Shown here: positions 1-64,000 of the stretch, one piece after another
How positions within the stretch are numbered: the first letter of the stretch is position 1
How the letters are laid out: each line of letters starts with the position of its first letter
Assembly (NCBI GenBank): GCA_045837725.1
Contig: JBEWZL010000003.1
Span: 248,001 to 312,000, forward strand
Length of the DNA: 64,000 bases
From: Vermamoeba vermiformis
Taxonomy: Eukaryota
Reading direction: 5' to 3'
The notes under the pieces: generated by a model
The model's input: the letters and a program-made list of their open reading frames with translations, nothing else
Told to the model about the DNA's origin: nothing
Database searches by the model: none
Position numbers and translations under genes: made by a program

Positions 1-2758
1 CCATCTATTTAAATAGACGTTAGACCAGTTTGTTTTCGTCGCACGTATTCTTATTTGACTTACTTGATTGCCATAGTTGCCGAATGGCGTGTACATTTGA
101 CCGCCCATGACCTGCGTGGATAAAGGTGCGCCATTGGGCATTCCGTTGCTATTGAACGGCTGTTGTTGCTGTGGCTGAGCTTGAGAAGCGAACATGTCCC
201 AGCCAGTAGGTCCTCTATTAACACTCGTATTATTGGCAACTGTCACTAAGGGAGGCATATTGTTCGGTTGAGAACCAGGGCTGGATCTGATCTCGGAACC
301 AATGGGCTCAGGACGAGCTTTAGAAGGCGATGCCACGTCAGTTTTGACGTTGTTGCTCGAGCTAGGCTTGAAAAGAATGACTTCTTCGTCCTCTTGATCC
401 ATTTGCGGTACTGGCTCCATAGACAAGTTGCTCGCGTCAATGTGCAGCATGCTGTTGTTGTTGGACGAGCCAAACGGGAAGTTGCCGTTAGCGAGCATGG
501 GCGAGTTCAAAAACTGTACACCGCTCTTGGGCAGTGATGAGATAGGCGTGCTTTGAATCTCCTCGGCATCCATGAGTGGTTGATTCGCTTTGAGTTGACT
601 CAACTTGTTCACAGCTTGGTCTACTGGCAATGAAACAGCATTAGAAACGCAACAGGACTAACTTTTGAATCAGACTTACCTTGAGTATTGATTTGATCGT
701 CATCCACGGACCTCAATGAGAACTTTCCGAGAGCAGTATTGTAGTACACGATCTTCTCGTCCTATTTAAAATGTTAATAAGACTAGGCAAGTCGCGTAAC
801 GTAAGGGACAGGACTTACAGTATCGGGTACTTGATAGTTAGCGAGAATCAGACCGAATGCTTTGATTTTAGTCATGCGCTTCAAGATGCCAAGTACGCGG
901 TCGTCAATGTTCATCGGGTTATTGTCCAACATGGCCGCGGCTTGGAAGTCCACCAATTGGAACGACTCTTTGAGAGGCAGAAAACCTTGAAGCTCGAGCT
1001 CTTCGACTAGAGGTCGCTTCATGCTGGCACTAATGTCTTCAGCCATGTTGTTCGCAAGAATTCCGAGAATGTAATTCAAGAACGAAGCTGTTGTCTCGCG
1101 CAATGCCATCCATTTAGCCTATTGATAGATTCGTTAGCACGTGATCATTTGAAATAATTATGATTCAATTACCTCGGAGAACTCTGACTTTTTGAGGTAT
1201 AAGCAGTTGTATTTCATCCAATCGCTGAAGATGGACAACGGCTTCAACAATTTGGGCAGCTTTTGGTTAGCTTTAGTGATAACACGCATCGCAATCAAGT
1301 ACGTCTCCAAAGCCAAGGACAACGAGTACTTTTGAAGCTCAGTGCGCTGACCAATCTCAATGTAGCTCGGTGTGATACCGTCGGGCACAACATTGATGTT
1401 GTTGAACGTGAAGATATTGATCACGAAGATCTTCAACAGGACTTGTTCGTTGATGAGGTCCTTTCTTAACAACTGTTCATATTCGGATAAAGCCTTAGTT
1501 TCTAATTCAGGCCATGACTCCAAACTACAAAGACTCATTAGATCCAATTCAACTGACAGCAATACTTAGTTACTACGTACTTATTCTTCGTGAACAGAAT
1601 ACCGTGAAGTCGAACAAACTTGGATAAGAATGAACGAACCTCAGGCGCGATGTCAGCGTCTTCGATAAATTCTTTTTGTAACTTTCCACCACGACCACTA
1701 TACACGATAAAGGTTAGCTCTAGCGCTATAATATACTACTGCTATTAACGTACGATGATTGGGAAGAGGACTGTGAGCCTTCTACTTTAGCCTTATTCTT
1801 TTCGAGTAACACGTTAATGTTGTCACGTGCTGTCAAGAACGGATGCGTAACAGCCAAGCTGCGGAAGTAGTGATAAACAGCGTTGAAATCATCGTCGCAG
1901 TACGTGTTCAATACGGCGAGTTGATTGTGAGGATTACCCCACGACGGCATCAACTTCAACGCTCGTTTGTAGTAATTGGCGGAGGCCATCCAATCACGTG
2001 ACTTCGGGTTTACATCACGAATGTAGCGCGCTATAAATAGACCGATACTATTATTGTTTGAAAGAAGGTAATAGGACGGTTAAATTGACGTACCTAGATC
2101 TCCCAAATAGGTCAAACTTCGATGACAGCTTAAATATTGCTTGTACAAGGTGCTGTTAGTGTCTGAAATGTCCTCAGGCACGGGCTTATCGAGCTTTAGA
2201 TTGAAGGTCGATTGGAGTTTTGCAATGAAATTGTTGTAGAATTGACTGGAAGTCTCCAAGAATGCCTTGAAAGCAGATCCTGTTCGATCCGTGTTTTGGC
2301 TTTGTTGACTTTCTTGGCTTTTTGAAGTTGACTATTGAAGCAATTTTTATTAGAGGAAGTCGCTAATAATTGATTTATTGGACTTACCTTTCGCAGGCGC
2401 TTGCGGAACTCTTCGATCACTTTGTAGAATACGTTCTTCCACAAATTAATTTCAACATCTTTGCTAGTTGCAAATTCGTAGTCTAAAAATACGAGCTTCT
2501 CATAACTTTCTCTCAAACTAAATAAAAAATTAGTGGCAGATTCGCGAGAGCAGTCATAGAACTGTCACTTACGCATCACGGAGTTGAAAAGCTGTCTTAT
2601 CTAAAGGGCCACTCGCTTTAGACGCTGTTCGTAATTGCTTCTCTAACTCGAGAGTTTTACTAAAATAATTATTATTAAAATTAATTCTGAAGGTCTTCAA
2701 TAATTATTTAAAATTCTGCTTACGCAAATAATTGCTTGGTAATATCGTTTTCTTGCAT
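1..2758 (-). CDS. Est1/SMG5-SMG7 family (14-3-3-like TPR) NMD/telomerase-associated protein; multi-exon, 3' end runs off the window
   Basis: Spliced reading MQENDITKQLFA|KTLELEKQLR...LRESYEKLVFLDYEFATSKDVEINLWKNVFYKVIEEFRKRL (EST1 domain) and YYKRALKLMPSWGNPHNQLAVLNTY...AVYHYFRSLAVTHPFLTARDN (EST1 DNA/RNA-binding motif). No PIN domain is visible within the window. Confidence 0.85.
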
Positions 2759-3084
2759 TAATCGTGATAGAGTTACATATAGCGTCGAGAAAAAAAACAG
2801 ATTTCGTTACTCCACACGATCCAAACAGAGCTTCCTTTAGAACCGTTTTAAATCTGCTAATAAATCTGTACTGCACTAGTCCTTTACAAGACTGCTGTTG
2901 TTTACACGCTAGAGGGAAAAATAAAAAACAAAACCACGAACAGACGAACTCCGCGAAACCCAGCGGGGCACGAGAAGGAACGTGAAACGGTTCGCCACTA
3001 ACATTTAGTGCCAAACTAATGCCTTCACCATCTTACTGTCAACCAAGGCGACAAAATTCTCCCACAATTTTTTTCAATTTCTTT

Positions 3085-3290
3085 GGTCGCTAGATCAAAT
3101 TGGTCAGATCACCATCTTCTATTCTGACATTTGTCTGCCCGCATCGCGTTTATGGTGCACCATTGGCCTTCGGGAGGAGTCCTGGAGGTCGAGGGTGATA
3201 ATGCAAGATGAACCGCCCGAGGCTGGTGACAGAGCAGGGAAAAGTCTTCGCCGAGATGAGCGATGGGATAACAGACGGGTGTCTTATCTT
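3085..3290 (+). ncRNA. Signal recognition particle (7SL/SRP) RNA: S-domain with helices 5, 6 and 8; 5' end atypical
   Basis: Helix 6: CACC..GGCCTTCGGGA-GGAG-TCCTGGAGGTC..GGTG, GNAR loop at 3176-3179. Helix 8: AAGAT-GAACCGCCCGAGG-CTG-GTGA-CAG-AGCAGGG-AAAA-GTCTT, with GNRA loop at 3226-3229 and the SRP54-binding AGG/AGCA internal loop. Helix 5: GACATTTGTCTG/CAGACGGGTGTC and CATCGC/GCGATG, whose G-U pairs only work on the + strand. Followed by a T9 run. Confidence 0.85.
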
Positions 3291-3297
3291 TTTTTTT
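3289..3297 (+). terminator. Pol III oligo-T terminator of the SRP RNA gene
   Basis: T9 run a few nucleotides after the 3' strand of helix 5. Confidence 0.6.
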
Positions 3298-3458
3298 CCG
3301 TAAATGGTGAACATTCACGATGATAATCTGCTTTTTAGGTCATGACGAGGATTTTGTACGAAAGGGTACTGGCGGACGTAGAATCCTAAAGTGCAAGAGG
3401 CCTCTTTTGGACCAAATTAAAGAGTCTGTTTAATAGTTGAATCTCGTTGGTTTTTATT

Positions 3459-6400
3459 CTAATATCTATCATACCAGTAGGAATTATACGAGCTTGTATC
3501 TGTAGTCGTAGAAATTCGTCAGTACAAATCGCCTATCTCGCCATCAACCAATAGCCTTACCTCTAACTCGGCTTAAGCCAGGCTGTAATGATGCTAAATT
3601 CATATAACCTTCGTTCATTTTAGCGCCCTTTGCCTTCGCCTTGCCTCCTTTCAACGGCGTGTCTTCGGGCCACGCAGCACGACAATAAACGCACGTGACG
3701 TCTCTGTGACTGGTTTTGGCTTGTGATTTCCACTGGTTGAAACACTCCTCTAGTAGATAAAATACCTTGTAAGGAATGACATACTATCAAACCGCCAAAA
3801 AGACTCACCGTGTAAGTTTTGACCGCAGCTTGTCTTGCACCACACTAACTTGTCGTTGGCTTTCAAATCTTCGTAGCAAATAGGACTAGACGAATATGCT
3901 ATCAATATATACTAGTCCACGTCTTAAAATGATATCAATACTCACCACATCGAATCGTCGATCGGCTTTCGTTTAACTGATCCGTCATCATCCTCGTTTG
4001 CCTTCTTTTCGGGAGTCTTACCCATGACTTTGTCAAACGTATCTCGAACGTTCTTGGATGCCTATAATCATATTATTACGATAATTAACATAAGTTAACT
4101 TCGCCTTTGTTACGTACAAGTACAGCGGTGGGCTTCGCTGGGGCACTCTTGAAAATCGACTCCAGTTCTTCAGTCAACAGCGCATTTTGATATATTAATT
4201 GTGAGTCTGACGGCACGCGCAGTACTTTCAAGAAAACAAAGAGCTACAAGAAAAAAGAAGTTAGATCTAAATGCCAGGAAGTTTGAGATGGGCCCGCTGC
4301 AATTAGAACGGCTCTTGAGTGCACTGAGAGTGTTAGACTTTGAAGAACCAACGGCAGTGCCACTAACTGCTGCTCACGAACTTACAATGTGCTTGCATAG
4401 ATTTCCTTTGGCGTGATCAGGACAAGTACACGAAGGAATGTGCGATATCGTTACTGTATAGACATTGCCCACAGAACCGAGTACATAAAACTTCTGCTCA
4501 TGTGGATTCGTTGGTGGATCTCGATCGATCAAGTACATGCGTTGCTGCTGTGCTCTGTAAATTCTATCACGAATCGCCTTAAAGTTACCATTGTTAACGA
4601 CCGAACAATGACTTGTCTAAACAACGTACTTGCGTAGGCGCGGATCTGAACCTGCCCAACCGCTTTTCTGGTTTTGCCTTTGGAGCTTTCGGCTGCTTCT
4701 ATTAAGAACAGTTATAGTTACAAATAATACTAATCGAAACTCTACCGACGACTATCGCTTAAAAAATTTAATATAAACAGTTTATTTAAAAAGGGAATTG
4801 TCGGCAAAATCGATTTTATACCTTGCTTTCGCCTGATTCAGCGACAACTTGTTGCTGTGGCGCATCAGCAACGAGTTGCTCAGCAGCATGTTGCACGGAA
4901 GCGTGTGGTTCCTCGTGGTGCGAGACAGCTTCGTGGCTGAGGCTGTGGTTTTGAACCAAGTGCTGCTTTTGTTGCTCGTGAACGGCGTCATATTGAGGCT
5001 TAATGTCGTGCTCGACTTTGTCTTCAACTCCATTGTGAGTACCGTTAGCGTAATTAGACTTGGAAGCGTGATTGCTCAAATAATCTAACGGAGACAACTG
5101 TTGAGTGTCAACGGGCTTCTGTTGTTGCTGTTGAGGCATTTGCGAAGTCATGGGCTGCAATTGTTGCATTTGCGAGTATTGTTGTGCCATTGGATTCATT
5201 GACGACATTTGAGACATTTGGGACATTTGCTGTCCTTGTTGGTGCATCATAGCTTGAGGAAGCATTTGCGAGTATTGTTGCGCCATTGGGTTCATGGGTA
5301 TCGGCAACGATGGATACTGTTGAGGCAAACCATAAGTGCCCTGTTGCATATGAGGAGGCATAGCGTATTGGTTAGGCATTTGATAACCAGGAAGCATTTG
5401 CGCGTATTGCTGCCCCATCGGGCCCATGGATATCGGCATTTGATACATGTTCATGGCTGCTTGTTGTGCTTGAGGCATTTGGGTGGTGAATGCGCGTTGT
5501 TGCATAGGCGAGTGTTGTTGCATGGGAAGAGGTGTTCGGGTTTGAGCCAAAACTGAGGCCGGAGAAGATCCGATCGAGCTCGATTGTACGGCAGGAGACT
5601 TAGGCAAGCCAGCAGATGATTGACGCTTGCTAGGAGTCTTTTGCTTCTTTCGAGGACGCTCATCCTCTTCCTCGCCAGAATGGTAAGAGGCATCGTCTTC
5701 TTTGTCTTCGTCGTTCTCTTCTTCGTTGTAATCGTACTCCAACGAGATCTTGCGCTTTCTCAAACGTTTCTATAATATAACCGTTAATAATCTATTACAT
5801 CGTGCATATCGATAAATTAAATTCGAACTTCACTGTGAGTTAAATCCACTTACCGTCGGCAGCGAGGATTCGCTCGTTACAATAGTTTCAGTTTGCTCAA
5901 CAGGTTGTACGCCTTCGGGCAAAGGAATTGTAACCTTTTCAACTTCGCCATTCAATGGCAACTAGAGATGAAATGAATGATTAGTTTTCGGTCGCTTCAA
6001 CCAAATCCGGATCTTAATAAATAAAAAAGAGCCGCGTTGAACGAGCAGTAGAGATGAGTAATAAACATTCTCTCTTTCATTAAATAATATTTTATGGCTA
6101 TAAACTTAATTGATAAAGATCTGCCAATGACAAAATATCGAAATAATAATTCCATGCCAATTAGGAAGAATAAGACATGCTAATGAAAGTCATGTCATTC
6201 TACTAGCCATTTATTTCAATAGTTGCTCTTTTTTCTCGCGCAGTTAAAATCCGATGTAAAATCTGAAAAGTTCAAACGGAGGAGAAAGAGCCGAATATTT
6301 GTGCGTTAGAATTAAATAATGTATGAGTACTTATTTCTATATTCATTTCTCTTTTATAATAAAGCCACGTACCTTCTCATCGAAGTGCGTTGCGCGACGT

Positions 6401-6474
6401 CGATGCTGAGCCAAACCACGGTCAGTATCAAAGAGTTTTTCGCAACCAGGCCAAGGGCACTTGAGCTTTTCCAT
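3459..6474 (-). CDS. SWIM zinc finger + RING finger protein (ZSWIM2/MEKK1-SWIM-like E3 ligase) with N-terminal C2H2 finger and Q/M/P-rich low-complexity region; multi-exon
   Basis: Exon 1 reads MEKLKCPWPGCEKLFDTDRGLAQHRRRATH (C2H2). The 4816-5763 exon is Q/M-rich and ends at a GT donor. Then FYVLGSVGNVYTVTISHIPSCTCPDHAKGNLCKHI|LFVFLKVLRV (SWIM), PICYEDL..LVWCKTSCGQNLH|EECFNQW...VTCVYCRAAW (RING), and a C-terminal EGYMNLASLQ..DTSSYNSYWYDRY*. Confidence 0.8.
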
Positions 6475-7020
6475 TGTTCTTCGCTTTCTTATCGGAAAAC
6501 AATGACCAGAGTAAAGAGAGCAATTGTTTTTAACGTTGGCGCCTCTTTTGTCCCAAGACCATACGGGAACTCAATTACTTTATCATTTGTAAACATATGC
6601 GTATATTAGGAAAGAGAGGTGAATTTATTCCTTCTTTTCGTTTTAAGTACAGATCTCAAATGGATCCCGAGCCTTTTCGAAACCGTTGCTTATCAACCAA
6701 TTAATTCCGTAATTTTGTAGACGACTAGATGCGATGTATTGCTATACGAAAAGGTAGAATCATACTTATTCAATTCAGTAGAATTGCATTACGATAACGC
6801 GAATCTCAAACCTCCGCTCTTTTGCGGAAGAACGGAGCGATAATATACATGTCCGTACCCTACTAATAAATTGCAAATTACAATATCCCGACAATTGAAT
6901 TGGAGTGACGAGGATAAATTTGCCTGATCTGGAATACAAAACACGTTCCTTTGTGTTTGATTTGTGCTACCACATCACTCCGAATCTTTCTTATTATGAA
7001 CCTGTGCACGCACTTTTCGC

Positions 7021-10000
7021 ATGGAGTCCGCTAAGAAAATACCATCACTCGAAGCCTTGCAAAAGCTTACCGACATCAAAGTACGCGTTTCGTGATCGGG
7101 TTCAAATACCGTCAGCACTCCTCGTATTAAGCCCAATTATTTATATATTGCATTTTGTAGGAAATTAAAGCGTTATACGATGCAATTTGCTTGGAAGAAG
7201 AACGAGTAGATGGCGAACTTGAAGAAATATTAGAAAAAAATTCAAAAATTCAGGGTGAACTTGAAAATATACAAAAACTACCGTACGTATTTTAATATAA
7301 TATTGCTCACTATTTATTCTGATAATTAATATGAAATAATTTGGTTGTTGATATTTTCAATTGTTGACGTCACCTCTAATTACTTCAAATAGCCTCAAAA
7401 TTGAACCAATTATTGAAGATACTAAGTCACTCGAGGATGCTATTAAAGAGACGGGTAATCTCGCCGAATCATTGAGCAAGAAAGTGCGAGAAATAGATCG
7501 CGTCAGAGTAAGCTTTCTTATATTCTAGAATATAGCACCCATTAAATATGCACCCATAAACAACATTATTTTCGCTTGTTTATAAACTGATTTGATTATA
7601 CCTAATTTGATCAAACGCAGGAACGAGTGCTGCTGGCCACGCAGAAAATTCAAGATATTATCGACTTGAAGGTAACATTACATACTGCCATATATTTCTT
7701 ATTTCTCTAGGCGGCATTTTCTATTATTAAAACATAATACTGATTTCTTCTAATGACTAGAAATGTGTTGAAGGTGTGCAACAAGCGATGTCGAACAAAG
7801 AATACGAACAAGCTGCAGATTATATTTCGAGGTACGAATTGATTATTTATTAATGTAGAGTATCATATATGCATTATCCCATGCTTGCCTGCTTTGCATC
7901 ATTCGAAGACGCGAGATCCCGTTGCAACGGGATCCACAACTTCAGTTCCGTTTGATTTATGTAATTAATGCTTAGGTACTTGACTATTGGCGATGAATCG
8001 ATATTAGAGCAATCGACCATTGAACTCTTCGAGCACGTGCAACAAGAGCTGAAGGTTGTAGTCGGAAAAGAATTGGACGAAGGCCTGTCTAAGAACAATC
8101 ACGATATCATCTTGAGGTACGCCAGCTTATTAGATTTAAATACACGGCCATACTTAACAATATATTGTCATCTTTAGGTACAGCAAGATTTACCTAACAC
8201 TTGGCATGCGTCACGAAGCCATCACTGCATTCTCAACGTACTTGTCACGTGAACAAGAAGAGGAAATGAACCAGATCTACGCTGAATGTCAAAAACACCG
8301 CAGTAAGTAAAGCAATATGATAGTATAGGCATTTCTTATGGTTATTAATAACGTCGTATTGTAGGACAATTACTTGATGATGGCGCGAGAGAAAAAGTTT
8401 CATACGCGGCGGTACTGTCACAACTCATAGGAAGATTTCAACGACGGTTTAAAGTAAGTACATCATAAGCATATTATTGTATAATTGTGTGTATGACAAG
8501 TGTATTGTCATATTCGAAATTATCATCGGATCTAACTTTAATTTTAATACTAAAGAAACAAAAAGATATGATCGAAAAAGATTTTGGTCCCGATGGTGTA
8601 TTACGAGCCTTGATTACACTGCATTATCTATTGGAACGTCAGATCTTGAACTTCGTAGATCTGTTTCAAAAAGATTGGCACCTCAATGAAGTCGTAAGTT
8701 GGATGATATTAACCTTAACAGAATTGTGCTTATACATTCCAATAGATTAGCAGTATTGCCGAGAATAAGCCAAAACAATCGGCGTTTATTCTGCAAGACG
8801 ACTCAACGAAGAAAGATCCACGAGAGTTGTCGCCGTTGTTGGATCAGATCGGCTTGATTTCTCAAAATATAGAAATTCATATGAAATATATGAAGATATT
8901 AATGACGGTAAGTTTAATTAAATCTTCACTAAAAACCATCGGTCGTCGCTCACTTTCCTTTTTTTAGAAATCGCAAGAAGCTTTGCAAGCCAAACTGGAC
9001 AGCATGGCTAATTCAAACAAAAAGCTCGATAATGTTGAGTTCTTAAAAGAGACAGCATCGAAAGACTTGGCGATCTTATTGAGGAGGTGCAAATTGAACG
9101 AACGAATTAGCGAGTTGTTGCTCGATAAGGCGATGAAATTGGAGCAATATTTCGTTCAAGAAAGCGTTAAAAAGGCTATTAAAGCGGAACAATACAACGA
9201 AGGAACATCGTCCTCATTCGTCGACGAAGTTTTCTTCATTTTCAAACAAAGCGCGGAACGGTAAGTTCGACCATCAATCTCCTTACGATACAATTGCTAA
9301 TCGCTTAAATAGTGGTAAAATGAGCCACAATGCCGACTGTATGTGTGCTATTATTAAGTTGATAGAAAACACGTTGGACGGTCAGTTCAAAGACGCGCTG
9401 TTCCAGAGCTCTCGCGCGTCAAAAACTGCTCAAACTACGATGGTACGGCACTTCTTAAACTACACTAACTCCATAATTAACGTCTTTTTAGATGGTTTTG
9501 AATCATATCGAACAAAGTGCCGATTACGTGTTGAAGTTGAAAGAAGACATTGAAGTCCCGTCAGCAAGAATTTTCGGACCCGTTACGTCTTCGCAAAAGG
9601 CTCAGCCTGTCCCGCCAAGCCCTCGTGTCGTCGAACAGTCTGTTCAAGTTACCGACCCAATCCTTAACAAGATTAAGACGTGCTTAGAAGACCTCGCTGA
9701 GACGTCGAAAAAGTTCAAAAACATGCTGCAAGCCAATGTCGAGATGTTGTCCTCGTCTCTTCACACCAAGTTGAAGTCGCTATTTGATCCATTTGCAGCC
9801 CCTGCCGTGCACTACGTGCTCACAGAAGACGAGTTCAATCACTACCAGATCAACGATCCGTTCTTCTTGTCAACACTGATACCGAACCTGGACGTCGTGT
9901 TAATGCCCTACAGCGAGACTCTTTCTCCTACTTTGATGGACATGTTCATTCAACAAGTCACGCGGTTTGTAGCAGAAAGTGCGGAACAAATCGTATTCAC

Positions 10001-10386
10001 GAAGCGATTCAACCAAGTATGTCACATCCAGCTCGTGTACGAGATCCGATCTAACCCTTTGTGTAGTTGGGTGCTGAACAATTAGACAAAGACTTGCGGG
10101 TGCTTCAAAGCTACTTCACTAAACACAGTAAAAAGAGCGTACGCGACAAGTTCTCGCGACTAAATCAGATCGCTTACATTTTGAACTTCGACAAGGTAGG
10201 AAATTAATTCACCAGGAAGCTTGGGCCAGACACATATTAACACGTCTATAGGTCACTGAAATATTGGATTACTGGGGAGATAAGGCCGGACAAATGACGT
10301 GGCGCCTTACCCCAGTTGAAGTGCGTCGTGTGCTCAGTTTGCGCACAGATTTCGATCGAGAACAGATCAAACGCCTACCGTTGTAA
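7021..10386 (+). CDS. COG4: Conserved oligomeric Golgi complex subunit 4; multi-exon
   Basis: Starts [27 protein letters not shown]. Contains [36 protein letters not shown] and the C-terminal [16 protein letters not shown]...[48 protein letters not shown] typical of COG4. Confidence 0.92.
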
Positions 10387-10721
10387 TGTAAATAACTTTC
10401 AAAGCCAAAAAGATTCTCGTACGGTGTGGCGGGACCACTTCTTCCTTTGTGATCAGCGTCAAAACAGCTGTAGATACTCGGAATCAGAGGCAGATCTAGA
10501 CGGGTGTGTACGAGTACGATGAAATCGCTGGGTAATGAATCTGCGAAAATTAGCAGAATAAATACCCAGCCTGTTCGGCTTTCCATTGTCCGAGAGTAAA
10601 AAAAAAAGGAAAAAAGCAGATCTACTCGGGTGCCGAAACAGCATTAAATTACGTAAAGCCAAAAGTGAGGGAAAGACGAACTGGAATTTGATAGAGACGA
10701 GGATAAAAGCAAAAAAGTATT

Positions 10722-10805
10722 CGACGTCGATGGGATTCGAACCCATGCGGGACAAGCCCAATGGCTTAGCAGGCCACCACCTTAAAACCACTCGGTCACG
10801 ACGTC
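10722..10805 (-). tRNA. tRNA-Ser(GCT)
   Basis: Cloverleaf with GACGTCG/CGACGTC acceptor stem, anticodon arm GTGGC-CTGCTAA-GCCAT, long variable arm, T-loop GGTTCGAATCC, and a downstream T6 terminator. Confidence 0.97.
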
Positions 10806-11041
10806 TTGCTTGGAAAACTTTCATCGGGGGCAAGTGAGGTCGTCGAAAAGACCCTCGATACACTGCAGCAGCATTCCTAGGGCTGGTAGTAGCGTTAGAG
10901 GTTGATATAATGGGTCTCGGTTTTACCACTGGTGGATGCAGGCCTTTCCGAAGTGACGAATATTACAACCCTTCAAGACGAAGGCCAATTTACGAGACAA
11001 GTTGCGATATAAACATCATTTATCTCTACATACAATAAGCA

Positions 11042-12906
11042 TTAAAGTTCTTTGTGGTCTCGTTCGCGGTCCTGCACAAAAATCGAATCAGCTTTGAACC
11101 AAAGCGAACGAAAAAAATTACTTACGCGTTGTGTGCTCGAAGTAATACCCAAGGTATTTAACAACAAGATATCAGAGGGTAAGTAGACCTTGCTCTGCGA
11201 CTTGGCAATGATTGACGCAATGTCTTTGGCGACATCCAGCTTCCTCAAAGTTAAAAAGGTTGGGTTCTTCTTTACGGCCTCACCGAGGTAAAAACAATTA
11301 AGGTTAAGGAAATACAATTACTGCACGAGGAAAAAAAGGGTTAATGACCAAAATAACGTTGAAAAGGATATTAATTTGGCAGATTCGGCTTCTCCCTGAG
11401 CGCGCACGATAATGCTTCGCTTTTCTTGTTGAGCCTTCTCCACAATAAATTTTGCACGTTCAGCGTCTTGTTGAGCTACATTATGGTTGTTATTAGTATC
11501 GTGCTCTCTATTACATTCAGCTGAAATTTTGTAACGGTAACATTCAAATTTTGATCGGCAAAACAATTTGACAGTCAAAAATCCTCTCAGAGCCGCAAAA
11601 ACAGTTTGTAACGAGGCACAATGAATTCCGAACATAGTTCGCGCACAATTTGAACGCTACAGATGCTTGGCAAGGTTGGATCCGATTGACTTACCGACTT
11701 GTTTTGCTTCGACGGCAGCGGCGTACTCTTTGCCGAACTGAAGATCAGTCTACGGATACACGAGGTTAATATATATCCCGATACAATACTATAGACCGAA
11801 TATCTTGTACTTACAATGGCTACGTTCTCAATGGCAATGTTGAAGTCATCAGCACGCTTGGTCAATGATCTTTCAATCATTCTGCTAACGTCCTCTCGAC
11901 GAATAATCAATTGTGCAGCAGTGAATTGGGCCTATTCAATGGTTGTTAGCATCTTACGGGAAAATCTGGCTGGATCAGGTCGTGAGTTCAGATCCGATCC
12001 CGTTCCGAGACTTACAATAACGCTCTTAAGAATTTCATTGACAATACCGGGAAGCACTCGCTCGTCATAGTCAGTGCTCAAAGTGCGGTACAACTTGATG
12101 AGGTTCTTTTCTTTGGGCTTGGTCAGCACACGCACCGTGACATCCACCATTTGCAAGTCTAAGAACCATTTGGTTAGTATCATATATGATGCACGCACGA
12201 AATATGATTAGTATTAGGCAATGTTGTTGTTATGGCATTGATAAGGGAGGTGAGGGAATGAAAGGAGGGTTTTTGCAAAGGCGGAGATCTAGATGTGGAA
12301 AATTTACCTTTGGAACCAGTAAGAGATGAGATAACGGTAGGTTTGGGACGAATTTCGTAGTCAATGACCTTCTCGAGCATTGGAATACGAATGTGAGTTC
12401 CAGGGACGTAGATCTTGTCCTTAAGGCCCGTGATTTTATTGAACACAAGGGCATTGTGACCGGCTTCGACTATAATAATATAATAACATAATTAATATTA
12501 TTGTGTGTATTATGGGATACGAGAATTAATTAGAAAAGTATTCAGTGGCTGAGATCACGAAATAACTAATAAAAAAAGAACAATTTCAGCCAATATTCAA
12601 TTTAAAATTATTATATATTACTAGGAATAAGTGTGTAATATAACACGTACGAAAATTAAGCGAGGGAGGTCTTCTATAATTATTTCGCAAATGACAAAAA
12701 ATTTCTGGATCGTACGCGTCACTCCTCGTGACTTTAGTCTACATACCGTTGAATAAACACGCTGGAATTGACAATAAAATACCACCAGCAGTGGCTGCTA
12801 TGAGTCCAAGGGACGTGCCTAAAATTCCTCCCATCTTAGGCATCCCTTTATAATTCTGAAGGGACTTCGCAAATCTGCGAGGGTCGTATTGCTGTCTTTG
12901 ACTCAT
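11042..12906 (-). CDS. PHB2: Prohibitin-2 (SPFH domain); multi-exon
   Basis: [117 protein letters not shown]. Confidence 0.93.
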
Positions 12907-13638
12907 GTTGTATTATATATAAGTAATAAGCTCAGTTGTAGTTGATCGCCTGGCACGAGGACAAATAATTTGAAATTGAACTCACGAAGTGCTGTACAGG
13001 GCAAACTTGTCCTCTCCACCCTGGCACCTACATAATCGAGCCCACTGCAACTCTAATTTGAGGGCAGTCCAATTGCTGCAAAGAAGATGTAATTGCATGA
13101 TGTGAACTGGTTATCCTTTTTTAACTTCAGTTCAGAGCTGCAAAGGACTTTGACTTTGGTTGACTGGGACCACAAATTACATTTTTATTCTTGGACAACG
13201 TTAACTCTTACCAAACAAACTACACTAACGCAACGATGCTCTCGCGAAGACCTCCAGAATTTCCTGCGGCATACAAACTTCGAATGAAGAAGCACACACG
13301 GCCTGTGCCTCCCCCAGCTGATCCAACTGGAGAACTTGCGATAATGGAGGAGCAATTGCGCAATAAGCAGCCTTGGACCTTCGGAAATCGGAGGACAAAT
13401 GTGGAAAAAGTGGCCTACTGTTCTATTCATTCGAGTCCACGTAATCTGGCTCAAAGTTAAACGATTATCTTGACGCGTGTTTAGAGAATAAACTGATTTT
13501 TTACTAGTAAAACCGTTTATCCTTCTCACGGCAGTGAAATAAATTGGTTACGTATAACCAGGTCCATTATTTTTGTCGTTGTATTATAGTAACCACATAT
13601 TATTTATTTATTTATATTTATACGAGAAGGCTTGAGAG

Positions 13639-16600
13639 ATGGCTGAAAACGAAGTTCTTCGGCGGATACAGGAGGCCAAAAAAAATAAATCGTTGGATCT
13701 CAATTCAATGAGATTAGTAACGTTGCCAAATGAAGTCAAAGATATTCAGCGCCTTCGAAACATTAATTTGTATCGAAATGCGTTCGATAGCATTCCAGAT
13801 GAACTGCTCCAATTTAATTTTTTAGAGAATCTTAATATGTATAGAAACCAAATCACCGAAATACCCAAGGAAATAAGCCAATTATCGAATTTAAGGTAAG
13901 TTCGAAATATTTTCTGCGTTAATAACCGAAAAATTGACTTTCAACGCAATCGTAAATTAATTTGCCAGATCACAAATAGTAATTCAATTGAATTACCCAA
14001 AATTTACTTTGACGCCAACATAATAATTATTTTACAGAATATTGAACTTGGGATCCAACAAACTGTCGCAGATCAATGAAAGTCTATTCGATATTGTGAC
14101 ACTCGAAGAACTAGACTTGTCTAACAATGCAATCACCGTATTAAGCCCCAAAATAGCCCAATTAAAGCAATTACGCGATTTGAAAGTATTTAGAAACAAA
14201 TTGAAGGGTTTGCCTGCAGAGATCGGAGACCTGAAGACATTGAAGAGACTTGATATTAGTTATAATGAACTCGTAGCATTGCCGGCTGAATTCGCAAATT
14301 TAACGGATCTGCAACAACTCAGTAAGTACTTGAGTACCTGTCAAATCAAATTCAATCGGATTGATCTCGGCCTTGAAATTTCTGATGAATTATTTTTAAT
14401 ATGTGCACCATTAAACACGTATATTACTTAATGAATTAAATTAATTTATATTACAATAGCATTGCAGGAAAATCCTCTTCGTTTCCCACCGCCGGATGTC
14501 GTTAAGCGAGGCAGACAAGCCATTCAGAGATACTTAAAAGATGGTACGTATAGAGTCATAATATTATATTGTAGTTATGTTAATATTAACAATAATTTTT
14601 AGACGGTACTGAGGCAAGAGAATGTGAGGCTACTGGCGCGGGATTAACAGGAACAATTGTCGGTCAAACAGCCACTTTTACTATTACTGTACGTACCATA
14701 TTATTGATATATAATTATATTACGCTATTATCTTGCATTTATTACGATTCCTAATTTTATTTATTTTTGACAGTCGAAGAACAAACTTGGCATTCCAAAA
14801 CAAGTCGGTGGTGATCGATATGAAGTGACATTAGTGTTCTTGCCTGATCATCCATTGGCGACGAAAGAAGAGCTTAAAGTATCTTCACCAATGCTGAATA
14901 TTCCTGCTGGTCTCGTCGCGGAACATTTGAACAACACAAATAACTCAAGTGACACGAATAATGATACGACCAAGAATGACGTGGATGATAGTATAATCAG
15001 TCGAAGTGAAAAGAAAGATGAAATTGAAGTCGAAAAAGTCGAAAATGGCGTCGAAGAATCAACGAAAGTTAATGGCCTCGAGACCGCTGAAAATCATAAT
15101 TCTGAGCCCCAGCCGACGCAAGAAATCAACGTCGAAAACACTGAAACTGATAAAGACCGACAAGAGGAGCCTAAAGAAGTGATCGTCGAGGAAAAGAAAG
15201 AAGAAGAGCCCGTGTCACCGAGGCTAGAACCTGTGGTCATACCACCACTCGACTTGCCAACCAAAAAAGAATTAAAGAAGAGTCGTCCTTCATCTACTGC
15301 GGTATCTGAAAAAGGCTTAGAGACTAAACAATTGTCATCTTCCTCATTGTTAGACGATTCAGCTGTCAAGACAAAATCGAATTTGGAAACTTCATTAGAC
15401 GTGTCAGCATTGGACTCGTCATTGGCTCTCGATGCTTCTAATGCACTCGATACATCTAATGTCGTAGAGACTGCTAATGGCGAGAAAAAATCGAGCAAAT
15501 CTAGAAGCAGCAAAAGAAGACGCGAAAAATCGAGCGACAAGTCTGCGGATAAGAAAAAAAGTAGCAGTAAGTACTATTCGCCAATTATTTCAATCATTCG
15601 CGGTGCTAGCGGTTTTTAGCCGATTAATTCTTTTCTAATAAATATATTTCCATTTAGGACGAAAACATAAACGAGAGAGATCCAAGAAAAAGAGTCCGAG
15701 AAGTCCTCGCAACCATACTGAAATTTCGCATGCTACAGCTGATACTTCTTCAGCCGCTCCATCGGAGAATAATACTCCGAGACAACCGTCTCGATCTAAT
15801 GTCAAAGCATCGTCGGATCTAGGCACTAAAAGAAGTAGCATTCCTCATATCGAGAGGACATTAGTCCAAACAGCACCTGCAGCAATAGTGCAGCAGAAAG
15901 TGCAAGAGGATTTGCAAAAGAAGAAAGATGAGCGACCAGATCTGACTAGCCAGTTCGTAGTTACAGGAAATGTTATTGATAATTTGGACGGTACTTACGT
16001 TGCGAACTATCAACCTACATTATCTGGCGTATATGATATGTACGTCACGTTGAATGGCATCAATATCAAAAACAGTCCATTTAGAATTTCCGTGGATGCT
16101 GGTACGTTTCAAAAAAAAATAGCGGTGGACACCACTGCTCTTATTAGATATAGAAAGATATTATATTATGCATCTTACATAAGTTAATGGAATTGGTACT
16201 AATGGAGGTTTAATTATAGATCTGAGATCCGAGCTGACAAAACTGAAAGAGTTATTTTGGGCGCAAAAGAAGCGAGCCGATGAGCTTCAAAAAGAACTCA
16301 ACGAGACTAAAATTACAGTTAATGAGCTAACTGATTGGCTAAAGAGCGAAGAGAAAGCCAAGTACGAACTAGAGCAACAAAACACTCGGCTGAAGAACGA
16401 ATTGACGTTCTTAAAACAAATGGCTGCTAATATGACCTCGTCTCAGCCTGTACCTAATGCCGTTAATACTCCTAAGCCTAAAGGAAAACGTCGAAGAAGC
16501 AATAGAAGATCTTACCATCCTTCGGTACGCGACCTCTAGATCCGCATTATTTTTACTTATTTATCCCCATAATTGCGAGTTTTTATCTTATTAATCGTAT

Positions 16601-17419
16601 TTAGGCCATTAATAACTTCGAAGAGAGCGAAAACGCTTCACAAAAAGGGTCAAAGAAACACGTCCCCCAAGTTAGCGCTAGTAACGATTTCGATGGCATT
16701 ATTCGACAAAAATCAGCGCCAAATTGGAAAAGAAACAGACCGACGTAAGATTTATTGCTTAATAATGCTTGTAGGGGCGAGCGCTAACGAGACTATTTTG
16801 TAGCGTTCGAAGAGAGAATAGCGAGCCAGTTCCTAACGAACCTTCGCACGCATCGACGCCTGTGAAGCCTAGATATGTACCTGTAAGTATAGTTACCATA
16901 TTGTACGTACTTAAACTCCAGTCTAATGCTGTTTTCGTATTGCAGAAGAAGATCGACGAAAATGTTGAGCAAAATACCTTAGAAAACACGAATATTGAGG
17001 CTGTCGACCTTGGTAGTGCCGCGGTCGTTACTTCTCCTAGGAAGAGAAACACGGTAACAATCAACGATGAGAAATCGAACAACGAGTCGATCGCATCCAA
17101 CAACAATAGCAAGAGCGATTTTCAAGCGTCGGCAAAAAAGAGAAAATCCGATAAGAGAAGAACTCCAGCTTCGAAGAACAAACGATCAAGTATGATCCTT
17201 GGAGAAGGAGGAGAAGAAGGAGATCAGAAAAAAGCTGGATTTAAAGAAAAACTGAATTTCTGGCGAAGAATATTTGATAAGAAAGAAAAGGAAGTGAATT
17301 ACGTTCGAAAGGGGTCTAGGGCTTCAAAGAGCGCTCAAAATAAGGAAGACAAGAAGAGCAACAACAATAATGAGAAAGTTGAAGCTAAGCTCGAAGAGCA
17401 GTCTTTAGAACAATGGTAA
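13639..17419 (+). CDS. Leucine-rich-repeat protein with one filamin (Ig-like) repeat, coiled coil and long disordered K/S/E-rich regions; multi-exon
   Basis: N-terminal LxxLxLxxNxL repeats and an ENPLRFPPPDVVKRG LRR cap. Filamin halves CEATGAGLTGTIVGQTATFTITSKNKLG..GGDRYEV and VIDNLDGTYVANYQPTLSGVYDMYVTLNGINIKNSPF. Confidence 0.8.
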
Positions 17420-17541
17420 AAGTCAATAAAAAGCGCAATTAAAAATGTTAAAAGAGGCGACGCCTCTGTTAAAACGAATTCAAGTCGATTGACGCGAACC
17501 AAATCCAGATCAGTTTCTATTTTTCGATCGAACAACCACAA

Positions 17542-20500
17542 ATGAAGTTCTATTTGCACTTCGAAGAAACTCCTAGCTTTACGTATATTATTAAGAATGC
17601 CGACGATAATTTAACTATTGCACAAGTTAAAAGTGTAAGTAGATGACAATGCGTGACGTCATTATGACCGGATTAGCTTCAAAATAAGTTTCTTATCTAA
17701 TTATGAACATTTTAGCAATTTGTAGCAGCTTATAATGCTAAACATGGCTCTCAAAGAACTTTAACTGAAGGTGATATTCAGCTTGTGAACGACAGGTATT
17801 TATTTCTAATTATTAATTATTTTAATGGACCTTTAATAATATTTTCGTAGTCATGAATACATATACAACAATACAACTCATTTATTGCATAAATAAAAAT
17901 ATTGAAAAATAATACAAGCCAGATCAAAGATTTTTTGTTGGCGATCGGAATTAATGTTTCATTATTTAGAAAAAAACAGTTGAATGATACCTCCAAAGCA
18001 ACGAAAGTAATCTCCGAAGGCGAGGACATTCAAGTATTGTTTTCTGGCAGTGCTACCACGACCGGATCTACTCCGAGCGTTCCGGTTGTGTCAGCTCCAG
18101 TCACTCCATCGAACCCCTCTGCGACATTTATCGGTCAAAAATACAAAAAGTTCGAGAACATGAAATTAGACGACGATGAAGAGCCTCCTAAGCCTACTGA
18201 AGTCAAGCCAGGTAAAATAACAAACAAATTGGATCTGTTCAGTTAAGCCATGAAAGTTAATCTCTAAAAATATAAATAATTTGATTAGCTGAAGAAAAGC
18301 CCAAAGAAAAGAGCACAATCGATGACTTGTCGCCGAAAGAAAAAGAGACACTGGCAGGTGAGTGCAAACCGGAGTTGATTTTACGATTGCAGTTATTAAT
18401 TAATATCTATTAGAAACTGTTAAAGAACAGGGAAACGAGTATATGAAAAACAAACAATACAAAGAGGCCATTGATAAGGTAAGTCTTGCAGCCAGTTTAA
18501 TGACCGCCTTGTCTGATATTTACCGTATTTAGTATACAATGGCAATCACACTGGACCCCACAAAATCAGCGTACTTTAACAACCGTTCTCAAGCCCACTT
18601 ATCTTTGCAACAATTCGACGGTACAGTAACAGATGTCACGCGTCAAAATTTTAATTTAATTCTAATGTGAAACCTAAAATAGAGGCATTACGCGATGCAT
18701 CGAGCTGTTTAGAATTAGAACCAACGAACACTAAAGCAATTTTCCGTAAGGGAGTTGCACTGTTTAATTTGAAGTCGTACAGTTCAGCTCTTGACACCTT
18801 CCAAAACGGCATGTCCCTGCCATTAGTAGCCGTTCAAAAGACTGGTAAGCATAGTGATAATATAATAGGTCTCGGGCTAATTATGAACGTTTATCTTAGA
18901 GTTCAAAAGCTATATTGAGAAGTGCAAAGATGCGTTGAAAAGGTTGTCCGAGACCGCGAGTGCATCGAAAGAAATTAGCGAGAACGATGATATGCCCACT
19001 CAAATTCAAAAGGCTATGGTTGCCATTGATGAGTGCTGCAAAAATGATAACTATCAGGTACGTAGCTATCAATTAGCAAATGCAATAGTAATCACAAATT
19101 GACACGTGTCATTTAGCAAGCGATATCGATTTTGAACCAAGTTATTGCTGTCGACAATGCCAATTTGACAGCACTACTGAAGGCTGGTTCGATTTACTTC
19201 GATGCTAACAAGCTTGATGAAGCTCTTGCTTATTATACATTAGCTTTCAAATATCACGCTGAAAATCTCACCGTTCAAGAGAAGTACGTAGCGTTTACAT
19301 AAAAGTTTTCCTTATTAAGAAATTAATGCCGTTACGTAGGATGGGTGATGTATATTACGCGAGAAAAGACTACGAATTGGCGATCAAGTTCTACGGATCT
19401 GTTATCAACCTCGCTAAGGAACAAAAGAACACTGAGCTTGAGACTAACATGAAGATTAAGATCGGAAAGGCGTTCTACGCTAAGGGCGAAAAAGATACCG
19501 CGACTGCATTCTGGGGCGTAAGTAGCAATGAATCTATCGACCAAATTTACCATTTCTAATTGCATTTTAGAACGTCCTTCAAGCCAACGAAGAACATTTC
19601 GAGGGGTTATATAACTATGCTATTTATTTGAAAGATTCGGGCAAGAAGCCTGACGCCTTGAGAATCGTATTGAACTTGTTGATTAAGAAGTCTGGTACGT
19701 CCTTTGATACATTCGTATTTCCTTTTATGGCAATCGATACTAACAAAATCACGTGCTCTCAGACCATGAAGGCGTCCGTGAACAATTGGCCGATTTGATT
19801 AAAGGCCCAGGAGGACTAGATATGCTGAAAGATGAGCTCAAACAAGTGCCTTCATCTGCCCCTGCCCTCGCGTTCTTAGCTACAATTATCAAGGACTACG
19901 GTGCTGTTGACGAGTCAGCACAGCTTTATAAAGACGCTTCGACACTCAAGCCCGATAACACTTCTTACGTCCTCAATCTCGTGCACGGATACGAATTACT
20001 AAATAAGGCAAGTATAGCTCGTGTTATCGTAGACGCGGCTAATGGATTTTCATTTAGTATCAAGAAGCGTTCCAGACTGTGAAAGATTTTTGTCGTCGCA
20101 ACAAACAAATGCACGTGAGCAATGTGACCTGTGCTCAAGTGTACAACTGCATTGCGTACATGGACAGCATCGAGGACTTTAAGAGTTACAAGGTTGGCAA
20201 AGACGTCATTGACGCTGCTAAACAGAAACAAGTCGAGAAATTGACGTTCAACGTGGCACCTGTCAAACCCCTGAATGAGGACTATAACCCCGAAGAGCTC
20301 GATATTTTAGCCCTGTGGTGCACCCTCGTCAAAGTCTTATTTGCCGTTGGTGTCTTAGATATTCTCCCTGAGATCATTGCCTTAATTAGTAAGTCTAAAA
20401 AATTTCCCAAAACTCTGACCTCCAGATCTATTTTGGGTCAAAAAGTTTCGACCAGTTTTTATTATGATTAGAGTTTCTAATCATTACAACACAGATCCGG

Positions 20501-21391
20501 TCCGAGAAGGCCGTGCAATGCACACAACTTTGATTCGCAACGAGCACGCGTACTTCATGCAGATCGCACAAGTCATGTCGAGCTTGCCCATGCCGATCCC
20601 GACGAACTTGCCGATACTATATTTGGCAGGTGACAGTCACAGCATGTCATCGGCGTGGCGTACAATTGAGTTCAAAGGTCAACAACATTTAATTAGGCCG
20701 TTGTTAGTCACTGGACTTAAAGCCTGGCACTTGCGACCTGAGAGCAAGTTCTATCCTAAAAATAACTTCTATAATGTCGTGCCACAAGGTAGGAATGGCA
20801 CTTCATATACAAATACTAATTATTATTTGTACTATTAATATTAACGCATGATTTTCAGCACCTCGCGGATCCAACGTCATCTTTTTGTTCGGTGAAATTG
20901 ATTGCCGTGAAGGATTCATCATTTCCGTGCGAAAGTGCCGATACAAGGTACCTTCATAAACAATACATAATAAGGAAATGTAATTCAATTGCTCTTTCTT
21001 TATTAGGACTTGGAAGAAGCTGCGACAGTCACTATCAAAATATATTTGCAAGCTCTGAAAGAATTGAAAGAAAAGTACGAATGGAATATCTACATCCATC
21101 CAGTGGCACCTGTCATTGATGTAACAAGGTAAGTGCCGTTCACTGAACCAAAATTTCCTTACTACAGCCAAGATCTAAACGTTTTTTGTACAAAGGCCTA
21201 TCGTGGTGACCTACAATAAGATTCTTAAGGAACACGTTCAAAAGGCACCTGAATTCAAGTGGTTAGATTTCTTCGACGATTTAGTGACGGACAACCAAAC
21301 CAAATTGAACTCTTTGTACGATCTCGATGGAACGCATCTGCATCCACGATACTTGTCGTTAGTTGAGCGTGCATTGAAGCAACGTGACTAA
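17542..21391 (+). CDS. TPR-repeat protein with C-terminal SGNH/GDSL-like hydrolase domain and a possible N-terminal ubiquitin-like domain; multi-exon
   Basis: Starts MKFYLHFEETPSFTYIIK. Chaperone-type TPR KEQGNEYMKNKQYKEAIDKYTMAI..YFNNRSQAHL, then further TPRs. SGNH blocks LYLAGDSH, IFLFGEIDCREG and LDGTHLHP. Confidence 0.75.
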
Positions 21392-21549
21392 GATAAAAAG
21401 GAGTGAATGGAAAACGAAAGTTTGTTGTCTTTATCGCAGAAAAAGTTCGGCTTTTTCTAACCCCGACGAACGTCAAAAAAAGTGTCATTTTTGCTGTTGC
21501 CAAACAAAGGAACATCACTTCTTGGTTTGATTTGTTAAACATTTAAATT

Positions 21550-24207
21550 ATGGAGGAAAACGGAAGCAAAAGGAAAGCTGAGACCGACGCAAATAGCAGA
21601 TCGGGCAGTAAGATTTTTTGAAACAAAGACGTATGGCAATTTAAATTAAATATTTAATTTTATAGAACGTATTAAACAAGATCGAGGTGAAGGTAAGTTA
21701 AATGGGGTTCTTCTCGCAAGAATAATTTCAATTTTTTTGTGGTACGCTAGTGTTCAATTTACACACGGCTCATACTCCTAAATAATATAATTGTATTCTT
21801 ATTGTGTACGATTAGATAGTATTACGGTGATAAAAGAAGGAGTGCTTCGCGTGCTTATCCCGGACAAGCAACAACACGGCTGGAAAGATGCTACGGTCAA
21901 ATTATATTCGAACTCCGATTTAGAATGGAAAATAACATCGAGTATCGAGAGCGTACCTTCTCATATGAAATGCGGACGCAGTCGTGTTAAGCCTGGCGAA
22001 TCCGCTGTCCCAGTGCCTGATGCCGATTATGTGGGCTTGTTTTGCCTTAGAAATATTCGTCAATATTGGAAGTTTATTATGCAAAACACTCTATTGTTTG
22101 CTTCAAAAGATCCGAATGTAAGTGAATTCTTTCTGAAGATCGATCTGACCGGATTTGTTTAAACAGGAAGGAGAAAGATGGATGCATCTCATTAATTATA
22201 CGAGATTAAAATGTACAACAGAGTTACGTAAGCACAACCATCCTTTGACTCCTTGCGAGGCGGAAGACATTGGATTTGTTCCGCATCCGTCGGATCACCC
22301 GAAGATTGGTCCTTCAGTTATAAATAGCTCAGCTGAAGACCTCGAGTGCAGTTATTGTGGTACACATATGCATGCTTGCAAAGGTATTACCTAAATTTCA
22401 ATCTAGATCCTGGAGCTCAAATTTATTGTGTTCTATTTTTAGCTCAACACTGCGAGTTCTGCAATTATGATATCTGTGACGAGTGCGCACAAGAAGTAGA
22501 TCGACAAGTAGCACAGCTGGTCCATTCCTCAAACCACCCACAACATCCGTTAGTCAAACTCAACACCGTCAATGACCCGTCATGGTTCACGACTGACTAC
22601 GACACCTCGTACATTTGCGATGTGTGCAATGTACTGAGCAACGGACCAGTGTATCATTGTGTCGAGTGTGGCAATTACGACGAGTGCCCTAATTGCTTCA
22701 AACAGCTCGTGACAGATCCGCCAGAGGAAGAAGTGTCTAATGATAACGAGATGCAATTAGACGTGGGATTGCTGTCACATGTCATTACCAAATCTGGAAA
22801 TGTCTACGAACTCAACAAGCGAAATAATTAGCAAAGTATTGCAAGCAGCGAGCATGATCACGACAAAGTGTTGGGACGTGTCACAGATCGACTCCGCACC
22901 AGTACCTTCAGCGTACTTTGAAGTGACATTCCATCATCTCGAAGGTCAGTACGTGAGTGTGGGTGTTGGCAATCAGATCTTCGTTCAGAATCAACTGCTC
23001 GGCTACGAACAAAACAGCTTCGGGTACTGCAACAACGGACACGTGACTCAAAACGTTGGCACGAACTTGCAGATGTTACCTTCTTACCGAAATGGTACGG
23101 CACTGAGTACGATACTTGACATTAATCGACACTTTTGTTTGACAGGTGACACTGTTGGCGTTGGAATGTTATTGGACTCGTTCAACATGCGTCGATTGTA
23201 CTTCACGAAGAACGGACAGCTGCTTGGTACGCCATTAACATTCGTTCCAGATCTAAACTAATAACTAACTAAATCTATGACTAGGATGCTTCAATGAACG
23301 AGTTCATGTTGGCATGGATTGCTTCCCAGGCGTGTCATTCACTCCGAACACGTGTCAACAACTCAAGTTCTCAGTCAACACGACAGGACCATTCATGTTC
23401 GATCCAAGTTGTATTCCTGATTATAGAAGTACGAGAGAAAACTGGTTCGAGCAGATGCCCACTGAACTTATTGTAAAGTGCCTCTCAACAGCGGCTCAAA
23501 TGCACCAACAAGTCGCCGAGTTTTTCAATGTACGGTAGCAAGATATGTTACATTACAAGCATCCTAATGCGTTTCGTAGATCTCGAAGACATTATCATCT
23601 GTGGCAAGCAATAACGAGATCTGGAAGTCATTGTTCTTACAGAGGTGGCCGATGCAAAACTCGAAGTTGAAGATCAAATCGTGGATGAAGTTTTACAAGC
23701 GACGTCATGACACTTCTAAACGAGTCATTGATGACATGTGGCACAACGCACCCCAATACAGGGATGGCCCTCATTTCATTGGTAAGATGGTCATACTAAC
23801 TTATGACGCTCAGTGACACTTTTGACACTTCATTCTCAGAAAATTGTGACTTCGAGTTTGAGTGTCCGTTGATAGTCGAGGATTTATTTTCAAAGGAAAT
23901 CGACGAAAAAGGCAACGCCCATTGCGATAAATGCAATAAAACAGTGTACAAAGGTAAGAACGTTTTCGATTTTTCGAGGGTTAGGGTTTGACATCCAATT
24001 TTTTTTTTGACAGTTGAAGACAAAGAGACGTTAGAGCAATATGCTGCAATGGGCCGCTGCGTGAGTTTAGTTGTTCAGCCAAAATTGCCGTGGAGAGTAC
24101 TACCTACGCGCCATGGCGGAGTTATTTCAATGCCTCATACGCGCAAACAACCTGCAGTTCCCCCACCTTTCCCCAATGTACAACAGAGACGCACATTCAA
24201 AAAATAA
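21550..24207 (+). CDS. PH-like + ZZ-type Zn fingers + SPRY + F-box protein, paralog A (one apparent frameshift near 22828)
   Basis: PH-like VIKEGVLRVL..WKDATVKLYSN..ERWMHLIN; ZZ-like YICDVCN..VYHCVECGNYDECPNCF; SPRY YFEVTF..VSVGVG..LGYEQNSFGYCNNG..YRNGDTVGVGM..LYFTKNG; F-box FEQMPTELIVKCL..ISKTLSSVASNNEIWKSLF. Confidence 0.8.
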
Positions 24208-24337
24208 TCGCAAAATTTGTGTTTGTTGGCGGTCTTAGAAATAAAATTGGTTAGGTTTGGATCAAATGTCAAACACTTGGTTGGAACACCACAGCTTCTT
24301 TTTGTAAAAAGAGAAATCAAAATCAAATTATAGTCGT

Positions 24338-27014
24338 ATGGAAGGTCGGGGCAGCAAAAGAAAAGCTGCTAGCGAAGACGAAGAAGCGCGATCTGTCAGT
24401 AAGATTTTTTAATTTTTTTGTTCCTAATTAGCAATAATAATTTATTCGAATCTTATAGAACGGGCAAAAGTCATCCATAGTGAAGGTAAAATCTCGTGAA
24501 TTATTCAAAATTGCTGGCGCTAGGAATTGGAAACAATTTTTCTAGAAATCGAAACCTCTTACACTGTATTCAACCTCTTAAATACAGACAATTCGAGCCA
24601 ATTTTGCCGAAGGATTCTTGTAAAAGAAGGCAAATTGAAGCTGCTCAATGAAGCGACAGCCCGTTGGACAGATGTAACTCTCAAGCTGTATTCAAACGCG
24701 GATTTAGAATATAAACTTGATCTACGCTCTCAAGATGGTGAATTGAAGCGAAATAGCAAAAAAAAGTCAGGATTCTATCGGATCAAGCCGAATCAAACTG
24801 CCGCACCATTTAACCGTACAGACTATGTTGGTGTTTTTTGCATAGTGAAGACTAAGGATTATCTGGCGCATAGGAATGAAGTTCCGCTGATATTTGCTGC
24901 GGCGGATCCGAACGTAAGAGAAATTTCCAAATTAAAGAAGATCTGAATCCAGGCCAGCTAACTTTCAACTGCATAGGAAGGAGAAAAATGGATGCTCATA
25001 ATCAATTATACTCGATTGAAGCGTACTCTTGAGCTCGCGAAGCACAACCACCCCTTGACTCCATGCCAACCGCAATTTCCTTTCAGCGCCGTTGAGAAGG
25101 TCGGTCCTTCCGTCATCAATCTGTCAAATGGAAGTATAATTTCCTGTTATTCGTGCGAAACGAACTTTCGGATCTCGCCAGGTAAGTTCGAAAAAACGTT
25201 TTCAGGGAACGGGGAAAATAAATTATTAATAATTATTTTTGATCAAAGGCCTTCGCTGCGAATTCTGCAATTTTGATATTTGTAGAGAGTGCTTGGCTTA
25301 TGGCTCCACTACGCCGCTAAATGGTATATCCAGGGCTCCTTCAATTTTATCGCCGTCCATTCCCGAACTGGAACGCTCAGCCAATCACGTGCAACATCCG
25401 TTGATCAGATTTGACTCGGTCGAAGATCCGTCGTGGTTTTTGCAATCAAAGTACAATGATGGTAGCTACACTTGCAACGTGTGCCTAGAAGAAAGATACG
25501 GACCTGTGTACCATTGCATGGACTGTGGTGGCTATGAAGAGTGTCTTGATTGTTTCAGACCTGTCAAAACAGAACCTGAGACAATGAAATCACTGCACGA
25601 AAATGAGGACAAAGAGATGCAATTAGATGTTGGATTGCTGTCACGTGTCATTGCCAAATCTGGAAATGTCTTCGAGCTCAACAAACAAAGTGAACGCAAG
25701 CCACCACAAGCAGCGAGCATGATCACGACAAAGTGTTGGGACGTGTCACAGATTGACTCCGCACCAGTACCTTCAGCGTACTTTGAAGTGACATTCCATC
25801 ATCTCGAAGGTCAGTACGTGAGTGTGGGTGTTGGCAATCAGATCTTTGTTCAGAATCAACTGCTCGGCTATCAACAGAACAGCTTCGGGTACTGCAACAA
25901 CGGGCAGGCGACACAGAATGTTGGCACGAACTTACAAAACTTTTCTGCTTATGGCACTGGTACAGTCACTTTACTCATATCAATAGACTCAACCAGAACT
26001 GACACTTTGTTTGACAGGTGATACTGTTGGCGTTGGAATGTTATTGGACTCGTTCAACATGCGTCGATTGTACTTCACAAAGAGCGGACAGTTGCTTGGT
26101 ACGCTATAGATACGTCATTCTGAGCTTTGCAAGAAGACTAATTGTACGATTAGGTTACTTCAACGAGCGAGTTCGTGTCGGCATGGATTGCTTCCCAGGC
26201 GTGTCATTCACTCCGAACACGTGTCAACAACTCAAGTTCTCAGTCAACACGACAGGGCCATTCATGTTCAATCCAAATAGTGTTCCTGATTATAGAAGTA
26301 CGAGAGAAAACTGGCTCGAGCAGATGCCTAATGAGCTTATCGTTAAATGCTTGGCACTGGCCGTTCAAATGAGTCCCGAAGAACTTTCTCGGAACTCAAC
26401 CATTCACGCCAAACAAGCGGTAGAGTTTTTCAAGGTATGACGCATTACGTTTTTTTTCTGCATTGTTAACTCGTTTGGTGCAGGTTTCAAAGACTATTTC
26501 ATCCGTGGCGAGTAATAACGAGATCTGGAAGCCGTTGTTCTTACAAAGGTGGCCGGTGCAAAACTCGCAGTTGAAGATCAAATCGTGGATGACATTTTAC
26601 CAGTCCCATTACAAAAAAGTAAAACGAAAGAAAACACAAAACCACTTTGAGTATAATAATGATCGTAATTTCATTGGTAAGACATCCATACTAAGTTACG
26701 ACGCTAATGACACTTTTGACAATTCATTTCTCAGAAAATTGTGCCTTCGAGTTTGAGTGTCGGTTGTTGAAGATTTAGAGCAAATCGACGACAGCTGCGC
26801 AATTTGCTCCAAATGCAATAAAACAGTGTACAAAGGTAAGAAAGTTTTCGACTTTTCGAGGGTTAGGGTGTGACTAATGCATGATTCAGAATCGTTAGTC
26901 AAATTTGTTGCTATGGGCCGTTGCGTGAGTTTAATTGCCAAACCAATTGATACTTGCCTCGTGTGCAACTGTAACCCAAGCCATTCGACTCCTGAGAGAT
27001 CCAAATACAAATAA
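24338..27014 (+). CDS. PH-like + ZZ + SPRY + F-box protein, paralog B (tandem duplicate; apparent frameshift near 26760)
   Basis: Same exon layout and domains as 21550-24207; the SPRY exons are nearly identical at the DNA level. Confidence 0.8.
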
Positions 27015-27068
27015 ACCAGAATTGGGTACAATAGTCAAGTTTTTATATTTTAAGGAAAGTACCGCGTG

Positions 27069-30000
27069 TCACCAAGCAAATCCACGAGCAAATTTGCCTT
27101 TGGGGTGTCTGCGAGCAATGAACTTGCGCAGTTCGCACCAAGGCCAGACGAGCAACAAAATGCCAACGGGAGGCAGCCAGAAGTATCCGGGGACAGTCGC
27201 TGTACCGAATGGAATTTGAATGTAAGGCACGTAGACTATCAAGTTGACAATAATGAGTGAAACTCCAATGCCAGCAACATGCGCCAGTTCTTGATGACGT
27301 TGTGTTTGAAGAGCGAAATGACGCGTGTCTTGCACATCCAGACGTGAAATATCTGACAGAGGACAATGTTCAAGAACCACGCGGCATTCACTACTGAAAT
27401 AATCTCGACTTGTTGAGCGGCATTGTAGGTGACATCGCCGATAACGAGATCCGGTGAAGTGCTTGTGAAGTATTCGTATTTCTTGGGCAGGGCACTAGCA
27501 GGGATTCCATACATGTAGAAGATCATAAAATAAGACAAGAAGCATATGCCAGTCTCGATCATTCCAATCTGAAGGTAGGCGTACGACAGAATCGGGAACG
27601 AGACCAAGTGATCTTTGTTGATGTTGCGAGGCGGTCTCTTCATGACATCACTCTCTGGAGGCTCGTGCGCAAATGAGATTGCCGGGGCCAGTTCAGTACC
27701 AGCGTCGATCATGAGAACTAAGATTGCTGAGAGACCCAAGGGCAGGCCAAAAGCGAGGTAGCACAAGACAGGCACGATCTCGGGCCAAAGATGAGTTAAC
27801 GTGTAAGCGATGGTCTTCTTCAGATTATCGTAGATGACACGTCCTTCAATCATTCCGAGAATAATATTCGGGAAATGATCGTCAAGCAAGATGATTTCAG
27901 CTGCTTCGCGAGCAACGTCGGATCCAGAAATTCCCATTGCAATGCCAAGATCGGCTTGCTTTAGTGCAGGCGAGTCATTGACACCATCTCCCGTGACAGC
28001 AACGACATTTCCGGCCATTTGAAATCTCTTCACAATCTCCAATTTGTTCTGTGGAGATGTGCGTGCAAATACGATCTCAGCCTTGGTAAAAACCTTGGCC
28101 CAATCCTCATCTATAAGACATCAATATTAATATATGAACGCATGATGTTGACTAGGACTTACCGGCAAAATTACTAACTTCAGCACCGGTCACAACAATT
28201 GCACCAAAGTCTTCAAACGGCACGTCAGAATCATTGACGCCGCGTTCTTTGGCGACATCAGCGCGCGTTTTCTGGTGCTTAATGATGCCAACTTGCTTGG
28301 CAATAGCTTCGGCTGTGTAAGGGTGATCGCCTGTCACCATCACCACGTGCACACCAGCACTGTGACACGTGTCAATGGCCTCTTTGACTCCGAGCCTGGG
28401 TGGATCTTGCAAACTAATCAGGCCCAAGAAAGTGTAGCCTTCAGTGGGGAATTTGTTGTCCTCGCCTGGTACATATTGAAGGTTTTCTTCAGGTACGAAT
28501 TTTTTGTGCGCAAAGCCAAGCACCCGTTCTCCCTACAAGATCCAAATTAGGAAAAATATTTATTGTAAGTTTGAAGTGAACTTACGTTTCCAGCGAGAGA
28601 TTTATAAGCGGCAGTATACTGCTTCATGAATACATCGTCAATAGGCACTTTCTGGCCCTTGACTAAAGCTCGCGAGCATTTTCCGAGAACAACTTCAGGA
28701 GCGCCTTTGATTACCAAGATATGCTTATTCTTGGCCTGATGAATGGATAGCTGCCATTTGTTCTTAGAATTGAAAGGGATTTCAAACAGTTTGTTGAAGC
28801 GTTGTTTGACTGAGTCTGTGTTGGTAAGAAGAGAGCAGTAGCGGAGTAAAGCAGATTCGGATGCGTCTCCAATGATAAGCTGAGTCTCGATAAATTCTTG
28901 TGTTAGACCAGTGTCCGTCAAATCTAAGCTATTTTTGGCAGAGGGGACGTTAACGGCAGGCTCATTGCCCAGATCCAGAAGTTCAATGCTCGGACGATGG
29001 CGCTTTTCTTCGAATGAAGGACGCATTCTTATAATTAAAGTCAGCTCAATATAGACTTGGCGAAACACTTACTTGAAGCCCTGTTCTTCCAAGCTCTTTC
29101 GGATCGAGGTTTGGTCGTCCTCGGATGGAACAAACGAAGCACGATTGCAAAGTGTAGCAACGCGGAATAAAGATAAGAATGATCTGTTTTGAACAACGTT
29201 GTTATCATGCTCAAATGTCTCGTTGGCTGGCACCATAGTGTAATCGAACCACTAAATCCGGATCAAAGTCAGTACGTGGCTCACTGAATTACGTTCAATA
29301 AATGACTTACCAAGTTCGTAACGCTCATTTTGTTTTGAGTCAGAGTGCCGGTCTTATCAGAGCAAATAACATTAGCTGCACCAAGCGTTTCCATCGTAGT
29401 TAGTCGTTTAACCAAAACATTTTTCTTAGAAAGACGCTGAGCCGCAATTGCTAGGCAAGACGTAACAGTAGCAGGCAGCCCTTGAGGTACGTTAGCGACG
29501 ATAACGGTGATGAAGCCGTTAATGAAGGTAAAGAGCGGATCCTGGCCTTGAGCCACTCCAATGACGAAGAATACAATCGCCATGCCAATAGACAAGCAGC
29601 CAATAATGAAAACGAATCGCTTTACTTCTACTTCGAGTGTAGTATCACCTGGACTGCCTAACAAGCCACAGAGCTTTCCTTTCTTAACGTGTTGTTTCTT
29701 TGAAGATGCGAGACGTGCGATCTGGCCCAAGGCAGTGTTGTCGCCGGTCTAAATGAGATAATTAGCTCAACGGAGTTACACATACGCTATATAATATCAT
29801 TTAGTCCTTACTTTTACTATCACGCCGTAAGCTTCGCCATCCACAACTAACGATCCGCTCAGAGCCATGTTTTGGCTTTCAAGAATTCTATCCGATGTAG
29901 GATTGACTGTCAGTAGCTCAGGTTCAGACTCGCCTATTAAAGATCAATATGAGAATCATGTTGATATTTTCAAGTTTCTTACCGGTCATCGAAGATCGCT

Positions 30001-30625
30001 CAACCTTGCAATTGTTCGAGAAAAATACCCGAAGATCGGCAGGTACTTTATCTCCCGTAGTCAAGTGGACTACATCACCAATCACGAGCTCTTCAGCTTT
30101 CAGCAATACTTCTTTTCCTTCGCGGATAACGCGAGCATTCAAAGGAAGCATAGTCCTACGCGAACGGATGCATGATTAGAATACGTTATTATCGTCATAA
30201 ATACTAGGAATAACAACTTACTTGAAAACCTTGACTATTTGCTCAGCTTTACGATTTTGAAAGTAATCGATCATTACAGTTATGATCACGATTACAAACA
30301 AGACCAAGCCAAGGTAAAGATTAACAATGACCGAGGGGGATAGTGCATAGGTCACTATTGATAAAATACCCGCTGCGATGAGCAGTAGCATGAAGAAGTT
30401 TAGAAATCCTTCCAAAAATTTGACGATCTCGGGTTTACGCTTAGGAGGGCTAAGAATGTTCTTGCCATACTTCTCTAATCGTTCTTTAGCATCATTTTGA
30501 GTGAGACCTTCGCTGGCCGATGGCTTCGAGGTCGAGAAATGAGTCGCTAGCTGATCTTGAAGCTCGTCCAGCGAGATCTGATGCTCGTTCACTGTAGCTA
30601 GTGCTTCAGTAGGAGGTGCTTCCAT
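27069..30625 (-). CDS. P-type ATPase, subfamily P2C-like (Na+/K+ or H+/K+ ATPase alpha-like); multi-exon, apparent 1-nt frameshift near 27276
   Basis: SMTGESEP actuator, ICSDKTGTLTQN phosphorylation motif, FEIPFNSKNKWQLSIH, KGAPE, DPPR, MVTGDHP and VAVTGDGVNDSPALKQADLGIAMGISGSDV. Confidence 0.93.
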
Positions 30626-31311
30626 TTGTACTATATGAAGCGACCAATGATGAAATAAAAGGAAAAAAATTTCTTATTGGTAACCTATTTAAAGCATCCA
30701 GCCCAAGAATGTAAAGCGTCTACGCAAAAACGAAACGTAGACCACGTGTAGATTAATTATCCTATTGGTCAGAACGATCTATGGAGCTAGATTTCCGTTC
30801 TAACCAATGAGACGTTACATAATTTGCCGGTGAAATCTCTTATATCTGGATAAATTGGAATAAATTCAAGCATATTAAACATAAATGCTAATTTTAGCGT
30901 TAAAATATGCTAAATGTCTAAATACCAGTTGATGGCAGTATAACGGTCCGACAACATTCGAATTGCAATTTACAAACAAAAAAAAGTTTCCGATTACCTT
31001 CTGTGGCTCGGCATATCTTTGAACGCTCGATATCATTCTTGACAATGCCCAAATCCTCATTTAGAACCATTTACCTTGATTGATCGACTTCTCGTCAGAT
31101 CTGATCGCCCGAAGCCAGATATGGATCCCCGAAGGACAACGTTCATAGTAGGTAGCAGATACGACCGAATGTTGCATAACAGCATTGTTTATCTAGAAAG
31201 CAAAGCTGAGCTTGAGTGTAACGAAAGAATTTTATTGTTGATCTCGATGAATATTAGATCAAACAAAAAGCGCGTGCATTTCCATAATTATTATTAACAA
31301 CTACTTATATT

Positions 31312-33570
31312 TTAAAGCTTGCCAGCTCGCTTCATGGCTTGGACCATAGTAGCGCCCAACTTGGCGGGAGAAGGAGAGACGATAACACCGGCCTCTTCCA
31401 AAGCCTAAAAAGGAAATAAAGCTTAATACCAATCCTAAACAATGTATTATATGTAATATTAAATTGACATTGCGTTAGAATAATCATTGTCAGATTTTGA
31501 TAAGTCTAAGTGTTTGAGATCTCGATGTTTTGAGTCATCTGTACTTTTAACAAATAATTAAATATAGATCGTGTAACTTACTCTGATCTTGTCTTGAGCA
31601 CCACCCTTGCCACCGCTAATAACGGCACCAGCGTGACCCATACGACGGCCAGGAGGAGCAGTCAAACCAGCGATGAAACCAACGACGGGCTTTTTGTTGC
31701 CACTGGCCTTCAAGAAAGCGGCGGCCTCTTCTTCAGCAGAACCACCGATTTCACCGATCAAAATAATACCTATTGAATGATCATGATCAGTTCCATGGGT
31801 TATAAAATGACACGTGTCATAGTCGCAGATCCGACGAATGTTATTCTAAGCGTAGACGATCGAATGGTGTTATATGAATATAGCACATAATAGGTCCCTA
31901 GTGCTATCGTAATAACGTACCTTCAGTTTGAGGATCGTTCAAGAACAACTTGAGGCAGTCAACGAAGTTAGTTCCGTTGAAAGGATCACCACCGATACCA
32001 ATGCAAACGGATTGACCCAAACCAGCTTCAGTAGTTTGGTTGACAGCTTCGTAAGTCAAAGTACCAGAGCGAGAAACAATACCTAATAAAAAACATGGGT
32101 CAGACAGATCCAACACGCAGCTTTTCAAATATAGCAGTAATATTATCAGCAAGGCCGAATATGATCTTATGCAATGATTGTTCACGAGTTACTTACCGAT
32201 CTTGCCGGGCTTGTGAATGTGACCGGGCATAATACCAATCTTGCACTCTCCGGGCTTGATAATACCAGGGCAGTTAGGACCAATCAAACGGGTCTTGTTT
32301 TGTCTCAACAATCTGTGCTTGACCTAATTATAACAAAATATCTGTTAGCCTGCGTCTCCACGGTACTTTTAATATCGTGTGGTGGATCGGATCTAGCGTT
32401 ATTTTTCCATCTTATTTTCTCTTATTATATCTTTTGGTATTGATCGTATCCATGTCTTGTCGTGCTAATGCATATATATTTGTTCGATTTGAAGTATTGT
32501 CCGTTCTAAGCATGAATCGTTCGTTCAAAGTGACGTACCTTAACCATGTCTTGCTGGGGAATACCTTCAGTAATGCAAACAACGAGTTCAATCTCGGCCT
32601 CCATAGCTTCGAGAATAGCAGCAGCGGCGCCAGGAGGAGGCACGTAGATCACTGAGGCTTGAGCTCCAGTAGCGGCCTTAGCCTAGAATGCAAAAACTAT
32701 GTCAGAAATATTCTAAGCCACCGTTATAGTGCTATAATAATGATATTTCTTGCATTATTTCATTTTATATTAAAGTAAGTTCTCGGGCGTGTAACACAAC
32801 AAAAATCAAACTTTGATATTTTCATACTCGTTATTTCTTGAGGTTTTTGTCGTTGCGTTAATATAATTTCTTTATAGAAATAAATTATTTAAATAATATG
32901 GGTCATTTCTCGATGTGTTCATTTAGCGGGGTATCGCGTCAAATACCAGATTCACAAAAATTTCATCGATAACGGACTATATTTCCATTTCAAAATGTAA
33001 TATCTGGCATCTATTGTGCAGTGGGATATTTTTTTTAATTATTTTATGGGTAGATCAATTACCTCCTTGACGGATCCGAAGACAGGAAGGCCCAAGTGAG
33101 TCTGACCAGCCTTGTTAGGTGAAACACCACCAACCATCTTAGTACCATATTCAAGAGCTTGTTGAGTGTGGAAAGTACCCTATTAGATCTATTAACGATG
33201 TAATCCAGATGCGACTCTCCAAAAAATTAATTGAGCGTATTATAATTGATAATTAACTCGTGCATATCGTGTATAATATTATTAGACATTCATATGTTAT
33301 ATTAATTATGATATTAAAAATCGTGAGGCGAAGATAATAATTTTTCTTTCGTTAGCAAATCCATACCTGTTTACCAGTCAAACCTTGGCAAATAACCTTT
33401 GTGTTTTTATCAATCCATGAGGGGCTAGTGCTCTTCCATGAATCCATAGGCCATGATTTAGGGGCTTCAGGAGCATAGTTTCTGACAAAAAGAGCAACAG
33501 GAGCCGCAGATTTGGACTTGCCAATGTTCAAAACGGCTTGAGTTGTTTTTGTGACGGTACGTGCGAACAT
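31312..33570 (-). CDS. SUCLG1: Succinyl-CoA ligase alpha subunit, mitochondrial; multi-exon
   Basis: Mitochondrial-type presequence, then [55 protein letters not shown]-like ILIGEIGG and GRRMGHAGA (catalytic His). Confidence 0.97.
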
Positions 33571-33775
33571 GGTGCTACTGCCTTATTGAAGGTACTGCTA
33601 AAAGATAATTATCGATCCAACTGCTAAACTCAATCCTTTTCCGAAGGATTTTGGCCCAAAATAAAAAATTTGCTCTCGAACCGTGAAATCAAGCTATTTT
33701 CACCTTTTTATGTACATATAACCACTTATTATATTATGAAGTTGATTTAAGAGTTTTAATAAGCAAAATAACACG

Positions 33776-35191
33776 ATGTCGATGAAAATGTAAGCTGACC
33801 TGGTAAAAATATCAGAAAAAAATTCTAAATAAAATTGAATAAATACTAATAATAGTACAATTATTAGTTTGGATAAATGCGCCGGTTGGCTAACAAATTA
33901 TGAAGTTTATGCAACGCTCAAGGTAGAGCACCACCGCGATGCACGAAAGAAAAAACACCAGCTCCCTCCAAACATGATGACAGTACAATCAGCGGTAAGA
34001 TATCATATACAAATATTTTTTGGCATTATTAGACAAATCGACGCTATTTAACGAGCGTATGAATGATCTTACTTGAGCGAACGCGCCAACATTTGCAGCG
34101 CTATTCTCGCACTTAATAATCGCATAAAGCACGTGTATTTGTGGCCTTAAAGGCATTCTTAACTACGAGATTAAATTTTGGGGTTTAAGAACCGTTTTGG
34201 ATCGTGCACAACAGACACTTGTAACGGATTCAAGTAGACAGCTTATAAAGCTTTTAACTGTCAGCTTATTACATATTATCATCACAATCACACCATTATG
34301 TTATATTCAAATATCATTTTGCTTTGATTCAGCGTGTAACGCCTTGCCAGTTAAAATTTAATTTTTATTGTGCATTTGCGTTGTTTTTTCTAACGGAAGA
34401 ATTATTTTTAGGCACTGGATTACCTCGAAATGTTTACTCCCTCGCCTATAGAGTCAGTAGATGCGATCGGCAACTGCTTGCGAGCCATCAAGCCTTACAA
34501 CTTGACCGAAGCTGAAAACATGCAGATTGTAAACTTGTTTCCACAAACGATCGTCGAGTTGCATAGGGTACGTGTCGTTTGATCATACATATGCATTATC
34601 GTAATTTTCCCGCTTATACATCGATCACAAAATTGGCATTAATATTTCCTTCCGGATTTATTCTTCTCTATTTGGCTGTGACGTTGAAACTAACCTCCGA
34701 GACTTCAGATTGTAGAAGACATTACCATGCGATTTAACGAGGAGGAGATCGAAGAGCTGCTACGGATCATTAAGACTGAACTACGAGAAACACAAGAAGT
34801 CAAGTACCCACTTCCCGAGCACGTTGATGGCCGTCGAGACGGCAATCGTAACCGCGGTGGAAGAGGTCGTGGTGGTAGAGGAGGTCGTGGCGGTCGTGGA
34901 GGCCGTCAAGGCAAAGGTCGTAGATCAGATGGGGATGCCGCCGCAGATGGTCAAGAACGACAGGACAATACACAGCAACAGACTGAAGCTCGTGGTGCTA
35001 GCACCGAGACCGCGAACCAGAGTGAGCAAAAGGAAGTGGCTGCTAATAATAACGAAGCTGGTGCTGAAGCCGGTGGCGAAGGATCAGCGATGGAAGTAGA
35101 TCTGCCTGTTGGTCGTGGACGAGGACGAGGGCGAGGTCGCGGTGCACGAGGTCGCGGAAGAGGCCGGGGAAAGAAAGGCTCCGATGATTAA
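33776..35191 (+). CDS. CRCP: RNA polymerase III subunit RPC9/C17 (Rpb4 family, CGRP-RCP) with C-terminal RGG-rich extension; multi-exon
   Basis: MSMKILDKCAGWLTNYEV...ALDYL...YNLTEAENMQIVNLFPQTIVELHRIVEDITMRFNEEEIEELLRII matches the RPC9 pattern (LxNxEV; LTxxExLQxxNxxP..VE..IVE...RF.EE). Confidence 0.82.
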
Positions 35192-36155
35192 TGGGAACTT
35201 GTTAAATTTAATACTGAGTTTTCCTTTTCTAAATCCGAAGTTTTGTACGTGAAATTGAGCGGTTGTAAATAAACGAAAAATTATCGATGTTGATGCAAGG
35301 CAGCATAACAATCCATGGTCACCACTGAAGAGGAATAAGAAAAGTCCAGGCGTTTATTTTTACCATGTAAGCCGCCTGTCAGAAAGATTTTGTGAAATTG
35401 AATGGAAATGACAAACGTCAAGGAGTACAATTTAGGTTACAACGCGGTATACAATAAATGTACGGTGGTAAGCCGGTAGTTAATCGTATTGAATAATAAA
35501 GTTTAACTTGGTTTTATACTGCCAAAGTAAATTTAATTTATTATTCCTAACTCAGCGATAATTCGATCGGTAAGAAGCGAACAATTATAGATCAATTACC
35601 TAAATACTTACAAAATCTACCAATGCAAGTTCATTTGAACAGATACCTAAACGGATCGAGAGGCAAGCTTAAAGATCTCGTTTTAACTTGGGAAATTAAA
35701 GGGCAGCTACACCACGGGCTGTTTTTAGCTCAATATAAATTATTAAACTTGCCTTTTTGAGCGTTCTAAAAAGATACTCGTTGGTCAAGCGCGTCACGTG
35801 TTATTGCGATTAATTTTATTTACTTGTGAATTACAAACGTTGTGTATTTTGACTAGTTGCATTATTCCTTCGCCATTAACAACACACGAGGATTGCACTT
35901 GAACGCAAATGATAAGGTTTTCAGCGTTCAAGCCCGTTCAGCCAAGGGATCACGTGAGTTTTCCGCTTGTCAAAATTTAAATTTGGTGAACAATCTTCAT
36001 TTATTCTGTTTGTTATTAACGAATCGCCACAATTGGGCACCTAGAACGATTCCTCTAGGATTAAAGCTTAAATAACGTTGGTTTTGCCCTAGGCGCCCGT
36101 ATCTGGATTGACTAGCAGCGAAGACTCACTTGGAAACACTCGATCTGACGAAGAA

Positions 36156-39100
36156 ATGTCTCAGTCTAGCGATTCAACCAAGGCAGCTGGTTCCGTAGCA
36201 GTACCTAAGCTAGTATTGACGCGTGACAAAGCCTCACTAGATTTGACTTCACCCACAAAACCAGCGGAGAGTCCACGCAAAAGAAAAGTACAGATTATTG
36301 ATATGAACGGACGATCAGCTTCACCAGGAAGACCTTCAAGCCCAGTTTCACTTTATGCACCCTCTTCTCCAACTGCATCTTCAGCATCAACCGCATCTCC
36401 ACCAAGACGACGCAATTCAAATGCTAATTCTCCCACGGCTAGGCCTCGGTCTGAATCAATCGAAAAACGTAAGCCACCGCCATTAATTAATAATGACTCG
36501 TTGAATTTTTGTTGATATTCCTCGTTTTGCCATTGCATCCGAGGCCTTTTATGGCACCATTTAATCGTGCAATAACGAATTCTATCATATTTTTACTCAT
36601 TAATGCGAAATTTATTTGTGGACACAAGAAAATTATTCTTGTTCTGCTAGTTTTACCCAATCCGTTTGCCAACCCATTTTGACGCTGAAAATGAATCGAT
36701 AACTCGGAGCAAAACGCACAAAATATTACGCGTATATCTTATATTACTATTCATGCCTCGTTGAGTCTTTTTTATATCTTTAACTGGTCTTTTTTTTAAT
36801 ACGGATGGGACCGCCAATAATAAAATCTTTCAAAATAACTAACGAATTATGTTATTTAGACATTATTTTGCAAGCTATTGAACAGCAAAATGGCGGAGAC
36901 TACGTTGATTACTTACTAAATGGCCCAGTCGGTGAGTCCCGCGCGATTTCAATAATTGAACAGATCTTACTTAATGGGAATCAAATTTTTATTCATTATC
37001 GAAACAAGCGGAATTTAATTTTCTCTTCATTTTAAATCGATTGGCTCCATTTTAAGCATGAACAAGCTAACCAGATGCGATCCCGATCGATGATCCGAAA
37101 AAGGAAAAAATATCTTGTTTGGCCGAAACAATATTCCATCGATTGAATAGCGGCCTAATCATCGTTTTTATTTTATAGTAAATGTCAAAGAACGAAGAAT
37201 GTTGTATCGAAGCATGAGATCGCAATCCATTTCGTCGGTCGCAGAACAAGGCTCAGAAAGTCCGATTCGATCGGTCTATGACGCGGAAGATGCATATGAA
37301 ATGACACCTAGAACTACTGACAGCACCGGCAGCGCTGAATCTGAATCTGGAAGTGTTCCTTCAAGTTTGGATTCGTCTCAGTCCAATTCACTCTCGTTTG
37401 GCAATAATAACAACAGCGTATTATCCGCACGATCGCATGAAAGAATAGCAATTGCGTTGAATTCACCCGTTCCTCAACGCGTCAACAGAAATAGAAATCA
37501 AACTCAAGATCGCGAACAAATGTTGTCGTCAGTTTTGCGCAGAAGCAATTCAGTACCGTTCTTAAACTCATGGGAATATGGCAATATTGATATCGACTTG
37601 CATTTGCCTTTTGTTGGTACGTTTACCTCCACTTAACACTTTATTGGCGTGGCCTTGCCGATGATATTTTTGGCCTATGAAATACGTGCAATATCAGCAT
37701 CTTCGTAATATTAACGATAGTGTTGTTTTATAGGCTCTGTATATGATTATCTTAGCGACATTTGGGAGCGTAAAGAGGTAGAAATTCATCGCCGCTTCTC
37801 GATCGCCGTTGCCAGACCTGAACCAACGAGCGCTCCTTCAAGTGCGAATGATTTAGGCGATACTATTGGCATAGATGACGCCGTTGATGGTTTAAAGTAA
37901 GTAGCGGGTCAAAGATCGCGTACACATCCCGGACAAATTTGCGAAATCTCAGTGCGTATCAACACAAATCGTTCAATTTACTGATGCGCATTCCGGAATA
38001 CGAGCATTAAGAATGTTTTTAATTACTTTGCTTTATTAAATTGTTAATTTCGTATTTATAGATCCCCGAGCAGAGCGCATCTGACTAACAGCAAGGCTCA
38101 GCTAACCGTCAGCGACCTCTATGGCGAAAAAGTTATTGCTGGAACTAAGCAACAACTCTTGGAGATGCTTACGGATAATAACGTTGGTAAGTTAAACGTT
38201 TATACGACGCACAAAATTTAATAGTTTGATAAATTGCATAAATTCTTGCGTTATTTCCATTTATAGAAAGAGAGTTGCAAATATTTCTCTTAAAGTTATG
38301 TCTTTGAGTATTCTTTAATTTCTACTCCTCGGGATTCTCTGATCCAATTAAATTTTTATCGATCTGCAACATTTTTGAATTTAATCGAGTTTTCAACTTT
38401 GGATCTAGCGAGGCCTGTAGCTCATTAATTCTTTTAGACTCTGAGTACCTCGACGTCTTCATCGCCACTCACAAGTCATGGATCAAGTCCTTGGAGTTGC
38501 TGAAATTTTTGATTAATGTTTTCTACAACCCCACGCCTCGAACTTTGACTTCTAATAATACTTTGGCTCAAGAAGAGAAGCTTATTCAATTAAGGTGCGT
38601 ATTTTAAGTCAAAATAATAGAAAATAATATTATTAGACCAGTTCCCAATGAAAAGATATGACGTTTTGATTTTCGGGTGTTGTACTAATCGCACTTTGTA
38701 TTTATAGAGTTATTAATGTGATGAAAAAGTGGCTTAGAATGTTTTTCTATGATTTTACGCATAAAGAGCTCAATCAGGCGATGAATGAGTTCATTAAGAA
38801 ATTAAAAGAAGGAGAAGCTTTGCCTCCTGATGCACCAAGCTGGGCTCAATTCTTAATCAACGCCTATCGAGCAGCGAGAAAGAAGGTACGTTTTATTATT
38901 TAAATTCCGCGCTGAATTTAAAATTCGGTTCAATTTCGGATCTTGCTTCATTTGGCTTATTTTAAATTATTTAGGAGGACGATATTAACGAAGATACAAC
39001 TGCTGAAGATCCCGATGCACCAACATCTTTTACTCCTAAAGTGGTAAGTTTTCAGATGCGTTCGCGTACTAGAATAAAAAAAAAATTCAAATTTACTAAC

Positions 39101-40477
39101 GAATATTCTTAATTATTATAGCGAGATATGACCAAGCTGAATTTTGTCGATTTGAACCCCAGAGAGGTCGCTCGTCAATTGTCTCTGATCCACTTCAAAA
39201 TGTTCGCTAAGATCCGTCGCCAACACATCTTCGACTCAGCTGTGCATAACAAGTTCGGTCCTGATAACCCTTTGACCGAGATTTCTCAATTCTCGCAGCG
39301 AATATCCAACTGGTAAGTAGTTTGAAACGGGATCGAGCGCCAGTCCCAAAACATTGCTAAGTTGTATTTATTAGGGTTGCTACCGAAATTCTGATGACTC
39401 CTCACGTTAAGAAGCAACGAACTATCACCATTAATCACTTCATTACAATTTTGATGGTAAGTACAAAGCCAGATCGAGCGTCGCGTTAAAACAAGCTTTT
39501 CTAATGAAAATTTAATCTTAGAAACTCTTGGAAATGAATAATTATCATGGTGCTATGGATGTTTTCGTTGGCCTTCAAAATCCTAACGTTGAGAGACTCA
39601 AGCGCAGTTGGTTGGTAAGTTTTTTATTAGCGTTTCTTCCAAATTAGGAAAATTTCAGTCTGGATTAGTCAATATAAGCGAATAACATCCTATTCATGGT
39701 CTAATCGTCTATTTTAGGCCGTTGACCGCAAGTTGCTTGAAAAGTACAAAGAAGTTCAAGAGCTCATGAATCCAGTACGCAGCTGGGGTAACTTGCGAAA
39801 ACAAATCGAAGCATCCACGCCTCCTTTCTTGGTGCCTCCTGGTAAGCCAACGAAGCACTATTTTTATACCCTAAAGCATTTCTCTAATCAAATTTATTTT
39901 TTTCAGCGATCTGGTTGCGCGATCTGCTCGGTATTATGGAGGGCAATCCATCGTACTTGGATGACTCCGCTGTCGACAAAGAGAACAAGACACTCAACTT
40001 CGACAAATTGCGCTTGACTGCCGCTGTTTACAAGCGAGTCTCTGACTGTCAATTTGCCAACTACAAGTTCGTGCCTGTTAAAATCGTTCAAGTACGTCTA
40101 TTGCCATAATAATTATACTGCGAGTGGTTGCTAATATGAGCTGCTTATAGGACTATTTGATGAAGACTATGGTCCTTTCAGAGCACGAGATTGAAGCGTC
40201 CGCTGCTAATGCCAAGCAATACGAAGCCGTGAGTTCATCTTCGAGCTCGAGCAGCTACAGCATTTCATTCAGTCCTGCGTCGATCAAAAAGGCCACGGAG
40301 AAAGCGAAGGAAAAGGCTATGTTGAAGGCTGAAAAGCTCAAGAAGAAGATTGAAAAACTTGGCAGCGACGCTTCTCCTCGACGACTGTTGCGCTCTTCGA
40401 TCAGTTCTAGCGATAAAGAAGCACGCGTTGATAAGAAGAAGCGATCATCAAGCTTCGAGAAACCCAAGCCGAAGTAG
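36156..40477 (+). CDS. Ras guanine-nucleotide exchange factor (REM + CDC25 domain) with S/P-rich N-terminus; multi-exon
   Basis: REM region VIAGTKQQLLEML..EYLDVFIATHKSW..RVINVMKKWL. CDC25 region FVDLNPREVARQLSLIHFKMF..ISNWVATEIL..LEMNNYHGAMDVFVGL..VERLKRSW..LNFDKLR. Confidence 0.9.
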
Positions 40478-41001
40478 ATTCGGTCAAGCGGATCTAAGTA
40501 CGATCCGTTACAACACTTAATTTATTTGTAATATGGAAATGCCTTTGTAAGGCATTTGATACAGTAGCGTGGAACGACAAAGTTAATAATAACATGTACA
40601 TAGTTTGAATATTAGTAGCGATATAATAATAAGTCTAACCAAAAAAAACCAAACCATGATTCTAATAGGAATCAAAGTGTAAAATATTGTGAATAAATCG
40701 ATTCCTCTTAACATAAAGAGCTTATTGTATTAATAATAACAGTTCAACTTGACTCACAAAACTAGATCCGGCTACATAACATTACTCAGGAATCTTTTGC
40801 AATTGAGCAGCTCACGTAGCATAAAGAAGATAACGACAATTCTAATCTGCGTTGGATCGATCGAATGAAATTTCCAACGCGAAGCAGTTGCTGATTGGCC
40901 CAGTCGGTTGATATGAACTGGATCCCATTTCCTTTCAGTTAAATCGTAGTAAAAAGTTCTTGCTTAGTTTAGAGTCAATAGCATCAAATTGTGCATTAAC
41001 T

Positions 41002-42726
41002 TTATTGTACACAACATCCACGTCCACCAGATCTAGGTGCGCGCATTTCTTCTCTCCCTCGCAGCACTTCAATGCGGTCTTGCAGCTTTTTAATTTTTGG
41101 CATATAATAGCCATTAATTTCGGATATTTTGCGATTATATCTTTCGTGCAAGTCCTTTTGACTGAAGGGTTTGAATTCCAACAAGTACTGGCAAAATCGT
41201 TCAACGAATCCAAAAAAAACTCTGATCAGGCAAACTACTGATAGAAAAGTTGCTATTAATTTGCCTATTTGAAATAGGGCCCAAAATATGTACAATATGA
41301 AGCACTGCATCGTCACTGTTGGCAGGCAGAAAAGATAATCGTCGCGAACGCCTGTATCCACAACAACTACGAATTAAACGATTAATAATGAATAATACTC
41401 AAATTAATATGCATATTTTCATCGATTTATATATAGAAGTAAAACTAGACCGAGGATCGTTATTATTATCAAGATTTTTGGGCGACGACGGATCCAACAT
41501 CTTTTGTTGTTCGCTATTATAGCTATATTATATATCAATAGACTTACGATCAAATGATTCAAATGTTTTCCTCGAACTAAAGCCCCAGCAAGTCACAGGC
41601 ATGTTTCGCCAACATGAAAATCGTTCAACGAACCCAATAAATAACTCAGCAGGCAATTGAAATGTGAATATAGTCAGCTTGGCTATGAATATAGTCACTG
41701 GCTTTAAGAATAGGGCAATTAATATGCAGCATACGAGTGCCGCAATCTTGCGCCGATGATCTGAGGCTCTTTTTTGCTTCAAATATTCTCTATCGTGGAC
41801 AAATGTTTTCTAAAAATAGCAATATATTAATATATAAGGAGATATTATAAGGAGATGTCAATTCGTACCTCAACTCGAGTTGTTTCGAGTTTTTGGATGC
41901 GATTATGTAGTTCGTTGATTTGAGCCATAGTCCGTGCCTTCTTTTCTTCTGGCATTAAATACCGCTTTAAAAACTTCTTTTTATAACAACAGTCTTCAGG
42001 CTCGGGCGGAGGTAGTGCTACAATTTTTGAAGTCAAATTGGATTCGCTCGAGCAGAAATGGTTCAATTTGAATAAATTGTTGAAATTCTGACTTACGTTT
42101 GTAAGGTTCACTTTCAAAAGGATCCTCAACTTCTACTGTAGCTGGTATTGCATGTTTCCATTCGGCCTTGTTGTAAAGACCTTTCCAAAACAGATCTTCT
42201 TGCAGCAAAAGAAAAAATCCTCTAACAATAAATAAATTAATAAAAATGATCGTTCATGATTTGGTTTATTTCTTGGGTCAAGATTAATTTTTTAAATTCC
42301 AAAAAAAGAATTAAGTTACCTGCTGCTTGCTTGAAGAGTAAGAGCTTCTTTCCACGACAAATAATTAGATAAATGTGCTAATAATTCATTCGGCAAGCAA
42401 TAAAATAATCCTAAGCTCGTTTCTGTATTAACGGATTGGCGTTTTCCGGTCAATTCAAAGTGCCCGTAGTGCAATAATTTCGGCTTTTTCTTCCAATTAT
42501 CAGGGTCTAATGACTCAGAGACTTTATCATATGCTTTGCCAATTTGCATCGCGGCGCCGAACCCGCTGAATATAACTTTGACCAGCGGATCTTTTAGTAT
42601 TGCTGGCTTTTCTTTCTTTTCTTTCTTCTTTTTATCTTTCTTGTCTTTACTATTTTTACGAGGACTAAAAGCGCCATTATATTTGTTGTCATTATTGTCC
42701 TCGTCTTTGCCTTGTGTTTGACCCAT
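41002..42726 (-). CDS. F-box protein with predicted transmembrane segments, N-terminal MG motif and C-terminal CaaX-like motif; multi-exon
   Basis: MGQTQGK start; F-box LGLFYCLPNELLAHLSNYLSWKEALTLQASSR|GFFLLLQEDLFWKGLY; two hydrophobic blocks each followed by FxGFVERF; ends GGRGCCVQ*. The 3' splicing is inferred. Confidence 0.65.
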
Positions 42727-43202
42727 TTAGCGGGCAGTGTGAAAATTAAAAAAATCAGCCAACTCGCTCATTTTATGCAATTCTGAAACATTAAGACCAA
42801 GACCACTTAATGACAATATGATGGCTATATTAATATGACAACGAGCGTGAACATAGTTCCAGAGCCACACCAAAGTCAATCCGATCGAATATCAGATTTT
42901 TTACCTTCTCGTTTCATCAGGTTACTAGTAATTATTTAATATGTGTTATGTTGCTGAGCCGAGAGCGGAATTTTATGGCTTCCTATTCAGCATTTCAGTC
43001 AAATCTGAAATTTTCAAATGTCCCTTTCTGTATTCTTGCGCGGGTCTGATGTGCTGCAATTTATCACTAATTTTCCTCATAATTTCGCGAAAGTAGGCCT
43101 TAACACGGCGACCTGTCAATTTGATTGTGATTCGCCGTGTTGTGCGAACACAGCGCCAAAAACAATAAAAAGATTTTTCATTTTCATTCACGCGCAGTTC
43201 AA

Positions 43203-46200
43203 ATGTCCACAAGAGGATATAGTAATAACAATAGAGGAGGCCGTGGAGGTTATAATAATAATAACCGCGGCTCCAATAACAACAGAGGAGATCAACAGCA
43301 AGGTCGATCACACCAAGGAGGACGGCAGAACAACCCCGATAACAATTACAGTGGCAGTGCTGGCCGCCAAGGAGGCGGTTATAACAATAACAATAGCAAT
43401 CGCGATAATAGAGGCTCGCGTGGAGGAGATCGAGGTCGTGGACGAGGCGGATCTCAAAGAGGAGGTCACGGCGGGGCTCATGGTAATTATATTCATATAT
43501 TTATAGTTTTTAAACAACGTAATAGCGACAATCAAGCTTTCCTAGAAATTCTTGGCCCTTCCTGATCAGAGAACTAATTCAATTACAGATAAGATACTTA
43601 CTTTGAAGCCGACTGACGGCAATTTGCTCGCCAATTATTTTAAGATGCACCTTAATCTTGGAAGCAGGGCTGTATACCGCCATGGAATCGATTTTCAGGT
43701 TAGTTCGCCTTACGATCTCCTGTACAAAAATATCTTTTGATTAATTTCTTAATATAGGGTGAAGACAGTCGCTTCGTGCGTCGTAAAATAATTCAGCAAA
43801 TATTAATAGATAATTATGGAGCTGATCTGCCCAAAGGTATTAATAATTCTGTTCCAAATATACCGTTAGTTTAACGCTTTTTATGTAGTCGAAGCCTCCA
43901 TATTATTCGATGATACTGTTATATATTCGCCGTCGCCTTTGAAGGTCGAACAAAACGTCGATCTGCAAGTCAAAGTTGGCAACAAAACCTACACGGTCAA
44001 GATCGCATCCATGACGCAAGTCAAGGGTGCTGATCCACAACTGCTCAATATTATCTTCAATAAGGCATTGCAAGCACTTAATTTGCAACGCATTGGCCGT
44101 GGTTTCTATGAGAAGAGAGAGCTAGATCTGTCAGCCTTCCCGAAGTCGAAAGCTGAATTGCAAATATTTCCGGGCTATCACACCGAGGTCTTGAGCAAGT
44201 TAGTGGCAAGCCAACGAGACGTGATGAGCTTAGTCAACATCGATCCTATTTCTAAAGTCATTTGTAAAGGTAAAACTGCGTGGTACGCAATAACTTCAAC
44301 GTACTAATTTTGCGCTAGATACCGTTGCCGATGTGTTCTATGACATTCAAGGCGACGACGCTTGGACCACTGACACGAGAAGGCAAGCTAACAAAGAATT
44401 GATCGGCCAGGTCGTGTACACCAGGTACTACAATTTATCACTTGAATCAGATCCAATTTTCGAAGCATTTGAAAACCACGTGCAAACACAATTCTTTTCT
44501 TAATAAGCTCGTGCCCTTTGCCATTCAATGGAATAACTTTAATTCTTTAGTTACAACTTCCAGACGTACACTATTGAAGGCATCGACTACAGCAAAAACG
44601 CGCTTTCGAAGTTCATCCGTCGAAACAGAAAGACGAACAAAGACGAAGAAATAACGTTCGTTGATTACTACAAGGAGAGCAAGGGCATTAATATCAAGTG
44701 GCCTAAACTCGTCTTGCTCAAAGCAAAAGGACCTCACCGCAGCAGAATTTACTTGATCCCGGAGTTGTGTTTGCTGACTGACATGTAAGTCACTCCTTGT
44801 GGCATTTAGACGTGTTAATTAATATGCTTCAAGTACGCCTGAAGCTCGTCGTGATCTGCCTAGAATTTGCAGTGTCAAGCCACCCGAGAGAATGACACGC
44901 ATCAAAGAACTGCCTGCGCTGTTGCTGAAATCTCCCAACGCGAAGAAAATTCTTGACAGTTTTGGCGTTCAAGTTGAAGCTGACCCCGTGTCAGTGCCGT
45001 CTAAAACTCTTGACCCACCAAGACTGCTCACGCCAACTAAGTCATTCGAATACGATGGTAAATACACGTGGTTGTTTTTTAGGCACTTGGCTAATTGAAT
45101 CTTTTAGGTGCGTTCGGCGCGGGGCTTGGCAAAGACTTTGCATTCAATTACGAAAAATCACGTGCCCTCAACATCATTGTGACATACGACGATGAGCAGG
45201 CTTGCAGAAATCTCGTCGATTATTACGTGAAAGAGATTGGCTCGCAGCTCAAAGACAAGAAATCTCCCGTTGTGATGGGCAAGATTGAATACAGAGCGAT
45301 CAACACTAAGAACAGAGAATTTCATTCGCCGGCCCTGACCAAGATACTCACCGAAAACAAGATCACGGACATGACGAGCATTCTTTACTTGAACTTTCTT
45401 GCAGAACAAACGAATGAACAAGCAGAACTACGAGACCTTGAAAGAGTTTTGCATTAACAAGGGCATCATTCATCAGAACATCGACGCGAGGTAAGTGTCA
45501 CACAATAAATGGTCTTAAAAGCTATTTACTAATACCCTATTAGTAACAGCAAGCACCAGGGTCCTGGAGGTGCGACTGTTGTCTCGAACATTATGGTACG
45601 GACTTTTCTCGACGTCCTAAATAGACTTGACACTGACGCCATTATTTCTTAGAAACAAATCGTAAACAAGTTTGGACACCTTTGTTGGTGGTCTTCAATT
45701 CACGCCATTGATCCTGTCTTCAAGAACAAAACACTCATGTTCATCGGCATTGACGTGCATCACGCTAAGAAAATGTACGTACCGTGGTGTCATTATTGAT
45801 TAGTATCTTATTTAAGCTCTATTTAGCTTTGAAGACAATGCAGATGACGAGAAGAAGGTCTACAGACAACGTCGCTCCATTGGTGCCTTCACTGCAACGA
45901 TCATCACACCAAACGGAACTTACTTGACGGCATCAGCTGTCAACCCTCACCACGTAAGTCATTTTGACAATGCTCATGGCAGAATCATTCGCTAATGATG
46001 TGTTTTTAGGCCCGTCGTGAGCTGATCAGTCGAGGTGACGACACTTCATCTGTTGCTTCAGGCAAGAGCAACAAATCACAAGATGATGAAGAAGAGTTAG
46101 CAGCTAAAGAAGTCCTTGGAGTACGTGCGCTCTTGTCATTATTAACTCCGGTGCTAATTGTTGGTCTTGCAGGGCATTGGCTACATGAAAGAAAACGCCT

Positions 46201-46436
46201 TGAAGAACTTTATTGACAAAACAATGGCCAAACACAACGTCAAGCCTGATTTCATCTTCGTGTATCGTGATGGTGTTGCTGAAAGTCAGTTAAATCAAGT
46301 CGTAAGTTACATGTCGTTTTTTAAGTGAAGAATCACAAATGTGTATTGTAAAATTAAGTTTTTGTTTTTTTTTTTTTGAAAAATGTTTTTTTTTTTTTTT
46401 TTTTTTTTTTTTTATTATTTATTTTTTTAAATTTTA

Positions 46437-46480
<44 letters not shown>

Positions 46481-47029
46481 CGACACGTGTCAAGTGTCAA
46501 GTTTTGACTTTTCTAACAACCGTGCAGAAGCAACACGAAGTCAAACAAGTGCGCGAGGCATGCACCACTGCCGCGCTCACTTACATGGTCGTTCAAAAAC
46601 GCATCAGCACTCGTTTCTTAGTCCAAACTAAGGACGGTCAAGTTGGCAATCCCGCGCCAGGCACGCTTGTTGAAGAGTTCAAGTCCCCAGTGCACGATGA
46701 CTTTTACTTAATTTCACTGAAAAACTCTATCAGTAAGTACTACTCGGCAAGTTTATTATAGTCTATATACTAATATTATGCTACTTTAACTAGGCACTGT
46801 TAAACCGGTTCGTTATATCGTAGTTGAAGACGACAAAAAAGTTACTCGAAAAACGTTACAACAAATGACACACAACTTGTGCTATTTGTATCCTAACTGG
46901 GCCGATGCTATCAAACTGCCCTCTCCTACTCAACTCGCGCACAAACTCGCGTTCTTGGTTGGTGAGAACCTTAAAGTTGACAACCCGGATGTGCACGAGA
47001 ACTTATTCAAGACCTATTATTACCTTTAA
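43203..47029 (+). CDS. Argonaute family protein, PIWI-like clade; multi-exon (apparent frameshift near 45408)
   Basis: RGG/N-rich N-terminus and LLANYF. PAZ: VYTSYNFQTYTIEGIDY..TFVDYYK..IYLIPELCLLT. MID: YETLK..IIHQNI..IMKQIVNKFG. PIWI: MFIGIDVHH, RRELI, IFVYRDGV, VVQKRISTRF, NPAPGTLV, CYLYPNWADAIKLPSPTQLAHKLAFL, ending YYYL*. Confidence 0.93.
46359..46479. repeat. Intronic poly-T / poly-A inverted (fold-back) homopolymer tract inside the Argonaute gene
   Basis: T13 and T28 runs, an AT-rich spacer, then A37, all within the intron at about 46302-46527. Confidence 0.85.
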
Positions 47030-47200
47030 TACATGACCATTATGTAGCTCGATCGGAGCATATATTTTACTTTTTTTGCAGTTGTAGATAGGCACTTCAA
47101 ATTACGACCTTAAATAAAGTCAAGATTTTTCTTTTGAGTCGTTCGCTGTCAATAAAATTTAGTTTTAAATTCATTTATTATTATACGATCAAGTCACACC

Positions 47201-47484
47201 ATGTCAGTAGTAGACGATGTCGATATTCGCGAGGAGAGTACGTCTAAGTACCAACCCGATCAGGATCCTTCGTTAACGTTTGTGATGTAGGAATGAAGAT
47301 GCTGATGCATATTAGCGGCAAAGATGGTTATGATGTATTGATGCCCGCAATACGCTACGAAGAATTAATTAAGGAAAAGAAGGAAAACCAGATCAGAGAT
47401 TCTGTCTTTAATTTGAAATTGAAATATTTGTTATTAATTGTAATTACGATAACTATTGCTATTGTAGTGTTTAAAATTATTTAA
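47201..47484 (+). CDS. Small (~76 aa) putative tail-anchored membrane protein, 2 exons
   Basis: MSVVDDVDIREER|MKMLMHISGKDGYD...KLKYLLLIVITITIAIVVFKII* with an in-frame GT-AG intron. No recognised homology. Confidence 0.45.
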
Positions 47485-47674
47485 CTATTTATAATATTCG
47501 GAGTGATTGGATTGGGTAAAGAACTCTTTAAGCGAACACAGCTTCGTTTCATAAGATTCATCGTAAGCATTTTAATATATTTACAGTTTATTTATGGCTA
47601 TCCTATCTATTTACAAAAAAATTATGCAAAAAGCGAGAATTGCAATTAGATCCGACTAACTCCGCGACTAGCCT

Positions 47675-47964
47675 TTACTTCCAGCTCATCGAGAACAAAC
47701 CACGATTTCCGGATAAAGATTTTCGACGATTCTCTTTGTAGCCCTGCTGCAGCTTGCTCAAGCCAGATTTCTCGTCGTACTTGCTTTGAGATTTGGATTT
47801 CTTAAGACCGACAGGGCTTTCTGGAGCTTTCTTCTATTATGCGTAAGAGATTAGCACCAGTTTTCTCGTTTCAAAAGGTTCTATGTAGATTATATCGCTG
47901 AATTACTTACTGTGTCCTCTTCGACGACGATCTTGTTCTTTTTGCTTTTCTTTTTCCAATCCAT
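47675..47964 (-). CDS. Small (~70 aa) basic hypothetical protein, 2 exons
   Basis: MDWKKKSKKNKIVVEEDT, a perfect GTAAGT donor, then in-frame KKAPESPVGLKKSKSQSKYDEKSG...LFSMSWK*. Confidence 0.45.
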
Positions 47965-48539
47965 TCGTAAATTTGCGTCTACTAAAGTGTTGTCAACTAT
48001 GCAATGATGATGATATAATAAAATCAGAAAGAGACGCTGTTTATAACCTTTACCACAGAAATTTGGTTACACATTTGTGTCTTTCGCTCTAAATTTGACA
48101 TATTGGTCTATTTTTGGTATTCCATTTACTACGTTACCGAGATATTAAGAAGTAGAAGCCATTAATTTAGGAGCCGAAAGAGATCCAGAAGGCAATCATT
48201 GACGCACCTTTCGATTCGAGAATACCACACAATTTACTGCTTTTCCGATAACAAAATCAAAAGAACAGCCGAGCAACACATAGGACGAACAAATCCTACT
48301 AGTATACAATGCTGAACGACAAAAAGCCGGTCGTAATTATCATGCCAGCGTACGACTGACTATTCGCCTGACGAACTCCGTTGGGATTCTCATACGAGTA
48401 AAGCACGACTGAAAGTATAGTTAGAGATAAAACTGTCTTAAGTAAATAGCTGATTACAAACATTGGTAGAAGGTGGCAATTTATTCAGAAATCCAATTCA
48501 ATTGCAATTGATCAAGAAAGAGCGACAATCATGTCATAT

Positions 48540-50167
48540 CTACCAGTGTACTTGTATATCAGTGTCGTTTGGAGAGGCGTGCAGGAAGTTTGGCTCTTGC
48601 TCACATCTGCCACACAAATTACCATAACAGCGCCATCTCCAGTTGTTTCCGTTCCACGATCGAAAGACACCCGTAGAATTGGTGTAACGACCGCTCAACA
48701 GAGTGATGCGCTTGCCTTTGATCACTTGACTGTAGTCGAGTTTGAACAGCGCCGCAGGTCCGTGCGCAGGTGGTCCTTGTTGCTGGGCGGGCTGATTTGG
48801 CGCAGCTTGTTGTTGTGGCAAGGGCTGGGGCTGCGGTTGGAGAGCTGCAAGAGCAGGGCCTGCTGCTTGGGGCAATGTTTGAATGACGCGTGCAGGGATC
48901 GGAACAACAGCTGGAACGGGGACAGGTTCTGCGTTCGGCACTTCAATCACGGTGGTACTGACAGGCAAGGCGTGCTTGTAGTCCGGATTAGTTGCGCAGG
49001 AGTGGCACGGATCACGTTCACAGCGAGTGCGATAGTTCGATCCATTCGGGGAAATGAAGCGGTGAATGTGGCCCTCGAACTTGCCAGAGCAAATGCGCAG
49101 CTCACGGTTTTTGAGAGCTGATTGATAGTTCGGGTAGCGAGTAATCTCACCTCGGAAGATGCTCAGAGCTGGCACTTGTGGAGGAGCAGAGGGCGCTTGC
49201 TCAACGACCTGTTGCTGCTGTTGAGGGGCTGGTGCGGGGTTGTTTGGAGCGCGGACCGATGCACTAGGGATCAGAGCAATAGTTTGTCTTCGTCCACTAG
49301 TGATGTTAACAGCAGGTTGAGCGGACACAGGCTGAGGAGGCTGGCTGGCAACAACAGGCTTGTGCAGTGAGGTCTCTTCATCAGCCTCGTCATCTTCAAA
49401 CGGCTTCATCTCTTCGTCATCAGAGTCGCCATCTTCGTCGGGCAGAAGATTGTTGTTGCTTCCCTGAGAGCTACAAGAAGAGGAAGAAGACTTTTCTTCG
49501 TCACTCTCACTCGCGTCCAGTTGAGGATCGCTTGCATCCAGGAACGAAGGAGGAGGGACGGATCGGTTGGTATTGGAGGGGTTCTAATAAATATGATTAG
49601 CTCCGGTACTGCATTATTAATGTAAATTGTTACTTACGGTTGTAGCTGGTTTCAACGTAACATTGGAAACCAGATGGGTCGGAAGTTGAATTTGGACCGC
49701 TTCGGCGAGGGCAATCACCCTTTTCTGCAAGTCTAGAACAACATCATGACTTGGAGCCACCGCAGTTATCACAGCTTGTTGGCGAATCCATGCGCAGAAC
49801 GCTAAGGTTCGATGAACAACATTGCTAAGGAAGCCGATTTCCACAATGTTTTTGTGAACTATGCGGTTTCGCAAGTCACGAAAGCATTGCATCGTCTCTG
49901 CCAAGTCGGTACTTCCAGTCTTTTTCAGGTAGGTCTTGAACAGTTGGTGGAGCTTGGCTGGATCTGACGCCAATTTGTCGAGGACAGGCACCAATGACCG
50001 GCGGGCAAAATCGACGAGGGGTTGAATGAGGCCTCCTTCTCCATATATGGGCATAAGATGTTTGCGTAGGACATCATTGTAGTTGGGGATCAAAGCAGAG
50101 GAAGAGCGAGATTACGTTGAGAGTTGTTGGATCTGGAGCGCTTGTTAAACTTTTTGTTGTGTTCCAT
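48540..50167 (-). CDS. Hypothetical protein: helical HEPN-like (RxxxxH) domain, acidic/PQ linker and two KOW-like beta-barrel/CCCH repeats; 2 exons, apparent frameshift near 50112
   Basis: Exon 1 contains LAETMQCFRDLRNRIVHKN in a helical context. The intron at 49584-49637 joins in frame to ORF 48540-49409, which carries two ~60 aa repeats. Confidence 0.65.
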
Positions 50168-50707
50168 GGCGGGTAGTCTTGAACGATAAAAGTTGTTTTG
50201 TTGAGCGTTGTGTAGTTTTGTTTGGTGTTAATGAAAGAAATGACCGAAAGTTTTGACCTTAAATAATTGGCCAGTCAAACTTCGGTCAACAAGAATAGCG
50301 CTAAAGAATTGATTTTTTCAGGTCAAATTTTCGGGCCTAGGCTTCGCCACAAGTTATAAGGATTGCGCGGGCCATATAAAATGAGGGAATACCACATTAG
50401 AATCTAATATGTTGAGTGATTTGCTTAAGGCGCCGATTTGATCCGGATCGCAATTAATTTAAAGCCAAAAATTAGTTATTAGTTCCCTGGTGTTCTTGGG
50501 AAGACATATTTTTAAATTATGAAATTGCAAATTATAGGCATTCGGCAAGTAAATAAAAACGTGAGCCTTCTAATTAATTTTACGTAGCAATAAATTTCAA
50601 TTCTTTTTCAAGGTCAAAATTTTATAAATAAGGACTTACTGTTGCAACTTCTTGTAATTGCTATGAAATTTATAGATATATTCACAAATAAATATGGCTG
50701 GTTTTTT

Positions 50708-53700
50708 TTAGTCGTCTTCAATCGCTTCGTCTTTCGCGACCAAGATCTCCATGTTCAATTGCTTTTCCAACTCGCGCATTTCTTCGACGTATAAATAGCT
50801 TGGTTTGCTGCTGAATTGCAATAGCAGACTTGGTTTCATGCCTGGATGCATGTACGCGTTTCTGACACCCTCGATCTGATGGTGGTCCAAGATCATCTCT
50901 TCAGTCACGTGACCAACATTGAACAGCTCGAAGTTCTTGTGTTGCAAGCGCAATAACTTCATAGAAACAGCGGCGATAATAGTCGCCCAGGCCATGATAA
51001 ATGTCAACGCGGCACACGGTACCGAGCCCTTGGACAAGAAGAAGAACATCATCGTGAGCTGGAACAACACGAGGGACGCGAAGAGCGAGTTGATGACACT
51101 CGTGATGATGTTGCCGGGCTTGCGGTTGTCAGTCGGGTGCACCAAGACCATGTTCGACTTGTCAATGAACAACTTGACACCCAGATAGAACGTGGTGACA
51201 GGCAGAATGATTGGCACGACCAAGCCATAAGCAATGCCGATAGTAAAGGCCAGCATCACAATGCCGAATTGCACGCTCGTTTGGAAGTACTGCAAGCGAG
51301 TCTTGATTGGTCGTTGTGTTTGCATCATGTACTTTCGGAGCTTCTTGAAGCCAAAGCGGATCAAGTTGCCAATTTGGGCCAAGTCCGCCAAACAAGTCGT
51401 GACAGTATCTTTGATCAGATAGGCCACCAGAATAGCAGTGACACGGATGTAGTTAATGTTCTCGAAGACCAAGAACAGATCGAAGAAATGGTTCGTCTTG
51501 AGCTTCGTTGTGACGGTTGAAAGCAAGCCAAAACCAGTGTCGAGCAGCGTCTTGAAGATCAACAAGTTGAGCAGCACGAAGAAGAGGTACTTTTGGTACG
51601 TGCTTCGCTCCAATTTGCCCAATGAATGAGGCTTCTCCAACTTGGCAATGGCACGCATTAGTGCTGGCAAGATCAGGTAGAACACGACGATCAACAACAA
51701 GGGCAACATGGACTCGAGGAAGATCAAGACAGGATTGGGCAAGCCTAACATCCAGTTGAGTGAAGGATAGTTCTTGGCAAAGGTTCTGATGTTGCCAAAG
51801 TAGATCAAAGGCAAAGTCCACAAGAACGAGATTATGACCACGAGCAAGTTGGCAATGACTTTGAGAACCAAGCGCACGGGTTGTGAAGTGTTCAAATTAG
51901 CCCACAACAAGCCCTCGGGAGGAGCAATAGCGGGCTTAACGACCCATTGTTGAGGCTTCAACTGTTGGAGAATTGACACGTCACCAATCTCGTCAGCAGG
52001 GTTGTAGTGACCCAACGCGTTCTTCTCGGGAGCTTCAATGTCACCACTGGTAGAAATTAAGGGCGACAGTGTGCCCTTGGCTGGACTTGGTGGCACGCTG
52101 TTACCGCCGCTGCCTTCTTTGTTGCGCTGAGATTGACGACGTTCAGCCATGCGCTGAGCTTTGACCATACGACCACCAAAGAAGCCAGCAAAGTCATCGT
52201 CTTCGGGCAGCTCGTCGCCAATACTTCCGTCCAATGCCACGTGCTCGTTGTCATCACCGTGCATGTGCTGACTTGAGGTCAATTTGCCATCAGCCATTTG
52301 TCTTAGGAACTGTTCTCGGCGACGAGGCTCGTTGAACTCACGCACCCACTGCTCAGCATCAATAGCGGCAATGAAAGTAACGTGAACTGAGTGAATAGTA
52401 GAGGTATCTTCGATCAGCTTGAGCTCTTGTTGAATGCCTTCTAAGCGACGAGTAGCCTTCAAATAACGATCGCGCCAGTAAGCCGGATCGTCCCAGTGGC
52501 CCATAGCTCGAGGCCACAGCATGCATCGAACAGCACGCAGCCACGAAGAGGTTGTCTGAAACTCGGTCAGCATCCGTTATCGACCGCGTGTAACCAAGCA
52601 ATGAGACTTACATGAACTTTACCAAACTCTTCAGCTTTTTCCAAACCGTTCAGTGCTCGTCTACGCTCCTTAATAGCGGCAATAATTTTGTTCGAGCGAA
52701 CTGCGGGATGTACACCCAAGATCTGAGCAAAAAATTAGTACTTGCGGTTGGAGTCTCTAAAAATAAAGAACGGGCACGTCGGGTAATTAGAGAAAGAACA
52801 GGACACAGAGATCCGGCAAAAAGCAAAAAAATTAGTGGGGCGCTGCCCGGAATCGAACCGGGGCCTCTTGCACCCTAAGCAAGAATTTTACCACTTAACT
52901 ACAGCGCCTTTGGTTGAGCGCCGATTTCGCAAATTTCGCCTCCCGTCCGTCACCCAGGACAAAAACGACCTACAACAAACTGTTACTTACGCGCTTGGGG
53001 AACAACCGATTGAAAAACGATGCCACGAGTTGCTTGTTGGCGGTTCGTGGCAAGTTTGTAATGTAAACCGTTCGTTGTTGCGCCAAGGGCTGCTCTTGTC
53101 GATATTTGTAACGCGCCTTAATTATAGCATCTTAGCGTTAATTCATCGTGCACTGATTCGCGTAAATGCAATTAGTTTGGTACTTACGTCCAAAAAGAAG
53201 TTCTGGAACCTGCTGAATACAAACAAGCCAGTCGCGGTGAATACGAACGTCAGCGCCAAATGGACCCATAACATGCCTGATTTGGCAGGAATAGTAGAGG
53301 CCGTAGTATATACAAAGTTTTGGTTGAAGCGATCCGGATCTGTGTTTTTTCAATTAGTCTAAAAATTCGTATCTTCAATAATACGCTACTTCTATTGCAC
53401 ATTAAAACCGTACTTGCACGATAATAATTTGCAAAAATTAAATAACTAGCTTTAATTACGTACCGATATCAGTTTTGCCTTTTTGCGTCAAGTGGATCGG
53501 CAGTAAAACGAGCATGCTGACAACGGAGCAAAAGCTCAAGTATATTAATAAATGTCGTAGAAGCTTGAGATACAAGTATCTGTATAATACTAGGGTAAGT
53601 TACCGTGACACGTTAATTCACAATTAATTTTTTTGATCTATCGTAATCACGCACCCATTCAAGCCTGCTATCTTCCTAAATTCATTATCTTCCATAAACA

Positions 53701-54074
53701 TAACGCGACTGTGCAAATTAAATATTAGTGAGCTGTAATTATCCGATCTATTTCGTGCATTTTAGCAAAATAACGTCTTTTATTATTACTTACGTTATCC
53801 AACCAACATAAAATGTCTTGGCGAATTTTTCTGCATTTTCGCTAGCGAAAGAAATTAATTAATAATTATTTAATAATAGCCGTTAGAAAATCCGCGGGTA
53901 AAGCTGGTTAACTTACAGTTGCCGAGGCCAATATATATTTGGAAAGCCCGGTCTGAATATGATGAATGTAATCAAAAAAGCAAAGGCAATTATCGCAAAT
54001 ACAGCAAGGATCTGAGGCAAACCTCCAGATGCCAAAGCTGCAGCGAGTTCACTTAAAAAGTCTGAAAAAGCCAT
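50708..54074 (-). CDS. OSCA/TMEM63 (CSC1-like) mechanosensitive/osmosensitive cation channel; multi-exon
   Basis: N-terminal TM plus IFRPGFPNIYWPR; cytosolic linker; APPEGLLWANL followed by the 7TM region (LPLLLIVVFYLILPALM..LEKPHSLGKLERS..KYLFFVLLN..IGIAYGLVVPIILP..KLFIDKSNMVLV). Confidence 0.88.
52838..52908 (-). tRNA. tRNA-Pro(AGG), inside an intron of the OSCA gene
   Basis: GGCGCTG/CAGCGCC acceptor stem, anticodon arm CTTGC-TTAGGGT-GCAAG, T-arm CCCGG-TTCGATT-CCGGG, followed by a T7 terminator. Confidence 0.96.
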
Positions 54075-54374
54075 GAAGTATTATGTACAAATATAATTAA
54101 AATGACATTTTAAGCGAAATTGCCTTGTGTTGTGTTGCAGAGTTAGTTTTCAGATAAAAATAACGGATCGGAAAATTGTCTACAACAGAGAACGGCAGCC
54201 CACAAACTCCAAATAAAGACAAGGTGCTCTTCAGAAAACAAGTTTACAAGGGCAATGCGTCTAGTCGAGTGCTTTAAAATAAATAACAATGAGCGACCCA
54301 GGATTTGGATCGCACACGGAAACACCAGAACAAGAGCAGGGGAGGGGGGGGGAGGGGAGCCAAGGGAAGTACTC

Positions 54375-56891
54375 ACCGTATCGGAGTAGATCAATTTCGG
54401 ATCCGTGTTGCGAGTGCCGTGGAACAACTGTTACTCGGTGATGTTGCCAGTGGTCTTGCGCAGTTTTTGAACGCGTCCTAATTCTGCCCCAAGTAGTCTT
54501 CCCAAATGACTTTGTTCTGAACACGTTCCACCTTGACGATTTGAGCATTTGGCATGGTAGTTTTGAACGCACTAGACACGCTTGCCCACTCTTGGGACTG
54601 CGCGTCAACACAAACAACGGCATTCTGGTTGGTCCCAAGTCAGGAATTCACGATTTGCATTGTTGCATCAATGGACGCGATGAAACCCAAGAAGTGTGAA
54701 GCTAACAGAGTTAAAGATGCATCTGCGCATCAATCAATCGTCAGAGTAAGAATATTAGCGGCGAGGAGGATCAAGTTTGACCCACTTTTCGACAGGCAAA
54801 AGATTAAACGCAACACTTCGCTCCCAATTAGTTGCCAAGTTGCGTTGCTTCATAGTTTGGAAGTCTACTTCGTAATTAGAGCCATTCTTCACTTGATTAA
54901 GGTCACCAACCACTTTGACCGAGGGTTGTTTAGTATGGAATGCCAACTCAATCTGGTTATTCTGATCGGGATCGTAAGCATGTAGACGGTTACCTCTGCC
55001 AAACCACGAGTTGCTTCAGAGTTTTGTTTGGGTGCAACTTTTCAAACTGCACACGAAGTTCCTCTATCATGTCGCATTATATCGACAAATACAACTTTTC
55101 AGGCAAGTGTGCCGTGTGTGATGATTGAAATTTTGGCAATAATTTCTGCTGCTTGCTTCTTCGGGTAACTGAAGATGCCGGTGGAGATGGACGGCATACA
55201 ACTTTGATAATTTTGTTTCTCTCGGCCTGATGACACTGAGGAATAGCGAACAACGAATGACATATGCAAAGGATGAAGAAAGATCACCGGCACTAGTAGT
55301 CATTGCCTAAACCGAGTTAACGCGGGCTCTTTACGACAGGATTTCTGGCCAGAATACTTACGGATCCAACATCAGAACTGAAAAGATATTCCGACTCGAA
55401 GAACGTAATCAAAAAAATACCGGCGTGAAGATGTGCCACGCTTCAGGTCACAGCACCATGACCAGATGAATTGATCCTCGCTCATAGCTCGCCGGTTTCG
55501 TGCTAGTAGCTCTTAAAATGACGTTATACTTCCGTAACAGGTTATCGGTGAAATCGGTTGCAAGCACAGATCGCCAGGCATACGTTTAGTAAAGTATCAA
55601 ATCTTTTCGATAGTGGCTAGCAACTCCTCGAGGAAATTAGCCAAAACTGCCGAAAATATCAGAGCAGAGATGCCGAAAAAAACGCGAGTCAAATTAGGTA
55701 AAATCGCTTTGCTATATAGGCCATCACTTACTGCAAGAAGGCTTGTCCAAGTTGAGAAGAACGAAATGGGAGAGGACGAGGCCAAACACTAACCCCTCAT
55801 GAGATGCACCTCGAGAAGTACTGCAAGACTGAGCGAGCCAAACGCGAGAGGCAAGAGAGTTTCGAATATTAAATGCGGAGCCGGCAATCTGAACTGTTAT
55901 TCGATTGGGTTAGACTCTAGTCTGCAAAGAACATCAGCTTACCATTTGTTGCCACGAAAGATTTTTCTGCGTACTCTTTGATGTAGTTGATAGCTTTGCT
56001 GGTGTTGCGTGCCATGCCAGTAATATGGCACTGATTCATTACTTTCTTGGGCGCATCAGAGAACGCGTCTGAGCTGGCAGTACTACACGCGTCACTCGCG
56101 TCGCTGTCAAACCGACAAAGAGAGAGCAGATGTCGAGTTGTTTTTTTTTGCTGGAGGGGGAGAGCGGCTTGGTGTTTTTTATGCATTAATTGGGGGAATG
56201 GTGGTTATCCAGTTGGAGGAGTAGAGGGGGAGGTATGATTGGGGGAAGGAGGTGCCGGTTTTGAGTGAGGGGGGGAGGCGGGGGAAGTTGGAAAGAGTGA
56301 GTTAGAGGGGGGATAAGGGAGGGTGGGGAGTGAGGGGAAGGGCGAAGGGATAAAGGGAGGAAGTTGGAGAGGATGGGGGATAGAGAGGTGAAGAGAGAGG
56401 GATGTAAGTAAAAAATGATTTGTATGGATCTTGAAGGGTTACAAATTTAGAAGAGAATGATGGGTTTTAGAATTTATTGATAGAAACTTATAGTTTGGGA
56501 GTCCCGGTAAAAGTGTAGAGGGAGGAGAAATGTGGGGGAGGGGCGAAGAGAACGGGTTGCTACTAGTGGGGAGTGAAAAAAGAAAGGGGGCTACTAGTGA
56601 GACAGGATTAGGCAGGCTGGGTAGTTTGTTGAGGGGGGGGGGGTAGGGGAGGGAGAAGGTAGGGTGGGGGAGGTGGAGCTCAGCTAGAGGAGGTGGTTGC
56701 GGACGGGCTGGCTCCCAGGGTAGAGAGGGGCCGGGCTGAGGAAGGTTGGGCTATGGTGTAAAGGAATTAAGAAGCTGGGAGAAGAATTTTTTGTTGGATT
56801 TCTGACGATAAATTCAGAATATGACATCAGATATTAATCTCGCGGACAACTGACACTTTAACTTACTTACCTTCTTTTGACTCACCCTCAT
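54375..56891 (-). pseudogene. Macrodomain-WWE-PARP (PARP14/15-like) gene, heavily frameshifted and truncated; pseudogene or low-quality assembly
   Basis: Macrodomain fragment MPSISTGIFSYPKKQAAEII; WWE-like YEVDFQTMKQRNLATNWERSV; PARP N-part EWASVSSAFKTTMPNAQIVKVERVQNKVIWEDY and LFHGTRNTDPKLIYSD. These lie in different frames with stops. A putative first exon MRVSQKK|GTAAGT starts at 56891. Confidence 0.7.
56150..56760. repeat. Strongly purine-biased (G/A-rich on +) low-complexity tract
   Basis: Many G4-G11 runs with few pyrimidines; no periodic unit and no sustained ORF. Confidence 0.7.
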
Positions 56892-57089
56892 TGTTGATTA
56901 TATTTTTTTTAGGTTGATTTTCGGCCTCGGATTAATTTGACGCGAAGCGAAAAATTGAATTCGTATTCTTTTATAAACCAGGTAAACGGCACAAAGCCAA
57001 GTTTCTGTTTATTGGAGTTAGTGCGCTTCAAGTTTTGTCGGTACGACTTACATTCGTTGGTTCTTTTAATATATCATACACTACTAAAT

Positions 57090-58918
57090 CTAATGTGCGC
57101 TATGAGTAGACGATGTGGTACCGATGTTGGACAGGTGCTTTTCAGTGGTGCCCGATGATCCACTCTTCCTCGACGATTCAAAGGCCAGAATATTCACCAT
57201 TGATGTAGCGTTGAGGAGTGCGAATAGAATGAACCACATAGTAACCCAGCCTATGATAGCGGAGTTAGATTATGGTTATTATCGAAGAATATAAGTGACT
57301 CACCAGCTGGCGATGATTCAGAGCCCATCGTAAATACAATCGTCAAAATGACGAATGAGAAGATAAGGAAGCCGTTTACTAGTACTTTGATGGTTGACTG
57401 CGAACAGATTAGACTTGTTAATGATCGAGCAGTTGTGACGTACCCTTGTCAAGTTGACCGACCGACCAAGCTTCTTGCTTAGTTGCATCCTCTTGATAAG
57501 CTTGATGGCAGTAATGTAATAGAAGACAACAATAAATAGCGCGATGACTAAGTAGACAATGGCTGGAAGATGAATAAAATTGAGTGATCGTTTAGGCCTG
57601 AAACGCGTCACCGCTACTTACATGTAATGAAGCTTGAGCCGTCCATAATATTAAGTGCGAAGACTATGATTCGAACTATTTGCAGGGCTAAAATGAAACC
57701 TGAAACGACGTAGAACGGAATTCTCATTTTGTCGATGAACGGGTGCACGATGACCGCCTCTCTCGTCATCATTTCGTGCCAAAACAAGATGAACAATAGA
57801 AGTGATGAGAGTACGAAGGGGAAGCTGAGCTCGCCTAGAGCAGTTGTAAGCCAATAAGGGTAAAGTCGGTTATTGCCGAACATATCCAACGACGCCACAA
57901 TTCGTACTGTAAAGCGGATCCAAGTCAGTCTTATTTTGAACCAAAGAATGGAATATTCAACACGTACTAACGTTAGAAAAGATTTCCAGTGGCAATACGA
58001 AGAAAACAATTGCTTGTTTGCAACCGCCATAAGCCCGAAAAAACTGAACGATTTTGATGATGGCCAGAACGATGTTGACGACTGAGAAAGCAACCATAAA
58101 AGCTACATATATTATGGATTAGTACGATTCAATATTAAAACAGTATTGTAACAAATTACCGATCCAGACAAATTGCCAGGGCGAAGACATTACAACGTAC
58201 CAGGGGTTTTCGGCAGCTAAACGACATTAGTCAACGTAACGTATGTTATACTTACAATCTGGTAAAATAGTGGCGGTAGCAATAGAATCGTTTTTGTAGA
58301 GCTGCCAAAGCAAATCTCGCTGCTTCGATCCGCCAACTTCGGTGATTGGAATCGTGATTTGACGAGCAATGTTTGGGTCGTTAACATGGTACCCTAGGTA
58401 GCCTCCGACACCTGAAATGGAATTAGATTCTGTCCGTAAAATAAGAGTCACGAAATCCAACAGGATCATGTGAACTCTAACTGAACAAATCATAAAAATT
58501 ATACCAAAACGCGGACTTACTTATTTTCCACGTAGTAATTGCGCCAATACTGCCTGCTTTTTGAGCCGCGAGAATGACTGTTTCCAGTGCGTTGTCGTCT
58601 GTCCAAAGCAGAAACTTCCCTTCCATTGCTGAATTAGCCATTTCGGCAGTAACTGGTTCAGTGAGTGGCTCGGTAGTACTTCCTAAAGAAAATAAATAGT
58701 AAATTAGTCCTCGATACATTACTCAATCGTTGCAAAATGACGAATCCCGAATCTTGATCCAACTCGGCCTACATACCTGGATAAAATATTTGATAGCTCT
58801 CCATTTCAATTTGACTACCATCGCGTAGCGTTAGTATGACGTTCGCTCGTGCCTGACAAACCAACAGAAAAAGTACTGTCGCTGCTGTTGTCAACATTTT
58901 CGCCGATCCAATGCCCAT
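57090..58918 (-). CDS. Membrane protein: signal peptide + PA (protease-associated)-like domain + about 7 TM helices (GPCR-like); multi-exon
   Basis: Signal peptide ..TAATVLFLLVCQARA; PA-like EGKFLLW..ILAAQKAGSIGAI..ITIPITEV; AENPW; then hydrophobic helices including LSFPFVLSSLLLFILFWHEMM; S/T-rich tail. Confidence 0.7.
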
Positions 58919-59120
58919 CGTGTTATTTTCTCTTGGCTTAGTGTTGCGGTGTTACAATAAATAGCCGATAAATCAGAGAATCGTTGTGCTTCCAGTGCGT
59001 ATGTTGGTTATATTAGAGTGATTCTGTTGTTTGGGTACGTTGTGAACCTGCTGTGTGATGGGATTTTGGGTTCAAAAGTTGCGTAATTTAATTTGCAATT
59101 TGAGCTGTGCTTCATTTATA

Positions 59121-59962
59121 CTACCAGCTATAACAATCATAGGCTTGATATTTTTTCAAATAAGCCTTCTTGGAGAACTTGTCGGACCAAAAGCCATTCG
59201 GTAACTTTCGAACGAAGTAAGTTTGGACCACGAAGCCGTCTGTAACAACTAATCGTCCGCCTTGGTTGCCAACAACTGCATTTAAATTCACCCATGATTC
59301 CTTCTCGTAGCCTTGACAGTTGCGGCATTGAGCACGTAAGATCGGTTTATCTTCTGAAGACAAATCCAGCTCAATATCGGAGGAAGAATGCGAGAAATTG
59401 TGGCCAGGTGTGAGCACGCCATCAGTATTGCGTAGTACACGATCCAAGTCGACGCTTGAAGTGTGGTACTGGCCGGATTTGTCGCGACAATCAGCAGTTA
59501 GAATATTATCTTGTAATCGTAGGTTTTTGCAAGTTAAGCTAAAATTAATATTCAATAACCCATAGCTTTGCCATAATTCGGGTGAACTGATCCACGCGTG
59601 ATGCCTAAAAATTAGAATTAATTTCTTTCGAATAAATTACAAAAGAAATAACGTAATAGCAAATTGTTTGGATTGACTTACCGTTTTGAAATCTGCGAAA
59701 GTGCAATTAATGTATCAATATCTTTAAATAGGCAGGAGGCAATATGGAAGAATAGCTCTTTCAATCCGAAAACAGCTGAAGTAAGAGCAGGATCCAATGG
59801 CTCCAATTGCTTAGTCTCTTGCTGCGATTTTTTCGTATTATGACGCTGCATTTTAGTGTTTACCTCATTAACCACTTTGTTCTTTTTGGGTTGTGGTGCT
59901 TTAGGTAAATTGTCAGTTTCGGATGCCTTTCGTTTGGCCGCAAGTCTGGTCTTGGGAGGCAT
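59121..59962 (-). CDS. F-box + CVNH (cyanovirin-N homology) lectin protein, 2 exons
   Basis: Basic N-terminus; F-box-like VFGLKELFFHIASCLFKDIDTLIALSQISKR|HHAWISSPELWQ spliced in frame to the two-repeat CVNH NFSLTCKNLRL..LTADCRDKSG..SSVDLDRVLRNTDGVL / NFSHSSSDIEL..LRAQCRNCQG..SWVNLNAVVGNQGGRL. Confidence 0.82.
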
Positions 59963-60093
59963 TGTGGATAGTTAAAAGAATTACATAATCTCCTACGAAG
60001 CATTAGAAGAAAAAAATTGCTAACAGATGCCACTGTGATTCTCTGTAGATCTTGTAAGAAATCTCGATTGAACAAACTTAGTTAAATCCGCGT

Positions 60094-61214
60094 TTATTGC
60101 GTCAGATCCGAAAAATTGCGGAAATTAGGTCTCGGTGCAAACAAATTAGGATCATAAAGACTGATATCCACTTTGTACTTATTCTTCATCAATTCGTCCA
60201 ATTCTCGTCCCCAAAATAATCCTTCGCAAGCGTAATTGGTATAGACACCCCATTCACGTCCTGGTTGAATAGCATACTCGAGATTATCACCGTCGAGGAA
60301 GATTGGCTCGGATCTGTTGTAGCGGTTAAACCTTATATATTTGTGAGTGTCCTTGGCTTCAGGCAATGCTTCAGGAATTGGTCTGCTGCATAATACTTTT
60401 GAATGCACCATGTGTATATTAACGCGCTTCGTAAAATGGTAAAAATCGATTGCTGAGATCGGATACTCTGATGGATCTGCCAAAAATCGTTCGAGTGTCA
60501 GTTCCAAGAAGCATAAATGGAACTTGATCTCTATGTCTTCGATTTTTTCCATTACATTGCGAAAGTTGTATACGAAGCCGTAGGTGTATGTAGAGGCCGA
60601 ACTGAAATTTGACTTGTACTTGAATTTATCCGGATGATCAGCGCGATCCTCTCCACGAGTAACTGTTTGCCAACCACTTCGATCCACTACATTAAGCTAT
60701 TAAAACTTAAATTCATACGAAAGGCAAGTGCAGCTGCAAGTTCAAAAGGAAAACTAGCTAACAAATCTGTCACTTACGTTCTGTTTTGTTGAGATTAATG
60801 CTCAAAAGTGCATTATCGTATTTTGTTCGTAATATAGTTGCTTTGTACCATTCATCATTGCTCGCATTAGGATTTGAAGGCAAAAAGTAACGCAGGAACA
60901 ACTTGATCTCGTGGGAGGGCTTATCAATATTAAATTCATCACTATTTTCATACGCTTTATAATAGGCATCCTTCCACGCGATCATCTATTCGACAGAATT
61001 AATTAACAAACTCAAATATCGGATCTTTAGGTAAATTAAAAATATATTTTGTTTAGGAGTCAACTCGGCTTACCTTTTTAGCCTCGTAAAATGATTTATT
61101 GGTGTATATCAAGCTTGTCATATCGTTGACAGAATTTTTAAAGCATTCTACAATTAACAACGCTTTGATCTCTGCGGGCAATAATTTGTCCATCGGTTCC
61201 TCGTGTTTCTCCAT
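60094..61214 (-). CDS. Divergent F-box-like hypothetical protein, 3 exons
   Basis: MDKLLPAEIKALLIVECF..MTSLIYTNKSFYEAKK|MIAWKDAY resembles an F-box. The C-terminal ~200 aa is unrecognised. Confidence 0.55.
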
Positions 61215-61459
61215 TATAACAATATTAAATCTATTATATGACGTCTCTTTGGTCAACTTAGCGCGTGGAATAAAACCAGAAAAAAAGTGCGTCTGGTAAA
61301 TTGCGGGGTCAATTTGGTCAAAAAGTCAGAGGAAACTTAAGGTAGGAGAGGAAGTCAATTCAATATAGTCTAGACAATGCAATCCTTTTTGATGAAGTAA
61401 AAAAGGCTACTTTATTTATTGGCCTGCCGCTGTATCACGTAACTTGCGATCAACTGATC

Positions 61460-63430
<1,971 letters not shown>

Positions 63431-63781
63431 GGCTAATAGTTATTTAAGGTACGTGGTACTATGTCTAAGCTCGACAATGAAATTAAAGATGCACCTGAAG
63501 CCATTTTGTACCTTTTTGAATCGAGCCCTGGAAGATCAGATAATTTCCACTTTTGGATCTGAGTTCCCACAGAACTTCGGCCAAACGGGCGAATCGCACA
63601 ATAAGTACACATTTAGTGCACTGATTTTTCCGAAGCAGGCGTAACAAAGAAAGAAGCGTCATTTGCCTCGGATCTTGGGCCGTTCTTTTTTTTGGTCGCT
63701 AGAATGTTCCGCAGCAAAGTATAAACATTTTGTTGGGGACAAAAGAGGCAGTTGTTTTCATTCTAAGTCCAAGACAACACC

Positions 63782-64000
63782 ATGCGCGCAGTAATTATAC
63801 TTTGCGCATTCGCATTGGCCGTTATGGCTCAGAATTCAAATCTGATCCAAAACCTTCCTGGCATGGTAACTCCTTTTAGCTTGATCGATACGATATTAAT
63901 TTTCTGTATTAGACATTCACTCCTAACTTCCGTATGTACTCTGGTTACATCTCCGTCAGCTCTAGCAAACAGCTTTTCTACTGGTAGATTTACTTTTTAA
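63782..64000 (+). CDS. Serine carboxypeptidase (S10 family), 5' part only
   Basis: Signal peptide, then LIQNLPGM|TFTPNFRMYSGYISVSSSKQLFYW, the canonical S10 N-terminal motif (LPG..F.MYSGY...LFYW). Confidence 0.85.
   Translation: MRAVIILCAFALAVMAQNSNLIQNLPGMVTPFSLIDTILIFCIRHSLLTSVCTLVTSPSALANSFSTGRFTF

Follow-up and report, generated by a model that had tools for sequence, protein, structure and literature searches.

An SRP RNA gene apparently reduced to its S domain in a probable amoebozoan, with a tRNA-like leader that is most likely promoter DNA

The textbook account gives the signal recognition particle (SRP) of eukaryotes a second function, elongation arrest by its Alu domain. Whether a eukaryotic lineage can do with an SRP RNA that has no Alu domain is the question raised by a locus in a 64,000-nt stretch of DNA (hereafter the window, numbered from its first letter). 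A sequence-only reading had described there an SRP RNA with no recognisable Alu domain, preceded by a leader resembling the 5' half of a tRNA. The leader was proposed to be either a captured tRNA promoter that is processed off or a tRNA-mimic module replacing the Alu domain. The analysis reported here points to a different arrangement, to which we assign a probability of roughly two in three: the locus would be the working SRP RNA gene of its lineage, cut down to the S domain, and the leader would be promoter DNA.

The S domain itself is readily recognised. In an Rfam covariance-model search of the 64-kb window, the locus scored 97.1 bits with Protozoa_SRP (gathering score 65), and the only other RNAs among the three at gathering score were two distant tRNAs. 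When 3118-3300 was searched alone, Metazoa_SRP gave 81.3 bits (gathering score 70), and the alignment placed model positions 104-247, of 299, on window positions 3133-3276. Because the human S-domain construct spans 105-249 (PMC5224484), this match corresponds to an S domain and nothing beyond it. The sequence-only reading had seen a convincing S domain with helices 5, 6, and 8, and these searches bear it out. The Rfam match, the fold, and conservation in relatives place the RNA at 3126-3283 on the plus strand (158 nt). This segment folds into helices 5, 6, and 8 with a z-score of -3.56 (1 of 200 shuffles was equally good). Its two ends close helix 5, with G3126 paired to C3283, and the terminal stem has 12 continuous pairs.

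The S-domain hallmarks of eukaryotic SRP RNA are present. Helix 8 (3205-3248, assigned from the Rfam alignment) carries the SRP54 motif and a GNRA loop, the GUGA tetraloop at 3226-3229; helix 6 (3158-3197) has a GNAR-type loop, GGAG at 3176-3179; and the 5e loop (3268-3271) corresponds, in the alignment, to the model's 5e bulge of 3 nt. By homology, these elements are the predicted sites of SRP54, SRP19, and SRP72, respectively (for the human 5e loop, see its treatment in PMC5224484). Directly 3' of the stem lies a T9 run (3289-3297), the putative Pol III terminator. Both this run and the T7 run at 3068-3074, which had been thought to bracket a transcript of about 205 nt, are found in the sequence. 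A circular SRP RNA of the Thermoproteus type was considered and rejected: there is no bulge-helix-bulge at the locus, the 12-pair terminal stem has by eye no 3-nt bulges, and the outer flanks vary.

Relatives come from one metagenome scan with an exact helix-8 pattern, which divergent copies could escape. The scan returned 19 loci; the same pattern had no matches in viral contigs and none in prokaryote genomes. Four of the 19 (L002, L010, L012, and L016) have an S domain almost identical to the window's, with the same terminal stem and T run at its end, and the two with upstream DNA start like the window's RNA. They amount to two distinct loci: in their overlaps, L010 is the same as L002 and L016 the same as L012. 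Synteny of L012 with the window extends to both flanks, an SMG7-like gene lying upstream and a SWIM-finger gene downstream. L002 (1440-1685, minus strand) is an unlinked short SRP gene between Nudix and kinase genes, and its body is identical to that of L012. Because L010, the equivalent of L002, shares one contig set (Ga0209960) with L012, L002 is probably a second copy in the species of L012; the window's species may also carry such a copy. Both matches in this contig set have the short 3' end. A sequencing run, X21, adds a third, related organism, and the comparison covers three species at most. Among the other 15 loci, 12 match a full-length model end to end in Rfam, and the remaining three comprise a match of 228 positions, a cut-off locus, and a partial one. 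Two side observations concern the scan as a whole. A full-length SRP gene in L005 (1-2083) lies within a cluster of six tRNA matches, and L001, L004, L009, and L017 have a eukaryote-type SRP RNA attached to sequence of bacterial appearance (L009 with an RNase P RNA, L017 with an rRNA) and are probably assembly chimeras.

Conservation within the lineage coincides with the RNA. The window matches L002 and L012 at 149/160 positions of the RNA body, and identity falls sharply outside 3125-3284 save at two upstream boxes; at 3111-3124, just 6/15 positions agree with either locus. L002 and L012 agree with each other at 157/157 positions in the body, 18/20 just upstream, and 4/10 further out. Helix 8 is invariant in both. 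Six of the 57 predicted pairs vary among the three loci, all of them in helix 6 (17 pairs), and all stay paired, one having changed on both sides. With two distinct bodies, this covariation is not significant, 158 of 500 shuffles being as high. The helix-6 arm of X21 differs again and can still pair by eye, and a T run follows the stem in the X21 loose ends too.

The part that is missing is the Alu side. Metazoa_SRP positions 1-103 and 248-299 have no counterpart in the alignment of 3118-3300. The helix-8 motif lies 85 nt from the 5' end, against 163-179 nt in 10 full-length loci, and 46 nt from the 3' end, against 74-94 nt in the same loci (the 12 full-length-matching loci minus L003 and L007, each of which has two copies). 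Compared with full-length protist SRP RNAs, about 80 nt are lost on the 5' side and about 30-50 nt on the 3' side. The terminator comes 45-50 nt past the helix-8 motif. The UGUNR Alu motif, which the sequence-only reading had found lacking in the 5' part, is indeed absent between 3060 and 3126; the 250 nt upstream hold two matches (-230 and -89), each of them 5' of the T7 run, and L002 and L012 have none within 200 nt of helix 8. Pairing of upstream with downstream DNA in the manner of an Alu domain is no better than in shuffles (0.26, 0.67, and 0.24). An Rfam extension of the Protozoa_SRP match to 3032 was discarded: it can be made only with a 36-nt insert spanning the T7 run, its posteriors are low, and it covers a region that is not conserved. 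The core proposal, that this eukaryotic SRP RNA lacks an Alu domain, is supported, in a form more extreme (about 160-170 nt) than the one first put forward.

A full-length, Alu-containing gene could lie elsewhere in the genome, in which case the short RNA would be a conserved second SRP-type RNA. We regard this as unlikely. The metagenome scan, with its exact helix-8 pattern, could have missed a divergent copy, and the mature short RNA was not seen in the four sequencing runs compared. Against these points, the 3' end is short in 4/4 lineage matches, the pair from a single contig set among them, and the two unlinked copies, identical over 157 nt, are as expected of a main housekeeping RNA. It appears reasonably probable that the only SRP RNA of this non-parasitic eukaryote is a mere S domain, some 160 nt long.

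The nature of the leader depends on where transcription starts, for which the two conserved upstream boxes are informative. The first, TCCCACAA at 3060-3067 on the plus strand, is a putative distal promoter element that resembles the DUSE of Dictyostelium. It is identical at 8/8 positions in L002 and 7/8 in L012, within DNA that is otherwise diverged (2960-3059 matches at only 26/102 and 37/100 positions). In its general form, TCCCAYAA, it precedes the G of TGACA (G3126) by 66 nt in the window, 68 nt in L002, and 67 nt in L012. The 8-mer occurs 7 times in the window's 128 kb against 6.3 expected, as in shuffles; the evidence is therefore its fixed position within diverged DNA. None of the six other WCCCAYAA sites in the window has a GATCA box at +47. 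The second box (AAwTG/T...GATCA.C; 3097-3113, plus strand) is a candidate proximal promoter element. Its GATCA, at 3107-3111, falls 47-48 nt past the upstream element and 19-20 nt before G3126 in 3/3 complete loci, and GATCA also appears in the X21 loose-end consensus. The two-box pattern had one match in viral contigs, in phage-like DNA, which was judged to be chance.

Spacing can be calibrated on other genes. DUSE-like elements occur in 2 of the 15 metagenome loci outside the lineage, L013 (1749-1756, minus strand) and L019 (720-727), both full-length SRP genes of other eukaryotes, at 63 and 61 nt before the Rfam 5' ends. Accounts of the Dictyostelium DUSE place it about 60-63 nt upstream of small-RNA starts, in both Pol II and Pol III genes (PMC7919456, PMC3188802), with the consensus [AT]CCCA[AT]AA in PMC3188802. 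L012 alone agrees with that consensus in full, the sixth base being C in the window and L002. Because DUSE-type spacing, as in L013, L019, and Dictyostelium, is applied here, the predicted start is A3121 or G3126 (3121-3126, plus strand), past the leader. A CCCA-core 8-mer lies 61-68 nt upstream of the nearest purine starts in 3/3 loci, compared with the 60-63 nt typical of a DUSE, and the spacing to G3126 (66-68 nt) is a few bases longer than in the two calibrators. A start at 3085, in comparison, would sit 25 nt from the upstream element. The T7 run falls within the putative promoter and is not conserved; L002 and L012 lack it and have no T run of at least 4 between element and RNA start, so that the 205-nt transcript is not supported. 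No snRNA or other small-RNA gene was found by Rfam in the window for comparison of the element. Judged from sequence, the leader at 3085-3120 (plus strand) is most likely untranscribed promoter DNA of an external, DUSE-like type, together with spacer.

Expression data bear on the start and on the RNA itself. Of 23 sequencing runs, four (X1, X2, X5, and X21) were compared. The first three contain spliced SMG7 contigs 95-99% or more alike to the window and no contig on the SRP gene; a 160-nt RNA without poly(A) would easily be missed by such libraries. In X21, from the relative, reads cover 3125-3285 at a peak depth of about 36-fold. Ten reads pass 3125 upstream (median 35 nt) and 11 pass the T run (median 50 nt), no pile of read starts or ends is listed, and first mates are equal on both strands. 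With the last exon of the convergent gene (SWIM finger) ending roughly 170 nt downstream, antisense read-through can explain these reads, as can DNA.

The X21 reads nevertheless leave some room for a start further upstream, at about 3085-3107, which would yield an RNA or precursor of 180-205 nt with a variable 5' extension and maybe an Alu vestige. Their upstream overhang is shorter than three other loose ends (46-51 nt). A hairpin with an AGAUC loop can form in the window and in X21, on different stems, and the agreement of L002 and L012 just upstream of the RNA, like the outer two pairs of the D stem proposed for the leader, which both loci keep, would fit a transcribed extension. Such a start is doubtful, however. 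The upstream element would then be just 25-47 nt away; in L002 and L012 the hairpin is down to 3 pairs, and the three leaders fold differently; no leader folds better than shuffles (fractions 0.13, 0.59, and 0.42); and the X21 reads, equal on both strands, also cross the terminator, for which antisense read-through or DNA would suffice.

If the locus is the working SRP RNA gene reduced to its S domain, with promoter DNA as leader, a factor would bind the TCCCAYAA element, and Pol III would initiate at 3121-3126 and terminate in the T run. The resulting short RNA would bind SRP19, SRP54, and SRP68/72 at helices 6, 8, and 5e, these sites being assigned by homology, and the S-domain particle could recognise signal peptides and target ribosomes to the ER. 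Unable to reach the elongation-factor site, the RNA would provide no RNA-based elongation arrest. In a review, the relevant statement is that the Alu domain aids targeting efficiency and leaves translocation capability unaffected (PMC8230904). A split SRP is a further, improbable variant, in which the self-closed S-domain RNA is made here and pausing has moved to a separate partner in trans, either an Alu RNA standing on its own with SRP9/14 or, as in trypanosomes, an RNA resembling a tRNA; nothing found in this analysis points to such a partner.

The tRNA likeness of the leader fares worse. The letters quoted for it are present in the sequence, as are ATGGTGA (3304-3310) and ATCTG (3326-3330), the proposed pairing partners downstream. 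A tRNA 5' half, acting as a processed-off internal promoter or as a mimic in place of the Alu domain, has in its favour the U8-A9/D-arm pattern, which is uncommon (about 0.3% per 100 nt), and a precedent in the trypanosome SRP, which in the description of PMC2800229 employs a tRNA-like RNA. Counting Watson-Crick pairs only, the pattern turns up 3 times on the two strands of the window (128 kb) and 2-8 times per window in a set of 10 simulated ones, with 17 occurrences once G-U is allowed; it is mildly unusual, but was chosen after the fact. ARAGORN on the whole window found only two tRNAs, both away from the leader, and Rfam gave no tRNA match at E<=10 on 2800-3600 or on 3075-3135. The D-arm pairs of the leader have a probability below 0.2 in the ensemble. 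By the usual rules of tRNA structure, the anticodon arm fits neither register: the original parse leaves a 4-nt stem strand, and a 5-nt parse puts U at 37. The B-box consensus, G[AT]TC[AG]ANNC, is absent from 2901-3800 on either strand, and the leader shares only 11/38 and 6/38 positions with the 5' halves of the window's two tRNAs.

Comparison with the relatives largely refutes the tRNA-half reading. U8-A9 is replaced by CC in L002 and AC in L012, and the D-loop GG by AG in L002, L012, and X21; the D-arm pattern is absent from L002 and L012, and the A-box letters are not conserved. Leader identity over 3085-3105 is 12/21 with L002 and 10/21 with L012, far from the conservation of the RNA body. 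The downstream pieces can pair back to the leader in a fold of 3085-3335, as had been noticed, but they are intergenic (3304-3330, plus strand), lie past the terminator, and belong to a region that is not conserved (14/41 in L002, 13/43 in L012, and likewise in X21). The tRNA look would be a chance GATC ahead of the conserved GATCA box; only the first GATC needs chance, because the second belongs to that box. We consider a tRNA half highly improbable, and a tRNA mimic in place of the Alu domain falls with it. In treating the leader as promoter DNA and not as part of the mature RNA, the first of the two original options was right in spirit, although the leader resembles an external DUSE-like promoter and not a captured tRNA half. 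A truncated, non-functional pseudogene, to which the failure to observe mature RNA in the four runs might point, is equally improbable in view of a body so conserved across species between flanks only 26-37% alike, with all changed pairs kept, both promoter boxes kept, and synteny.

The neighbourhood indicates what kind of organism this is. The SMG7-like gene (1-2900, minus strand) is divergent from the SRP gene, has introns of 55-64 nt, and is covered by spliced contigs as far as 2900, which leaves about 160 nt to the upstream element; L012 has the same head-to-head arrangement. On the other side, the SWIM zinc-finger gene (about 3460-4680, minus strand) converges on the SRP gene. Among eight homologue clusters that were looked up, the three best-scoring named SMG7 come from Cavostelium, Protostelium, and Thecamoeba; others are from Stenamoeba, a glaucophyte, and a green alga, with an ATPase match from Nematostelium. 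In a second set of 10 clusters, the sole organism-named one is an ATPase from Flabellula, and an ESM Atlas search gave the SMG7 family only. The host is probably an intron-rich amoebozoan and not a dictyostelid.

The window has a GC content of 41.2%, near the 41.7% tabulated for Vermamoeba vermiformis, which gives no more than a hint at the species, and holds several other features. Its tRNAs, tRNA-Ser(GCT) at 10722-10805 and tRNA-Pro(AGG) at 52837-52908, both on the minus strand, are ordinary. A 12-nt exact match to this tRNA-Pro at about 3391-3402 was equalled in 4/1000 shuffles, but 4/102 window tiles (its own included) score as high, and it was put down to chance. Two similar genes with cysteine-rich repeats, at 22337-23261 (with a SPRY domain) and 25233-26021, are apparent tandem duplicates. 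On the minus strand, an ORF at 59121-59636 encodes a CVNH (cyanovirin-N homologue) lectin domain, and an uninterrupted 622-aa ORF at 50708-52576, in an otherwise intron-rich region, encodes an RSN1_7TM (OSCA/TMEM63-type) channel domain.

Among known systems, the RNA shares helices 5, 6, and 8, the 5e loop, and the T-run end with the families of Rfam clan CL00003 (RF01856, RF00017). Its upstream element is like the Dictyostelium DUSE in being an 8-mer with a CCCA core that precedes the inferred start by about 60-68 nt, and differs in its companion, a GATCA box at -20 that is not the TGTG box (PMC7919456, PMC3188802). The discussion of the DUSE in PMC7919456 does not expect it to be conserved outside Dictyostelia, and the present host appears to lie outside that group. 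A DUSE-like promoter appears to be used outside dictyostelids, which would offer a handle for small-RNA genes of other amoebae.

Reduced SRP RNAs take several forms. Fungal SRP RNAs are described with reduced helices (PMC4605306, PMC8137916). The Encephalitozoon RNA, as presented in PMC5499648, likewise has no canonical Alu domain and has upstream rather than internal promoter signals, but it is only about 60 nt shorter than usual and keeps an uncommon Alu domain, whereas the window's RNA retains nothing of the Alu side. Trypanosomes, in which 7SL acts with the tRNA-like sRNA-76/85, share a defective Alu function; as described in PMC2800229, the Alu region of their 7SL is retained in truncated form and pairs with the separate tRNA-like RNA. 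The window's RNA lacks that region, and no tRNA-like partner was found in cis at the locus. A literature search, the scope of which lay outside Rosenblad 2004 and the SRPDB protozoan tables, found no report of an Alu-less SRP RNA in any amoebozoan. The published cases of Alu loss found are in reduced parasites. If true, a clean cut at the S-domain border in an intron-rich amoeba lineage, maintained by selection in three species, would serve as nature's own test of targeting without arrest in a eukaryote, and would show the fate of SRP9/14 once their RNA site is gone. The closest parallel is in the diplomonads Spironucleus salmonicida and Giardia intestinalis, whose SRP RNA is reported in PMC3916229, as an unpublished result, to lack the Alu domain. 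These are reduced parasites without SRP9/14, and in Spironucleus also without a recognisable SRP72, whereas the host here is an apparently intron-rich amoebozoan whose SRP RNA keeps the 5e loop; the loss of the Alu domain in its lineage would be independent of theirs.
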